64,000 nucleotides of DNA from an uncultured delta proteobacterium (lineage in GTDB: Bacteria; Myxococcota_A; Polyangia; Polyangiales; Polyangiaceae). Made by a program: the position numbers and the translations under genes. Numbering within the stretch: position 1 is the first letter of the stretch; every line of letters starts with the position of its first letter. The DNA is taken from NCBI GenBank assembly GCA_963782055.1, contig CAWAIF010000003.1:6176001-6240000 (forward strand), in the 5' to 3' direction. Shown one piece after another: positions 1-64,000 of the stretch. The notes under the pieces were generated by a model, which had not been told where the DNA came from, did no database searches, and worked only from the letters and a program-made list of their open reading frames with translations.

Positions 1-755
1 CTCGCGAGCCGGGAGCCCCGCGAGCGTGTGCGCGCTGACGAGCCCGCCTCGTAGCCCTCGCGTGCCGTGATGCGGGCGATCCTGCGGCGCGCGCCGCCCG
101 CTCGTGGGCGCGCGCGGAGCCGAAGGAGGCCGCGATGGGTGCGAAGCGAAGACTGCGGGACACGATGAGCGAGGACCTCGCGCTGCGAGGGATGAGCGCC
201 AACACGATCGCCACGTACGTGGGGTGCGTGCGGCGGTTCGCGCAGTACCAGGTGCAAAAGGAACGTCCGGATCTCCGCCGCCCCCAGCGCGCACGGCGAC
301 CGCCCGTCGCTTGCCACACGCCTGCCCTCGTGCGCACCGCGCTGCCGGAGCCCCGAGCTCGCGACCCGCCGGGGGCCGCATGATCTCCCCGCGTCGTGTT
401 CCACTGCGCTCGCTCCACGAGTGCGGCGCAGGCCCCTGTCCATCCGCGCCACGAAAACCCGCCCTCCGAGCACGCACGGCTGCCCGCTGCGCGCTCCGGG
501 ACGCCCGCGTCGAGCGCCGTCCCGCCGCCCGCTCCGCACCTCGCGCACCCGCACGCGTGACCCACACGCCGCCAACTTCCCCATAGGGCTCCGAGGCCAC
601 CGCCTCGCCGCTGCCGCGCACCGGCTTCGTCCAACCGTCGATTTCGCGACCGCGCACCCGCGCCACGCGACCGGCGCCGCGACCCGGCGCGCTCACGCAA
701 TCGACTCTTACTTATGCGAAATGGCCGTCCGGTCTCACTGGAAGGACGGACCAGG
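1..755 (+). mobile_element. Non-autonomous, internally deleted copy (copy A) of the tyrosine recombinase/IS91-like element; left part runs off the window
   Basis: 1-249 is the reverse complement of ~10260-10508 (integrase 5' end). ~250-307 matches 10204-10260 in inverted orientation. 308-755 is the reverse complement of ~7989-8437 (transposase 3' end and terminal arm). Confidence 0.9.
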
Positions 756-765
756 TCTAGCTACG

Positions 766-1347
766 TCAGGGGCAGACGCCTGCGTCCCCGTCGACGCACA
801 CTCGCCCGCCGTCTCCCAGCGGACAGCAAAGCTGGCTCCAGTAGCAACCCGGGCCGAAGGGCTGGCAGGTGCACCAGTCCAGGCCGGTGTTCGTACCGCA
901 CACGCCGCGACAGTACATCGATACGGTGTCGCCCGTGCCGAAGGTCCGAGGGCAGCACGTCTCAATACCCGCGCCCTTTCCGACGTCGGCGCAGGTCAGG
1001 CACTCCGTGCCGACGTCCTGCTCGGGCACGCACTCGTAGCCATGCGGTTCGACATAGCAGCACCGGGCTGCTGAGGGGCAGCCATCCGCCGCGCCACAGG
1101 CACACTTGGGCTGGGAGTCATTGACGGATGCGATGCATGCGCCGTTGCAGTATCCGCCTGCGCAACAGGAGTCCACCCATGGCCCCTGTCCGACGGGGAT
1201 GCCGCAGTCGTCCTGCGCCGCCGCGTCGATGTCGGCTCGGCCGTCGAACGCCGCGTCCACCGCGGCGGCGTCGATACCACCGTCCGGCGGCGCCACCTCG
1301 CCTCCGCAGCCGAACAGGGCCAGCGGGAGCAGCCATTTCGGGCTCAT
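766..1347 (-). CDS. Cys-rich lipoprotein with two Cys modules (cassette 1, gene 3)
   Basis: MSPKWLLPLALFGC lipobox, DGG/DAA linker, CxCG..C....CC motifs; ATGA overlap with the upstream gene. Confidence 0.8.
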   Translation of the reverse strand: MSPKWLLPLALFGCGGEVAPPDGGIDAAAVDAAFDGRADIDAAAQDDCGIPVGQGPWVDSCCAGGYCNGACIASVNDSQPKCACGAADGCPSAARCCYVEPHGYECVPEQDVGTECLTCADVGKGAGIETCCPRTFGTGDTVSMYCRGVCGTNTGLDWCTCQPFGPGCYWSQLCCPLGDGGRVCVDGDAGVCP

Positions 1348-1721
1348 TTCGGTGGCAGCGGGCATGTTGGCTCGCAGGTGAGACCGCCGCCGTCCGGTTC
1401 CGTGGCGCAGCAGTGTTCGGGGCTGCAGCTCGAAAGGAAGTGGCCGCATGTGCACGTAGCGCCATCGCCGCAGGTACCTCGACAGACCGCACCATTGCAA
1501 CAGGTGAGTCGTTCCATGCCATTCCCCACATCGAGCACCGCCGCATCCTCGCACGGGTTGCCGGCATCCTGCTCCACATCTTGCGAAGCATCCAACGCGG
1601 CGGCGGAGTCCTCAGTTCCGCCTTCCGCCGGGCCCGCATCACGCGCGCCGCCGGGCTGCGTGCTGGCGCACCCGATCAGGACGGTGGCCGAGAGGAGCGC
1701 CGCAGAGTTCAGCCCGGCCAC
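1344..1721 (-). CDS. Cys-rich lipoprotein (cassette 1, gene 2)
   Basis: GTG start overlapping the upstream stop; VLIGC lipobox, DAG linker, TCTCG..C...CC...C...CP C-terminus. Confidence 0.75.
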   Translation of the reverse strand: MAGLNSAALLSATVLIGCASTQPGGARDAGPAEGGTEDSAAALDASQDVEQDAGNPCEDAAVLDVGNGMERLTCCNGAVCRGTCGDGATCTCGHFLSSCSPEHCCATEPDGGGLTCEPTCPLPPK

Positions 1722-1918
1722 GGCCACGCCTGAAGATGCAGCTCCTGTCCCTGGTAGATGTTCGTCTGATGGCACCCCAGGTGTTCGTCGCTCGAGTAGA
1801 TGGCGACGTGCGTGAACGCCGTTCCCGATGGCGAGGTGACGGGTACGTAGCGAAACCCGAAGAAGTCCCCCCAGTAGTAGTAGTTGCTCCCATACCGAGC
1901 GGGGCACACCTCCGGGTC
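1709..1918 (-). pseudogene. 3' remnant of a beta-propeller lipoprotein gene (cassette 1, gene 1), truncated by an IS66 end
   Basis: C..YYWGDF motif resembles the C-termini of 4014-5411 (LGDY) and 16344-17079 (YFGDY); sequence switches to the IS66 end at 1919. Confidence 0.6.
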
Positions 1919-1983
1919 GTGTCTGCTTAGCGGTGTCGCACACTGTGGGTCCATTCTTCGTTCCTGATGCGAGAAGTTCTTTC
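1919..1983 (+). mobile_element. 65-bp left-end remnant of the IS66-family element
   Basis: Identical to 25801-25865 (GTGTCTGCTTAGCGG...GTTCTTTC). Confidence 0.9.
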
Positions 1984-3432
1984 GGCTCCCCCGCCGAATC
2001 CGTGGGTTGACGTGAAGCGGATCGCTCGGCGCTCGTCACGGGGCTCGCATCGCGGGAGCGTGTGGGCGTCCCGCCCGCGAGCCTCGCGCCGAGCGCCGGT
2101 CGTTGGGGCTGGAAGGGAAGGATGCATCGTGCAAGGAAGACGGCATCCAACCTCCAACCCCCTCGCACGATGCACCTTCAATCTATCCTGCGCCGGCTGC
2201 AGCCGCAGCCCGGATTCGTCTACGACAAGATCACCTGGGCCGGGACGCCCACGCGGCCAGCGCTGCACGTCCACGTTCGACCTCGCCGCGGGTCCCTTGC
2301 CGTGTGCTCGCACTGCTACCGGAAGCGGCGCGGCTACGACCACGGGCCGCCGCGCCTGTTCACCTTCGTGCCGCTCTGGGGCATCGCGGTGTTGTTCGTC
2401 TATGCGATGCGCCGCGTGGACTGTCCGCGTTGCGGCGTCACGGTGGAGCTGGTGCCCTGGGCCTCCGGCAAGAGCCAGGCGACGCACGCGTTCGTGTGGT
2501 TCGTCGCGAGCTGGGCGCGGGTGCTCTCGTGGACGGAGGTGGCGCGCCGCTTCCACTCGAGCTGGGACACCGTCTTCCGCTGCGTCGAGCACGCGGTACA
2601 GTGGGGCCTCGAGCATCGCAGCCTCGATGGCATCCGGTCCATCGGCGTCGACGAGCTGGCCTGGAAGAAGGGGCAGAAGTACCTCACCGTCGTCTACCAG
2701 ATCGACCACGACTGCCGTCGCCTGCTCCACATCGCCCGCGACCGCACCGCCGCGAGCTTCCATTCCTTCTTCGACATGCTCGGCGAGGAGCGCACCAAGG
2801 CTATCGCCTTCGTGGCCAGCGACATGTGGCGTGCCTTCCTCAGCGTCGTGCAGGCCCGCTGCTCCGTCGTCCTCCACGTGCTGGACCGCTTCCACGTCGC
2901 CAAGCTCCTCGGCGAGGCCGTCGACACCGTCCGTCGCGACGAGGTCCGCGCCCTGCGCGCCACCGGACGCCACCCCCTGCTCACCAAGACCCGCTGGCTG
3001 CTGCTCAAGCGGCCCAAGAACCTCCGGCGCGGCGAGCGCGGTCGCCTGCGCGAGCTCGTCCGCATCAACCTTCGCTCCGTCCGTGCCTACCTGCTCAAGG
3101 AGCAGTTCCAGCACTTCTGGACCTACACCTCGGTCGCCGGCGCCGGCCGCTTCCTCGACCGCTGGACCACCATGGCCTTGCGGTCCCGCCTCGCCCCCTT
3201 TGCGAAGTTCGCGCGCACCCTCCGGAGCCACCGACGCGAGCTGCTCAACTGGTTCCTCGCCCGAGGGGAGTTCGCCGCGGGCGCCACCGAGGGATTCAAC
3301 AACAAGGCGCGAGTTACGACCCGAAAGGCGTACGGCTTCCGCAGTCCAAGACACGCCGAGATCGCCCTGTATCATGCGCTTGGTGCCCTACCCGAGCCGC
3401 CTTGGCTCACCCACAGATTCTGCTGAGGAGGC
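1984..3432 (+). mobile_element. ISL3-family insertion sequence (1449 bp), no target duplication
   Basis: Appears identical to 17080-18528 (reverse complement); ends GGCTCCCCCGCCGAATC / GATTCTGCTGAGGAGGC. Confidence 0.92.
2170..3426 (+). CDS. ISL3-family transposase
   Basis: Zn-finger CxxC..CxxC, IGVDE, SDMW, DRFHV and EGFNNKAR...AYGFR motifs. Confidence 0.92.
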   Translation: MHLQSILRRLQPQPGFVYDKITWAGTPTRPALHVHVRPRRGSLAVCSHCYRKRRGYDHGPPRLFTFVPLWGIAVLFVYAMRRVDCPRCGVTVELVPWASGKSQATHAFVWFVASWARVLSWTEVARRFHSSWDTVFRCVEHAVQWGLEHRSLDGIRSIGVDELAWKKGQKYLTVVYQIDHDCRRLLHIARDRTAASFHSFFDMLGEERTKAIAFVASDMWRAFLSVVQARCSVVLHVLDRFHVAKLLGEAVDTVRRDEVRALRATGRHPLLTKTRWLLLKRPKNLRRGERGRLRELVRINLRSVRAYLLKEQFQHFWTYTSVAGAGRFLDRWTTMALRSRLAPFAKFARTLRSHRRELLNWFLARGEFAAGATEGFNNKARVTTRKAYGFRSPRHAEIALYHALGALPEPPWLTHRFC

Positions 3433-3922
3433 GGATTTCCTATGCGCCGACCCGGCACGCCCACCGCGTAGCACAACTTCCCCCCGCACGCGTGCCCGCG
3501 ACCCGCCCCGGGCTGGGAGGGGACGCGCCCATGCCCCGCCCACTCGATCGCACGAGGCAGCCCTCCGCGACCTCACGCCCCCGCTCCGGGTGGCGCGTGA
3601 AGTGCCTGAAGGCTTCGGCCTCGCGCTCGCGGTCCCTCCTCACATCCTCCGTCGACTCGGGTGTGCGACGTGCCCGAGTCGGCCCCCGCGCGACGGCGAG
3701 GCGCGCGCTCCCCCGACTGCTGGACGCGTCGCGCTGGTGTGGGAGAGCCGTCCAGAACTGCTCCCGAGGAACCGCTGCGGTTCCCTCCGGGGTGGCGGTC
3801 GGGTTTACGGATTCGTCACCAGACGACGATTGACAACTATCGCGATCCGATCTGTAGTGGTCTTGTCGGGGGACTGAGCCGCAAGTCGCCTCCGACGTCG
3901 ACTTCGACGCGAGGAGGACTCG

Positions 3923-5411
3923 ATGGACCACATGCCCCCCCCCCGGACGTACACGCACATACTCTAGCTCTGCTGCCGAGCTCGTTCCGCTCGCGCTCGC
4001 ACTGACGCTTTCGATGGCGGCTTCGCTCGGGTGCAGCCCCGCGCCGCTTCCCAGCCCCGGACCGGAGCAGCTCGTCGACAACAACGGGGACGAGACCTCC
4101 GCGGGCTTCGCGCCGGCGAGCGTCGGCGAGGCGGCCGGGATCCCGGTCGCCTTTCCCGCGACGGCCGTGTCCTCGTTCAACGAGTTCACGCGACCGGCGG
4201 GCGGCGGAATCTTCGGCTATGCTTGGACGGTGGACGGCATCAACTGGACGAGCTGCAACGCGGACCAGTCGGGGCCTTGCTTCGTTCCCAAGCACCCGTC
4301 GCAGAAGAACTGGCGTGGAGACCCCGCCATCGCCGCCGCGCCGCAGGGTGGCGGGATCGTCGTCGCGGCCAACCTGGCCAACACCACCGACGACTCCGGC
4401 AACCCGAACATGATCGTAGCGGCGCTCTCCTTCGACGGGGGGCGCTCCTACGGCAACACCCAGTGGGTGAATGGCGATGGCTGCACGGACGGCGATCAGG
4501 ACCAGGAAGCCATCGCCTTCGACCCGACCACGACCGAGCCGACCGTGTGGATCGCCTGGCGGCACAACGGGGCCGCTGGTCTCTCGGGGACGTACGGGAT
4601 CTGCGTCCGCGGAGGCACGGTGAACGCTGCGGCGCACACCATCGACTGGTTCGGCCCGTCGGAGGAGATGCAGAACCTCGACCGCGCGCCCTTCCACGGC
4701 GCCGGCGGCCTGCTGATCCAGCCGGCACACGACGCCGTGACGGTGATGTACTCGAACACCGACCGTGCGGACACGTCGATCTTTTGCAGCACGCACGACA
4801 CGCAGGTCAAGTGGTTCACAGGCACGACGACCGATGCCGGGGCGAGCTGGTCGTCGAGCCACTTGGTCTACGACACCCAGACCTTCCACTGGTGCACGTC
4901 CGGGTTGCACTACCAGAACGGACTGCGGGCCTTCGGCTTCGTGCGCGACTCCTATGGTGACCTCTGGGCTGCCGTTCACGACAGCCCCGGCACCATCCGC
5001 ACCTTCACCAGCACGGACGAAGGCACCACGTGGATCGCCAACAGGGTGATCTCGGTGATCGGATTCCCCGATCTCCTCTTTCCGACGCTCGCCGCGGGCG
5101 CGGGGGGACGAGTGGGCCTCACCTTCTACGGCAGCGAATCTGCGGAGCGAACGATGCGGATGTTCTTCACGGCCAAGGGCTACGATCCCGCGCAGCCTCA
5201 GCGCTGGAGCTTCCCGCTGGCGTACGGCAACGTGTTCCTGGCGTCGGGGCTGCTGAGCCGATCGCTCGGCGATTACCTCGGGATGACCGTCGTGCCGAGC
5301 GGCTCCTTTCACTTCGGCGACGACGAGACCTTCCTGCCGCTCTACACCGACGGCGGCGGGGCGGGCTTTCAGGTCTCGTCGGCGCTCATCGACATGCCGG
5401 GGACGCTGTGA
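3923..5411 (+). CDS. Asp-box/sialidase-like beta-propeller lipoprotein (cassette 2, gene 1); signal peptide out of frame at a C10 tract (3935-3944), main ORF 4014-5411
   Basis: SFDGGRSY, STDEGTTW and TTDAGASW Asp boxes; GGAGG RBS before ATG 3923; removing one C gives ...LVPLALALTLSMAASLGC. Confidence 0.75.
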
Positions 5412-5839
5412 TCGCTCCGCGCCGTTGCAGCGCATTCCTTCTCGCCTGTGCAATGTTCGGGCTGGGCGCCGCCCCGGCCTGCGGGGGCCGAACCGGCGAC
5501 GGTACGGACGCCGGTGTCGACGGGGCGGCAGACGCCGGTGCGGAGGCTGGACCCTGCGACCCCAATGTCCCGAGGCTGCCTCAACAACCCTGCACCGCCG
5601 ACCTCGTCAAGATCTGCCAGGACTGGGCGGCCCAGGCGGCCGCACCCGCCGGCGCTTACGGCTCCGCGAGCTGCATCGTGGACAGCGTGACGGGCCATAC
5701 CGACTGCACGCTACCGACCTGTGACAACGGGATCTGCGGTTGCGGGTCCAGCAACGTCGTGTGCCAGAGCGGCCAGGTCTGCGCGAGCGACACGCCCGGC
5801 GGCCCCCTGCACTGCGTGACCGCCTGCAAGGGGCTCTGA
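5408..5839 (+). CDS. Cys-rich lipoprotein (cassette 2, gene 2)
   Basis: GTGA overlap with the upstream stop; AAPAC lipobox, DAG linker, ICGCG..C....C C-terminus. Confidence 0.78.
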   Translation: MIAPRRCSAFLLACAMFGLGAAPACGGRTGDGTDAGVDGAADAGAEAGPCDPNVPRLPQQPCTADLVKICQDWAAQAAAPAGAYGSASCIVDSVTGHTDCTLPTCDNGICGCGSSNVVCQSGQVCASDTPGGPLHCVTACKGL

Positions 5840-5841
5840 GC

Positions 5842-6285
5842 GTGCGGCGCCTTCGTCTACTCGCCGTGCTCCTCGTGACGGCGTCCGCTGCCTGCGGCGG
5901 CGTCGTGGTGGACGACGACGGCGGCGCCAACTCGAACGGAGACGCCGCCCCCACGGGGGATGGCGCGCCGGACGACGCCGCCGGTGTGCCCCCCTTCCTC
6001 GACGCCTCGTGGGACAGCCCCTGCTACACCGTCAGCTACTCCTTCGGGGACGGCAAGTGCTCCCCGGAGCGCGACGCCATCTGCGAGGCCAAGGCAATGC
6101 GTGCCGCCGTCGACGCCTATGCGCACTCGCGATGCCTGAACGGCCTCTGCACCCGCGGGGACTACTGCTACGGCAACCCCGTCGTGTGCGCCTGCTCGCC
6201 CAAGGTCATCTGCGCGGCGGGGTACGTCTGCTACAGCTTCACGCCCGACGGCGGCGCGCACTGCAAGGTGGAGTGCACCCCCTGA
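5842..6285 (+). CDS. Cys-rich lipoprotein (cassette 2, gene 3)
   Basis: RRLRLLAVLLVTASAAC signal and lipobox, DGG/DAA linker, VCACS..C....C motif paralogous to 5408-5839. Confidence 0.78.
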   Translation: MRRLRLLAVLLVTASAACGGVVVDDDGGANSNGDAAPTGDGAPDDAAGVPPFLDASWDSPCYTVSYSFGDGKCSPERDAICEAKAMRAAVDAYAHSRCLNGLCTRGDYCYGNPVVCACSPKVICAAGYVCYSFTPDGGAHCKVECTP

Positions 6286-6357
6286 CGCGCCCGCCAACGA
6301 CGCCGTCACCTGTACAGACGCCTTGACAGGTCGCCGCGACGTTGGCGAGATGCGCTC

Positions 6358-6936
6358 GTGCAAGGGGACGTCCGGGACCTCGCCCGCCGCTGGGAGCGCT
6401 CGCTGCGGCGCGCCCTGCCCGCGGTCCGGCGCGAGGCCCTCCGCCTCGAGCGCGGCGCGCTCCGGAGGCCGGAGCGCTTCCACGATCTCGGCGTCGCGCT
6501 GGACGCGTGGCGGCGCTCCGGGCGCTTCCGCCTCCTCGGCTTCCGCTCCTTCACCGCGTACCTCCGCGCGCGCGGGGGGATGAGCCGCGCGACGGCGTAC
6601 AAGCTCATGGCGGTGGCGTCGGGCATGGACAGGGCGACGGCGAACGCGCTCGGTCTGGAGCGCGCCTACGCGGCGACGCGCCTCGGCCCGCGGGGCACCG
6701 CCCTCGCCGCCGACAGCTCCGTCCGCGCCCTGCGTGCCCGCGCGACCGCCACGCCGGGCCGCGCCGCCGGCGCCGCCGCCCGCGCCCTCGCCGCGGCCCT
6801 CCGCGCGCCGCTCGGTGACCGCGGGCGCGTCCGCGCCTCGCGCCGCGGCAAGGGGTGGCGGATCGCGCTCGAGCTGAACGTCGAGGACGCCCGCACGCTC
6901 GCCCGGCTCGTCCGGGCGCCGCGCCGATCGCCTTGA
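6358..6936 (+). CDS. Basic hypothetical protein with a DUF3102-like HTH motif
   Basis: G..L....GF.SF..YL....GMSRATAYKLM.VA pattern. Confidence 0.45.
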   Translation: MQGDVRDLARRWERSLRRALPAVRREALRLERGALRRPERFHDLGVALDAWRRSGRFRLLGFRSFTAYLRARGGMSRATAYKLMAVASGMDRATANALGLERAYAATRLGPRGTALAADSSVRALRARATATPGRAAGAAARALAAALRAPLGDRGRVRASRRGKGWRIALELNVEDARTLARLVRAPRRSP

Positions 6937-6997
6937 CGTCCCGTCCCCCGGCCAGGAGAGAACGGACACCCGCGCGCGTTGCAGGGGCCCCCCCCGA

Positions 6998-7433
6998 GCC
7001 GCCGCGCGCGGGAGTCGGCAAGGCTGCGAGCGCAGCGAGGACGGCCCCGGCCTTGCCAACCCCCTTCCCCTTCCCGTTCCCGTTCCCCCTTCCCGTTCCC
7101 CGTTCCCGTTCCCGTTCCCGTTCCCCTTCCCTTCGCGTGCGCAAGTGCGGGCGCGTGCGCGAACGCGGGCGCGGGCGCGAACGCGAGCGCGAGCGCGAGC
7201 GCGGGCGCGGGCGAGGGCGAGGGCGGGAGAGGAGGGGGCTCGCTCGGGGGGAGGTCATCGTCCCGCCGTGCTCGGAGTCGGCAAGGCCAGGCCGTGCTCG
7301 CCGTCCTCGCCGTGCTCGGCCGCGCGTGCGCCTCGGGCGACGATGGACGCAGCGCGCGGCCTGCGCGCGGCTGCGGGCGGCTGCGCGCGGTGCGCGCTCC
7401 GCGCGCAGCCTTGCCGACTCCTGCGCGCGGCGG
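6998..7433. repeat. ~40-bp imperfect inverted repeat (core GGAGTCGGCAAGG) enclosing (CCCGTT)n and (GCGRRC)n hexamer tracts
   Basis: GGAGTCGGCAAGG at 7011 and 7274, reverse complement at ~7409-7421; hexamer runs at ~7060-7225. Confidence 0.75.
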
Positions 7434-7489
7434 GCTTGGGCGTTCGCCCCCCGCGCGAGGGTGCGCGGGCGCATGCAAGGAGTCGAACG

Positions 7490-7814
7490 ATGTTGCGTAT
7501 CTATCCTGTGTTGCTGGAGCTCGTGCGGACGCTGGCACCTCTCGTGCGGGAGCTAGAGCGGCATGATCCGAGATCTCGCGCGGCAGTGCAGGCGGGCGCT
7601 GGCGAGCGCGCCGCTCAACGTGGCCGAGGGGATGTACTCGCAGGGGCGCAACCGGAGGGCGCGCTACCACAACGCGCTCGGCTCCCTGCGGGAGGTGCTG
7701 GGGTGCTTCGAGGTCGCCGCGGCGCTCGGCTACTTGCCCGGGCTCGACGACGGACTGCGGGACCGCGTGGATCACGTGCTCGGCACGCTGGTCCGCCTGG
7801 TCGTCGCGCGCTGA
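7490..7814 (+). pseudogene. Four-helix-bundle protein (23S rRNA IVP/Avd-like family) with a +1 frameshift near 7570
   Basis: MLRIYPVLLELVR...HDP joins DLARQCRRALASAPLNVAEG...ALGSLRE in the next frame. Confidence 0.75.
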
Positions 7815-8362
7815 GGCGCGCGATCGGCGACGTCGCCGGAAGATCGGCGACGTCGCCGATGCGCCTGGGCGCGAGCGCGTGGGCGGGCGCGGGCGCGTGG
7901 GCGGGCGCGTGGGCGCGTGGGCGAGCGCGAGCGCGTGGCCGGAACCGGGCGGGCGCGATGAGACAGGACATCGCGCCCGCCGAGCCACCCTGGTCCGTCC
8001 TTCCAGTGAGACCGGACGGCCCCACTTCGCATAAGTAAGAGTCGATTGCGTGAGCGCGCCGGGTCGCGGCGGCGGTCGCGTGGCGCGGGTGCGCGGTCGC
8101 GAAATCGACGGTTGGACGAAGCCGGTGCGCGGCAGCGGCGAGGCGGTGGCCTCGGAGCCCTATGGGGAAGTTGGCGGCGTGTGGGTCACGTGTGCGGGTG
8201 CGCGAGGTGCGGAGCGGGCGGCGGGACGGCGCTCGACGCGGGCGTCCCGGAGCGCGCAGCGGGCAGCCGTGCGTGCTCGGAGGGCGGGTTTTCGTGGCGC
8301 GGATGGACAGGGGCCTGCGCCGCACTCGTGGAGCGAGCGCAGTGGAACACGACGCGGGGAGA

Positions 8363-9523
8363 TCATGCGGCCCCCGGCGGGTCGCGAGCTCGGGGCTCCG
8401 GCAGCGCGGTGCGCACGAGGGCAGGCGTGTGGCAAGCGGGGCAGCGGCGCAGGTCGATGCCCGCGATTCGCAGCAGCAGGTCGGCGGCGTCGGCACGGCG
8501 CACCGGTCGCGCAGCGGGCGCCGCGTGCGGACCCAGTCTGCGGCGTGCGGTCTCGAGGCGCGTGGTGGCGTGGCTGGCGGAGTGCAGGCCGTAGTGGCGG
8601 ATCTTGACGAAGCCGCGCGGCAGCACGTGCTGGACGAAGCGCGCGAGCAGCTCCTCGGCCGGGACGGTGACCGACTTGCCGTCTCTGGTGCGGAAGGTGA
8701 CGCCGCGCTCGCCCATCGAGACGAAGCGGTGGTTGGAGATGCCGACGCGGTGCGTGTAGCGACCGAGGTAGCGGATGACCTGAGCGGGGCCGCCAAAGGG
8801 TCGCTTGGCGTAGACGACCCAGGCCTTGCGTCGGAGCGCCAGCAGGTCGACGCCGCCCAGGTCGACGAGGCCGCGCGCGTGGGCGCGCTCGAGAGCGGCG
8901 AGCATCTTGCCGCGAAAGAGCGCGCCCATCACGCGCACGGGGAAGAGGAAGCGACGGCGCGCGCGCACCCAGCGCGCGGCGTCGCCGGTGAGTCCGCCGC
9001 CGGTGACGATGGCGTGCACGTGGGGGTGGAAGAGCAGCGCGCGCGTCCAGGTGTGCAGGACCATCGTGACGCCGAGCTCGGCGCCGAGCCACTTCGGATC
9101 CCGCGCGAGGGTGGCCAGCGTGTCGGCCGCGCTCGCGAAGAGCATGTCGAAGACCCGCGCGCGCGAGCGCCGCGCGACGGCGCGCAGCTCGGCGGGGAGC
9201 GTGAAGACGACGTGGAAGTAGTGCACGGGCAGAATGCGCTCGAGCCGCGTGGCGACCCACCGCGCCTGCGCGAGCGACTGGCACTTGGGACAGTGCCGGT
9301 TGCGGCACGAGTTGTACGACGGTCGCTCGAGCCCGCACGCGGTGCACACGTCCAGATGTCCGCCCAGCGCGGCGGTCCGGCATCGCTCGATCGCCCGCAG
9401 CGCCGACCGCTCCTCGGGACGCAGCACGCGGCCGCCGGCGAAGGCCTCGCCGTGGGCGCGCACCACGTCCGCGAGCTCGATGGGCGCCGCGCACGTGCGC
9501 GCGGGCGCACACGACGGGTGCAT
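8363..9523 (-). CDS. IS91-family rolling-circle (HUH/Y2) transposase
   Basis: N-terminal Zn-binding C..C...YNSCRNRHCPKC, HPHVH (HUH), YLGRY (Y2), KIRHYG. Confidence 0.93.
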   Translation of the reverse strand: MHPSCAPARTCAAPIELADVVRAHGEAFAGGRVLRPEERSALRAIERCRTAALGGHLDVCTACGLERPSYNSCRNRHCPKCQSLAQARWVATRLERILPVHYFHVVFTLPAELRAVARRSRARVFDMLFASAADTLATLARDPKWLGAELGVTMVLHTWTRALLFHPHVHAIVTGGGLTGDAARWVRARRRFLFPVRVMGALFRGKMLAALERAHARGLVDLGGVDLLALRRKAWVVYAKRPFGGPAQVIRYLGRYTHRVGISNHRFVSMGERGVTFRTRDGKSVTVPAEELLARFVQHVLPRGFVKIRHYGLHSASHATTRLETARRRLGPHAAPAARPVRRADAADLLLRIAGIDLRRCPACHTPALVRTALPEPRARDPPGAA

Positions 9524-9529
9524 CGGGGC

Positions 9530-10375
9530 TCAGGGCAGCGCGTCGAGGGGGCTCTGAATCGACTGCACGCGGGCGGTGCTCACGTGCAGGTAGGCCATCG
9601 TGCTCCTGAGCGACGCGTGCCCGAGCAAGACCTGCAACGTGCGAAGGTCGGTCCCTGCGTCGAGCAGGTGCGTGGCGAAGCTGTGGCGCAGCGTGTGCGG
9701 CGACACGCGCCGGGTGATGCCCGCGCGCCGCGCCGCCTTGAGGATCGCCCGGTGGACGGCCGCGCGCGTGAGGAGCGTCCCGGGCACGCGCCCCGGAAAC
9801 AGTTGCGGTCCTGCGGGTCGTGACGCCTTCCAGTACGCGCGCAGCGTCGCCAGCAGCCTCGCGCTGAGCATCACGTAGCGCTCACGCCCGCGCTTGGTGT
9901 GCCGCACGTGCAGGAGCATCCGCTTCGGATCGATGTCGTCCACCCGGAGCTTGCACACCTCGCTCACGCGCAGCCCCGCCCCGTAGGCGAGCATCACCAG
10001 GGCCCGGTGCTTGTGGCTCGTGAGCGACGCGAGCAGCCGCGCCACCTCCGCGCTCGTCAGCACCACCGGCACGTGCATCGGCACCCGCATGCGCGCCATC
10101 CCCAGCGTCGCCTCCGGCCGCTCCAGCGTCACCTCGTAGAGAAACCTCAGCGCGGCCGCGTGCACGTTGACCGTCAGCGCCGCCAGCCTGCGCTCCGCCA
10201 CCAGGTGCAAAAGGAACGTCCGGATCTCCGCCGCCCCCAGCGCGCACGGCGACCGCCCGTGGTACTGCGCGAACCGCCGCACGCACCCCACGTACGTGGC
10301 GATCGTGTTGGCGCTCATCCCTCGCAGCGCGAGGTCCTCGCTCATCGTGTCCCGCAGTCTTCGCTTCGCACCCAT
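9530..10375 (-). CDS. Tyrosine recombinase with N-terminal SAM-like domain
   Basis: GLRVSE, TKRG, HTLRHSFATH, LGH and TMAY catalytic residues; lacks the integron-integrase insertion. Confidence 0.93.
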   Translation of the reverse strand: MGAKRRLRDTMSEDLALRGMSANTIATYVGCVRRFAQYHGRSPCALGAAEIRTFLLHLVAERRLAALTVNVHAAALRFLYEVTLERPEATLGMARMRVPMHVPVVLTSAEVARLLASLTSHKHRALVMLAYGAGLRVSEVCKLRVDDIDPKRMLLHVRHTKRGRERYVMLSARLLATLRAYWKASRPAGPQLFPGRVPGTLLTRAAVHRAILKAARRAGITRRVSPHTLRHSFATHLLDAGTDLRTLQVLLGHASLRSTMAYLHVSTARVQSIQSPLDALP

Positions 10376-11964
10376 CGCGGCCTCCTTCGGCTCCGCGCGC
10401 GCCCACGAGCGGGCGGCGCGCGCCGCAGGATCGCCCGCATCACGGCACGCGAGGGCTACGAGGCGGGCTCGTCAGCGCGCACACGGCTCGCGGGGCTCCC
10501 GGGTCGCGAGCGAGCTTGATGCGGAGCCACGCTGCCGCGCAGCGGCTTCGTCCAGTGCGCCCAGCATGGGCATCAACCCGGAGGTGAAAGTCCTTCCTGA
10601 AATTGGTCACAATGACAGAAGCGAACCACAAGGGCGGAACCGTGAGGGACCGTCTGGAGGAAGTGGGGAGCGAAGCCGCGGGCCGACGTACAGAAATCGG
10701 ATCGGAGGCGTGGCCGAGCAGGGCGAGCGGACTGGAACCCGCGAAGCTCTCGTGACCGAAGCTCGGCGGCGTATATCCGGCGGTCGTGCGGTGAAGGTTG
10801 ATGCTCTTACCTGGGGAGATCTCGCCTCGCGCCTGAAAGGGCGACGGCCGGCGACAACGTCGGACGGAGCGAGAAGTCAGCAGAGGCCGTAGTAGCGGCG
10901 AAGGAGCCGGGCAGGGACCCCCCCCGAACCCCGGAAGTCTCTATCGCTGCGAAGGGCCAAACGGAGAGGAGGGCGAAACGCCCATGGATCTCGAGAACGC
11001 GCAGCCACAGAAGTCCAAGAGCGAGACGCCGACCGCCGCGGATGGTGAAGCCCCGAGCGACGACCGACGCGTGGAAGCGGATTCGGCGACCCATGGAACC
11101 GAGCGCTCAGGAACGAGCGGGCTGATGGAGGCGGCGCTCACGCGCAAGAACCTTCAGGCCGCGCTGAAGCGAGTGAAGCGGAACAAGGGCAGTCCCGGCA
11201 TCGACGGGATGACGGTGGAGGAGCTACCGGACCACCTTCGCGTGCACTGGCCGTCCCTCCGCGAGCAGCTGCTCGCGGGGACGTACCAGCCGCAGCCGGT
11301 GCGACGGCACGTGATTCCGAAGAGCGGCGGCGGCGAGCGACAGCTCGGCATCCCGACGGTGCTCGACCGACTCATCCAGCAGGCCCTCTTGCAGGTCCTG
11401 CAGCCTCGATTCGATCCGACCTTCTCGGAGCACAGCCACGGCTTCCGGCCGCGGCGCAGCGCGCACGACGCCGTGCGCGAGGCGAAGCGGTATGTGCAGC
11501 AAGGAAGACGATGGGTGGTCGACGTGGATCTCGAAGCTTTCTTCGACCGCGTCAACCACGACGTGCTCATGGGGAGACTGGCCAAACGAATCGAGGATCG
11601 GCGCGTGCTGGGACTCATCCGTCGCTACCTGAACGCCGGCATCATGGCGAACGGCGTCGTGATGGATCGCGACGAGGGAACGCCCCAGGGCGGTCCTCTC
11701 TCGCCAATGCTTGCGAACGTGCTCCTCGACGAAGTCGACAAGGAGCTGGAGAAGCGCGGACACGCCTTCGTGCGCTACGCCGATGACAGCAACGTTTACG
11801 TGCGGTCACGGCGAGCGGGCGAGCGGGTCATGCAGGCGCTGCGGCGTCTCTACGCGAAGCTCCATCTCCAGATCAACGAGTCGAAGAGCGCGGTGGCACC
11901 CGTGCAAGACCGGAAGTTCCTCGGCTACACCTTTTGGTTGTCGTCGAAGAACGAGGTCCGCTGC

Positions 11965-13409
11965 CATGCCCGATCTCTTAAGCACCGATCGCCCCAAGTT
12001 TGAGGGCGATTCGTTTCCTGGAGCGTGAAGGTTGTCGTTCGCGTGCCAGAGCGACGAGTGCCGCGCCCACGGTGGTCACGACGGCAGTCCACGCGGCGGT
12101 GCTCAGGGAGACGAGGGCGTCGACCAGGTCCCGCGCGTAGGCGCGCACGACGTGCAACGTCGCCAGGGGGCGCAGTTGCTCGAGAGGGACGTCGCGCGCG
12201 AGTGCAGCCTGGATCCTGACCGAGCGCACGAGCGCGTGGGCGAGCATCGCGCCGTAGGTGAGCGCCTTGATCGCGTGGGGATCGGCGGTGAAGGAGCGGC
12301 CGAGGTCGGCGGTCTGCTTCAGCTCGCGAAAGAGCAGCTCGATCAGCCAGCGGAGTCGGTAGGTCTGGATGATCTGCCGTGGCGAGAGCACGCTGCGCGG
12401 CACGGTGGTCAGGTACCAGCGGATGACGGTCGACTTGTGCGCGAGTCCCACGAGCCGCAATGCGACGGTGTCCTTGCCCTTGCCCCACGTCACGTCGAGG
12501 TCGAAGATCGTCCCGCGCTTGCGCGACACGCTCTGCAGGTAGTAGCCAAGCGACCAGTTGTGGAGCGGGGTGTGGCCGTTCTCCGAGATGTGCGCGGTCA
12601 CGCGTACCTTCGCCGTGGTCTTGAGGCGCATCAGCACGTGCGCGCCGGCAGCCTTCGCCTGGGTGAACAGAGCGCGCTCGAAAAAGCCGAGGTCGAAGAG
12701 GTAGAGCACCCCGCGCGTGAAGCTCGGGACCAGCTTCCGCCACAGCGGCGTCTCCGACGCGGTCTCCGCGTCGGAGACGCCGTGCTCGAGCAGGCCGGTC
12801 TTGATGCTGTAGCCCATCACCCACTTGGTGCCGGCCTTGCCCTTGGTGCATCCCGGCAGCAGCTCGCGCCCGCGCGGTGGCACGCGCTGCCCCGTACCGT
12901 CGTAGACCCGCACGTCCTCGAAGCGGGCGAGCGGCCCGCTCAGCTCCAGGCCCGCCGCCTTCGTCACCGACGCCACGAGGTGCTCGAGCGCCGCGCGGAA
13001 GAACGCCGCCGCCGACTCCTGCTTGAACCGCTTCTGGAACGGGCACGGGCGCATGAAGCCGAAGCGCCTCACGAAGATCGCCCGCAGCGACTCGAACGAC
13101 AGCGTCTGGCCCGCGAGGAACCCCTCGACGACCGTGAGCACCAGGCGGAACGCGGTGGCGCGCCGCTGCCGCGGGTTGTAGCCGGTGCGGCCCCGAAGCT
13201 CGTCGATGACCGCCGGCGTGAAGGTCCGCTGCAGCTGCTCCTCCACCGCGCTCGCCTCTTCGCTCGGGTCTGGACGGCTGCTCGTGGCTCGGGTAGCTCT
13301 CGTCGTCATCGGGCGTCCTCTCCTTGTTGGTGTCGCAACCGAACAACGAGAAAGGCGCCCGATTTATTTCCATCATTCCGCCACGTTATGTCCAAAGGAT
13401 CTGGCCATG
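11965..13409 (-). mobile_element. IS4-family element (1445 bp) with 10-bp TSD GGTCCGCTGC
   Basis: Ends CATGCCCGATC / GATCTGGCCATG; TSD at 11955-11964 and 13410-13419. Confidence 0.92.
11978..13309 (-). CDS. IS4-family DDE transposase
   Basis: YDGT, FDLGF, YRLRWLIELLFRELK (YREK motif). Confidence 0.92.
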   Translation of the reverse strand: MTTRATRATSSRPDPSEEASAVEEQLQRTFTPAVIDELRGRTGYNPRQRRATAFRLVLTVVEGFLAGQTLSFESLRAIFVRRFGFMRPCPFQKRFKQESAAAFFRAALEHLVASVTKAAGLELSGPLARFEDVRVYDGTGQRVPPRGRELLPGCTKGKAGTKWVMGYSIKTGLLEHGVSDAETASETPLWRKLVPSFTRGVLYLFDLGFFERALFTQAKAAGAHVLMRLKTTAKVRVTAHISENGHTPLHNWSLGYYLQSVSRKRGTIFDLDVTWGKGKDTVALRLVGLAHKSTVIRWYLTTVPRSVLSPRQIIQTYRLRWLIELLFRELKQTADLGRSFTADPHAIKALTYGAMLAHALVRSVRIQAALARDVPLEQLRPLATLHVVRAYARDLVDALVSLSTAAWTAVVTTVGAALVALARERQPSRSRKRIALKLGAIGA

Positions 13410-13645
13410 GGTCCGCTGCACGATCGCGCGCAAGGCCCTCGACACGATGAAGGACCGCGTGCGGCACATGACGAGCCGCATGCGCGGTCGGAGCCTGGCC
13501 CAGGTCTGCCGAGATCTGCGAGGGTACTTGCCAGGCTGGAAGAACTACTTCCAGCTTGTCGAGCTCCGCACGCTCTTTCGCGAGCTGGACTCTTGGATCC
13601 GGCACCGACTCCGCGCACTGCAGTTGAAGCAGTGGGTGCGAGGAG

Positions 13646-15090
13646 CATGCCCGATCTCTTAAGCACCGATCGCCCCAAGTTTGAGGGCGATTCGTTTCCT
13701 GGAGCGTGAAGGTTGTCGTTCGCGTGCCAGAGCGACGAGTGCCGCGCCCACGGTGGTCACGACGGCAGTCCACGCGGCGGTGCTCAGGGAGACGAGGGCG
13801 TCGACCAGGTCCCGCGCGTAGGCGCGCACGACGTGCAACGTCGCCAGGGGGCGCAGTTGCTCGAGAGGGACGTCGCGCGCGAGTGCAGCCTGGATCCTGA
13901 CCGAGCGCACGAGCGCGTGGGCGAGCATCGCGCCGTAGGTGAGCGCCTTGATCGCGTGGGGATCGGCGGTGAAGGAGCGGCCGAGGTCGGCGGTCTGCTT
14001 CAGCTCGCGAAAGAGCAGCTCGATCAGCCAGCGGAGTCGGTAGGTCTGGATGATCTGCCGTGGCGAGAGCACGCTGCGCGGCACGGTGGTCAGGTACCAG
14101 CGGATGACGGTCGACTTGTGCGCGAGTCCCACGAGCCGCAATGCGACGGTGTCCTTGCCCTTGCCCCACGTCACGTCGAGGTCGAAGATCGTCCCGCGCT
14201 TGCGCGACACGCTCTGCAGGTAGTAGCCAAGCGACCAGTTGTGGAGCGGGGTGTGGCCGTTCTCCGAGATGTGCGCGGTCACGCGTACCTTCGCCGTGGT
14301 CTTGAGGCGCATCAGCACGTGCGCGCCGGCAGCCTTCGCCTGGGTGAACAGAGCGCGCTCGAAAAAGCCGAGGTCGAAGAGGTAGAGCACCCCGCGCGTG
14401 AAGCTCGGGACCAGCTTCCGCCACAGCGGCGTCTCCGACGCGGTCTCCGCGTCGGAGACGCCGTGCTCGAGCAGGCCGGTCTTGATGCTGTAGCCCATCA
14501 CCCACTTGGTGCCGGCCTTGCCCTTGGTGCATCCCGGCAGCAGCTCGCGCCCGCGCGGTGGCACGCGCTGCCCCGTACCGTCGTAGACCCGCACGTCCTC
14601 GAAGCGGGCGAGCGGCCCGCTCAGCTCCAGGCCCGCCGCCTTCGTCACCGACGCCACGAGGTGCTCGAGCGCCGCGCGGAAGAACGCCGCCGCCGACTCC
14701 TGCTTGAACCGCTTCTGGAACGGGCACGGGCGCATGAAGCCGAAGCGCCTCACGAAGATCGCCCGCAGCGACTCGAACGACAGCGTCTGGCCCGCGAGGA
14801 ACCCCTCGACGACCGTGAGCACCAGGCGGAACGCGGTGGCGCGCCGCTGCCGCGGGTTGTAGCCGGTGCGGCCCCGAAGCTCGTCGATGACCGCCGGCGT
14901 GAAGGTCCGCTGCAGCTGCTCCTCCACCGCGCTCGCCTCTTCGCTCGGGTCTGGACGGCTGCTCGTGGCTCGGGTAGCTCTCGTCGTCATCGGGCGTCCT
15001 CTCCTTGTTGGTGTCGCAACCGAACAACGAGAAAGGCGCCCGATTTATTTCCATCATTCCGCCACGTTATGTCCAAAGGATCTGGCCATG
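13646..15090 (-). mobile_element. IS4-family element, second copy, with 10-bp TSD GTGCGAGGAG
   Basis: Appears identical to 11965-13409; TSD at 13636-13645 and 15091-15100. Confidence 0.92.
13659..14990 (-). CDS. IS4-family DDE transposase
   Basis: Identical protein to 11978-13309. Confidence 0.92.
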   Translation of the reverse strand: MTTRATRATSSRPDPSEEASAVEEQLQRTFTPAVIDELRGRTGYNPRQRRATAFRLVLTVVEGFLAGQTLSFESLRAIFVRRFGFMRPCPFQKRFKQESAAAFFRAALEHLVASVTKAAGLELSGPLARFEDVRVYDGTGQRVPPRGRELLPGCTKGKAGTKWVMGYSIKTGLLEHGVSDAETASETPLWRKLVPSFTRGVLYLFDLGFFERALFTQAKAAGAHVLMRLKTTAKVRVTAHISENGHTPLHNWSLGYYLQSVSRKRGTIFDLDVTWGKGKDTVALRLVGLAHKSTVIRWYLTTVPRSVLSPRQIIQTYRLRWLIELLFRELKQTADLGRSFTADPHAIKALTYGAMLAHALVRSVRIQAALARDVPLEQLRPLATLHVVRAYARDLVDALVSLSTAAWTAVVTTVGAALVALARERQPSRSRKRIALKLGAIGA

Positions 15091-15511
15091 GTGCGAGGAG
15101 TCACCGTCTTCCGAGAACTGCGCCGACGGGGGATTCCCTCCCGTCGACGCTCGCCGCGCGGCAGCAAATACGACGCGCTGGTGGCGAACCTCGGGAATGC
15201 GCGTCCTCAGCGTGGCTCTGCCGAACAAGCTCTTCGACGAGCTGGGGCTTCCCCGGCTCGACACGTGACCTCAACTCTCCGAACCGCCGGATGCGGACCC
15301 GCCTGTCCGGTGGTGTGGCAGGGGTCCCCGGGGAAACCCGGGGCCCCTATGCCGATACGTGTGTTTCGTAAACTTTTCCCGCCCGATCGCGCTAGGATTT
15401 CCTACGTGCTCCACCGGCGCCTGCTGCAGGTCCATGTCGGCGGCGAGCGTTGGGCGTAGTGATGCGGCCGGGGCCTCGGCCTGGGCTACGAGGGGACCAC
15501 CGGGGGCCACC

Positions 15512-15877
15512 TCACGGCTGGTGGCCGCCGGGCGGGCACGTGGAGGCGCAGTGCGGCCCCGCGTCCGGATATGTGCAGCAGTAGTGCTGGACGTCGCAGC
15601 CCAGGCCGTCGCCGCACCGGCACTCGCCGCCGATCACGTGATCGCCGATGCAACAGTAGCCGTCGACGCACGCCTGCTGCGCCACGCAGTCCTGGAGCGC
15701 CCCGTGGGGGCACGGGACGAGACCGGTGGAGCCCTCGTCCGCGCCGCCGGCCTCCACCGTCACGTCGCTCACCGAGGCGTCCTGGGGTGGGCCGCCGTCC
15801 TGGTAGATCACCGCCTTGCCACCGCAGCCGGCGGCGGCGAGCGTGAAGAGCGCGGCGGCGCGCGTCACAGTTCCCAT
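15512..15877 (-). CDS. Cys-rich lipoprotein (cassette 3, gene 3)
   Basis: MGTVTRAAALFTLAAAGC lipobox; ECRCG...C....CC...C...CP. Confidence 0.8.
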   Translation of the reverse strand: MGTVTRAAALFTLAAAGCGGKAVIYQDGGPPQDASVSDVTVEAGGADEGSTGLVPCPHGALQDCVAQQACVDGYCCIGDHVIGGECRCGDGLGCDVQHYCCTYPDAGPHCASTCPPGGHQP

Positions 15878-16350
15878 GCTCCCCTTCCGCCGGCGTCGCG
15901 GCAGGCGGCCACCGACGTCGCGCACACCGGGACGCTGGCCTCGGGGTAGTCGCAGCACATCTCGGGGGGGAGACACCCGAGCGAGTAGCCGCAGACGCAC
16001 TTCCCCGCGCGGCCCTCGCCGGAGCAGCACCAGCCTGTGCCTATGTCGCAGTGGGCTTGCAGGCCCTCGGAGCCACAGTTGTAGTCAACCTTGCAGAAGC
16101 TCCCGTCTTGCGCAGGAAACTCGCCCGGCGCGGGCGGATAGAACCCGTCGAAGCCGTGCGCCCCATCGAACTGGGCGAACCAGTCCAGCTCGGCGTCGGA
16201 GATTCCGTCCGTGCCTCCGTCCTCGGACGCACCGTCACTGGAAACGCCACCGTCCACACTCGCGTCCGGGCCGACGTAGACGAAGGTCCCACCGCACGCA
16301 GCCAGCCCCGCAACGATCGCACCGAGCAGGGCGTTGCGCGTGGCTACCAC
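15865..16350 (-). CDS. Cys-rich lipoprotein (cassette 3, gene 2)
   Basis: GTG start overlapping the upstream stop; GLAAC lipobox; DGG linker; KCVCG...C....CC. Confidence 0.78.
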   Translation of the reverse strand: MVATRNALLGAIVAGLAACGGTFVYVGPDASVDGGVSSDGASEDGGTDGISDAELDWFAQFDGAHGFDGFYPPAPGEFPAQDGSFCKVDYNCGSEGLQAHCDIGTGWCCSGEGRAGKCVCGYSLGCLPPEMCCDYPEASVPVCATSVAACRDAGGRGAWEL

Positions 16351-17079
16351 TTGACCGACTCCACGAACTGGTCGTTCGTGAGTCCTCCGCTGAGGCACTG
16401 CGTGGATCGGGCATAGGTCGTGATCCAGAGGGGCTCCGGTTGCAGCACGCCGTTCACCAGACGGCTCGGTGTGTCGAAGGGCGTCACCGAGGCCTCGTAG
16501 TCGCCGAAGTAGAAGTTGCCCGTCATCTCGTCGGTACGCGTGCTCGTACAAGGGGTGTAGGCGGTGCCGAGCGCCGCTGGCGTCGCCTCATCCGGAGGAG
16601 CCTCGCTCCCGACGATGGCACCGAACGGCACGAAGGTGCTCCCGTTGGTCGCGGTCTGCTGGTACCAGGTCAGCGCCGCGTAGCCACGCGTCGGGCTGGC
16701 ACCCAGCGCCGGCTGGAACTGCTCGCCGGCGTACTGAGGTACCTCGAACAATTTCTGAGGAGTCCAGCCCAGGTTATCGGGAAAGATGTAGTCGCAAGCA
16801 TCCTGGTTAGTGTCGACACAATCGTAATATGCCGCACGAGAATAACCCGCAACATCAATCCGGAACGCCAGATGAAGCTCCGCTCCATGGTTCCCCACGT
16901 CGAACGCGAGCGGCGTGGGGTCCCGCCAGTTGCGACCGAGGGCTCCGGGGGCCTCGTAGGGGACGGTCTGGTCGTCGAGCCGAAAGATCTCGTGGGGGCT
17001 CCAAAGGTCCGTCGCGGAGGCGCGCGTCAGGCGAACGACGATGGCGTCGTATTTGCTCTCATTGTGGCCCTTGGAAAGA

Positions 17080-18528
17080 GCCTCCTCAGCAGAATCTGTG
17101 GGTGAGCCAAGGCGGCTCGGGTAGGGCACCAAGCGCATGATACAGGGCGATCTCGGCGTGTCTTGGACTGCGGAAGCCGTACGCCTTTCGGGTCGTAACT
17201 CGCGCCTTGTTGTTGAATCCCTCGGTGGCGCCCGCGGCGAACTCCCCTCGGGCGAGGAACCAGTTGAGCAGCTCGCGTCGGTGGCTCCGGAGGGTGCGCG
17301 CGAACTTCGCAAAGGGGGCGAGGCGGGACCGCAAGGCCATGGTGGTCCAGCGGTCGAGGAAGCGGCCGGCGCCGGCGACCGAGGTGTAGGTCCAGAAGTG
17401 CTGGAACTGCTCCTTGAGCAGGTAGGCACGGACGGAGCGAAGGTTGATGCGGACGAGCTCGCGCAGGCGACCGCGCTCGCCGCGCCGGAGGTTCTTGGGC
17501 CGCTTGAGCAGCAGCCAGCGGGTCTTGGTGAGCAGGGGGTGGCGTCCGGTGGCGCGCAGGGCGCGGACCTCGTCGCGACGGACGGTGTCGACGGCCTCGC
17601 CGAGGAGCTTGGCGACGTGGAAGCGGTCCAGCACGTGGAGGACGACGGAGCAGCGGGCCTGCACGACGCTGAGGAAGGCACGCCACATGTCGCTGGCCAC
17701 GAAGGCGATAGCCTTGGTGCGCTCCTCGCCGAGCATGTCGAAGAAGGAATGGAAGCTCGCGGCGGTGCGGTCGCGGGCGATGTGGAGCAGGCGACGGCAG
17801 TCGTGGTCGATCTGGTAGACGACGGTGAGGTACTTCTGCCCCTTCTTCCAGGCCAGCTCGTCGACGCCGATGGACCGGATGCCATCGAGGCTGCGATGCT
17901 CGAGGCCCCACTGTACCGCGTGCTCGACGCAGCGGAAGACGGTGTCCCAGCTCGAGTGGAAGCGGCGCGCCACCTCCGTCCACGAGAGCACCCGCGCCCA
18001 GCTCGCGACGAACCACACGAACGCGTGCGTCGCCTGGCTCTTGCCGGAGGCCCAGGGCACCAGCTCCACCGTGACGCCGCAACGCGGACAGTCCACGCGG
18101 CGCATCGCATAGACGAACAACACCGCGATGCCCCAGAGCGGCACGAAGGTGAACAGGCGCGGCGGCCCGTGGTCGTAGCCGCGCCGCTTCCGGTAGCAGT
18201 GCGAGCACACGGCAAGGGACCCGCGGCGAGGTCGAACGTGGACGTGCAGCGCTGGCCGCGTGGGCGTCCCGGCCCAGGTGATCTTGTCGTAGACGAATCC
18301 GGGCTGCGGCTGCAGCCGGCGCAGGATAGATTGAAGGTGCATCGTGCGAGGGGGTTGGAGGTTGGATGCCGTCTTCCTTGCACGATGCATCCTTCCCTTC
18401 CAGCCCCAACGACCGGCGCTCGGCGCGAGGCTCGCGGGCGGGACGCCCACACGCTCCCGCGATGCGAGCCCCGTGACGAGCGCCGAGCGATCCGCTTCAC
18501 GTCAACCCACGGATTCGGCGGGGGAGCC
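17080..18528 (-). mobile_element. ISL3-family insertion sequence with 8-bp TSD TGGAAAGA
   Basis: TSD at 17072-17079 and 18529-18536. Confidence 0.95.
17086..18342 (-). CDS. ISL3-family transposase
   Basis: Identical protein to 2170-3426. Confidence 0.92.
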   Translation of the reverse strand: MHLQSILRRLQPQPGFVYDKITWAGTPTRPALHVHVRPRRGSLAVCSHCYRKRRGYDHGPPRLFTFVPLWGIAVLFVYAMRRVDCPRCGVTVELVPWASGKSQATHAFVWFVASWARVLSWTEVARRFHSSWDTVFRCVEHAVQWGLEHRSLDGIRSIGVDELAWKKGQKYLTVVYQIDHDCRRLLHIARDRTAASFHSFFDMLGEERTKAIAFVASDMWRAFLSVVQARCSVVLHVLDRFHVAKLLGEAVDTVRRDEVRALRATGRHPLLTKTRWLLLKRPKNLRRGERGRLRELVRINLRSVRAYLLKEQFQHFWTYTSVAGAGRFLDRWTTMALRSRLAPFAKFARTLRSHRRELLNWFLARGEFAAGATEGFNNKARVTTRKAYGFRSPRHAEIALYHALGALPEPPWLTHRFC

Positions 18529-20030
18529 TGGAAAGAGAGACGCGCCCGTTGTCCAGATACGCGAGGTAGGCCAGGTTGGACGAGACCATCTTGACGATGA
18601 CGTGACTGTAGCCGCCGTGCGAGGCGAAGGCGAGGGGCAGCGCCTGCGGCGGCCCCCATGCCGCGTCGTTGCCAGAGTCCTCTGTCGTGACGACGTACAC
18701 CTCCTTGCTGTGCGCCGTATCGAAGCCGAGCATGGCCGCGTCGCCGGCCATGGAGAGGGACTCCTGGTCCGGGAACTCGCCTGGAAGGTAGGCCGCAACG
18801 TAAGGCGGCGCGAACGTTGGCGTGCCGTCCTCCGACCGCGCGACCACGACGGAGTCGGGGTCCACGTTCGTCGTGTCACAGTAGTCCGCAGTGGAGGTCA
18901 CCCCGAGGTTCGCGTACAGCACGCGGGTGCCGTTGGTGGCGAGCCATGGGTCGCCCGCGAGCGCGAGCGGGCAATGCGCGGCGGTGCACTGGCTGGGCGC
19001 AACGGGCTGGATGTCACCCCGGTTCATCCAGGAGACGGGCTCGAGCGAGGTCAAGACACCCAGGTTGTCGAAGGTGGCCGTGGAGAGCCCGGCGAACGTC
19101 TGGCCCCGGTACAAGAGCTGCGACCCGTCCGGGATGAACCCCGGCGTGATGCATACGCTCTGGCCCGGGTTGTTGGGGTCGACCTTTCGCTCGCCCTGCT
19201 CGTCGTTCGTACCGAGGAAGAGCGTGTGCGTGGACGCCACGTAGACCGACTGGGTCTCCGACTGGAAGAAGTTGCGGCGGGTGGCGTCCATGGTGGGGTT
19301 CGACGCGTTGGCCTCGCAGCCGGCAGCGATGACCGCCGCCATCGCCAGAGAACACTTCGCGACCATCTTGACGCTCGCTCCCATGAGCCCTCCCTCTCGC
19401 GCGACTGCGCGCAGTGCAGCAGCGCACGGCAGAAGTCGGGTGTCAACGGTCGGTGACGCTCAATTTCAAGATGGGTACGCCGATGTCGGCCGACTACGCA
19501 CAAGGACCGATGGAGACGAGCGCGGCGCGCGGTCTCGATGCTCTGGGCAGCCGGCGATGCGCGCCTGCACGACCGGGAACCCCACCCTGTCGCCGAGGTG
19601 CCAGACGTACGTCACCTCCCCGGTGAGCGGCGGCGGCGGCGGGACGTCGGCCAGATTGGCGTGGCACACGGGTGGCGGCGGCCTCGGCGCGCGCGCTCCT
19701 GCGCGCCAGCGCGCGGCGACGACGCCGGCCAGCGCGGCGGCGCCGGCGGCGGCGAGGACCCAGCGGAGGGAGGCGCGATTGGCCACGGCGAGAGGGTAGC
19801 GCCGGGCGGGGCCCCCTCGCCACATCGGCGGCCGCTCACGCGGGCACGAACAGGCCCCGCTCCGGTCGACCTGCTCGGCCGGAGCAGCTAGGGAGCGTAC
19901 GGGATTTGAGCGCGGTTTTCCACGAGCCTCGAGCCCTCGGGGCACCGCCGGCGGCGGCGTGTGGTGCGCCTGAACGTCGCATGGCGGCCGCGGCGGCGGG
20001 CGGAGCGCCGGTTTCCAGCAAGGAGCCGCC

Positions 20031-21323
20031 ATGAAGAAGAGAGCCGCAAAGAGGAACAGGAAGCAAGAGGCGTCGGCGGGGGCCGCGCTGCCGGAGGCGT
20101 TCCGGCAGATGGTCCCGCCGATGATCGCCGGCATCGAGGTCACTCGGAGCGGCTTGCTGGCGTTCGTCCACGCGATGGGTCGCGCCGCACTCGACGAGCT
20201 TCTTCGGGGCGAGGCCGAGCGCGTCGCTGGCCCGAAGGGCAAGCACGTCGCTGGTCGTGCCGCGCACCACTGGGGCACGACCCACACGCCGCTGCCGTTC
20301 GGTGGGCGTGACATCGTCGTGCAGCGGCCGCGCGTCCGCAGCAAGGACGGGCGCGAGGTCGCCTTGCCGTTGGTGGAGGAGCTTCGTCGTCGCGACCCGC
20401 TGCCCGACCGGGTCGCCGAGCAGATCGTGCTCGGCGTCTCGACGCGCGGCTACGAGCGGAGCCTGGAGCCGGTCGCGGCCGGAACCAGGACGCGGCGCGC
20501 GAGCAAGAGTGCGGCGAGCCGGGCGCTCGTGGACAAGACCACGGAGAGGATGAGCGCGTTCCTCCGCCGCCGTCTTGACGCGCTCGACATCGTGGCGATG
20601 TTCGCCGACGGACTGGAGGTGGCGAGCCAGACAGTCATCGTGGCCCTCGGCGTTACGGCCGAGGGGACGAAGGTGCCGCTGGGCCTCTGGCTCGGCTCGA
20701 CGGAGAACGCGGCGGTCTGCACCTCGCTCGTGCAGAACCTGGTCGAGCGGGGGCTGAGGATCGACGGCAAGTTCCTGCGCGTGATCGACGGCGGCAAGGG
20801 GCTGCGCAAGGCGCTCTGCGACGTGCTCGGGTCGAGCGCGGTGCTGCAGCGCTGCCAGGTCCACAAGACGCGCAACGTCCGCGACCATCTGCCCGACTCG
20901 CGCAGGGCGTACGTGAGCGGCCAGATGCGCGAGGCGTACCGGACGCGCAACGCGAAGGTCGCCAAGAAGCGGCTGCTTCAGCTCGCGTCGTGGCTCGACA
21001 AGAACGGCGAGGACGCGGCGGCCGGCAGCCTGCGCGAGGGTCTCGACGAGACGCTCACCGTGCTCAAGCTCGGCCTCCATCCCACCCTCTGCCGCACCTT
21101 CGCGACGACCAACGCCATCGAGAACATGAACGGGACCATCCGCCGCACGCGCAACGTGAAGCGCTGGCGCGGCGGCCCGATGATCCGCCGCTGGGTCGCC
21201 CTCGCGGTGGTCGAAGCGCAGAAGAAGTTTCGGCGCGTGAAGGGTCACGCCCACATGTCCGCGCTCGTCCGCGCCCTGCGCCCCGAGCAGCTCACCGTTG
21301 CCGACCGGGAGAAGGTCGCGTAG
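20031..21323 (+). CDS. IS256 (Mutator)-family transposase; element probably starts ~19890, right inverted repeat not found
   Basis: GVSTR, FADG, VIDGGKGL, QRCQVHK.RN and TTNAIENMNGTIRR motifs. Confidence 0.88.
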   Translation: MKKRAAKRNRKQEASAGAALPEAFRQMVPPMIAGIEVTRSGLLAFVHAMGRAALDELLRGEAERVAGPKGKHVAGRAAHHWGTTHTPLPFGGRDIVVQRPRVRSKDGREVALPLVEELRRRDPLPDRVAEQIVLGVSTRGYERSLEPVAAGTRTRRASKSAASRALVDKTTERMSAFLRRRLDALDIVAMFADGLEVASQTVIVALGVTAEGTKVPLGLWLGSTENAAVCTSLVQNLVERGLRIDGKFLRVIDGGKGLRKALCDVLGSSAVLQRCQVHKTRNVRDHLPDSRRAYVSGQMREAYRTRNAKVAKKRLLQLASWLDKNGEDAAAGSLREGLDETLTVLKLGLHPTLCRTFATTNAIENMNGTIRRTRNVKRWRGGPMIRRWVALAVVEAQKKFRRVKGHAHMSALVRALRPEQLTVADREKVA

Positions 21324-21729
21324 TCCATCAGACCGCCGCCGGTACGACTGCTCACGTAGGTTCGCGTTTTCCAGTCGGAGCGAACGAACCTTTTCGTATA
21401 AGTAAGAGTCGATTGCGTGAGCGCGCCGGGTCGCGGCGGCGGTCGCGTGGCGCGGGTGCGCGGTCGCGAAATCGACGGTTGGACGAAGCCGGTGCGCGGC
21501 AGCGGCGAGGCGGTGGCCTCGGAGCCCTATGGGGAAGTTGGCGGCGTGTGGGTCACGTGTGCGGGTGCGCGAGGTGCGGAGCGGGCGGCGGGACGGCGCT
21601 CGACGCGGGCGTCCCGGAGCGCGCAGCGGGCAGCCGTGCGTGCTCGGAGGGCGGGTTTTCGTGGCGCGGATGGACAGGGGCCTGCGCCGCACTCGTGGAG
21701 CGAGCGCAGTGGAACACGACGCGGGGAGA

Positions 21730-22890
21730 TCATGCGGCCCCCGGCGGGTCGCGAGCTCGGGGCTCCGGCAGCGCGGTGCGCACGAGGGCAGGCGTGTGGC
21801 AAGCGGGGCAGCGGCGCAGGTCGATGCCCGCGATTCGCAGCAGCAGGTCGGCGGCGTCGGCACGGCGCACCGGTCGCGCAGCGGGCGCCGCGTGCGGACC
21901 CAGTCTGCGGCGTGCGGTCTCGAGGCGCGTGGTGGCGTGGCTGGCGGAGTGCAGGCCGTAGTGGCGGATCTTGACGAAGCCGCGCGGCAGCACGTGCTGG
22001 ACGAAGCGCGCGAGCAGCTCCTCGGCCGGGACGGTGACCGACTTGCCGTCTCTGGTGCGGAAGGTGACGCCGCGCTCGCCCATCGAGACGAAGCGGTGGT
22101 TGGAGATGCCGACGCGGTGCGTGTAGCGACCGAGGTAGCGGATGACCTGAGCGGGGCCGCCAAAGGGTCGCTTGGCGTAGACGACCCAGGCCTTGCGTCG
22201 GAGCGCCAGCAGGTCGACGCCGCCCAGGTCGACGAGGCCGCGCGCGTGGGCGCGCTCGAGAGCGGCGAGCATCTTGCCGCGAAAGAGCGCGCCCATCACG
22301 CGCACGGGGAAGAGGAAGCGACGGCGCGCGCGCACCCAGCGCGCGGCGTCGCCGGTGAGTCCGCCGCCGGTGACGATGGCGTGCACGTGGGGGTGGAAGA
22401 GCAGCGCGCGCGTCCAGGTGTGCAGGACCATCGTGACGCCGAGCTCGGCGCCGAGCCACTTCGGATCCCGCGCGAGGGTGGCCAGCGTGTCGGCCGCGCT
22501 CGCGAAGAGCATGTCGAAGACCCGCGCGCGCGAGCGCCGCGCGACGGCGCGCAGCTCGGCGGGGAGCGTGAAGACGACGTGGAAGTAGTGCACGGGCAGA
22601 ATGCGCTCGAGCCGCGTGGCGACCCACCGCGCCTGCGCGAGCGACTGGCACTTGGGACAGTGCCGGTTGCGGCACGAGTTGTACGACGGTCGCTCGAGCC
22701 CGCACGCGGTGCACACGTCCAGATGTCCGCCCAGCGCGGCAGTCCGGCATCGCTCGATCGCCCGCAGCGCCGACCGCTCCTCGGGACGCAGCACGCGGCC
22801 GCCGGCGAAGGCCTCGCCGTGGGCGCGCACCACGTCCGCGAGCTCGATGGGCGCCGCGCGCGTGCGCGCGGGCGCACACGACGGGTGCAT
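21730..22890 (-). CDS. IS91-family rolling-circle transposase
   Basis: One amino acid different from 8363-9523. Confidence 0.93.
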   Translation of the reverse strand: MHPSCAPARTRAAPIELADVVRAHGEAFAGGRVLRPEERSALRAIERCRTAALGGHLDVCTACGLERPSYNSCRNRHCPKCQSLAQARWVATRLERILPVHYFHVVFTLPAELRAVARRSRARVFDMLFASAADTLATLARDPKWLGAELGVTMVLHTWTRALLFHPHVHAIVTGGGLTGDAARWVRARRRFLFPVRVMGALFRGKMLAALERAHARGLVDLGGVDLLALRRKAWVVYAKRPFGGPAQVIRYLGRYTHRVGISNHRFVSMGERGVTFRTRDGKSVTVPAEELLARFVQHVLPRGFVKIRHYGLHSASHATTRLETARRRLGPHAAPAARPVRRADAADLLLRIAGIDLRRCPACHTPALVRTALPEPRARDPPGAA

Positions 22891-22896
22891 CGGGGC

Positions 22897-23742
22897 TCAG
22901 GGCAGCGCGTCGAGGGGGCTCTGAATCGACTGCACGCGGGCGGTGCTCACGTGCAGGTAGGCCATCGTGCTCCTGAGCGACGCGTGCCCGAGCAAGACCT
23001 GCAACGTGCGAAGGTCGGTCCCTGCGTCGAGCAGGTGCGTGGCGAAGCTGTGGCGCAGCGTGTGCGGCGACACGCGCCGGGTGATGCCCGCGCGCCGCGC
23101 CGCCTTGAGGATCGCCCGGTGGACGGCCGCGCGCGTGAGGAGCGTCCCGGGCACGCGCCCCGGAAACAGTTGCGGTCCTGCGGGTCGTGACGCCTTCCAG
23201 TACGCGCGCAGCGTCGCCAGCAGCCTCGCGCTGAGCATCACGTAGCGCTCACGCCCGCGCTTGGTGTGCCGCACGTGCAGGAGCATCCGCTTCGGATCGA
23301 TGTCGTCCACCCGGAGCTTGCACACCTCGCTCACGCGCAGCCCCGCCCCGTAGGCGAGCATCACCAGGGCCCGGTGCTTGTGGCTCGTGAGCGCCGCGAG
23401 CAGCCGCGCCACCTCCGCGCTCGTCAGCACCACCGGCACGTGCATCGGCACCCGCATGCGCGCCATCCCCAGCGTCGCCTCCGGCCGCTCCAGCGTCACC
23501 TCGTAGAGAAACCTCAGCGCGGCCGCGTGCACGTTGACCGTCAACGCCGCCAGCCTGCGCTCCGCCACCAGGTGCAAGAGGAACGTCCGGATCTCCGCCG
23601 CCCCCAGCGCGCACGGCGACCGCCCGTGGTACTGCGCGAACCGCCGCACGCACCCCACGTACGTGGCGATCGTGTTGGCGCTCATCCCTCGCAGCGCGAG
23701 GTCCTCGCTCATCGTGTCCCGCAGTCTTCGCTTCGCACCCAT
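22897..23742 (-). CDS. Tyrosine recombinase
   Basis: One amino acid different from 9530-10375. Confidence 0.93.
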   Translation of the reverse strand: MGAKRRLRDTMSEDLALRGMSANTIATYVGCVRRFAQYHGRSPCALGAAEIRTFLLHLVAERRLAALTVNVHAAALRFLYEVTLERPEATLGMARMRVPMHVPVVLTSAEVARLLAALTSHKHRALVMLAYGAGLRVSEVCKLRVDDIDPKRMLLHVRHTKRGRERYVMLSARLLATLRAYWKASRPAGPQLFPGRVPGTLLTRAAVHRAILKAARRAGITRRVSPHTLRHSFATHLLDAGTDLRTLQVLLGHASLRSTMAYLHVSTARVQSIQSPLDALP

Positions 23743-24048
23743 CGCGGCCTCCTTCGGCTCCGCGCGCGCCCACGAGCGGGCGGCGCGCGCCGCAGGATCG
23801 CCCGCATCACGGCACGCGAGGGCTACGAGGCGGGCTCGTCAGCGCGCACACGGCTCGCGGGGCTCCCGGGTCGCGAGCGAGCTTGATGCGGAGCCACGCT
23901 GCCGCGCAGCGGCTTCGTCCAACGTGTGTTTCGTAAACTTTTCCCGCCCGATCGCGCTAGGATTTCCTACGTGCTCGAAGCCATCACGAATGAGCGGGCC
24001 ATCGTCGAGCAGGACGTGCTCGTGGAGTGGGCTACGTCCAGAGAGTGC

Positions 24049-24489
24049 TCATGTCTTTGGTCCACGAAGCGCCAACCAGGGTGCAGCCCTTCCCCATGCC
24101 ATCAAATATGAGTGATGGTTGAAACAGAATAGATACGTCATTGGGTGGTCGCATACCCAGCATTCAAAACGTTGACACTCTCCTAACAGGCGCGTGAGGT
24201 CCGAACCATTTGGAAAGAGGAACCCATTCGCTTCATCGTTGGGCTTGAAAAAGAGATAGTGGGGTGCTTCAGGCTCGAATTCCCCCATCCAAAGGCGCGT
24301 CTCTTCACCATGCGCGCTTGGTGCGCGATTCTCGGCGAAGTCCCAGATCGGGCTATCCCTCCCAGGAAAGAAGTTGCTTGCCGCTTCACGACGTAGCCGC
24401 GACGCCTCGCCTGCGTCTAACACGGTGAGGTTCACGGGTATCGCAAGTGTCCGGTTTGTATCGTTGAGAAGATCAGCAAAGTAGCCCAT
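24049..24489 (-). CDS. Putative immunity protein
   Basis: Low-GC 146-aa ORF 6 bp after the toxin-tip stop; acidic/aromatic composition, YLFCFNHHSYL motif. Confidence 0.6.
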   Translation of the reverse strand: MGYFADLLNDTNRTLAIPVNLTVLDAGEASRLRREAASNFFPGRDSPIWDFAENRAPSAHGEETRLWMGEFEPEAPHYLFFKPNDEANGFLFPNGSDLTRLLGECQRFECWVCDHPMTYLFCFNHHSYLMAWGRAAPWLALRGPKT

Positions 24490-24495
24490 ATACCC

Positions 24496-24585
24496 TCACT
24501 GACGGTGTGCGAAAACTTGTTCGATGAATATGTGCCCGCTTGGTGCACCTTTACCTGCGCCTTGCCAGCCGATGTGCGGCACGTC
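24496..24585 (-). pseudogene. C-terminal tip of a polymorphic toxin (Ntox47-like), truncated by IS4
   Basis: DVPHIGWQGAGK...GHIFIEQV..HR* resembles the Ntox47 C-terminal PHxGWQ..GK...GHI motif (recalled, not searched). Confidence 0.55.
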
Positions 24586-25800
24586 CATGGCCAGATCCTT
24601 TGGACATAACGTGGCGGAATGATGGAAATAAATCGGGCGCCTTTCTCGTTGTTCGGTTGCGACACCAACAAGGAGAGGACGCCCGATGACGACGAGAGCT
24701 ACCCGAGCCACGAGCAGCCGTCCAGACCCGAGCGAAGAGGCGAGCGCGGTGGAGGAGCAGCTGCAGCGGACCTTCACGCCGGCGGTCATCGACGAGCTTC
24801 GGGGCCGCACCGGCTACAACCCGCGGCAGCGGCGCGCCACCGCGTTCCGCCTGGTGCTCACGGTCGTCGAGGGGTTCCTCGCGGGCCAGACGCTGTCGTT
24901 CGAGTCGCTGCGGGCGATCTTCGTGAGGCGCTTCGGCTTCATGCGCCCGTGCCCGTTCCAGAAGCGGTTCAAGCAGGAGTCGGCGGCGGCGTTCTTCCGC
25001 GCGGCGCTCGAGCACCTCGTGGCGTCGGTGACGAAGGCGGCGGGCCTGGAGCTGAGCGGGCCGCTCGCCCGCTTCGAGGACGTGCGGGTCTACGACGGTA
25101 CGGGGCAGCGCGTGCCACCGCGCGGGCGCGAGCTGCTGCCGGGATGCACCAAGGGCAAGGCCGGCACCAAGTGGGTGATGGGCTACAGCATCAAGACCGG
25201 CCTGCTCGAGCACGGCGTCTCCGACGCGGAGACCGCGTCGGAGACGCCGCTGTGGCGGAAGCTGGTCCCGAGCTTCACGCGCGGGGTGCTCTACCTCTTC
25301 GACCTCGGCTTCTTCGAGCGCGCTCTGTTCACCCAGGCGAAGGCTGCCGGCGCGCACGTGCTGATGCGCCTCAAGACCACGGCGAAGGTACGCGTGACCG
25401 CGCACATCTCGGAGAACGGCCACACCCCGCTCCACAACTGGTCGCTTGGCTACTACCTGCAGAGCGTGTCGCGCAAGCGCGGGACGATCTTCGACCTCGA
25501 CGTGACGTGGGGCAAGGGCAAGGACACCGTCGCATTGCGGCTCGTGGGACTCGCGCACAAGTCGACCGTCATCCGCTGGTACCTGACCACCGTGCCGCGC
25601 AGCGTGCTCTCGCCACGGCAGATCATCCAGACCTACCGACTCCGCTGGCTGATCGAGCTGCTCTTTCGCGAGCTGAAGCAGACCGCCGACCTCGGCCGCT
25701 CCTTCACCGCCGATCCCCACGCGATCAAGGCGCTCACCTACGGCGCGATGCTCGCCCACGCGCTCGTGCGCTCGGTCAGGATCCAGGCTGCACTCGCGCG

Positions 25801-27316
25801 GTGTCTGCTTAGCGGTGTCGCACACTGTGGGTCCATTCTTCGTTCCTGATGCGAGAAGTTCTTTCCATGGGACCTGATCGGGAGCATCCCGGATCACGTG
25901 ACGCCCGAGCAGCGGATCCAGGAGCTGGAGCAGGAGAACGCCGCGCTTCGCGAAGAGCTGGCGAAGCTGCGCAAGGAGATCGAGGAGTGGAAGCGCGGGT
26001 TCCGGGAGCGCGGGAAGCGGCGGACGTCGCGCTCCGAGGGTCGGCGGGCGCCCTCGGGCAAGCCGCGCGGCCGCAAGGTGGGCCATGTCGGATCGCGGCC
26101 CGCCGCACCGGCCCACGTCGACGACGAAGTCGTGCACGAGATGCCGGCGACGTGCAGCTGTGGCGGGGCAGTCGTGGCGACGGGCGAGACGGACAGCACA
26201 GTCGTCACCGACATCCCAGTGGTGCAGCCGCGGCAGACGCATCACGTGGCGCACGTCGGCAGCGGCGAGGTGTGCCACAAGCGCGTGGTCGCGAAGCTGC
26301 CGGGCGCGCCGGCGGCGGGCAAGAGCGTCGCCGCGGTGTCGTTCGGCCCCAACGTGCAGGCGATGGCGCTGGACCTGCGCTTCGAGCGCGACATGCCGCT
26401 GGGCAAGATCAGTGCGTTCCTCGGACAGTGGCTCGGCATCTCGATCACGACCGGCGGCCTGGCGCAGATGTTCGACCGATTGCGACGCCGCTCGGCGCCG
26501 AGCTACGACGAGCTGGTCGACGCGGTGCGCGCATCGCCCGTGGCGGGCCTCGACGAGAGCGGCCATCGACAGGACGGCGTGCCGGGTTGGATGTGGCTGA
26601 TGCGCACCGACCGCGTCTCGGTCTTCCGCGCCGAGCTGTCGCGCGGCGCGTGGGTCGCCGAGTCGATGCTCGGCGCGAGCTTCAAAGGAGTCCTGTGCAC
26701 CGACTTCTACGGCGTGTACACGAGTCACGACGGCTGGACCCACGCCTACTGCGGTGCGCACACCATCCGCGAGGCCAAGAAGATCGCCGAGCTCACCCCG
26801 TGCGCCGCGACCGAGGAGTTCCGCGACCGACTCATCGGCTTCTACGTCGCGGGCAAGCACGCCGCGGCGAGCGGCGATCCCGAGCAGCGCCGAGGCGCGC
26901 GCATCCGCCTCGGCCATCTCATCAGCAGCACCAACTTCGTGGAGTTCCCGGACATCGTCCGGCTGCAGGAGCGCCTCGACGAGCACAAGGTGGGGGTGAC
27001 GCTCTTCATCGACCGCCCCGACGTCCCGGCCACGAACAACGCGACCGAACGCGACATCCGCGCCCACGGGCGGCACCGCGCGATGACCGGCGGAACGCGC
27101 TCGGCCGCCGGCAGCGCCACCCTGGCGCACTGGATGAGCATCACGCAGACGCGGCGCAAGTGCCAGCTCCCGCTTCGGGGCTTCGTCATCGGGCTGTACG
27201 AAAGTCACCTCCACGGCAAGCCGCCTCCGTCTGTCTTTGCCCACTAGCCGGCGAGTCCTCCGACGGTCGACGTCACGCCCGGGCCGCGGGCCGTCTTCCG
27301 GCCGCTAAGCAGAGAC
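25801..27316 (+). mobile_element. IS66-family element (single-ORF, ISBst12-like; 1516 bp) with 8-bp TSD CTCGCGCG
   Basis: IRs GTGTCTGCTTAGCGG / CCGCTAAGCAGAGAC; TSD at 25793-25800 and 27317-27324. Confidence 0.92.
25898..27247 (+). CDS. IS66-family transposase
   Basis: N-terminal coiled coil, LDESG, TDFY.VY, CGAH..RE, TNNATERDIR. Confidence 0.9.
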   Translation: MTPEQRIQELEQENAALREELAKLRKEIEEWKRGFRERGKRRTSRSEGRRAPSGKPRGRKVGHVGSRPAAPAHVDDEVVHEMPATCSCGGAVVATGETDSTVVTDIPVVQPRQTHHVAHVGSGEVCHKRVVAKLPGAPAAGKSVAAVSFGPNVQAMALDLRFERDMPLGKISAFLGQWLGISITTGGLAQMFDRLRRRSAPSYDELVDAVRASPVAGLDESGHRQDGVPGWMWLMRTDRVSVFRAELSRGAWVAESMLGASFKGVLCTDFYGVYTSHDGWTHAYCGAHTIREAKKIAELTPCAATEEFRDRLIGFYVAGKHAAASGDPEQRRGARIRLGHLISSTNFVEFPDIVRLQERLDEHKVGVTLFIDRPDVPATNNATERDIRAHGRHRAMTGGTRSAAGSATLAHWMSITQTRRKCQLPLRGFVIGLYESHLHGKPPPSVFAH

Positions 27317-27554
27317 CTCGCGCGCGACGTCCCTCTCGAGCAACTGCGCCCCCTGGCGACGTTGCACGTCGTGCGCGCCTACGCGCGGGACCTGGTCGAC
27401 GCCCTCGTCTCCCTGAGCACCGCCGCGTGGACTGCCGTCGTGACCACCGTGGGCGCGGCACTCGTCGCTCTGGCACGCGAACGACAACCTTCACGCTCCA
27501 GGAAACGAATCGCCCTCAAACTTGGGGCGATCGGTGCTTAAGAGATCGGGCATG

Positions 27555-28995
27555 GGGCAATCCCGCCGTGCGCGTCGGTTTCGATGACCTGATCTTCGGC
27601 ACCAACGATGTCGTCGGCGGACCTGGCGGGCCCGTCACCACGCAGACCGACAGGCTCGACTGGGCGATGACGACCCCGTTCTTCCACTGGGACTTCCGGA
27701 GCTGGCAGCTCGTCGGCAACCGGCTGAGTGGGGACCTTTCAGACTTCGGCCTCCCCACCTACTCGCTCTCGCTCGAGCCCTATGTCTGGTACGGATCGAC
27801 CACAGCCTTCTGGCGGACCCTCTCGGCCGCCACGATCGTGCCCGGCCAGACTGGCACCACGGATCTGTGGAACTAGCACGAGGTCCTTCTGTTTGCCCGC
27901 GATCCGCGATCTGGTCGAGATGAGTACCTACTTCCGGAACTTCATGGCCGATCTCCTGAGGGCCCACAATCCGCAGAACGACGACCAGACCCAGCAGGAT
28001 CTCGACACCTACTTCAACTCCGCGTGGCGCGATCTCTATGCCGGGGTGCAGGTCCCGGCCGCTGCGACCCTCTGGTATCCTCCGCAGAAGGGGACGACCC
28101 CTGGGGCCCTGATCACTGCCAACATCATGAGCTCCAGCTTCTGGGGCGCGGAAACGCCGGCGGGGCCGGGCGCCGACCCCAATCCCGATCTCTCCGGCTC
28201 GGTCAAGGCAGCGAAGGTCATCAACCACGGCATCTGTAGCCTGCTCGTGCCCTACGTGTCCGCGGCCCAGGACGGCAGCGGGCTGATGGAAAAGCTCGCG
28301 ACCGACGGGCCGCTCGCGGTGGCGAAGCTGGTCTTCAGTCGCTACGGCGACTCCGCCGACGTGGAGAAGCGGTGGCTCAACGCCGCCCCCTTCCTCGACT
28401 TCACGGAAGAACAGGAGGACGCGCAGCTCGGCGGATTCTTCCTGAACTTCAACGTCCAGTTGAACGTGCCGGTCCTGGGTATCACCGTGGGTGGACCGAA
28501 CCTCTACTACCACAACGCGCTGCGGTGGCGCCTGTACGACGGTCGCCTCGCGGCGGACGGCGAGGTGCTGGACAAGTTCGGACGGGGGAGCGGCGCGTCC
28601 GACGCGATGGTGACGTTCGACGACGTCCTCACGCGCCAGCTCGACCACACGCCGCGCACCGGGGACGACCCAGCCTCGCTCGCCGAGGCGATCTTCCAGG
28701 AGGCGAACGCCCAGCAGGTCTACGAGGGAGACACTGGTACGGTAACCTGCACGCAGATCGTGCCCGGCGAGGATTCGCTCGGCTACGATCCGGCCGAACC
28801 TTGTTACGACTTCATCAAACAGATGAAGAGCGACGTGCACGAGGCGCTGACCTACCTGTCGGCCCCGCTCGGCCTCACGCCGGAGCAGCAGCAGCAGGTC
28901 GAAGACTCGCTCGTGGCGACGGACTTCCCAGGTGGTTCATTGAGGAACTTCCGCTGCGCGAAGTTCCCCGAGGACGCCGAAGGTCGTTGTCAGTT
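27555..28995 (+). pseudogene. Internal fragment of a large hypothetical (probably secreted) protein gene, cut by IS4 on the left and ISKra4 on the right; frame break near 27876
   Basis: Coding-like frames 27555-27876 and ~27877-28995 bounded exactly by IS ends. Confidence 0.55.
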
Positions 28996-30723
28996 GGGTG
29001 CGGCTCTTCTCCGGCGGCGCGAAGCACAGCGAGATCGATCACTTGACCCTCCTCAGGCGCGGCCTGGGAGGCGGCAGGGGGTCAGGGATCTCGCCCTGAT
29101 CGTAGCGTGACGCATGGTTGCGGTCCTTGTCGCGCGCGAGATGGAACTGCCAGTAGGCGTCGAAGTCGCCGGAGGCGCGCACGGCGCGCAGGCGCAGGAT
29201 GGCCTCGGCGCCGGTGAGCGACCAGCGCGCGCCGGTGCGGTCCATCCTGTCCTTGACGAGATAGCGGCAGGCGCCCTCGATGACGCCGGTGGCGATGGGC
29301 AGGCCATCGCGGAGCGCGTCCTGGTAGCGCATCAGCCGGGTGCGCGTCCGGTCGGCGAGGTAGTCGCAGGCCTCGTCGATCGCGCGCAGCGCTGCGTCGT
29401 CGAGCTTCGGCTTCTTGCGACGTGCCGCCCACCAGCGGATGGTGCGCGCGACGTCTCCCCCGCTGCGGCCCGTCAGCAGGGCGAGCAGGCGATTGGCAAC
29501 CCAGCCCTCGGCCTTGGTGTCGCTCTTGCCGAACAGCGCGCGGGCCGCCGACCAGATGTACTCGAGCACGTGGACGACATCGAGCAGGATGGTCACCTGG
29601 ACACGGGCGCGCCGGGCCTCGGCCTTGACGGCGCGAAGCTGCTTCGGCTCGCCGTCGACGAGCACGACCCAGCGGCGTCGCCTGTCCGGATCGCGCCGCA
29701 GCGCCTCGGCGAACGCCTCGCGAATCACGGTGCGCGGATGCTTCTCGACGCTGGCCCACACGCGCTTGTCGGTGGGGCGCGGTCGCTTCGTGTCGACCTC
29801 GTCGGCGTCCCGCAGCGAGTGGATGATGTCCGCGGGCCCGCGCACGAACGGCGCCACCGAGTACACCGTCGCGACCTGCGCCATGCGCTTGCGGTTGCTC
29901 TTCTCGCCCGGCGTCAGGCGCGTCTCCAGCTTGCGCACGCTCTTCTGCGCCGCCAGGCGTGTGCCCTCACGCAGGTCCTGGTGGCGCATCACGACGCCCT
30001 TGCCGTCGGTGCTCAGCACCAGCAGGTCGTCCTTCGGATCGCGCTCGGCCGCGCGCTGCTCGTAGAACGCGTCGAAGTCCTGCGCCGCACGAACCGCCAG
30101 CTCTTCCACCTGCCGCTTCGCGATCGACACGCCCGTGTAGTCGCGCACCATCTCGACCACGTCGTTGAACGACGCCCTCGCCGCCTCCTTCGCGACCATG
30201 CGCCGGATGCCGTGCGAGAACATCTCCCGCGGCAGGTTGAGCGCCGCGTCCATCGGGTGCAGGTCCTCCGTCGCCGGCGCCTGGTAGGCGCGCCGCGGCA
30301 CCGCCACCCGCCCCACCAGCGTGTCCAGATGCCGCTCACTATCGCGCGCGGAGCGACGCTCCACGCCGTCCGCCCCGACCACCTCGGTGCGCTTCTCCAG
30401 CGCCGCCCGAAGCTCCAGGTGCTCCTGGAGCATCAGCCGAGCCCACTCCCGGCCTTGCCCGTCGAGCATCGCCTCCAGGTCCGAGTGCGGCTTGCGGATC
30501 ATCTCCCTGCTCGACACCATACCCTCGACCTTCGCTGCGTGCGCCCTCGACTTCGCGAACGGGGCCTCGACGGCATGGATCGGATCGGCGTGCACGGCAC
30601 TCATCGGCGGCTCCTTCCGGGGCGCGGCTGCGCCCTCACCGCCACAACGTCACGCTTGCGCGGAAAATTCCCCGAAGTATGCGAAATCAGGCCGCCTCAC
30701 GCCGCCGTAATGGAGCCGCACCC
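28996..30723 (-). mobile_element. ISKra4-family element, no TSD
   Basis: IRs GGGTGCGGCTCTTCTCCGGCGGCG / CGCCGCCGTAATGGAGCCGCACCC. Confidence 0.85.
29039..30604 (-). CDS. ISKra4-family transposase
   Basis: STDGKGVVMR, LVDG, LDVVHVLEYIW, GLPIATGVIEGACR.LVKDRM..TGARWS. Confidence 0.88.
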   Translation of the reverse strand: MSAVHADPIHAVEAPFAKSRAHAAKVEGMVSSREMIRKPHSDLEAMLDGQGREWARLMLQEHLELRAALEKRTEVVGADGVERRSARDSERHLDTLVGRVAVPRRAYQAPATEDLHPMDAALNLPREMFSHGIRRMVAKEAARASFNDVVEMVRDYTGVSIAKRQVEELAVRAAQDFDAFYEQRAAERDPKDDLLVLSTDGKGVVMRHQDLREGTRLAAQKSVRKLETRLTPGEKSNRKRMAQVATVYSVAPFVRGPADIIHSLRDADEVDTKRPRPTDKRVWASVEKHPRTVIREAFAEALRRDPDRRRRWVVLVDGEPKQLRAVKAEARRARVQVTILLDVVHVLEYIWSAARALFGKSDTKAEGWVANRLLALLTGRSGGDVARTIRWWAARRKKPKLDDAALRAIDEACDYLADRTRTRLMRYQDALRDGLPIATGVIEGACRYLVKDRMDRTGARWSLTGAEAILRLRAVRASGDFDAYWQFHLARDKDRNHASRYDQGEIPDPLPPPRPRLRRVK

Positions 30724-31098
30724 ATCTCGATGTCCCCGAACACCGTCGTGTACGTCGCGCGCGTCTCGCGCCCGTTGCCCCACTGCTCGCCATCGATCGT
30801 CACCTCCGGTGCGCTCGTGTCCGCCCGCGCCATCACCTCGCGCATCAGCACGCGGCCGTACGCGTTGGTCAGCTCCTGGGCTCGACGCTCCACCGCCAGA
30901 AGGTCGATCGCGTCGGGGCTCGTCGCCGCGATCTCCCGCCGAAATTCCGCCAGCTCCCGCTCCACCGTCTCGATCTGCGTCCCGATGTCCATGCCTACGC
31001 TTCTCGATCGACGCGACCTCTACGCGCAAGCGAAGACGTCACGCGACCGCACGGTTGCAGTGCCACGATCGATTGCCGCCAGGACTGGATCTGCACCC
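30724..31098 (-). mobile_element. Left end and 5' transposase remnant (30724-30992) of a second, different ISKra4-like element
   Basis: Terminal GGGTGCAGATCC (minus strand); ORF with YTTVFGDIE motif truncated at the 30723 IR. Confidence 0.6.
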
Positions 31099-31317
31099 AA
31101 GCAGACACGACAGCACCGCCGGCTGAGCCGCGCAAGTGGGAAACGGTCACTACACACTAGTGGGCAGGCCCGTTTGCCGCTCCCGGCTCCGGCTACCCGG
31201 CTAGTCCGTTGATCTTCGTCAGCACACGCCCCAGCGGGAAGCACCGTCCTCGCACCGTCGCACCGGTCGAGGCGCGTTCGTTGACACGGTCGGCGGTCGC
31301 CTGGCGACCCATGGCAG

Positions 31318-32281
31318 TCAGCCCTCCAGCACGGGCCCCATCGCCAGCGCGCAGCCGGCCTCGCGCGCGGCGGCGAGCTCCGCCTGCGTGCGCACGTGGG
31401 CGGCGACGACGCGCACCTTCGCCTCGCGGCACGCCTCCACCATCGAGGCGATCACCCGGCGCTGCACCTTGGAGTCGGCGGCGGCGGCGGTCTTGCCCAC
31501 CGTGCGCATGTCGAGCAGGGCGTACGCGGGGCGCAGCACGCCGACGCTGGTGAGCGCCGCGGGGCCGGCGACGGTGCGGATTGCCAGGGAGAAGCCGAGG
31601 TCGGCGAGCGTCTTCGCCCGCGCGGTCATGTCCCCCACGTCCAGCGCGTCGCGCTGCTGGACGGCGACCACCACCTGCGCGGCGTGGCAGGCGAAGGACG
31701 ACGCGGCGTCGTAGAGGGTGGGGTCGAGCAGGTCCTCTGCGCTGCAGTCGACGAGCTGCGTGGTGGCGCGCGGCGGGGCCTCGCCGACGAGCTCGCGGAG
31801 GCGGCGGCCGAGATCGCGCTGGCGGCCGAGCGCCTGGGCCACCAGCGGCAGGTCGTCGTGCGCGAAGGCGGGGGTGCGCAGCGCCAGGCGATGGCCCCAC
31901 ACCGAGGAGGTCGCGAGAATCGACGATGGCCTCGCGGGCGATCTCCGCGGCGGCGAGCGCGCCGTCGAGCTGCGTGCCCAGGGCGAGCTGCACCGGCGGG
32001 GAGAGGCGGCGGCGCGCGAGGCGCGCCAGCGTCTTCACCAGCGCGCTGGTCGGCTGCCCGTCGATGGGCACGACGGGGATGTGCACGCCGTACGCGCGCT
32101 CCAGCTCCTCGCGCGCGCCGGCGTCGCTCACGATGAGGTCGACGCGCTCGCGCATGAGCACCTCCGCCGCGGCGGCGGGGTCGGCGGCGCGGATGGCCTC
32201 GTAGCCGCCGGTGGTGAGCTCGGCGGCGCGGCCGGCGGCGGCGGCCTCGTCCCATTCCACCAGGAGCACGCGGCCTGCCAT
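31318..32281 (-). pseudogene. Atypical response-regulator receiver + degenerate EAL-like domain, frameshifted near 31905
   Basis: RVLLVE..VDLIVSD N-terminus; C-terminal LRPAYALLD...VVAAHVRT.AEL....GC.LAMG matches the EAL fold without catalytic residues. Confidence 0.55.
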
Positions 32282-32405
32282 GTCTATCCCTTCTGTCATA
32301 ACTGCGGCCCGGCGCCAATGCACGGCGGTCGATAATCCGCGGGCCACGGCCGAGCCGAGTCAGGGGCCTCCCGCGTGAGCCGTCCTCCTGCTAAGGAGAC
32401 ACACC

Positions 32406-34373
32406 ATGTCGGATAGAGTCACCCCGCGGGAGATCCTGAAATCGAAGGGCAAGCTCGACAAGGACGTCGTCGCCGTGAAGGTCGGCGACCGCATCGTCGA
32501 CCTGCACACGCCCATCGACCCCGCCTCCGAGGCGATCCCCGTCCGCGCGAGCGATCCGGAGGGCCTGCGGGTCATCCGTCACTCCACCGCCCACGTGATG
32601 GCGGACGCGGTGCAGCGGCTCTCCCCCGGCACCAAGGTGACCATCGGCCCGGCGATCGAGGACGGCTTCTACTACGACTTCGACAAGCCGGGCGGCGCCT
32701 TCAGCGAGGAGGACCTCGGCAAGATCGAGAAGTCCATGCTGGAGGTGATCAAGAAGGACACCCCCTTTCGGCGTGAGGTCGTCTCGCGCGACGAGGCGAT
32801 GCAGCTCTTCCAGAAGATGGGGGAGAGCTTCAAGGTGCAGATCATCGAGTCCATCCCGGCGGACGAGGAGATCAGCCTCTACAAGCACGGCGCCCCCGGG
32901 GAGGAGTGGGTGGACGTGTGCGAGGGGCCGCACGTGCCGTCCACCGGGTGGCTCAAGGCGGTCAAGCTGACCAGCGTCGCGGGCGCCTACTGGCGCGGGG
33001 ACGAGCGCAACCCGATGCTGCAGCGCATCTACGGCACAGCCTTCCCGTCGAAGGAGGCGCTGGCGGAGCACCTGCGCCTGCTGGACGAAGCGCGCGCGCG
33101 GGATCACCGCAAGCTGGGCAAGGAGCTGGACCTCTTCATGTTCAGCGAGCTCGCCCCGGCGATGCCCTTTTTCCTGCCGAAGGGCGCGTACGTCTACAAC
33201 CGGATGATCGACTACGTGCGGGAGGTCTACGCCAGGAGCGGGTACGAGGAGGTGATCACCCCCCTCGCCTACGACCCGAAGCTCTTCCGGCAGAGCGGGC
33301 ACCTCGGCAACTACAACGAGAACATGTACCGGCTGTGGACGGAGGACTCGCTGGCCCCGCCGGGCGCCGACAAGCCGGGCGGCCCGGGCGCGAGCGCGGA
33401 GGCGATGGCGAAGCACCTGCAGGATGCATCCTTCGCCCTGAAGCCGATGAACTGCCCGAGCCACTGCGTGATCTTCGGCTCGAGGAAGCGCAGCTACCGG
33501 GAGCTGCCGTGGCGCATCGCCGACTTCGCGCGGCTGCACCGCTACGAGCGCGGGGGCGTGGTGCACGGCCTGGCGCGGGTTCGCAGCTTCTCGCAGGACG
33601 ACGCGCACATCTTCTGCGCGGAGGAGTCGGTCTCCGCCGAGATCGAGGCGTTCATCAAGCTACTTTATGGCGTTTACGAGACATTCCACTTCGAGAAGGT
33701 GGACATCAAGCTGGCGACCCGTCCGGACAAGCGCATCGGCTCGGACGAGATGTGGGACCGCGCGGAGGGCGCGCTGGACGCGGGCCTGAAGGCGGCGGGC
33801 CTGCCCTTCGAGATCACCCCGGGCGAGGGCGCCTTCTACGGGCCGAAGGTGGAGTTCCACGTGCTGGACGCGCTCAAGCGGAGCTGGCAGCTCGGCACCA
33901 TCCAGTACGATCCCAACCTGCCGGAGCGCTTCGAGCTGGAGTTTACCGGCGAGGACGGCAAGGCGCACCGGCCGGTGATGCTCCACCGCGCCATCCTGGG
34001 CTCGCTGGAGCGCTTCTTCAGCGTCTACCTGGAGCACTGCGGGGGTAACTTCCCGGTGTGGATCGCGCCGAAGCAAGCGATCGTGCTCACCGTCAGCGAC
34101 AAGGTGGACGACTACGCGAAGAAGGTGCACGCACAGCTCCTCGAGGGCGGGGTGCGCGCGGACGTGGACATGAGTTCGGACAAGCTGGGCGCCAAGATCC
34201 GCAACGCGCGGCTGCAGCGCTATCCGTACCTGTGCGTCGTCGGGCAAAAGGAGGCGGAGGCGGGCGCGCTCGGGGTGCGGTCCCGCGACGCGGGGGAGCT
34301 CGGCGCCATCCCGGTGGAGGAGTTCATCGCCCGGGTGCAGAAGGAGAGCGCGTCGCGGGGCGCGGCCCGCTGA
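32406..34373 (+). CDS. thrS: Threonine--tRNA ligase
   Basis: TGS domain, HSTAH, DVCEGPHV, GAYWRGD, KPMNCP, GAFYGPK, HRAILGSLERF. Confidence 0.98.
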   Translation: MSDRVTPREILKSKGKLDKDVVAVKVGDRIVDLHTPIDPASEAIPVRASDPEGLRVIRHSTAHVMADAVQRLSPGTKVTIGPAIEDGFYYDFDKPGGAFSEEDLGKIEKSMLEVIKKDTPFRREVVSRDEAMQLFQKMGESFKVQIIESIPADEEISLYKHGAPGEEWVDVCEGPHVPSTGWLKAVKLTSVAGAYWRGDERNPMLQRIYGTAFPSKEALAEHLRLLDEARARDHRKLGKELDLFMFSELAPAMPFFLPKGAYVYNRMIDYVREVYARSGYEEVITPLAYDPKLFRQSGHLGNYNENMYRLWTEDSLAPPGADKPGGPGASAEAMAKHLQDASFALKPMNCPSHCVIFGSRKRSYRELPWRIADFARLHRYERGGVVHGLARVRSFSQDDAHIFCAEESVSAEIEAFIKLLYGVYETFHFEKVDIKLATRPDKRIGSDEMWDRAEGALDAGLKAAGLPFEITPGEGAFYGPKVEFHVLDALKRSWQLGTIQYDPNLPERFELEFTGEDGKAHRPVMLHRAILGSLERFFSVYLEHCGGNFPVWIAPKQAIVLTVSDKVDDYAKKVHAQLLEGGVRADVDMSSDKLGAKIRNARLQRYPYLCVVGQKEAEAGALGVRSRDAGELGAIPVEEFIARVQKESASRGAAR

Positions 34374-34408
34374 GGGGCGGGGGGGCTCCCCCCCGGCTGG
34401 CGGCCACG

Positions 34409-34544
34409 CGTCCCACCGCTAGCATGCTCGCGCTCTGACGCTCGGCCTGCCGGTCGGCTGGCCGGCAGGCGGGGGCCAGGCCAGGGGTGTCCCCCGAGCG
34501 TCGCCGGCTGCCCGTCCCATTGCTAGCACGCTTGCACTCCGACG
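34409..34544. repeat. Two copies of a 32-bp palindromic REP-like element (34409-34440, 34513-34544)
   Basis: CGTC..A..GC.AGC..GCT.GC..T..GACG consensus shared with 37389, 37461, 39480 and 55902. Confidence 0.75.
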
Positions 34545-34626
34545 GCCGGCGCGCGCTCCGGGGGGAGCCCCGCCGCCGGCGGCCGCATTCTTGGCCGCCT
34601 CGGCGGGGGCGCCCGATACTCCGCCG

Positions 34627-35532
34627 GTGGCGAACGCGACCCAGGCGCCCGCAACGACGACCACCACGGTGCGCGTCATCGGGGCGCGGCGGCATCCGTT
34701 CCGGGACGCGTATCACGGCTTCTTGCGAATGCCCTGGTCCGCGGCCCTCGGGCTGATCGTCGCGACCTACCTGGTGGTGAACGCGATCTTCGCCATCGCC
34801 TACATGCTCTCGGGGGGCGTCTCGGGCGTACGGCCGGGGGACTTCGCCGACGCCTTCTTCTTCAGCGCGCAGACGCTGGGCACCATCGGCTATGGCGCGA
34901 TGTACCCGACGTCGGCGGTGGCGAACGCGCTGATGGTGGCGGAGTCGGTGTGCGGGCTGCTGATCACCGCGCTCGCCACGGGGCTGGTCTTCGCCAAGTT
35001 CTCGAGGACGACGCCGCGCATCCAGTTCGCGCGAAGCGCGGTGGTGGGGCCGTGGAACGGGAAGCCGACGCTCATGCTGCGGGCGGGCAACGAGCGGGGC
35101 AACCAGATCGTGGAGGCGCTGGTGCGGGTGTCGATGGTGCGCACCGAGCACACCGCGGAGGGGGTGACGTTCTACAAGATGGTGGACGTGCCGCTGGTGC
35201 GGGAACGGTCCCCCTTCTTCACGCGGTCGTGGAACATGATGCACGTCATCGACGAGAAGAGCCCGCTGTTCGGGAAGACGCCGCAGGCGCTGGTGGACGA
35301 GGAGGTGGAGCTCATCGTCAGCCTGGTCGGCACCGACGACACGTCGCTGCAGCCGATCCACGCGCGGCACAGCTATGACGCGAAGGACATCGTGTGGGGC
35401 GCGCGGCACGCGGACGTGCTGAGCGAGGAGCCGGACGGGACGATGACCCTGGACCTGCGCAAGTTCCACGACGTGGAGCCGACGCGGCCGATGGACGGTT
35501 TTCCGTATCCGCAGCCCGCGTCATCGACGTGA
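34627..35532 (+). CDS. Inward-rectifier potassium channel (KirBac-like)
   Basis: FFFSAQTLGTIGYG filter, FAKFS, NERGN. Confidence 0.92.
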   Translation: MANATQAPATTTTTVRVIGARRHPFRDAYHGFLRMPWSAALGLIVATYLVVNAIFAIAYMLSGGVSGVRPGDFADAFFFSAQTLGTIGYGAMYPTSAVANALMVAESVCGLLITALATGLVFAKFSRTTPRIQFARSAVVGPWNGKPTLMLRAGNERGNQIVEALVRVSMVRTEHTAEGVTFYKMVDVPLVRERSPFFTRSWNMMHVIDEKSPLFGKTPQALVDEEVELIVSLVGTDDTSLQPIHARHSYDAKDIVWGARHADVLSEEPDGTMTLDLRKFHDVEPTRPMDGFPYPQPASST

Positions 35533-35545
35533 GGCGCGTCGCGTC

Positions 35546-37267
35546 CTACGGCTTGATCACGTCCCCGAAGCTCCACTCCACACCGGACTTGAAGCGGCGG
35601 TAGGGCTTGCGCTCGCCGTCCTCTGCGGCGCGGCGGACGTTGGGGTCGCCGGAGCGGGCCTCGCGGTACTCGAGCAGGGCGTCGTCGCGACGACCGAGCA
35701 AGTCGTGGGTGCGACCGCGCCAGAGGTGGAAGGCGGCGCGACGCTCCCCGCCCGCGTGGCCGATGCGGATGGCCTCGTCCAGGGCGGCGGCGGCGGCGTT
35801 CAGGTCACTGGCTTCCAGGGCGAGCAGGCTCGCCACGAAGGCGTAGACGGGCTCCTCCGGATCGTGCGCACGCGCGCGCTCGACGTGCTCGCGCGCGGAG
35901 ATGAGGCTGCCGTCGTTGAAGTGGGCCTCGTACCCCTCGCGGTAAGCGTCGAAGCCGGCGAGGAGGTCGGCGTCGACGCGGGTGCCGCCGACGAGGCGCG
36001 GTAGATCGATGCGCGCGCGGCGCTGGCCGAGGTCGAAGGCGAGGTACGGGCGGTTGGAGACGGGCGGGCGGCCGGTGGCGACGTAGACGATGCCGCGCGC
36101 GGCGTCGAAGACGACGGAGGCGACGGTGGTGAGCGACGAGATGCTCATGAAGCGACACTCGGCGTCGACGTCGCCCAGGATGGAGGCGATCTCGTCGGCG
36201 TCCACGCGCCCGCGCGCCTCGCCCAGGCGGCGGTTGACGGTCTTGTAGCGCGCGACGTTGTTGCGCCAGTAGGAGGGGTAGAAGTCCACCTCCGTCTTCT
36301 GCAGCTCGCGGTTCAGGTACACGTTGGAGTAGCCGAAGGTGTCCTCGTGCCCGGGCTTCGCGATGTCGGTTCCCTCGAAGGCGGCGCGGCGAGAGGAGGT
36401 GACCTCGTAGCAGAGAACGCGCTGCTCCTTCGCGCTGGCGATGACGTACGTCCACGCGCCGTTGGGACGGTGGCCGTCGAGGATGCGCTTGGCGTCGTCC
36501 AGGGTGTGGGCGTGGCGCATGATCTCGTCGCCGACGACGCCGACGGGGAGGCCCTCGAGGTCGAAGTCGGTGCAGGCGATGTGCTGGTGCACGACGAGGG
36601 AGAGGCCGGAGGCGTTCATCGCGGTGATGCCGCCGAAGAGCACGCCGGCGGCGGCGATGGAGACGTAGGGCTGTCCGTCGTCCGGCTCGTGGAAGACGAC
36701 CGCCTGCTCGCGGTCCCACACGCCGACGCCCTGGTAGTCGAAGTTGCGACCGTGGAGGAGGCGGCCGTGGGCGGTGGCCTCGCCCCAGGCGACGGCGCTG
36801 GTGCACCCGATGACGGGGACGCCGTGGCGGGGCGCGAGCGGGGAGCGGAAGAGGCGCTTGTACTGCGTGCCGACCCAGAGATAGGTCTCCGGCATGGTGG
36901 CGGCGCGCAGCAGGTCGGCGCGAGACATGCCGGCGCCGTCGGCGAGGCCCTCGAGGGCGCGGCGGATGCGCTCGGGGAAGCGGCGTGCAATGCGGCGGCC
37001 CACGGTCAGGTAGAGCGCGGTGCCGAGCGCCTTCGACACGGGGGCGGCGGCGGTGCCGAGCAGCCCGGAGCCGAGGAGCTTCTCCACGTAGCGGGCGAAG
37101 TACGGGAGGGGGCCGCGGGCGATGGCGTCGCGGAGGATCTCGCCGTGCTGGTGACCCATGGCGTAGTCGTCGCCGTGCAGACGCAGGACGTGGATACCCT
37201 CCACGCGCTCGTAGGGGGAGGACGTGGAGGGCTGGGGAGCGGCGGCGGTGGTCGGGGCGGTGGCCAT
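35546..37267 (-). CDS. C45-family Ntn peptidase/acyltransferase with a C-terminal TPR-like region
   Basis: MGHQHG, GCTS, LLHGRNFDY, AMNASGL. Confidence 0.85.
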   Translation of the reverse strand: MATAPTTAAAPQPSTSSPYERVEGIHVLRLHGDDYAMGHQHGEILRDAIARGPLPYFARYVEKLLGSGLLGTAAAPVSKALGTALYLTVGRRIARRFPERIRRALEGLADGAGMSRADLLRAATMPETYLWVGTQYKRLFRSPLAPRHGVPVIGCTSAVAWGEATAHGRLLHGRNFDYQGVGVWDREQAVVFHEPDDGQPYVSIAAAGVLFGGITAMNASGLSLVVHQHIACTDFDLEGLPVGVVGDEIMRHAHTLDDAKRILDGHRPNGAWTYVIASAKEQRVLCYEVTSSRRAAFEGTDIAKPGHEDTFGYSNVYLNRELQKTEVDFYPSYWRNNVARYKTVNRRLGEARGRVDADEIASILGDVDAECRFMSISSLTTVASVVFDAARGIVYVATGRPPVSNRPYLAFDLGQRRARIDLPRLVGGTRVDADLLAGFDAYREGYEAHFNDGSLISAREHVERARAHDPEEPVYAFVASLLALEASDLNAAAAALDEAIRIGHAGGERRAAFHLWRGRTHDLLGRRDDALLEYREARSGDPNVRRAAEDGERKPYRRFKSGVEWSFGDVIKP

Positions 37268-37388
37268 GGGTGATGGACCATAGCCACCGTCGGCGCGGGC
37301 GGCCAGTCGACCCCGTCGACTTCCGCCTCTTGGCGCGCGCCCTGGCGCCCCCCCCCCGGGCTGCCCCTCCACCACGCCCGCGGCCAAT

Positions 37389-37492
37389 CGTCGGATTGCA
37401 AGCGTGCTCGCAATCGGACGCTTCGCGGCGGCAGGTGCCCACCGCCCGTCCGCGGTCAATCGTCGGATCGCAAGCGTGCTTGCGATTGGACG
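37389..37492. repeat. Two copies of the 32-bp palindrome (37389-37420, 37461-37492) in a divergent intergenic region
   Basis: CGTCGGATTGCAAGCGTGCTCGCAATCGGACG and a variant. Confidence 0.8.
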
Positions 37493-37573
37493 TTTCGCCG
37501 CGGGCCGTGGGGGCCGGCCGGCCGGGCGAGTCGAAGCCGGAGGGGCGATTTTGATGGTAAGAACGACCCCGCG

Positions 37574-38788
37574 ATGGGCCTCTCGTACGAAGACGTGTGC
37601 GAGGCGCTCCGGGGCGAGAAGCTGCCTTGCCTCTTCGTTGACCTGGACGCCTTCGATCGCAACCTGGACCGCCACCTGGCGATGCTCCGCCCCCGCGGAA
37701 CGCCGCTGCGCATCGCCAGCAAGTCCGTCCGCGTCCCCGCGCTCCTGCGTCGCGCGCTGGACAGGAGCGAGGGGCTCGCGCGAGGGCTGCTCTGTTACGA
37801 TGTCGACGAGGCGGCGGCGCTCGCCGCCGAGGGCTTCGACGATCTTGTCGTGGCCTACCCGACCTTGCTCCCGGCGCACATGCGCACGCTGGTCAAGCTG
37901 GTGCGCCGCGGCACGCAGGTCAATCTGGTGGTGGACTCGGCGGAGGGGGTGCGTGTGCTCGGCGAGGCCGCGGCGCTTGCCGGGGAGACGGTCGGGGTGG
38001 TGATCGACGTGGACATGGCGCTTTCGCTGCTCGGCGGGCGCGTGTACCTCGGCGTCCGGCGCTCGCCGGTGCGCACGGTTCAGGACGCGGTCGATCTCGC
38101 GCGGCGGATCGAGAAGACGCCGGGGGTGCGACTGGACGGCGTGCTGGGCTACGAGGCGCAGGTCGCCGGCCTGCCCGACGCGAGCCCGTTCGAGCCCCGC
38201 CTCAATCGCATCAAGAAGACGATCCGCGGGCGCAGCGTGGTGGACGTGAGGCGGCGCCGCAACGAAGTGGTCCATGCCCTGCGCGACGCCGGCTTCGCCT
38301 TGCGGCTGGTCAACGGGGGCGGCACCGGATCTCTCGACTCCACCACGCCGGAGTCGGGTGTGACGGAGGTGACCGCCGGCTCCGGCCTCTTCAAGCCTCA
38401 CCTCTTCGACTACTACTCCAGCCCCCACATGCGCGCGCTGGAGCCCGCGTGCTTCTTCGCCCTGGAGGCGGTGCGCCGCCCGGGACCTGAGTACGTCACG
38501 TGCCTCGGCGGGGGCTACGTGGCCTCCGGATCGGTAGGCGCGGACAAGGCGCCGCGACCGTGGCTGCCGGAAGGGCTCTCCCTGCTTCCCGCGGAGATGG
38601 CCGGCGAGGTCCAGACACCGCTCCGCCTCCCGCGGGGGACGCACGTGACGCTGGGCGCCCCCGTCGTGTTCCGGCACGCCAAGGCGGGTGAGCCGATGGA
38701 GCGATTCCGCGAGGTCCTGCTGTTGCATCATGCACGGATCATGGAGAGGGTGCCGACGTACCGCGGGCTGGGGTGGTGCTTCCTTTGA
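37574..38788 (+). CDS. PLP fold-III amino-acid deaminase/aldolase (alanine racemase/DSD1-like)
   Basis: RIASKSVR, GYEAQVAG, NGGGTGS, EVTAGSG. Confidence 0.88.
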   Translation: MGLSYEDVCEALRGEKLPCLFVDLDAFDRNLDRHLAMLRPRGTPLRIASKSVRVPALLRRALDRSEGLARGLLCYDVDEAAALAAEGFDDLVVAYPTLLPAHMRTLVKLVRRGTQVNLVVDSAEGVRVLGEAAALAGETVGVVIDVDMALSLLGGRVYLGVRRSPVRTVQDAVDLARRIEKTPGVRLDGVLGYEAQVAGLPDASPFEPRLNRIKKTIRGRSVVDVRRRRNEVVHALRDAGFALRLVNGGGTGSLDSTTPESGVTEVTAGSGLFKPHLFDYYSSPHMRALEPACFFALEAVRRPGPEYVTCLGGGYVASGSVGADKAPRPWLPEGLSLLPAEMAGEVQTPLRLPRGTHVTLGAPVVFRHAKAGEPMERFREVLLLHHARIMERVPTYRGLGWCFL

Positions 38789-38800
38789 GCGCGCGTCGGG

Positions 38801-39409
38801 TCAGGCGTTTGGCGTGGGCGTCGGGGGCGCGGCCGTGAAGAGCCCGCGCTCCAGCTCGCGCCGGCGCTCCCGGTGCCGCTGCGCGCGCTGCTTGCGGTAG
38901 ATGTCCGCCAGCACCCAGAAGCCGTACTCACCGTGCACGTCGAGCGAGGCCTGGTCGCCGAACCCGACGCGAATGCGCATGCAGAGCGTCTTGAGGTGCT
39001 CCCGCGCCCGCGCGCACGCCTCGGGAACGGGCCAGCCGCGCTTGCTCGGCGTGAGAGCGCTGTCCAGCGCGAGCCCCACGTGCCCGACGAGCACCAGGCC
39101 GTAGAACGCGCGCCGGATCAGGCGGCGACCCTCCGGCGTGAGCGCGACGATGCACTCGCGCCCGTCGCGCCGCCGCGTGACGAGCCCGAGCTGCTCGAGC
39201 GAGCCGAGCATGCGGCTGATGGTGGAGCGTGCCACGCCCAGCCCGCGCCGCAGGTTGCTCTGGAGGTTCACCGCGCCCGTCCCGAGTCGATAGAGCGCGT
39301 CGAGCAGGTCGAAGCGCGCCGCCGTGAGTCCCATGGCTGCCAGCGCCCGCCGCGTGAGCCGCAGCGTCGCGTAGTAAGCCCGCTTGATGGTGAAGAAGAT
39401 GGGGTCCAT
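38801..39409 (-). CDS. MarR-family winged-helix protein (copy 1)
   Basis: GLTAARFDLL, LGVARSTISRML.SLE.LGLV.R; close paralogue of 55992-56588. Confidence 0.85.
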   Translation of the reverse strand: MDPIFFTIKRAYYATLRLTRRALAAMGLTAARFDLLDALYRLGTGAVNLQSNLRRGLGVARSTISRMLGSLEQLGLVTRRRDGRECIVALTPEGRRLIRRAFYGLVLVGHVGLALDSALTPSKRGWPVPEACARAREHLKTLCMRIRVGFGDQASLDVHGEYGFWVLADIYRKQRAQRHRERRRELERGLFTAAPPTPTPNA

Positions 39410-39614
39410 CCCACCCCCAAGAGCACCCTCCATGCCATCCGCCCCCCACCCCCCCCTCCTCCACGATTTCCCGGCGAAACGTCGGAGTGCGAGCGTGCTT
39501 GCAATGGGACGTTTGGTGTCCGGGGACAGGGGAAGGGGACAGGGGGGACAGGGGGCTGGCGCCAGCGGGGAGGTGGCGGAAGGCGTGTCGGAGGTCGGGC
39601 GGCGAGGCTGGCGC

Positions 39615-40358
39615 TCAGGCGATGCCCGCGGGCGACCACGGGCGTCCCGTCTCGCATTCCACGTGGCGCAGCGAGACGCCCTGAGGCGTCACGTCGATCA
39701 CGCCGAGCACGATGGGCAGACGAAACCGGCGCGGGCCGACCGAGCCGGGGTTGAAGACGGTGATCCCGCCGTCTCGCCCGACGAAGGGCACGTGCGAGTG
39801 GCCGCACACGACGAGCGACGCGTCCTCCTTGCGCGCCATGCGCGCCACGTCGGCGCGCAGCTTCGGTCCGTAGACGGCGATGTGCACCAGCAGGATGGTG
39901 AGCAGCGTGCGCGCCCCGTCCACGAGGTCCACCGCGACGACGTCGGGCACTCCGGGGACGCGGGCGTCGATGTTGCCCCGCACGGCGGTCACCGGTGCAT
40001 GACGCTCCAGCCCTCGCAGCACCGAGAGATCGCCGATGTCGCCCCCGTGAAGGATGTGTCGCGGCGCGATCTCGTCCAGCCGCGCGTCCAGGTGTGGGTC
40101 GGGGCGGCCATGCGTGTCGGCCACCGCGGCGATGCACACCCTGCCACCCGGCGCCTCGATGGTTGCGCGTGTGTGTACGCGGCGGCTGCCGGCCGAGGCG
40201 CCACCGCCGCCCGAGCCACTGGAACCGTGGCCGCCGCTCGAGCCACCGGAACCGCGACCGCCGCCCGAGCCACCGGGACCACCGCCGCCGCCGGGTGCGG
40301 TAGCGGAAGCCGAGGCGGAGGCGGACCGGGTGCGCGCCATCAGGGATGGAACATCCAT
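39615..40358 (-). CDS. YfcE-like metallophosphoesterase with a Gly/Ser-rich N-terminal extension (start uncertain)
   Basis: ADTHG, HGGD, RGNID, GHSH, NPGS. Confidence 0.88.
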
Positions 40359-41995
40359 ACCCTATCGTTGCCGGCGATGTAGATCCGCCCGAGCGCGGCG
40401 ATGGGCGTCGTGAAGATCCCCACCCCGCTCACGCCGTTCCCCGCGGTCTGCGACCCGTCGTAGACGACCGCGCCGGTGCCGACGTCCCACCCGCGCAGCG
40501 TGTTGCCGACGACCCAGACGACGGCGTTCGCGTGGCCGTCGGTGGTGGTGATCATCGGCTCGCCCTCGCTCTGGCTGTCCGCGCACCAGGCGACGGTCGC
40601 CTTCGGCGGCGCCGTCGCGGAGATCTTCAGCGCCACGAGGTCGCCCGCGCCCGTGGGACAGCCCAGGCCGGTCGCGCCGCCGTAGCCGTGCAGCACGACG
40701 TACGTCCCCGCGCCAGTCGTCACCGCCGCCGCGGCGTTGATGATCTCCCCGCTCACCACGTGGGCGTTGAACACGCCGTCGCCGGAGCCGGCGTCGGCGA
40801 CGCCCCCGAGGTCGGCGCGGTCGAGCAGGTAGACGTAGCCGTTCTTTCCGAGGGAGAGCACCAGGCTCGCGGGGGTGGCGCCGGGCGCCTCGACGATGAC
40901 CGGCCCCGACCCGCCGATGTCCACGTCGCCGGTGTCCAGCGCCTTCCAGTCGTGAGGCGCGAAGTAGTCGGCGGGCAGCCCGGTGAAGCTGGGCCCTGCG
41001 TGGAACCGGAAGATCGCCTCGCCCCCCGACCACTTGCTCGCGCCGAAGGTGTTGCCCGAGGCGACGTAGAGGTCGGTGCCGTCCGCCGCGACGCCGCCCG
41101 GCGCCCACATCCCGCCGCCCTTCGCGGGCGTGACGTACCCCTTGATCGCCGACGGGTTCACCTCCGGCACGCCGATGGTCCACCCGTGGTAGTCGCCGCA
41201 ATCGCCGTAGTGCCCGCCGAAGGGCACGTACACGACGCCGCCCTGCAGCGCGAGCGCGCCGCGCTGGTTCTCCAGCTTGGCGCTGAAGCCGCCGCCCACC
41301 GTGGAGAGGTCGACCGGAAAGCCGGCGCGCTCGCTCCCGTCATCCACCGAGAGCGCGTGGAGCATGTGCGTTTGGATGGCGCTCTGATCGCCCACCGCAG
41401 CGCTGACGTAGAGCGTGCGCGACGCCGCGTCGATGACGGGCGTGCCCGTGATGCCGATGGGGTGCACGTTGCCGCACCCGGCCCCGCTGTTCTGCGCCGG
41501 CGTGCCCAGCGTCTTTTGCCAGAGCGGCAGTCCCGTGTCGGCGTCGAGCGCCGTCACCTGGTTGCTCTCGGTGAAGGCGAAGACCGCGGCCTTCCCACCC
41601 GGTCCGTCCTCCAGGAAGAGCGCCTGCGCGTAGACGTGGCCGGAGATCGTCCCGTCGAACGTCTTGTCCAGCTTCATCGTCGCGGCCGCCGCCTTGGTGA
41701 ACGTCGGCTGCACGTACAGGCCGTCGCGCGAGGCGTGCTGGTGGTGCGTCAGGACCGAGTCGCCCGCGTCGACGTCGCCCGCGTCCCCCGCGTCCGCCGC
41801 GCTGCCGTCCCCGCCGCCGTCACCCGACGCCACGTCGGGCACGTCGGCGTCCGCCGCCGCGCCGTCGGGCAGCGTCCCGTCGAGGAGGGAGGCGTCGGTC
41901 CCGCCGTCCCCGGCTCCGGAGCCGCCTCCACCACAGCCTCCACACCCTGCCGTCACCAGGAGGACACCCACCACCAGACTGGCCGCGCCGCGCAT
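40340..41995 (-). CDS. PQQ-like beta-propeller lipoprotein
   Basis: Lipobox TAGC, DAG linker, GITGTPVID, NQRGAL, D.D.GGSG. Confidence 0.8.
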   Translation of the reverse strand: MRGAASLVVGVLLVTAGCGGCGGGGSGAGDGGTDASLLDGTLPDGAAADADVPDVASGDGGGDGSAADAGDAGDVDAGDSVLTHHQHASRDGLYVQPTFTKAAAATMKLDKTFDGTISGHVYAQALFLEDGPGGKAAVFAFTESNQVTALDADTGLPLWQKTLGTPAQNSGAGCGNVHPIGITGTPVIDAASRTLYVSAAVGDQSAIQTHMLHALSVDDGSERAGFPVDLSTVGGGFSAKLENQRGALALQGGVVYVPFGGHYGDCGDYHGWTIGVPEVNPSAIKGYVTPAKGGGMWAPGGVAADGTDLYVASGNTFGASKWSGGEAIFRFHAGPSFTGLPADYFAPHDWKALDTGDVDIGGSGPVIVEAPGATPASLVLSLGKNGYVYLLDRADLGGVADAGSGDGVFNAHVVSGEIINAAAAVTTGAGTYVVLHGYGGATGLGCPTGAGDLVALKISATAPPKATVAWCADSQSEGEPMITTTDGHANAVVWVVGNTLRGWDVGTGAVVYDGSQTAGNGVSGVGIFTTPIAALGRIYIAGNDRVWMFHP

Positions 41996-42085
41996 GCCGT
42001 ATCTTGGGCGCACGCTCCGCCGCCGGCACCATGAATGACTTGCGCGAGCGCAGGCCCTATGCTCCCCGGCCAAGGAGCTCTCCCC

Positions 42086-43324
42086 ATGGCAGCCGCATAC
42101 ATCCTCGACGCCGTCCGCAGCCCCCGGGGCCGCGGCAAGCCCGGCAAGGGCGCACTCTCAAAGATCCACCCGCAGAACCTGCTCGCGCAGACGCTGCAGG
42201 GGCTGGCGAAGAAGAGCGGCCTCGACCCCAAGGACGTCGACAACGTCGTCGTCGGGTGCGTCTCGCAGGCGGGCGAGCAGGGCGCCAACATCGCGCGCAA
42301 CGCCGTGCTCGACGCCGGCTGGCCCATCGAGGTCACCGGCACCACCCTCAACCGCTTCTGCGGCTCCGGCGCGCAGGCCGTCAACTTCGCCGCGGCGGGC
42401 GTCATGACCGAGCAGCAGGCCTTCGTCGTCGGCGGCGGCGTCGAGTCCATGTCCCGCGCGCCGATGGCGTCCGACGGCGGCGGGCTGGACGGCAACAACC
42501 TCCACCTCCGCGAGCGCTTCGTGCAGGTGCCGCAGGGCATCAGCGCCGACCTCATCGCCACCCTGGAGGGCTTCAGCCGGCAAGAGCTCGACGCGTGGGC
42601 GCTCCGCTCGCAGCAGCGCGCCGCGAAGTCGCTCGAGGATGGCCGCTTCGCGCGCAGCCTCGTGCCCATCGTCGATCCGGAGACCGGCGCCGTCGTCCTG
42701 GACCACGACGAGTACCCGCGGCCTGGCACCTCGGCGGAAGGCCTGGCCAAGCTGGAGCCCGCGTTCGTCACGATGGGCGCGACCCCCGCCGGCGCCGACG
42801 GGCAGACCCTGGACCAGATCGCGCTGGCGGCCTACCCGCAGGCCAAGGCCATCCACCACGTGCATACTGCAGGCAACTCGAGCGGCATCGTCGACGGCGC
42901 CGCCGCCGTGCTCGTCGCCTCCGAGCGCGTGGTGAAGGAGCGCGGCCTCAAGCCCCGCGCGCGCGTCCGGGCGTGGGCCACCATCGGCGCCGAGCCGGTC
43001 ATCATGCTCACCGCCCCCGCGCCCGCGTCGGAGAAGGCGCTCCGCCTCGCCGGCATGAGCGCCAAGGACATCGACCTCTGGGAGATCAACGAGGCCTTCG
43101 CCGCCGTCGTCCTCCAGACCATCCGCAAGCTCGCCATCGACCCGGAGAAGGTCAACGTGTGCGGCGGCGCCATCGCCCTCGGCCACCCCCTCGGCGCCAC
43201 TGGCGCCATCCTCATCGGCACTGTCCTCGACGAGCTGGAGCGCCGCGACCTCACCACCGCCTGCGTGACCATGTGCATCGGCGGCGGGCAGGGCATCGCG
43301 ACCATCCTGGAGCGGGTGCGCTGA
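42086..43324 (+). CDS. Acetyl-CoA C-acyltransferase (thiolase)
   Basis: [27 protein letters not shown]. Confidence 0.95.
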
Positions 43325-43331
43325 GCGGGTG

Positions 43332-43715
43332 ATGACACGCTTCTTGTGGATCTGCCTCGGGGGAGCGCTCGGCACCGGGTCGCGCTACCTCATCGGCCTC
43401 TGGGCCGGGCGCGCCCTCGGCACGACCTTCCCCTACGGCACCCTCGCCGCCAACATCCTCGGCTGCTTCCTCATCGCGGCGGTGACCCACGTCGCGCTCA
43501 CCACCACGAGCATCTCCCCCACCCTGCGGCTGGCCATCACCACCGGCTTCATGGGCGGGCTGACGACATACTCGAGCTTCAACCTCGAGACCACCACGCT
43601 CCTGCGCGCCCGGGCGTGGTACGCGGGCCTCGTCAACGTGGGCGTCACCCTGAGCGTGTGCTTCGTGGCGGGCATGCTCGGGCTCCTTGTCGCGCGCCGC
43701 ATCGTGGGCAACTGA
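43332..43715 (+). CDS. crcB: Fluoride efflux channel Fluc
   Basis: [29 protein letters not shown]. Confidence 0.93.
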
Positions 43716-43779
43716 GAGGACGACCATGCCCCTACGACCCTCTCGGGACGCTGAGGGTCCGGGCGCTGGAGGTTGATTC

Positions 43780-44127
43780 ATGCGAGTTCTGGACGGCGAG
43801 CAGATCCTGGTGCGCATCTTCATCGGTGACGCGGACAAGTGGCACCACCAGCCCCTCGCGCGGGCGTTGCTCGAGCGCCTGCGCAGCGAGGGCTTCGCCG
43901 GCGCGACCGTCATCCACGGCGTCGCGGGGTTCGGGGCGACGAGCGTCATCCATACCGCCAACATCGTCGCGCTGTCGGCGGATCTGCCTGTCCTCGTCGA
44001 GGTCGTGGACGACGCAGCCCACGCCGATCGGCTCGTGGAGATCCTGGACGAGATGCTCACCGGAGGCGCCCTGGTGACGATGGAGAACGTGCGCGTCCTC
44101 AAGTACGCAGCCGGAAAGAAGGCGTGA
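43780..44127 (+). CDS. DUF190 (PII-like) protein
   Basis: RIFIGD.D, GFAGATV..G..GFG, LSADLP; usual crcB neighbour. Confidence 0.88.
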   Translation: MRVLDGEQILVRIFIGDADKWHHQPLARALLERLRSEGFAGATVIHGVAGFGATSVIHTANIVALSADLPVLVEVVDDAAHADRLVEILDEMLTGGALVTMENVRVLKYAAGKKA

Positions 44128-44206
44128 AGAGCCCCTGTCCGGTCTCGGGCGCCGGGCGAAAATTGGGGATGCATGCGCGCCCGTCGCCTCTGTTAGGCTT
44201 GGCGCC

Positions 44207-44908
44207 ATGGTCCTGACCAAGAAGCGCGCCGCCAAGCCGAAGAAGAAGACCGCCGCCACGAAGAAGCCGCGCGCCGCCAAGCCGAAGAAGGCGCCGGCGA
44301 AGCGGAAGGCGGCACCCGCGAAGCGCAAGGCCACCAAGCGTCCCGCCGCCAAGCGCAAGGCCACCAAGCGTCCCGCCGCCAAGCGCAAGGCCACCAAGCG
44401 TCCCGCCGCCAAGCGCAAGGCCACCAAGCGTCCCGCCGCCAGGCGCAAGGCCACCAAGCGTCCCGCCGCCAGGCGCAAGGCCACCAAGCGTCCCGCCGCC
44501 AAGCGCAAGGCCGCGGCCGCGAAGCCCGCGCCGGCGAAGAAGAAGAGCGCACCGAAGGCCCGCGCCGCCGCGAAGCCCGCCGCCCTCCAGCGCCGCGACG
44601 GCTCCGGCCACCTCGAGCCCCACTACGCGGCCCAGCTACGCAGGATCACCCGCGAGGGCCGGCACGAGGATCCGGAGGACTTCGTCCGCGGCAACCGCGC
44701 GATGGATCCACTCGCCCAGCAGCTCGGCCAGGAGTACGTCGAGACGGTCACCAGCGCCGAGGATGAGGGCGAGGACGTGCTCTATCAGGACGTGCCGGAG
44801 GAGGTGGGCGGCCCGTTCGTCATCAGCCCCGCCAGCACCGAGTTCGCCCAGGGCACCGACGCGTCCAACCCCAGGGGCGCGAAGCGCGAGCCGTTCCCGC
44901 GGACCTGA
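44207..44908 (+). CDS. Histone H1-like Lys/Ala/Arg-rich protein with an acidic C-terminal domain
   Basis: (KRKATKRPAA)6 followed by an acidic tail. Confidence 0.75.
   Translation: MVLTKKRAAKPKKKTAATKKPRAAKPKKAPAKRKAAPAKRKATKRPAAKRKATKRPAAKRKATKRPAAKRKATKRPAARRKATKRPAARRKATKRPAAKRKAAAAKPAPAKKKSAPKARAAAKPAALQRRDGSGHLEPHYAAQLRRITREGRHEDPEDFVRGNRAMDPLAQQLGQEYVETVTSAEDEGEDVLYQDVPEEVGGPFVISPASTEFAQGTDASNPRGAKREPFPRT
44321..44512 (+). repeat. 30-bp coding tandem repeat, ~6.4 copies
   Basis: ARGCGCAAGGCCACCAAGCGTCCCGCCGCC. Confidence 0.95.
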
Positions 44909-45007
44909 CGGTCCCTCGGCCGCGCCAGACCACGCGGCACGTTGCCCCGCGCCGGATTGAGCGCCCATGTGCTTAACCGGCACCGCGAAGGTGTCGTTCG
45001 TCCATCC

Positions 45008-46507
45008 GTGGAAACCGTCGCTCAGGTGGAGGACGCGCGCGCCGCCGTGGGCGGGCTCTGGCACCGCCTGGTGCGGGTGTCCCCCTCGGTGACCGATCCG
45101 GTGGTCCGTAGCCACGCGCGGCTCGCGGCGGGGCTGGCGCTGGTGTCCACGGTGCTGACCGGGGCCGCCTCGCTGCAGGCGGCGCTGCTCGCCCCGGCGG
45201 CGGTTGCCCATGTCGTGGCGCCCGTCCTCGTCGTGACCACCACCCTCAGCGGCGTGGGATACCTCCTCGCGCGAACGGGCCGCGTCCTGGCGACGGTCGC
45301 GCTGCTGATGTTCCTCGGCCTCACGTCCCCTGCCATCACCCTGCTCACCCACGACACCTCCGCGTACGGGGCGACCGCCCTGGCGGCCTTCGCCATGATC
45401 CCGGTGCTCACGTCGACGGCGCTCCTTCGCTCCCGCGGCGTGCTCCTGGTGAGCGCGACCGTGCTGGCGGCGGTGGTGGGCACACTCCTGTCCCTGCACG
45501 AAGGCGGCCAGAACGTCGCCGTCCCCATCCTCCTCCTCGTCACCACCTCCACCATCCTGGTCGTCGCCAGCCGCCACCGCGAGGCGGTCGAGCGGCTCCG
45601 ACAGGCCGCGCTGCAGCACCGCAACGAGGAGCTCCAGCGCCTGCGCGACACGCTGGAGGAGCGGGTGGCCGCGCGGACGCGGGACATCGAGCGCAGCCAC
45701 TCCGAGCTCGCCCACGCCTACGCCGACCTTCAGGCCAACCAGGAGGCGCTCGTCGCCTCGGAGAAGATGGCGCTCCTCGGACGCCTGACGGCAGGCGTGG
45801 CGCACGAGATGAACTCCCCGCTGGGCGCGATCCTCGCATCGGTCGATCACCTGGAGACGCTCGTGGACGAGTACGGGGAGTCCATCGGCGACGCGACGGT
45901 GACCGACGCCGACCACCGCGAGATCCAGAAGGAGCTGCACGAGTCGGTGCAGATCGCTCGCCTCGCGACCGAGCGGGCCACGTCCTTCGTGCGGAGCATC
46001 AAGTCGCAGACGCGGACGAGCACCCCGGGGCGGGTCGACCACTTCGACATGGCCGCGGTCGTCCACGATGCGGTGCTGCTGCTCCAGCACCAGGCGCGAG
46101 CGGCCCGCTGCAAGGTGAACGTCGAGGCGCCCGCGCGCCCCGTGCCGGTGGACGGCGACGCGGGCCGTCTGGCGCAGGCGGTGACCAACCTGGTGAGCAA
46201 CGCGATCGACGCGACGGGGGAGAGTGGCGGCGGCGAGGTGCGCGTGACCATCGCGCGCCAGCCAGACGTCGTCGTCGTCGAGGTGCACGACCAGGGCGCA
46301 GGCATTCCCGCTGACATCCTCCCCTCCATCTTCGAGCCGCTGTTCACGACCAAGCCCTTCGGTCGCGGGACCGGCCTGGGGCTCGCCATCACCCGGGAGG
46401 TCGTCGAGCGCGACTTCGGCGGGTCCATCGCGGTCGACACCTCGTCCGGAGGCAGCTGCTTCCGCCTGGAGCTTCCCACCTCCCAGGGAGTCGACCATGC
46501 CGCGTAA
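45008..46507 (+). CDS. Membrane sensor histidine kinase (start uncertain)
   Basis: TM helices, AGVAHEMNSP, NLVSNA, D.G.G, FTTK..G.GTGLGL. Confidence 0.93.
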   Translation: METVAQVEDARAAVGGLWHRLVRVSPSVTDPVVRSHARLAAGLALVSTVLTGAASLQAALLAPAAVAHVVAPVLVVTTTLSGVGYLLARTGRVLATVALLMFLGLTSPAITLLTHDTSAYGATALAAFAMIPVLTSTALLRSRGVLLVSATVLAAVVGTLLSLHEGGQNVAVPILLLVTTSTILVVASRHREAVERLRQAALQHRNEELQRLRDTLEERVAARTRDIERSHSELAHAYADLQANQEALVASEKMALLGRLTAGVAHEMNSPLGAILASVDHLETLVDEYGESIGDATVTDADHREIQKELHESVQIARLATERATSFVRSIKSQTRTSTPGRVDHFDMAAVVHDAVLLLQHQARAARCKVNVEAPARPVPVDGDAGRLAQAVTNLVSNAIDATGESGGGEVRVTIARQPDVVVVEVHDQGAGIPADILPSIFEPLFTTKPFGRGTGLGLAITREVVERDFGGSIAVDTSSGGSCFRLELPTSQGVDHAA

Positions 46508-47984
46508 GCGCACCACCGTCTCGACGGGACGCTCGGTGCTCGTCATCGACGACAACGCGGAGTACCTGACCTCCACCGCGCGCATCATCGCGCGCGACGG
46601 CCACGAGGTGCTCACGGCGAGCTCCGGCGAGGACGGCCTGCGGATCCTGCGCGCGCGGTCGGTGGATCTGGTGCTCGTCGACTACTTCATGCCGGGCATG
46701 ACGGGCGAGCAGTTCGTGAGCGAGCTGCGCGCCTTCGACGCCAGCGTGCAGGTGATCCTCCAGACCGGCTACGCGAGCGAGCAGCCCCCTCGCGAGCTCC
46801 TCCGGCGGCTCGACATCCAGGGCTACCACGACAAGAGCGAGGGCCCGGCCAAGCTGGCGCTCTGGGTGGACGTGGGGCTCCGCGCCGCTTACACGGTGCA
46901 GCTCCTGGACAAGTCCCGCCGCGGCCTGGAGTACATCCTGAGCGTCACGCCGGAGCTGCACCGGATCCAGCCGCTGGATCAGCTCCTCAACGGGGTGCTG
47001 CTGCAGACCGTGGGGCTGCTCGGCGCCGTGGACTCCTTCCTCGCGGTGGCGAGCGGGCCGCCGCAGGAGGTGACCGAGGAGGCCTTCGTCGCCACCGTCC
47101 AGGCGGGCGGCAAGCTCCGCGTGCGCGCGGGGACCGGCCGGTTCGCGGCGAGCGCCGGCGCCGGCGAGCTCGATGCCGCGCAGTCGACGGCCATCGCAGA
47201 GCTGATGCGCTGCGGCGAGGTGCGCGCCAGCGGCGAGGGGACGGTCGTGCCCCTGCGCGTGGGACAAAGCACGCTGGGCGTCATCTACGTCGATCGCAAG
47301 GTGGCGCAGCCGCGCGACGTGGAGCTCGTGCGCGTGTTCGCCAACCAGGCCGCCGTGGCCATCCACAACGCCTCCCTCTACGAGCTCGCGGCGGTGGACC
47401 AGCTCACCCGCGTCTACACCCGCACCTTCTTCCAGCACGCGCTGCTTCGCGAGCTGCGGTCCGCGCACAGGCTCGGTCGAGGGGTCGGCCTGCTGCTGGT
47501 GGACGTGGACGACATGAAGTCCATCAACGACGTGGGCGGGCACCTGTGCGGGGATCAGGCCCTCGCCGCGGTCGGGAGCTTGCTGCGACGATGCACCCGC
47601 GCGACCGACGTGATCGGCCGCTACGGGGGCGACGAGTTCGTGGTGGTGCTGCCCGGCGCGGACGCGGCCGGCACCGAGGTGGTCGCGCGTCGCATCGTCG
47701 AGCAGTGCGCGGGGCTGCAGGTCCCCGGCGCCGATGGCAAGCTCGTGGACGTTCGGCTCACCGTCGGCACCGCGGTCGTGCGACCCGAAGACGAGGCCGC
47801 GGCGGCGCGCTCCGCCGGGTACTTCGAGGCGATGGCGCGACGACTCGTCGACGCGGCGGACGCCTGCCTGTACGGCGGCAAGTCCGCGGGCAAGGCCCGC
47901 ACGCTGGAGGCGCGCGCCGTCGGCTGGGACGCCCTCTCCCTCCCGCCCTCGTCGGACGGCCACGGTCCAGACTGGCTCGCCTGA
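46497..47984 (+). CDS. Response regulator-GAF-diguanylate cyclase
   Basis: VIDD..VDYFMP receiver, GAF-like region, RYGGDEF with RxxD I-site (RATD). Confidence 0.92.
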   Translation: MPRKRTTVSTGRSVLVIDDNAEYLTSTARIIARDGHEVLTASSGEDGLRILRARSVDLVLVDYFMPGMTGEQFVSELRAFDASVQVILQTGYASEQPPRELLRRLDIQGYHDKSEGPAKLALWVDVGLRAAYTVQLLDKSRRGLEYILSVTPELHRIQPLDQLLNGVLLQTVGLLGAVDSFLAVASGPPQEVTEEAFVATVQAGGKLRVRAGTGRFAASAGAGELDAAQSTAIAELMRCGEVRASGEGTVVPLRVGQSTLGVIYVDRKVAQPRDVELVRVFANQAAVAIHNASLYELAAVDQLTRVYTRTFFQHALLRELRSAHRLGRGVGLLLVDVDDMKSINDVGGHLCGDQALAAVGSLLRRCTRATDVIGRYGGDEFVVVLPGADAAGTEVVARRIVEQCAGLQVPGADGKLVDVRLTVGTAVVRPEDEAAAARSAGYFEAMARRLVDAADACLYGGKSAGKARTLEARAVGWDALSLPPSSDGHGPDWLA

Positions 47985-48030
47985 CGCCTTTTCGCTGGCC
48001 CTTCCTCGTCCCCCCTTCTAGAACGAGGCG

Positions 48031-49233
48031 GTGGTGGAGCGCGCGGAGGTCGTCATCGTCGGCGGGGGACCCGCAGGGCTGACGACGGCCATCGCCTTGC
48101 TCCACGCCGACCCGTCCCTCGCCGAGCGGGTGGTCCTGCTGGAGAAGGCGCGTTACCCGCGCGAGAAGTACTGCGCCGGCGGCGTCGGCGGTCGCGGCGA
48201 CAAGATCCTCGCCTCCCTCGACGCCCGCCCCGACGTGCCCTCGGTGCCCGTCGACGGCATCTCCTTTCGCGCCGCCCGTGGGGAGCAGCGCGCCGTGGTC
48301 GGCGGCATCGGGCGCGTGGTGCGGCGCATCGAGTTCGACGCGGCCCTCGCCGGGATCGCGCGGGCGCGCGGCGTGCGCATCCTGGAGGACGCGCAGGCGA
48401 CGCGCGTGGAGGCGGACGCGCGCGGCGCCACCGTGTACACCTCCCGCGGCGAGTACCGCGCCCGCATCGTCGCGGGCGCCGATGGCGTGGGCAGCGTGGT
48501 GCGCAAGGCGATCGGCCTCGGCGCGGGGCGCCTGCGCGCGCAGGTGCTGGAGCTGGACACCGAGCCGGTCGATGGCGACCCGGAGCGCACCATCCTGCAC
48601 TTCGACGCCGCCGACCGCGGGCTCACCGGCTACTACTGGGACTTCCCGACGATCGTCGGCGGCGAGGAGCTCATCTGCCGGGGCATCTATCACCTCCGCA
48701 TGCGGGAGGACGACGTGGACATCCACGCACGCCTCGCCGAGCGCATGGAGGGGATGGGGCTGGACATCACGAAGTACAAGAACAAGCGCTACGCGGAGCG
48801 CGGCTTCGACCCGACCGAGCCCGTGGGCAAGGGCCCGCTCCTGCTCGTCGGAGAGGCGGCGGGCATCGACCCCATCACCGGCGAGGGCATCGCCCAGGCG
48901 ATCGAGTACGGCGCGATGGCCGGCACCTTCATCCACGACGCGCTGCGCGGCACCGCGTCGCTCGACCGGTGGTCGGAGCACGTGCGCACCTCGCGTCTCG
49001 GGCGCGACCTGCGCATCCGCAGGCGACTCACGCAGTCCTTCTTCGGCCCCGCGAGGCCCGACATGGAGCGCCTGCTGCTGGAGAGCGACAGGCCGCTGCG
49101 CGCCGGGTGCCGTCACTTCGCCGCCATGTCCTTCGACTGGGGCGCGCTGGCGGGCGTCGCCTACCGCGTGAGCGCGCTGTGGCTGAAGCGCCGGCTCGCG
49201 GGCCCGGACGAGGCCCCCGCACCCGCAGACTGA
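48031..49233 (+). CDS. FAD-dependent oxidoreductase (geranylgeranyl reductase-like)
   Basis: GGGPAG, PREKYC.G, GADG..S, GEAAG.DPITGEGI. Confidence 0.88.
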   Translation: MVERAEVVIVGGGPAGLTTAIALLHADPSLAERVVLLEKARYPREKYCAGGVGGRGDKILASLDARPDVPSVPVDGISFRAARGEQRAVVGGIGRVVRRIEFDAALAGIARARGVRILEDAQATRVEADARGATVYTSRGEYRARIVAGADGVGSVVRKAIGLGAGRLRAQVLELDTEPVDGDPERTILHFDAADRGLTGYYWDFPTIVGGEELICRGIYHLRMREDDVDIHARLAERMEGMGLDITKYKNKRYAERGFDPTEPVGKGPLLLVGEAAGIDPITGEGIAQAIEYGAMAGTFIHDALRGTASLDRWSEHVRTSRLGRDLRIRRRLTQSFFGPARPDMERLLLESDRPLRAGCRHFAAMSFDWGALAGVAYRVSALWLKRRLAGPDEAPAPAD

Positions 49234-49236
49234 ACC

Positions 49237-50976
49237 TCACCCCGCCGCGCGTGCGGCGGCGGAGGACCAGGGGTACTTCGCCACCAGGCGGCGCCCCCGC
49301 TCGCGCGTGGCGGCGTCGAGCTCCCCGCGCGAGGCGAGCCGTAAGGCGCGCGCGAGCTCCTCCACCTTCTCGAAGCGGTCCTCGCGCTCCTTCGCCATCG
49401 CGATGGCCATCACCAGATCCACGTCCTCCGGCAAGCGCGCCGTCGCGCCCGGTCGCACGGGCGCGGTGTGCACCACGTGATAGAGCAGCGCGGCCACGTC
49501 CTCCCCGACGAACGCCGGCTTGCCGGTCAGCGCCCGGTAGGCGACCGTCGCGAGCGCGTACAGATCGCTCCGGTGGTCCACGGCCTCCAGGCGCACCTGC
49601 TCGGGCGCCATGTACGCCGGCGTCCCGACGAGCGCCCCTTGCGTGAGGGTGGCGCCCCCACCCTCCATGCGCGACACGCCGAAGTCGAGCACCTTCCACG
49701 TCCGCGAGCGCCCCTCGTCGAGCATCAGGTTGTGCGGCTTCATGTCGCGGTGCACGATGCCTGCCTCGCGGATGGCCACCAGCGCCTGCGACGCATGCTC
49801 CACCAGCTCCACCACCCGGTGCAGCGACATGCGCGGGTCCTTGCGCAGGTGCCACGCGAGGTCCTTGCCCACCAGCCGATCCATCGCGACGAAGGGGAGG
49901 CCGCTGTCCGTCGTGCCGGCGTCCAGCACCGCCGCCACGTACGGCGAGCGCACCTTGCGGGCGAGCTCCGCCTCGCGCACGAAGCGCTGCACCATCGAGG
50001 CGTCGGAGAGCACGTTCGGGTGCAACAGCTTGACCGCGGCCAGCGCGTGCGTCTCGGCGTGCTCGGCGGCGTAGACCTCGCCCATCCCCCCGCGGCCGAG
50101 CACCTCGCCCAGCAGGTAGCCAGCCACCGCCTGCCCGGTGAAGCGCCCCTCGCCAGGCTGCAGCGCGCGCTCCAGCTCCCCGCGCGCCTCCTCCAGGAGC
50201 GCCTCGCGCTGGTTGAGCTGCCGGTGCGCGCGCTCCATCCGCGCGAGGGCGAGCTCGGTCGCGCGCCGGCTGGACCTCGCGAAGAAGTACGTCACCGCGA
50301 AGACGACCTGCGTCATCACGACGAAGAAGGCGCGCCAGGTGGCCGTCAGGTGGCCGATGGGCATGGGCCCGAGGTCGGGGAAGAGGCCCGTCACCACGCC
50401 CATGGAGAGGACGAAGTAGCAGAGCGCCCCGACGACGTAGGTCGTGCGCGCGGCCATGCGGCTCTCGCTCAGGCCGAAGAAGTAGACGCCGATGGGCAGG
50501 ACCATCACCGCGGCGGTGAAGAGGCCGAAGTAGAAGAGCGCGAGCTCCCCCGAGACGCCGAACACCACGCCGACGAGGGCGATGAGACGCGGGGTGTAGC
50601 GCTTCTCGTCGTGGAGGACGCGCAGGGCGTACAGGCCGACGAGACCCGCGATCGCGCAGCAGCCCATCGCGAAGACGCGCAGGGCGGGCGGACCGGAGAC
50701 GAAGGGCATGAATGCGGCGCCGGTGAGCACGAGGATGGTGGTGAGCCGGAAGAAGGCGCGCGCGCGCGTCGCCTCCTCCGAGTGCATGACCACCGAGGTG
50801 GCGAGGGTGGTGGTCGCGGAGCTGCCCGCCGACGTGCGGGAGGGTGTCACGCGCGACACGGAGCGGTAGGAGGAGTCGCCCTCGCGCGAGACAGTCGGCC
50901 GCGAGGTCCCGGAGTCGTCGCCGGCGCCTCGGGAGGCGGGCGTCTCGACCATGGTGCTTTCGTCGTCCCCGGACAT
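49237..50976 (-). CDS. Membrane-anchored Hanks-type Ser/Thr protein kinase
   Basis: N-terminal TM helices; GRGGMG, AVK, HRDMKPHN, DFG, APE. Confidence 0.93.
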   Translation of the reverse strand: MSGDDESTMVETPASRGAGDDSGTSRPTVSREGDSSYRSVSRVTPSRTSAGSSATTTLATSVVMHSEEATRARAFFRLTTILVLTGAAFMPFVSGPPALRVFAMGCCAIAGLVGLYALRVLHDEKRYTPRLIALVGVVFGVSGELALFYFGLFTAAVMVLPIGVYFFGLSESRMAARTTYVVGALCYFVLSMGVVTGLFPDLGPMPIGHLTATWRAFFVVMTQVVFAVTYFFARSSRRATELALARMERAHRQLNQREALLEEARGELERALQPGEGRFTGQAVAGYLLGEVLGRGGMGEVYAAEHAETHALAAVKLLHPNVLSDASMVQRFVREAELARKVRSPYVAAVLDAGTTDSGLPFVAMDRLVGKDLAWHLRKDPRMSLHRVVELVEHASQALVAIREAGIVHRDMKPHNLMLDEGRSRTWKVLDFGVSRMEGGGATLTQGALVGTPAYMAPEQVRLEAVDHRSDLYALATVAYRALTGKPAFVGEDVAALLYHVVHTAPVRPGATARLPEDVDLVMAIAMAKEREDRFEKVEELARALRLASRGELDAATRERGRRLVAKYPWSSAAARAAG

Positions 50977-51080
50977 CCCCAGGACAAACGTAGCAAATGC
51001 GCGCCGTCCAGGGGACCGCCGCATGGCGCCGGCTCCAAGTCCTCGAGGATCCCGCCCAACTAGCTGGGCGGGGAGGGCTC

Positions 51081-51935
51081 TCAGCGGGCGGGCGGAACGG
51101 CGGCGACGGAGAGCACGCCGAGGTCCTCCTGGGCGTGGCCGCTCGCCAGGAGCTCATCCATGCGCCTCGCGAGGGCCGGCAGCACCGCGAGGGGCACCTC
51201 GCCTGCTGCCTCGATCATGAGCCGCGCGTCCTTGCGGGCCATGCTCAGCTCGAAGCTGGCCCGGTAGTCGCCCCTGGCCATCGCCCCGCCGCGGTAGCCG
51301 ATGACGCCCGCCGGGTTGAACTTGCCGAAGAGGGCGTGCGCGTCGGTCGCAGGGATGCCGAGGCTCTTCGCGATGGCGTAGACATCCGCCAGGCCGCCGA
51401 CGATGGCGAGGATCATGGCGTTGCCGAAGAGCTTGTAGGCCGCGGCGAGGTCCCGCCGCTCCCCGACGTACTCCAGGGTGCCGGTCATCGGCTCCAGCGC
51501 CGGCTTCGCGCGCTCGAAGGTGGCTCGCGGCGCGGCGGCGAGCATGATGCCCTTGGCCTCGCGTGCGGCGGAGGGAGACATGAAGACCGGGGCGTGGACG
51601 AAGGCGATGCCCTCCGCCTCCAGCCTCGCGGCGCGCGCGGCGGTGCCCGCGGGCGAGGCCGTCGTATGATCGATGACGAGGGCGTCGCGGAGGGCGTCGC
51701 CACACTGCTCGAGCACCGCGTCCACCGCGGCGTCGTCGCTCAAGGCGAGGTGCACCCGCTCGGCGCCCGTGGCGGCCTCCCGCGGGGACTTCGCGACGCG
51801 GGCGCCCACCTTGGCGAGCGCCTCCGCCTTCGCCGCGGTCCTGTTCCACACCGTCACCTGCTCGCCGCGGCGCGCCGCCGCCTCCGCCAGCGCGCCGCCG
51901 ATGAGCCCCGTCCCTAGGAAGGTCGTCTTGGCCAT
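51081..51935 (-). CDS. NAD(P)-dependent beta-hydroxyacid dehydrogenase family protein
   Basis: FLGTGLIG, WNRT, YKLFGN, KDARL. Confidence 0.88.
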   Translation of the reverse strand: MAKTTFLGTGLIGGALAEAAARRGEQVTVWNRTAAKAEALAKVGARVAKSPREAATGAERVHLALSDDAAVDAVLEQCGDALRDALVIDHTTASPAGTAARAARLEAEGIAFVHAPVFMSPSAAREAKGIMLAAAPRATFERAKPALEPMTGTLEYVGERRDLAAAYKLFGNAMILAIVGGLADVYAIAKSLGIPATDAHALFGKFNPAGVIGYRGGAMARGDYRASFELSMARKDARLMIEAAGEVPLAVLPALARRMDELLASGHAQEDLGVLSVAAVPPAR

Positions 51936-52025
51936 GAGGAGGAGCATGCCAAAACGACCGGGGAACGCTACACCAAGACGGCCGCCGGCTGGTCCAAACC
52001 CCCGCGCTGATGTACGCCTCGTACG

Positions 52026-53264
52026 ATGCTCCATCGCCTCCGCATCCGCGGCTTCAAGTCACTCCACGACGTCGACGCCAAGCTCGCGCCCGTCGTCGTG
52101 CTCTTCGGTCCGAACGCGGTGGGAAAGAGCAACTTCCTGGAGGCCGTGCTGCTGCTGTCTCGGCTCGTGGGCGAACGCACCGTCGCAGAAGCCTTTGGAC
52201 CACCGCTCCGAGGGTACCCGATGGAGGCCTTCAGCTTGCCCGCTGGTGGTCTGCCGCAGCTACTCAGCCAGTCGTCCGCGTCGCTACGTCTCGATGCCAC
52301 GGTGACGGGCGCGGAGTCACCGCTTCGCTACGCCGTCGAGGTCGAGGCGACGCCGGGAACCGGCAGGCTCGCCGTGACCGACGAGTACCTCGCTCGCCTG
52401 AAGCGGGATGGCGAGCCGAAGGGTCCCCCGCGCATCGAGAAGGCCGGCGACCATCTCGTCGTGCGGCGGTACAACGAGGCGGGTCACCCCAGGCAGGAGC
52501 CGCTAGGGCTGAATCATACGCAGGCATCCAACCTCCAGTTCTCCGGCGAGACTCGGTACCCCGACTTCGACCGACTCCGGCAAGAGGTCGGCGCGTGGCG
52601 CTCGTACTACCTCGATCCGGCAACGGCGATGCGCTCCGCCCAGCCACCGCGAGACGTCTTGGACATCGGCAGCGCAGGCGAGCACATCGCTCCGTTCCTG
52701 TATCGAATCCAGGGGGACGAGGCGCAGCGCAAGCACTTCCTCGCCGTCCAGCGAGCTCTTCGGGCGGCCATTCCGTCGATCGAAGCGCTCGGCGTCGGGC
52801 TCGACAAGGAGCGAGGCACGCTCGAGATCCGGATCCGGCAGCACGGCACGGACTACTCTTCTCGCGTCATCTCCGAGGGGACGATGCGCATTCTCGCGCT
52901 GTGCGCCATCGCGGCCAATCCCTGGCCGAGCTCCTTGGTCGCCTTCGAGGAGCCCGAGAACGGCGTCCACCCACGACGCATCGAGGTGATCGCCGACATT
53001 CTCTCCTCGATCGGCCGGCGCACGCAGCTGTTGCTGACCACGCACTCACCGACGCTGGTCGCCGCGATGCTGCAGAGGCAACGCCAGGACCAGAACCACG
53101 TCCTCTTGCTCCGCTGTGTCCAGGAGGACGCCGGGACCCACTTGATACCCTTCGTGGATCCCGGCGCACTCTTCGAAGACGAGCCCATCCAGCAAGCCTT
53201 GCGGGGCAGCGAAGACGAACTGATCATGACGGACATGCTCATCCGCGGTTGGCTCGATGGCTAG
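52026..53264 (+). CDS. ABC-type (AAA_21/OLD-like) ATPase
   Basis: GFKS, GPNAVGKS, SEGT signature, FEEPENGVHP, TTHSP. Confidence 0.88.
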   Translation: MLHRLRIRGFKSLHDVDAKLAPVVVLFGPNAVGKSNFLEAVLLLSRLVGERTVAEAFGPPLRGYPMEAFSLPAGGLPQLLSQSSASLRLDATVTGAESPLRYAVEVEATPGTGRLAVTDEYLARLKRDGEPKGPPRIEKAGDHLVVRRYNEAGHPRQEPLGLNHTQASNLQFSGETRYPDFDRLRQEVGAWRSYYLDPATAMRSAQPPRDVLDIGSAGEHIAPFLYRIQGDEAQRKHFLAVQRALRAAIPSIEALGVGLDKERGTLEIRIRQHGTDYSSRVISEGTMRILALCAIAANPWPSSLVAFEEPENGVHPRRIEVIADILSSIGRRTQLLLTTHSPTLVAAMLQRQRQDQNHVLLLRCVQEDAGTHLIPFVDPGALFEDEPIQQALRGSEDELIMTDMLIRGWLDG

Positions 53265-53850
53265 GTCCGTCGACCTCTTCTGCGAGGACCGCGGGCATGA
53301 GCAGTTCGTGCGGCCGCTGGTGACCAGGCTCGCAAGCAAGGTCGGGGTGAACGTGCAAGTCCGTGTTCGCTCGGCCAGAGGTGGCCATGGCCGTGCGGAG
53401 TCGGAGCTCAAGGCGTGGCAGCGGGCAGCAACGCGGCTTGGCGACGTCCCGGACCTTCTGATCGTCGTGATCGACGGCAACTGCACGGGGTGGCATGCTG
53501 CAAGGGCCGCGCTCCTGGAAGTGATCGACACGTCCATCTTCCCGCACGTCGTGATCGGATGTCCTGACCCGCACGTGGAACGCTGGTGCCTTGCCGATCC
53601 GCTCGCCTTCCAAGCCGTCGTGGGAGTACCGCCACCTCCCGACCCGGGGAAGTGCGAGCGGGACTTGTACAAGAAGCTTCTCCGCACGGCTCTCGAGCAG
53701 GCGCACCAACCCATCCTGACTGACGTGATGGAGTATGCTCCGGAGCTCGTGGAGCGAGCGGACCTCTATACGCTTCAGACGGCCGAGCCGTCGCTCGCCA
53801 AGTTCGTCACAGCACTCGACGCGGCTCTGAAGCGACTGGCGCCCGCGTGA
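53257..53850 (+). CDS. TOPRIM-like partner protein (DUF4276-like)
   Basis: FCED, VIDGN, VERW.LAD, PSL.KF; overlaps the ATPase stop. Confidence 0.6.
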   Translation: MARSVDLFCEDRGHEQFVRPLVTRLASKVGVNVQVRVRSARGGHGRAESELKAWQRAATRLGDVPDLLIVVIDGNCTGWHAARAALLEVIDTSIFPHVVIGCPDPHVERWCLADPLAFQAVVGVPPPPDPGKCERDLYKKLLRTALEQAHQPILTDVMEYAPELVERADLYTLQTAEPSLAKFVTALDAALKRLAPA

Positions 53851-55304
53851 AGTCTGCTCTCGGCATCCGTCCGGGATCGCTGCGCGATTGGCTGCTGCCA
53901 CTCGCGTTCGGACCTCTGGCGCTCGCCGCGTGCTCGCCCTCGCCATCAACGCCGCCCGCGGACGACGCCGGCGCCGGAGACGACGCGCCGAGCTGGCTGG
54001 GGGACGCGGGCCTGGTGGTGCGACCGCCGGTGCAGACGCCGCTGCGAAAGGAGTGCGGGATCGCCTCCAACCCGGGGGACATGCCGCTCGGGGCGGATGC
54101 GGCGTCGGCGTTCCTCCGCAAGGGCTACTTCGACGCCGCGCTCGACCTGGGCGGCGTGATGGTCCGTCGCGACTTCCGGTGGGCGCAGATCGAGCCGCAG
54201 AAGGGGACGTTCGACTTCACCCTCTACGACGCGCTGGTGTCGGAGGCGCAGGCGCGCGGGGTGCCGCTGCTCGGCGCGCTGCTCTACGGCGCGCCGTGGG
54301 CGAACGCGGGCTCGGGCGGCGACGAGTTCTACCCGCCGACGGACCCGGGGGACTTCGCCGACTACGCGCGCGCCACCGCGGAGCACTTCAAGGGGAAGGT
54401 GGCGGCGTGGGAGGTGTGGAACGAGCCGAACGGCGGGTTCCGCTTCTGGAAGGGCACCCTCAGCGGCGATCCCGCCGCGTACGGGGCGCTGCTCATCGAC
54501 GCGCACGACGCGGTGCGCCAGGCAGACCCGAACGTGCCCGTGCTGCTTGGGGGGACGGTGTTCACGCCGCAGCTCATCGACGGCGCGATGACGTTCCTCG
54601 GCAAGGCGTACGACGCGCACCCGGACCTCGCCTCGCACTTCGAGATCGCGGGGATCCACACGTACGCTTCGTACCCTCCGGAGCGCGCGCCGGAGGTGGG
54701 CGAGCTGGACGATCCGCCGCTGGAGGCGAAGATCCAGATGCACGCGTGGCTGCTGGCGCAGCACGGCGGCGGGGACAAGCCCATCTGGATCACCGAGATC
54801 GGCTGGCCGGTGGTGGAGGGCGCGGTGGACGAGGCGGCGCAGGCGCGCTTCACCGTTCGCGCGACGATCCTCGCCGCGCACGCGGGGGCGAGCGGCATCT
54901 TCTGGTACACGCTGCGCGACGGCCCGGACCCGGCGGCGTTCCCTCCGGAGGACGCCTTCGGGCTGCTGCACGACGACGCGGACCCGGCGAACGCGAAGGA
55001 GGCGACGCCCAAGCCGGTGTACCTCGCGCTCAAGGCGATGCTGGCGCGTGTGGGCGACATGTGGCCGACGACCCAGGACGCGACGATCGACGGTCTGCCC
55101 GCCGACGCCCGGGCGATCGTGTTTCGCGGCGCCTCCGGCCCGGCCGTGACCGCCGTGTGGACCGTCACGACGGCGGCCGCGACGGCCACGTGGCGCGGGG
55201 GCCCGGCGGATGTGGTGGGCGAGATGGGCGACACGGTCGGGAGCGTGGACGCCGGCGGGAGCGTCGCCATCGGGCCCGACGTGGTCTACGTGGCGGCCCG
55301 CTGA
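53847..55304 (+). CDS. Clan-A glycoside hydrolase lipoprotein (GH5/GH39-like)
   Basis: LAAC lipobox, W..IEP.KG, WEVWNEPN, IWITEIGW. Confidence 0.82.
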   Translation: MKSALGIRPGSLRDWLLPLAFGPLALAACSPSPSTPPADDAGAGDDAPSWLGDAGLVVRPPVQTPLRKECGIASNPGDMPLGADAASAFLRKGYFDAALDLGGVMVRRDFRWAQIEPQKGTFDFTLYDALVSEAQARGVPLLGALLYGAPWANAGSGGDEFYPPTDPGDFADYARATAEHFKGKVAAWEVWNEPNGGFRFWKGTLSGDPAAYGALLIDAHDAVRQADPNVPVLLGGTVFTPQLIDGAMTFLGKAYDAHPDLASHFEIAGIHTYASYPPERAPEVGELDDPPLEAKIQMHAWLLAQHGGGDKPIWITEIGWPVVEGAVDEAAQARFTVRATILAAHAGASGIFWYTLRDGPDPAAFPPEDAFGLLHDDADPANAKEATPKPVYLALKAMLARVGDMWPTTQDATIDGLPADARAIVFRGASGPAVTAVWTVTTAAATATWRGGPADVVGEMGDTVGSVDAGGSVAIGPDVVYVAAR

Positions 55305-55361
55305 TCCGCGTCCCCCTCGTGCTCGGGTGAGGGGTAGAGTGGCGCACTCGAAGGAGGCCCC

Positions 55362-55742
55362 ATGACCCAGCAGCCCCAGCAGGGGACGCCGTACCGCGTC
55401 GGCGTCGAGCAGACCGTCCGCATCATCGTCACCACCGGCAACGAGGTCGCCGGGTATCGCGTCGCGAGCTACCTCGGCATCGTGCGCGGGATCATCGTGC
55501 GCTCCCCCAGCTTCGCGCAGGGCTTCGTCGGCGCGTTCAAGCAGCTCGGCGGCGGCAACATCAAGGAGTACGTCGAGGTGTGCGAGATCGCCCGCCACGA
55601 GGCGTACGTGAAGATGCTGGAGCACGCCGAGGCGATGGGCGCGCACGCGATCATCGGCATGCGCTACGACGCGACGGAGTTCATGACGAGCACCACCGAG
55701 GTGCTCGCCTACGGCACCGCCGTTCGCCTTGAGCAGGCGTGA
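55362..55742 (+). CDS. YbjQ/UPF0145 family protein
   Basis: YLGIVRG, GAHAIIGMRYD, EVLAYGTAV. Confidence 0.92.
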   Translation: MTQQPQQGTPYRVGVEQTVRIIVTTGNEVAGYRVASYLGIVRGIIVRSPSFAQGFVGAFKQLGGGNIKEYVEVCEIARHEAYVKMLEHAEAMGAHAIIGMRYDATEFMTSTTEVLAYGTAVRLEQA

Positions 55743-55991
55743 TCGCGCGCCGCGGCGGCCCTTCCGCTCTCCGCCGCCATCGCTCCCCCCGCGCTCGCCG
55801 CCCCGCCCTCCGTCCCGACCGTCCCTCCCCCCCGTCACCTCTCTTCCCCAACCGCCCACCCCTGTCCCCCCTGTCCCCCCTCCCTGTCCCCGGACACCAA
55901 ACGTCGGACTGCAAGCGCGCTCGCACTCCGACGTTTCGCGGGGAATCTGGGGAGAGGGGGGGGTGGCATGGGGCGTGCTCTGGGGGTGGGG

Positions 55992-56588
55992 ATGGACCCT
56001 CTGTTCTTCACAATCAAGCGCGCCTATTACGCCACGCTGCGGCTCACGCGGCGGGCGCTCGCGGCGATGGGGCTCACGGCGGCGCGGTTCGACCTGCTCG
56101 ACGCGCTCTATCGACTCGGGACGGGCGCGGTGAACCTCCAGAGCAACCTTCGGCGAGGGCTCGGCGTGGCGCGCTCCACCATCAGCCGCATGATGATCTC
56201 CCTCGAGCGGCTGGGGCTGATCACGCGTCGGCGCGATGGGCGCGACTGCATCGTCAAGCTCACGCCGGAGGGGCGACGGCGCGTCCGGCGCGCGTTCTTC
56301 GGGCTGGTGCTCGTGGGACACGTCGGACTGGCGCTCGACGGCGCCCTCGCACCGGGCGAGCGCCGGTGGCCTGCCGCGCGTGCATGCGCGAGCGCCCGCA
56401 GACACCTGGGGGCGCTCTGCATGCGCATCCGGCTCGGGTTCGGCGACGAGGCCACGCTGGACAGGCTCACCGAAGGTGGCTTCTGGTTCTTGCGAGACGA
56501 GGAGCGCACGCGCCGCGCGCGGGCCCGCCGAGAAGGCCACCGGCGCGCCATCGACGGCGTGTTCGCGGTCGACGCGTCCTCGTCCTGA
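55992..56588 (+). CDS. MarR-family winged-helix protein (copy 2)
   Basis: N-terminal ~75 aa almost identical to 38801-39409. Confidence 0.85.
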   Translation: MDPLFFTIKRAYYATLRLTRRALAAMGLTAARFDLLDALYRLGTGAVNLQSNLRRGLGVARSTISRMMISLERLGLITRRRDGRDCIVKLTPEGRRRVRRAFFGLVLVGHVGLALDGALAPGERRWPAARACASARRHLGALCMRIRLGFGDEATLDRLTEGGFWFLRDEERTRRARARREGHRRAIDGVFAVDASSS

Positions 56589-56596
56589 CCGTTGTC

Positions 56597-56655
56597 GTCC
56601 GCGGCGTCCGCGGCGTCCGCGGCGTCCGCGTCGTCCGCGGCGTCCGCGGCGTCCG
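56597..56655. repeat. 9-bp tandem repeat (GTCCGCGGC), ~6 copies, between convergent genes
   Basis: Directly visible. Confidence 0.85.
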
Positions 56656-56697
56656 GCGCAAGCGCCACCCGTGACGCCGGCAGGATCCGCCGGCGCC

Positions 56698-57876
56698 TCA
56701 GGGGCAGTCGACGGGCAGCACGTCGTAGACGTAGGTGGAGCCCCCCGCCGTGACGCTCACGCGGTAGACGTCCCCCACCTGCGGGGTCCACCCGCTCGGC
56801 GAGAAGGAGATGGCGTCGTCGCCGAAGCCCTGGTTGAGCTTCTGCGTGGACACCGCGACGTCCTTGTTCGCGCCCATGTCCTTGACGGCGATGACGGCGC
56901 CGGAGATCACGCTCTTCTGCTTGATGTGGAAGCTCCACGGCGTCGTCTGCGCGACCGCCTTGGGCACGTAGCCGGAGGGCGGCCACGAGTACCACGCGGG
57001 GTACGGCCCGGTGCCGCTGGTGTCGAAGACGCCGAGGCACTGCGCCTTGCCCTGGTAGCCGTTGTTGCCGCCCTCGTAGTAGCCGACGCCCACCTTGCCC
57101 AGGTTGGGGTGGAGCACCCACCGGCGGTGGCCGAGCGTCGTCGCGTTGCCCGGGTCGCTGACGTACAGGTCGATCGAGTCCGCGCAGGAGGTCCCCCACG
57201 CGAGGTTGCTCTGCCCCGACCACGTCGCGCCGAGCGCGTTGTAGCAGGTGGCCGTGTTGGGCGGGCTGTGCGGGTTGCTCAGGCTCTTCGGGTTGTTCCA
57301 CGCCTGGATGACGGCGCACGCCTGGTCGCCCTGATCCTTGGTCGCGTCGTCGGTGACGGGGTCGAGCCCCTCCATCCACCGGTACATGTTCGTACGCACC
57401 AGCGTGTCGGTGATGCCGCCCGCGGCGAGCGTCCCCACGTCGCACTGGTTCTGCCCCGCCGTGAACGGCTTGGGCGTGGTGACGACGTGCCCGTCCTTCC
57501 AGTGCTGGCAGACGTCCGCCTGCGTGTGCGACGAGGGCGTGCCCGCCGCGGCCGGCGTGCACCCGCCGTTGCCGTCGGGCACGTAGCCCGGGCTGCAGAC
57601 GCAGGATGCGTCGTTCAGGCACGTCTCGCCCGCGCCGCACACCGAGCTGCCGCAGGGCGCGGGGCCGGAGTCTTGCGGCAGCGCGCCGTCCAGCAGGATG
57701 TTGGACTCGTCGCCGCCGCCATCGCCGATACCGCCACCGTCGGTGGCCGCGCTGTCGTCACCGCTGCAGGCGAGCAGGAGCGCGCTGCCCCCGACGCACA
57801 ACGCCACCGCCCATCGCCCCAGCCCCACGCCCCCTTCGGGCCGTCGGCCGGCCAACCGCCGGAGCTCCGTCGCCAT
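56698..57876 (-). CDS. CAP (SCP)-domain lipoprotein with an EGF-like Cys segment
   Basis: LLLAC lipobox, N.YR...GL, SNLA, GHRRWVL, VGVG. Confidence 0.82.
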   Translation of the reverse strand: MATELRRLAGRRPEGGVGLGRWAVALCVGGSALLLACSGDDSAATDGGGIGDGGGDESNILLDGALPQDSGPAPCGSSVCGAGETCLNDASCVCSPGYVPDGNGGCTPAAAGTPSSHTQADVCQHWKDGHVVTTPKPFTAGQNQCDVGTLAAGGITDTLVRTNMYRWMEGLDPVTDDATKDQGDQACAVIQAWNNPKSLSNPHSPPNTATCYNALGATWSGQSNLAWGTSCADSIDLYVSDPGNATTLGHRRWVLHPNLGKVGVGYYEGGNNGYQGKAQCLGVFDTSGTGPYPAWYSWPPSGYVPKAVAQTTPWSFHIKQKSVISGAVIAVKDMGANKDVAVSTQKLNQGFGDDAISFSPSGWTPQVGDVYRVSVTAGGSTYVYDVLPVDCP

Positions 57877-57942
57877 GGTGACCTCCCGCGCGCCCGGCGA
57901 GGGGCGCGAAGGTAGAGGTTAGCACGAGGCGCTACGCAGGCG

Positions 57943-58182
57943 TCAGAACGGGTCTTTCTTCGTCGCGGCCTCGATCCGGTCGACGAAGGCTTGCTTCAGC
58001 TCGCTCAGCGTGAGCTTCGGCGGGATCTTGTTCACGTCCACCGAGGCGATCGGCTTGAGGACGCGGCCGACGATCGTCACCTCGCTGATGGTGATGACCC
58101 GGCCCTTCGTCTTGCCCTGGGCGAAGGCGTCCTGCGTGATGAAGAGCCCCAGCCCCGCGAGCGCCGCCACCACGAGCTTCAT
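57943..58182 (-). CDS. Small secreted protein typical of myxobacteria
   Basis: Signal peptide ending AFA; I.GRV.KP...F...I....KDPF. Confidence 0.65.
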   Translation of the reverse strand: MKLVVAALAGLGLFITQDAFAQGKTKGRVITISEVTIVGRVLKPIASVDVNKIPPKLTLSELKQAFVDRIEAATKKDPF

Positions 58183-58259
58183 GCGTCCGTGCCTCATCCC
58201 TCGAGGCTACCACGAGACGCGGGGGCGCGCTGCGCCAGGGTGTCTGCCCAGTGTCGGCC

Positions 58260-58288
58260 TTGACACCGGCCCCGCGGGCCGCTACTTC
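58260..58288 (+). promoter_or_regulatory. Sigma70-type promoter of tRNA-Val
   Basis: TTGACA-17 bp-TACTTC, 24 bp upstream of the tRNA. Confidence 0.6.
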
Positions 58289-58312
58289 CACGGGCTCGCC
58301 TTTCCAGGGCGC

Positions 58313-58384
<72 letters not shown>

Positions 58385-58508
58385 CAACTTTTCCGCGGGT
58401 TTCCGCGGATCGTTGAACAAGCCGGATCGGCTTCACACGACCTTTCACACGACCACGCAGCGCGTCAGGCGAACGAGGCGGTTCACGTCGAGATCGTGAG
58501 GAACCCGC

Positions 58509-59540
58509 ATGCCCGTTCTCGACATCCCGCATCGCGTGGTGAAGTTCGCCACAGCGCTCCCGACGTTTCCTGCGCGCGCCGCTGTTCATGCGCAACTGGC
58601 GCCGAAGGAACTCTTCGGCGACGAGTCGCTCTCTGGACGGCTCGTGGTCAACGCTGGCGGTCAGCAGGTCCAGCTTCGCGCCGACATGTGGCACGGCGGA
58701 ATCTTGCGTGACGGCGGCGGTCGTCTTCCCAACGCTCATGTGAGCGCGATGTTCTTCAATCTCGCCCTACGCGTCGAAGGAAGCATCGCGATCGTCGAAG
58801 GCGAGTTGGACTCCGAGGGAAGCTTGCGGCGTTGCATCGAGATGGTTGCGACGGAGCTGCCCGCACTCTTGTCGAACGCTCTTCATGCCCCCGTGCTTGT
58901 GGCCGATGTTTTCGGTACGGTCGGCGAGCGTTCGTTTGAGGTCGAGGTTCGGGGCGAGTTCCAGAACGTGATGTACTCGGCGGGGTCATCGACGATGGCC
59001 ACGTCAATCGAGGAAGAGATGGTTCGCATCTCGAAGGTCCCAGCGGAGGGTGCAGCGAGATTGTTCGCGGCGTACCGCTACGTGAACCACGCTCGGTGGC
59101 TTGCGTATCGGGGGGCGCATCCGGCTCAGTTCGCAGGCGAACAACTTCTGAATCTGAACAAGGCTGTCGAAGTCCTCCTGCCTCACGGCGGATCGATCGA
59201 AAAGCTACGCACCAGCTTGCGGAGCCTCGGGGTGCGCGAAGAGGTCGTCGAACTGATCGCCGCTCTCGCATATGTCCGCAACCAAGTAGATGTCGGTCAC
59301 GCGGCCGTCGAGGTGCTGGATGTCAAAGAGCACTGCAACCTGCACACGTTCGTCCTCTACGCGATGGAGATCGTGGGGTGGCTCGTTGGGCACGTCTCGC
59401 AACTCGCTGGCGAGGGCCGACTCAAGCTGTCGCCACTCGCTGCCAACGCCAAGAAGCCGCGCGACGAAACGCTGTCGCGAGTTGGGGAACTCCTGGGCAA
59501 AGTGAACCCAGTCCGCCCGGAGACGTTTCTTCGCAAGTAA
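58509..59540 (+). CDS. Hypothetical protein with a C-terminal HEPN-like motif
   Basis: L.L.KAVEVL helix followed by RNQVDVGH (Rx6H). Confidence 0.55.
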   Translation: MPVLDIPHRVVKFATALPTFPARAAVHAQLAPKELFGDESLSGRLVVNAGGQQVQLRADMWHGGILRDGGGRLPNAHVSAMFFNLALRVEGSIAIVEGELDSEGSLRRCIEMVATELPALLSNALHAPVLVADVFGTVGERSFEVEVRGEFQNVMYSAGSSTMATSIEEEMVRISKVPAEGAARLFAAYRYVNHARWLAYRGAHPAQFAGEQLLNLNKAVEVLLPHGGSIEKLRTSLRSLGVREEVVELIAALAYVRNQVDVGHAAVEVLDVKEHCNLHTFVLYAMEIVGWLVGHVSQLAGEGRLKLSPLAANAKKPRDETLSRVGELLGKVNPVRPETFLRK

Positions 59541-59560
59541 TTGTTGCATCGGAGTCGCAC

Positions 59561-60529
59561 GTGTTCATCGTCGATCGCGACGACATTCGCCTCACCCAAA
59601 CGTTCAAGCCAAGAACGGATCCGCTGCTCCTGCGCTCCGACGAACCTTGCCCGTGTGGCAATGGCGCCTTGCTCGGGAAATGTTGCGGACGAAATCGGCT
59701 CTGGCATTGCCCAAGACCCGTCATGCTGCGCGCGAAGGTTCCATCAGTTCGTTTCCGCAATCGTGATTGCTTCGCGTCTTCCGACTGGGGATGCACGTCC
59801 AAAACGTCGTCGGAGCACGTGATGAGCGCGTCGGTGCTGCGCGCATTCACGGGCGGCCGTGAGACGGTCATGATCACCGGCCATCCGTGGCAGAGGGAGA
59901 AGGAGCAGACCGTCGGGATCGGGAACCTCGGCGCAAAGGTTCTCTGCACGAGGCACAACGCGCTATTCAGCCGCCTCGACGATTTCATGGGCCGTACGTT
60001 CACGACGCTGCGGACCGAGACGCGTTCATTGCGTGACGGTGCCGATGGAGCGCGCGTGAGAGCGCAGCTCGTCAACGGGCACGACATCGAGCGATGGATG
60101 CTCAAGGCGCTTTGTGGTCTGCTACGCGTCCGCCCATGCAAGGGCGTCGGCGGCAATCTGTGGCGCCCTCCAGATTCATGGCTCCAGATCGTCAAGGGGG
60201 AGAAATCGTGGCCGCCAGGGTGGGGTCTGTACGTAGATCATGATCCCGGTGTCGCGTGGACGACGATGGTCACGCTGCCGATGATCTCGGAGCCGCCTCG
60301 ACCCCTGCCGATTGGACTCACGATTTGGTTCCATGGTCTGGTTCTGCGGCTGCTTGTGGTCGATCCGCAGCGGGCAACGCTGGTCGGCAGCGGGCCGCGT
60401 TACCACCGTCTCCGCGAGATCCGCTGGTGGTCCGAAGCCGAAGCGTGGTCGTTGCTTCTCGGGTGGAAGCAGGAGAGTCGGAATCCGACAGCACGCTTGA
60501 ATGTGCCCATCACGTTGCACCGCGCCTAG
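59561..60529 (+). CDS. SEC-C motif + HNH-like protein
   Basis: PCPCGNG...KCC; C....C...SSEHVM...LCTRHN..FS.LD. Confidence 0.62.
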   Translation: MFIVDRDDIRLTQTFKPRTDPLLLRSDEPCPCGNGALLGKCCGRNRLWHCPRPVMLRAKVPSVRFRNRDCFASSDWGCTSKTSSEHVMSASVLRAFTGGRETVMITGHPWQREKEQTVGIGNLGAKVLCTRHNALFSRLDDFMGRTFTTLRTETRSLRDGADGARVRAQLVNGHDIERWMLKALCGLLRVRPCKGVGGNLWRPPDSWLQIVKGEKSWPPGWGLYVDHDPGVAWTTMVTLPMISEPPRPLPIGLTIWFHGLVLRLLVVDPQRATLVGSGPRYHRLREIRWWSEAEAWSLLLGWKQESRNPTARLNVPITLHRA

Positions 60530-61314
60530 CGCTTCGCACCTTTGGCTGTTCGAGCGGTCGCGATGTCCACGACCTTCCCGATCGCCTCGCGCATCTCGTG
60601 CTCCCCGGGGGTCGAGTACCTGACGACCATGGCGTCGGTCGCGTGGCCAGAGATGGCCTTCTTCACGACGTGCTCGATACCGGCGGCGCGGGAGAGGTCC
60701 TGGAACGTTCGGCGCCCCGCCTTGGGCGTGATCTTCTTCGTGAGCCCGATCGCCTTCGCGACCTTCGCGAATGGATCCTGTAGCGAAGACGAGCACCGGA
60801 AGCTCCCGCTACGTGCCGGGAAGAGGAGGTCGCTCTCCAGTTGCTCATCGCTCGTGAGTTGGGTCTTGATGTGCCAGTCGAGAACGGCGCACACCTCGGG
60901 CGGGAGCGCGATCCGTTGGTCCAGCTTGGTCTTCGTTCGCTCGACTGCATCGCCCCCGAAGGTGTACGAGCGACGCACAAGAAGGAGGCCCTCACCCGGG
61001 ATGTAGTCGCGGTTCGGGCCTGAGCGACGGAGCGGACGGAGCGTCGAAGGACGATGCCCGATGACAAATGCGAGCAGGGTGATCGCGTAGTGCTGGGGAA
61101 ACCGCTGGCGCATCTTGGCGAGGAAGGCGCGCACTTCCTCGGTGGTCAGGCTGTTGGGCTCCTCGTGCGTGTAGGTCCTGCGCATGTTCGACCGGAATTG
61201 GCCGAGATCGCGGAAGCACCCGTTCAACCACGCGCTAGAGGGCGTGCACAACGCCGCGCTGGATGGCCCTCCGTCGTATGAGGCCACCCCCGAAAACTGA
61301 ACTCGCACAGGCAC
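60526..61314 (-). pseudogene. Tyrosine integrase, catalytic domain only
   Basis: GHRPS, KT, KAGRRT, SGH, RY; N-terminal binding domains absent. Confidence 0.7.
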
Positions 61315-61391
61315 CTGGTCGGCGACCCTCAGAAAATCGAAACGCCACGAAAACTCTCCTTGTGCGTGCGCAATAGGAGGAGAGCCACGCA

Positions 61392-61955
61392 GTGACCGAT
61401 ACTCCCAGGCCGCCGCCGGACAGCTCGATGCCCATCTACCTCGCCCATGAAGATGCCGACGGCCAGGAGCTTCACGTTCGACGGCGACCTGGCCGACCTC
61501 TCAAGATCGCGCCTGCTCCCGATGCCGACCAGGAGGTGTACCTACGCCAACTCAACGCCCGGCGGGAGGACCACATCGAGAGAGATCCAGTGCGTCGTGC
61601 CCGAGCATCCGAGGATCTCCTCCACTCCACGTTGGTCGCGATGGCGGAGGAATGTGCGTCGATCGGGTTCGACGTTCGACATGGCCTCCGCGTGGGACAA
61701 CATCCGAAGCAGATCGAGCAGACGATTTCACGCCACGTCGATGGCGTCTTGAAGATCGCCAACGTGATTCTGACGATGAGGAGGACCGGCATCGAGCCCG
61801 ACATCTCGCCCTCCACGGTCCAGGTCCTCAGGGAACTCTGGATGGACACCGTGGCCGAGGTCGCACGCGGGACGTTGCCGGACGAGTTGGCCGAGAAGGT
61901 CCTGAAGATGTACGAATCGCGGATCGATGGGGCGGCGACTTCCACCACCGACTGA
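61392..61955 (+). CDS. Hypothetical protein
   Basis: AGGAGG RBS, 187-aa coding-like ORF. Confidence 0.55.
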   Translation: MTDTPRPPPDSSMPIYLAHEDADGQELHVRRRPGRPLKIAPAPDADQEVYLRQLNARREDHIERDPVRRARASEDLLHSTLVAMAEECASIGFDVRHGLRVGQHPKQIEQTISRHVDGVLKIANVILTMRRTGIEPDISPSTVQVLRELWMDTVAEVARGTLPDELAEKVLKMYESRIDGAATSTTD

Positions 61956-61974
61956 GCGCTGTCCCGGAAGTACG

Positions 61975-62646
61975 CTACCCGACCAGCCCCTGCTGACCCC
62001 CTCCAGCTCCGTCAATTTGTTGGTCGGCGGGGCTCGATTCCGGAGGAGGTTTTCGGGACGACGCCAGCGTGGCCGCCAGCGTGGACTTCGGGATCTTCAA
62101 CGCGATGGAGATCGCCCTCAGCGTCCGGCCCTCGATCCTCATCGCCCTGGCCTTCGCGACCGTCTCCGGATCCATCCTGGGCGGACGACCCCAAGAGCCC
62201 CCCTCCGCCTCGATCCGCTCACGGGCAGCGGCGATTCGCTCCCCCAGCGCCAACCTCTCCATCTTGGCGGCCCAGGCCATCACCGAGATGATGATCTCCG
62301 CAGCCGGGCCGCTCAAGTCGAACCCGTCTGCCACGCTTACCACCTCGATTCCGGCCGTTCGCAGCCCCTCCAGGGTCGTCAACGTGTCGGCGATGCCCGT
62401 TCGGGTCAGGCAATCCAACCGAAACAAGTAGAGGCGATGACCTCGAAGGCGACCCGCACGAGCTTCCCGCAGAAGGCGTTGAAGCTCCGGTCGGTCCATC
62501 GTCTTGGCAGACCGCTTCTCCGCGAACCAGGTGCCGATCGAGTCACCTCGGGCGGCGGCAGCTCGTTCGATGGCGGCCCGTTGGGTCGCGTGGTCCTGGG
62601 CCCGCGAGGACACGCGAATGTAGGCGGTGGAACCGGCGATACCCAT
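61975..62646 (-). CDS. Serine recombinase (resolvase/invertase) with C-terminal HTH; DRxxR motif altered to DCLTR
   Basis: AYIRVSS, RPEL, ER..LGER, GRPP, HTH. Confidence 0.88.
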   Translation of the reverse strand: MGIAGSTAYIRVSSRAQDHATQRAAIERAAAARGDSIGTWFAEKRSAKTMDRPELQRLLREARAGRLRGHRLYLFRLDCLTRTGIADTLTTLEGLRTAGIEVVSVADGFDLSGPAAEIIISVMAWAAKMERLALGERIAAARERIEAEGGSWGRPPRMDPETVAKARAMRIEGRTLRAISIALKIPKSTLAATLASSRKPPPESSPADQQIDGAGGGQQGLVG

Positions 62647-63051
62647 CCCCCTACAACACCGTGGCAACCGCCTGGATCAAGGTCGAGGAGCCGATGGCGA
62701 CGGGGGTCGGCATGATTCTCTCTCCTCTACAGAAGTCCTTGCCAGCGACACTAGCGATCCAGTACCCCCTCCAGGGGCGGACACTGATCGCTGGCGTCGC
62801 TGGAGGTCGGGCTCCCCTGGGCGGGGGCCCGATCATCACCTCGGCCTCGTCGATCTCGGATCCGGGCGCGACTCCGAACGTCGAGGGCGCCGAAGCGTGC
62901 TGACCACCACGGGCTCCCGGCATCGCCGCGATGGTGGTCTCCCGGGCGGTGAAGATCACCATGATGAAATACGCTCGATTATCTGGCCGGTCCTCCGTCC
63001 ACGCCGGTACAGCCCGTTCGGTGGGCACTCGCACGGCGATCGGCCGATCCC

Positions 63052-63380
63052 CGAAACTGCGGAACCGACCCCACCCCCAAGAACGGGTCCCATCCCGTCC
63101 GGCAGCTTCGCGAAATTTGGGTCGTCGGCGAATTCGACGAGATCGCCCCCACCCCCATCAAGTGGGTCCCATCCAGGCTGCCCGGGCGGGCTCACGAAAT
63201 TTGGGTCGTCGGCGAATTCGGCGATCGCCCCCACCCCCATCAAGTGGGTCCCATCCCGCACGCTCGGGCAGCTTCGCGAAATTTGGTTCGGCGGCTACTT
63301 CGACGGGATCGACCCACCCCCTCAAAAGGGGCCCCATCCAGGCTGCCCGGGTGGGCTCGCGAAATGTTGGTCGGCGGACC
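63052..63380. repeat. Imperfect 82-84-bp tandem array (three full units plus two partial)
   Basis: CGAAA unit starts at 63052, 63111, 63195, 63277 and 63360. Confidence 0.85.
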
Positions 63381-63705
63381 CCGGGCCGAGGACCCCAAAA
63401 CAGTCCTGAGGCGGGCGTGGGTGTCCCTCGTCGTCGTGAGCACAACTTCGTGTCGCGCAGCTCGTGCAGAGCAGGGCGCCCGGCCAACTGTTCCGGGCGC
63501 CCTCCTCGTCACCGACGACTACTTCGACGGCGGAGCGTTGTCTCTGCCGCCACCCGACGGATTCGGCGTCGTGCTCGGCCAGTTGCCCCCGTAGCCTTGG
63601 CCGCCCTTGGGGACTCCGCCGCCCTTCGGACCCCCCACCGCTACTTCCCTTGCCCATGACGTGCGGGCTATCGATTGTGGCGACCACAACGGCTACTCTC
63701 GTCAG

Positions 63706-64000
63706 GTCTCTGCTTAGCGGCCGGAAGACGGCCCGCGGCCCGGGCGTGACGTCGACCGTCGGAGGACTCGCCGGCTAGTGGGCAAAGACAGACGGAGGCG
63801 GCTTGCCGTGGAGGTGACTTTCGTACAGCCCGATGACGAAGCCCCGAAGCGGGAGCTGGCACTTGCGCCGCGTCTGCGTGATGCTCATCCAGTGCGCCAG
63901 GGTGGCGCTGCCGGCGGCCGAGCGCGTTCCGCCGGTCATCGCGCGGTGCCGCCCGTGGGCGCGGATGTCGCGTTCGGTCGCGTTGTTCGTGGCCGGGACG
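63706..64000 (-). mobile_element. Right end of another IS66 copy (transposase 3' end, stop at ~63775); runs off the window
   Basis: Reverse complement of ~27022-27316; IR GTCTCTGCTTAGCGG. Confidence 0.92.

Follow-up and report, generated by a model that had tools for sequence, protein, structure and literature searches.

The IS91 family, as listed in ISfinder, includes a subgroup with an upstream tyrosine-recombinase gene, and our literature searches found no paper explaining the role of the tyrosine recombinase in IS91-type elements, nor any paper under the name ISAzo26. The recombinases of IS91 elements have been classed in an 'Integron-like' subgroup (10.1101/542381), and GTCC and GTTC are described as IS91-family words, with a short word preceding the cut at both ends (PMC13181058). 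With respect to mobile DNA that inserts into recombination sites, phage pseudo-dif sites are described as having variable centres and degenerate XerD arms (PMC3025954), and IS1111-attC elements and class C-attC group II introns are reported to home to attC or structured sites (PMC9229058).

The window, that is, the whole stretch of 64,000 nucleotides analysed here, contains copies A, B and C of an element that combines a tyrosine recombinase (int) with a rolling-circle transposase (tnp) (Table 1). Copy C is a nested mobile element of two layers, with a ~100-bp carrier outside and a 2521-bp core inside. Related copies are present at ~13 chromosomal loci, and nine int genes are intact.

Table 1. 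Features of copies A, B and C in window coordinates (a slash marks the point of insertion)
Feature	Position	Strand	Remarks
Copy A	1..758	-	Truncated and rearranged, at window edge
Copy B	7986..15411	+	Majority-type carrier plus core; group II intron splits GTCCA/AC; right arm resumes at 15357
Left carrier arm, C-type	21353..21401	+	Terminal CACGTAGG, hairpin with loop TTCCAGT, then XerC-like arm
XerC-like arm of copy C, TTTCGTATAA	21392-21401		Within left carrier arm
Mobile core, 2521 bp	21402..23922	-	int, tnp, both inverted repeats and hairpin; edges ambiguous within shared AA(G)
Core's own 6-nt centre, GTAAGA	21402..21407	+	Between joint and hairpin; TCTTAC on the gene strand
Long bulged hairpin, GTCGATT (21408-21414)...AATCGAC (21470-21476)	21408..21476	.	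Fold
Inner inverted repeat, tnp-distal copy (GTTGGACGAAGCC...)	21478..21504	+	Small GC-rich palindrome within
AACTTCCCCATAGGG motif (CTATGGGGAAGTT at 21527-21539)	21525..21539	-	Downstream of tnp
tnp, IS91-family Y2 HUH transposase, 386 aa	21730..22890	-	Pfam match
int, integron-like/Xer-like tyrosine recombinase, 281 aa	22897..23742	-	Pfam match
Inner inverted repeat, int-proximal copy (...GGCTTCGTCCAAC)	23897..23923	+	Complement of 21478-21504
Right carrier arm	23923..23974	+	6-nt centre, XerD-like arm, terminal hairpin; ends ...GGATTTCCTACGTGC at 23974
Right-arm 6-nt centre, CGTGTG	23923-23928
XerD-like arm, TTTCGTAAAC	23929-23938
Right-arm terminal hairpin, GCGCTAGG-ATTT-CCTACGTGC	23954-23974

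The translated tnp gene contains HPHVH and YLGRY and matches the Pfam families Y2_Tnp (3.5e-49) and Zn_Tnp_IS91 (5.3e-30), and int matches Phage_integrase and SAM_4. The catalytic set of the recombinase is intact, R136, K161, H227, R230, H253 and Y262 being invariant across 12 sequences. The protein aligns in two blocks with the integron integrase IntI4 (PDB 2a3v; E 2.1e-37) and, as a preliminary description of this DNA had held, lacks the IntI-specific insertion (25 residues in int versus 66 in IntI4). The int-tnp dyad is widespread, being present at 41 of the 80 loci found with the recombinase, and the neighbours of recombinase-only relatives are heterogeneous. The core is a family-typical 'IS91 plus integron-like recombinase' element.

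The boundaries of the core can be read from natural empty and occupied sites. The search for genomic copies and empty sites that the preliminary description had called for recovered, besides the ~13 loci, 21 mini-elements of ~100 bp and one C-type mini in which the outer arms are joined without the core; the minis are almost identical to one another, and 19 keep an intact centre. In the C-type empty carrier (C3:4412486-4412588), this left arm runs straight into the right arm. The left side of the joint deduced from the empty forms reads ...CGYATAA/... and its right side ...GTCCAA/..., and the joint falls at the same position in three carrier types that have diverged, of which this genome has two and genome G004 the third, each with an empty form; in G004, one empty and one occupied site give the same joint. 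Element end and target share 2-5 bases in all cases, and the mobile core (21402-23922) is bounded by the shared AA(G), not by TTTCGTA. The core of copy C differs from that of a majority copy at only 4 of 2522 bases (99.84% identity), whereas the likeness of the carrier arms is no more than 53% and 83%, which means that the core has travelled from one carrier to another. The G004 cores are 98.6% identical, with the similarity ending at the core edge.

The layering proposed in the preliminary description, a core within outer arms, is borne out by the empty carriers and by the difference in identity between core and arms, and the left hairpin with its TTCCAGT loop and the terminal sequence of the right arm were both recovered, as was every other feature in that description, each at the coordinates given there. 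The same description had copies A and B sharing the layout of copy C, which holds for the core and fails for the left arm, a different sequence in A and B; the changes in the left-arm stem between A/B and C are compensatory and the loop is kept, and majority carriers likewise differ from the C type in the stem and have the same loop. The terminal hairpin of the right arm is similar to the oriIS end of IS801-like copies.

The assembly contains no circle junction, and no circle joint was detected in the contigs of four public metagenome runs, which may include the source sample and in which, as contigs, rare forms are lost; the runs containing the stretch are represented by soil and marsh metagenome contigs only, with shares of at most 0.33. 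Some of these contigs end at the core edge, and in one run (X1) the empty joint of the C type is present (21399 to 23922 with one G). For two carriers, a search of five genomes of the genus, where the flanks are strain-specific, gave no orthologous empty site, and no full-length carriers outside the genus were detected in 60 genomes of the family.

The centre of the carrier reproduces the dif site of the chromosome, with a XerC-like arm, 6 nt and a XerD-like arm. It reads TCGCATAA-GATGGA-TT(T/C)CGTAAAC, compared with TCGCATAA-GATACA-TTATGTAAAC at C3:3558741; the XerC-like arms of the two are identical over TCGCATAA, and their XerD-like arms agree at 8 of 10 bases. The site at C3:3558741 is the sole strict dif-like site in the genome, is unoccupied and lies at the terminus, at the cumulative GC-skew maximum (3,555,000); it resembles the dif-like site of Sorangium as printed in PMC2650636. 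The TTTCGTA direct repeat noted earlier is indeed present (21392-21398 and 23929-23935), and its two units are the XerC-like and XerD-like arms of the dif mimic rather than crossover sites. An alternative assignment of the carrier centre as a promoter was dropped in favour of dif. The joint of the core falls exactly where the XerC-like arm meets the 6-nt centre, the point at which XerC cuts in dif. The centres of the three carrier types are GATGGA, CGTGTG and CGGGCG, none of which equals the core's own GTAAGA (TCAAGA in G004); this combination of a joint at the arm-centre boundary with non-matching centres argues against two-strand exchange.

The ~27-bp inverted repeat matches at 26 of 27 positions, and the bulged hairpin lies where the preliminary description had placed it, the DNA fold of its module having dG -21.2 and z -4.0. 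When the core ends are joined, they read GTCCAAC-hairpin-(C/G)TTGGAC, that is, RYYYAAC...GTTRRRY, a site that exists only in the joined (circular) form. The claim that the joined ends form an attC-like site gains support from the relatives, in which the arrangement is conserved with covarying stems: the inverted repeat, a covarying hairpin of 80-90 nt and the 6-nt spacer recur in several phyla. The inverted repeat is conserved in 10 of 12 nearby elements, and its alignment exceeds all 60 shuffles in 15 of 38 testable relatives, the hairpin then following in 14 of these 15; this test replaced a strict regular expression, which had given the repeat at 11 of 41 loci. Together with the ~13 related copies, this recurrence shows that the features are not accidental. 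The modules of all 13 relatives folded one by one form a structure at the same place (z -2.0 to -7.8) with differing stem sequences; an aligned fold of eight lacked a consensus, since MAFFT placed two subgroups out of register. Where the core centre reads TCTTAC on the gene strand, the relatives carry TCAnnG. The sequence of the second duplex arm, at the hairpin base, is not conserved and, accordingly, there is no evident binding site there. In an IS801-like element that lacks a recombinase, there is no inverted repeat at the ends, the best match being 7 bp. The relatives in other phyla move as a bare core. In those from Acidoferrales, CATAGGG directly precedes the inverted repeat and the core is inserted at GACTT between unrelated flanks; that these targets lack a dif-like sequence goes against the reading set out next.

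We propose, with confidence evenly balanced, that the transposase makes single-stranded circles, that these fold into the attC-like site, and that one strand is then exchanged with a dif mimic by the recombinase which the element itself encodes. Specifically, the Y2 HUH transposase would release a single strand of the core in circular form, with canonical IS91 polarity and the window plus strand being the one transferred. The inverted repeats would pair within this circle and, together with the hairpin, give a forked site comprising a duplex ending in GTCCAA, 6 unpaired nt and a second duplex, which can be likened to a folded attC or a folded CTX-phage site; folding and conservation show this structure, which would presumably form in the cell. 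The recombinase would then cut after ...AA in the folded site and after ...CGCATAA in the dif mimic, positions taken from the empty and occupied sites, and exchange one strand; that the element's own enzyme does so is our assumption. Finally, replication would resolve the junction: the absence of homology between the centres points to a one-strand exchange resolved in this way, a principle set out in PMC9345347. The transposase might also move the carriers in trans. More tentatively, and with somewhat less than even confidence, the whole could constitute a self-contained 'mobile attC', in which an HUH-made ssDNA circle folds into an attC/dif-like site and is integrated by its own IntI-like recombinase, through one-strand exchange, into dif mimics that spread on ~100-bp carriers which the transposase may mobilise.

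A rather unlikely alternative is classical IS91 rolling-circle transposition, in which the Y2 HUH transposase would cut and join the core ends unaided and the recombinase would be accessory (target choice, multimer resolution or control). The polarity of the core is that of canonical IS91 elements, and its small palindromes, a single one at the end upstream of the genes and a pair at the opposite, downstream end, match the terIS and oriIS described in PMC13181058 and those of IS801-like copies. Furthermore, the right joint is directly preceded by GTCC or GTTC; GTCC at this place fits the IS91-family word rule, so the transposase alone could make the joints. Core copies with a readable joint all lie at one site type, except for a hybrid left junction at C3:2727011, where unique DNA abuts the left boundary of the core exactly and the right arm of the carrier is retained; this junction speaks for the transposase, whereas a pure recombinase model needs a secondary-site deletion. 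The head-to-tail carrier dimers present in the genome also fit the action of the transposase alone. However, IS91 targeting needs just four bases, whereas the joints in all three carrier lineages occupy a single position within a ~28-bp dif mimic; HUH joining has no need of the bases shared by element end and target; and the long inverted repeat is missing from the IS801-like element that has no recombinase.

It is also conceivable, albeit quite improbable, that the exchange at the dif mimic is the work of host XerC/XerD and not of the recombinase encoded by the element, which would then be a strict IMEX. The similarity of the carrier arms to the real dif, together with a joint where XerC cuts in dif, would be expected in that case, but the core's own arm (GGCTTCGTCCAA) is unlike the dif arm, and it is this arm, not the dif arm, that is conserved with the recombinase across phyla, including relatives with targets that are not dif-like; moreover, the real dif is empty. 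Equally hard to credit is the view that the 2.62-kb unit is one ordinary IS ending at the outer arms, with the minis being MITEs that go back to one accidental deletion between AAG repeats, and with a core that does not move separately. Near-identical minis fit the amplification of one deletion product and the carrier ends are similar to IS801 ends, but the same joint recurs in three diverged carrier types, each with its empty form, identity falls sharply at the core edges, the core moves bare in other phyla, and the cores of the C-type and majority copies do not differ as much as their arms. Finally, we give next to no credence to the crossover between the two TTTCGTA repeats that was originally suggested to excise a 2.54-kb circle: both repeats exist, but every natural empty form retains them, the predicted circle-junction and empty-site strings each have 0 matches in the genome with up to 2 mismatches, and the repeats of majority copies differ (TTCGCA on the left, TTTCGTA or TTCCGTA on the right).

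The copies have themselves been invaded by other elements. A group II intron occupies GTCCA/AC of the int-proximal inverted repeat in copy B and in one further copy, a third, related locus (C3:2272360) has one at the same point, and the intron of copy B carries two DDE_Tnp_1 IS copies. A 1.5-kb insert in one carrier, considered as an alternative cassette, is a putative IS66-like element judging from translation motifs, with an 8-bp duplication. The possibility that the carriers form an integron-like cassette array was rejected: they are unevenly spaced (0.3-8 kb), and the ORFs between them lie in both orientations.

This genome offers a natural experiment: targets with and without the core can be compared base by base, they come in three variants that differ in their centres, the real dif is unoccupied, and near-identical cores lie in diverged carriers. 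The role of the recombinase of IS91-type elements becomes directly testable with these natural empty sites, which also bear on the supply of substrate for single-strand-specific recombination, as in attC and CTX phage. A 'mobile attC', if real, would link IS91 elements mechanistically with integron cassettes and with phages that integrate at dif, and it could serve as a model for the origin of attC-type recombination.

Compared with the IS91 family (IS91, IS801, IS1294), the element likewise encodes a Y2 HUH transposase that is zinc-binding at its N-terminus, shows no target duplication and has subterminal palindromes at its ends. Unlike these elements, it has, in addition to the palindromes, 27-bp inverted repeats, of which the IS801-like element checked has none, along with a long hairpin, its own recombinase and a target that is a ~28-bp dif mimic rather than a tetranucleotide. 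With integrons, it shares an IntI-like recombinase and joined ends of the form RYYYAAC-hairpin-GTTRRRY, whose stems vary in sequence while the structure is kept. In contrast to integrons, the recombinase lacks the IntI insertion with its extra helices, there is no attI/Pc platform or co-oriented cassette array, both a recombinase and a transposase are encoded within the 'cassette' itself, and the inverted repeat runs 20 bp outward beyond the core boxes. The parallel with IMEX, exemplified by CTX phage with its folded single-stranded site and XerC-only exchange, lies in the dif architecture of the target, the joint at the boundary between XerC arm and centre, and the mismatched centres; the element differs in having its own recombinase with an intact catalytic set plus a rolling-circle transposase, and in using dif mimics on small repeats while the real dif is left empty. 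Finally, like the attC-homing elements and introns, it inserts site-specifically into a recombination site, and the tip of its own inverted repeat is the homing site of a group II intron, although the enzymes of those systems, a DEDD transposase and a reverse transcriptase, are different.

The limits of the mobile unit can be read to the base from empty sites in the same genome. The window corresponds to C3:6176001-6240000 of a genome of 7.58 Mb in 3 contigs. A blastn search of this whole genome with the region of copy C, the element copy under study, located related copies at approximately 13 loci on the chromosomal contig C3, nine of them with an intact recombinase gene. In most copies the left arm cannot be aligned by BLAST to that of copy C, the hairpin stem being different and the loop TTCCAGT retained. 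A search with the arms alone recovered 21 mini-elements of ~100 bp, in which this majority left arm is set directly on the right arm, along with one of the copy C arm type (C3:4412486-4412588). The joint point is identical in all 21 (...CTTCGCAT-AAG-ATGGATT(T/C)CGTAAAC...), whereas full copies read ...TTCGCATAAG^TAAGAG...core...GTCCAAG^ATGGA... (carets mark joints or breaks throughout). The inserted unit, or core, therefore spans 2521 bp, from 21402 to 23922, give or take a shared AA(G), and both TTCGYA repeats are left behind outside it. All motifs listed in the preliminary description are present (table below); its reading of the TTTCGTA repeats as crossover sites has to be abandoned, these being the two arms of a dif mimic. 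Neither the circle junction nor the empty site predicted there has a match with up to two mismatches allowed; with the boundary revised, the predicted empty site fits the C-type mini-element with one mismatch. An unrelated IS with an IS256/Mutator-family transposase (20031-21351) stops at ~21351, exactly where the left arm of copy C starts, and its end is found again at C3:4439258-4439409.

Features of copy C, its left neighbour and the copy B intron (window coordinates)
Feature	Position	Strand	Remark
IS256/Mutator transposase gene	20031-21323		directly left of copy C
Left-arm hairpin, copy C			loop TTCCAGT
TTTCGTA repeats	21392-21398 and 23929-23935
Bulged hairpin	21408-21476
Inverted repeat (IR)	21478-21504 and 23897-23923		26/27 matched
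IS91-family Y2 HUH transposase (tnp)	21730-22890	minus
Tyrosine recombinase (int)	22897-23742	minus
Right arm, copy C	end at 23974
Copy B intron region	10555-15356
Group II intron RNA	10636-10805		Rfam RF02001, 114 bits
Intron RT ORF	10984-12003
Tandem DDE_Tnp_1 IS copies splitting the copy B intron	11978-13309 and 13659-14990	minus

The outer arms around the core, which we call the carrier, contain a dif-type site composed of a XerC-like arm, a 6-nt centre and a XerD-like arm. Four other genomes searched (G001, G004, G005 and G017) likewise have this carrier centre, as an intergenic site in single copy. The sole strict match in the genome under study, TCGCATAA-GATACA-TTATGTAAAC at C3:3558741, outside the window, coincides with the cumulative GC-skew maximum (3,555,000) of the 7.0-Mb replicon. 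Because of this position, its closeness to a dif-like site published for Sorangium cellulosum (PMC2650636) and its XerD arm, identical to that of B. subtilis dif as printed in PMC3025954, we take it as the candidate chromosomal dif; the element does not occupy it. The carriers read TCGCATAA-GATGGA-TT(T/C)CGTAAAC, and the C-type carrier, reconstructed from its two occupied junctions, reads TTTCGTATAA-CGTGTG-TTTCGTAAAC, from which the extant C-type empty copy differs by one substitution. In all three carrier types, with centres GATGGA, CGTGTG and CGGGCG, the core joint falls exactly between the XerC-like arm and the centre, and the core's own six bases at the joint (GTAAGA here, TCAAGA in G004) resemble none of these centres. 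In the carrier at C3:4450558-4452183 the dif mimic is interrupted by an element with an 8-bp target duplication (CGCATAAG), termed IS66-like from motifs in its translated ORF, without a family search.

Sequence comparison shows movement of the core between carriers. Copy C and a majority copy differ at 4 of 2522 aligned core positions, with only 23/43 identities in the left and 44/53 in the right arm. In G004, a genome of the same genus with a recombinase 76% identical to the one studied here, the cores are 98.6% identical to each other and the similarity ends at the core edge, the flanks being diverged carrier versions. An empty carrier in this genome (L135) reads CACTTCGCATAA^CGGGCG^TTCCGTAAAC, and its occupied counterpart GTCCAA^CGGGCGTTCCGTAAAC. 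Two G004 loci (L021:3996-5080 and L022:4462-5532) hold partial copies with int and the int-proximal IR, lacking tnp; both are broken at the same place, the int/tnp junction. Moreover, a 199-bp tnp deletion (22091-22289) is common to four copies (C3:5203459, 5217679, 5223074 and 6328624) at different loci, which represent at least two variants of the carrier; copies with a defective transposase are therefore mobilised in trans.

The end organization extends well beyond this genome. Of 13 loci retrieved from relatives in the same order, 12 have the int-tnp dyad, as do 41 of the 80 loci that a recombinase profile search recovered across many phyla. Ten of 12 nearby elements have, upstream of int, an IR starting GTTG(G/A)ACGAAGCC and, downstream of tnp, its complement, which ends in GGCTTGT(T/C)CAAC; several short contigs break exactly at ^TTGAAC. 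The best IR exceeded all 60 shuffles in 15 of 38 testable loci, followed by a hairpin in 14 of the 15; some other loci have the same box below the shuffle threshold. The downstream IR is always followed by a long hairpin and six unpaired bases (TCAnnG in relatives, TCTTAC here) before the boundary TT. From tip to boundary, the 13 modules examined are all 79-92 nt long, one having been extracted in a longer form, and they fold with z of -2.0 to -7.8 despite different stem sequences. Joined head to tail, the core ends give GTYCAAC-hairpin-N6-TTGRAC, and this computed junction folds with a dG of -54 to -64 kcal/mol, a value largely due to the IR itself. In one relative (L029:6311-6470) the hairpin module occurs as a tandem duplicate joined at G^TTAA^C, the outcome that recombination between the two core boxes would give. 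Two Acidoferrales copies on one contig share only the bare core, with GACTT on both sides and unrelated flanks; thus, the core is the mobile unit of the family, and carriers are a speciality of the genus of the genome studied here.

The reading best supported by these data is that the recombinase encoded in the element exchanges one strand only. The partners would be the folded attC/dif-like site from the joined core ends and the XerC-like arm of the dif mimic; the HUH transposase would supply the circle of single-stranded DNA, with replication then finishing the event. Joint positions, structure, conservation and the lack of centre homology are observed, whereas the enzymes, the strand and the circle we infer. 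The main rival, that the HUH transposase makes both core joints, draws on the GTCC/GTTC that precedes the right joint and on an internally deleted copy (C3:2725754-2727011) in which the left core boundary lies exactly on unique DNA (...TTTACCAT^AAGTAAGAG), with the carrier right arm kept and the left arm absent; this copy stems either from a hybrid end event or from a deletion at a secondary site.

At three loci (copy B, C3:5216048 and C3:2272360), a group II intron is inserted in the IR tip, at GTCCA^AC, and therefore homes to the recombination site itself. At L118 (C3:2271717-2274381), a second, different Y2_Tnp gene is represented by its C-terminal half (Pfam 4.1e-07), after which come the same IR, the group II intron, the hairpin and the left arm of the majority type; this locus is a remnant of a second lineage with the same end module.

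With respect to the carriers, three aligned IS801-like copies from one Pseudomonas savastanoi plasmid have the ends GAAC-AGGGCAGCCTGCGGCTGC... and ...ATGCATAGGCATTTTGAAATTCCTATGCAT, the latter with GAAC or GGAC after it, in agreement with PMC13181058; no terminal IR was found in these three copies (best match 7 bp). The carrier right terminal hairpin (GCGCTAGG-ATTT-CCTATGCGC) resembles the IS801-like oriIS hairpin, with 11 of 15 terminal bases agreeing on the other strand. A head-to-tail carrier dimer without spacer (C3:4433276-4433480) and a degenerate partial right arm in front of three carriers (left flanks at 2741239, 4411489 and 5265262) suggest that insertion of new carriers takes place directly behind the end of a carrier already present. 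Together, the hairpin likeness and the dimers weakly suggest that the carriers belong to the IS91-type miniature elements. Should the right arm be the oriIS, the orientation of the genes with respect to it would be "wrong", in keeping with a secondarily inserted core.

The int-tnp dyad is already known; a literature search with limited library coverage found no paper on its end logic, dif-like targeting or carriers. What this locus adds are base-exact empty sites, an unoccupied candidate dif and the carrier layer. The recombinase retains R136, K161, H227, R230, H253 and Y262 in 12 aligned homologues, and its best solved relatives are the archaeal XerA-like 4a8e (8.9e-39) and the integron IntI4 2a3v (2.1e-37). 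It aligns to IntI4 in two blocks, with 25 residues facing 66 in IntI4, and a C-terminal SPL is common to both. Recombinases of IS91 and IS3 elements have been assigned to the integron-like subgroup, with the insertion noted as missing (preprint 10.1101/542381), and the exchange of a single strand is a known principle both in attC x attI recombination and for the CTX phage at dif (PMC9345347).
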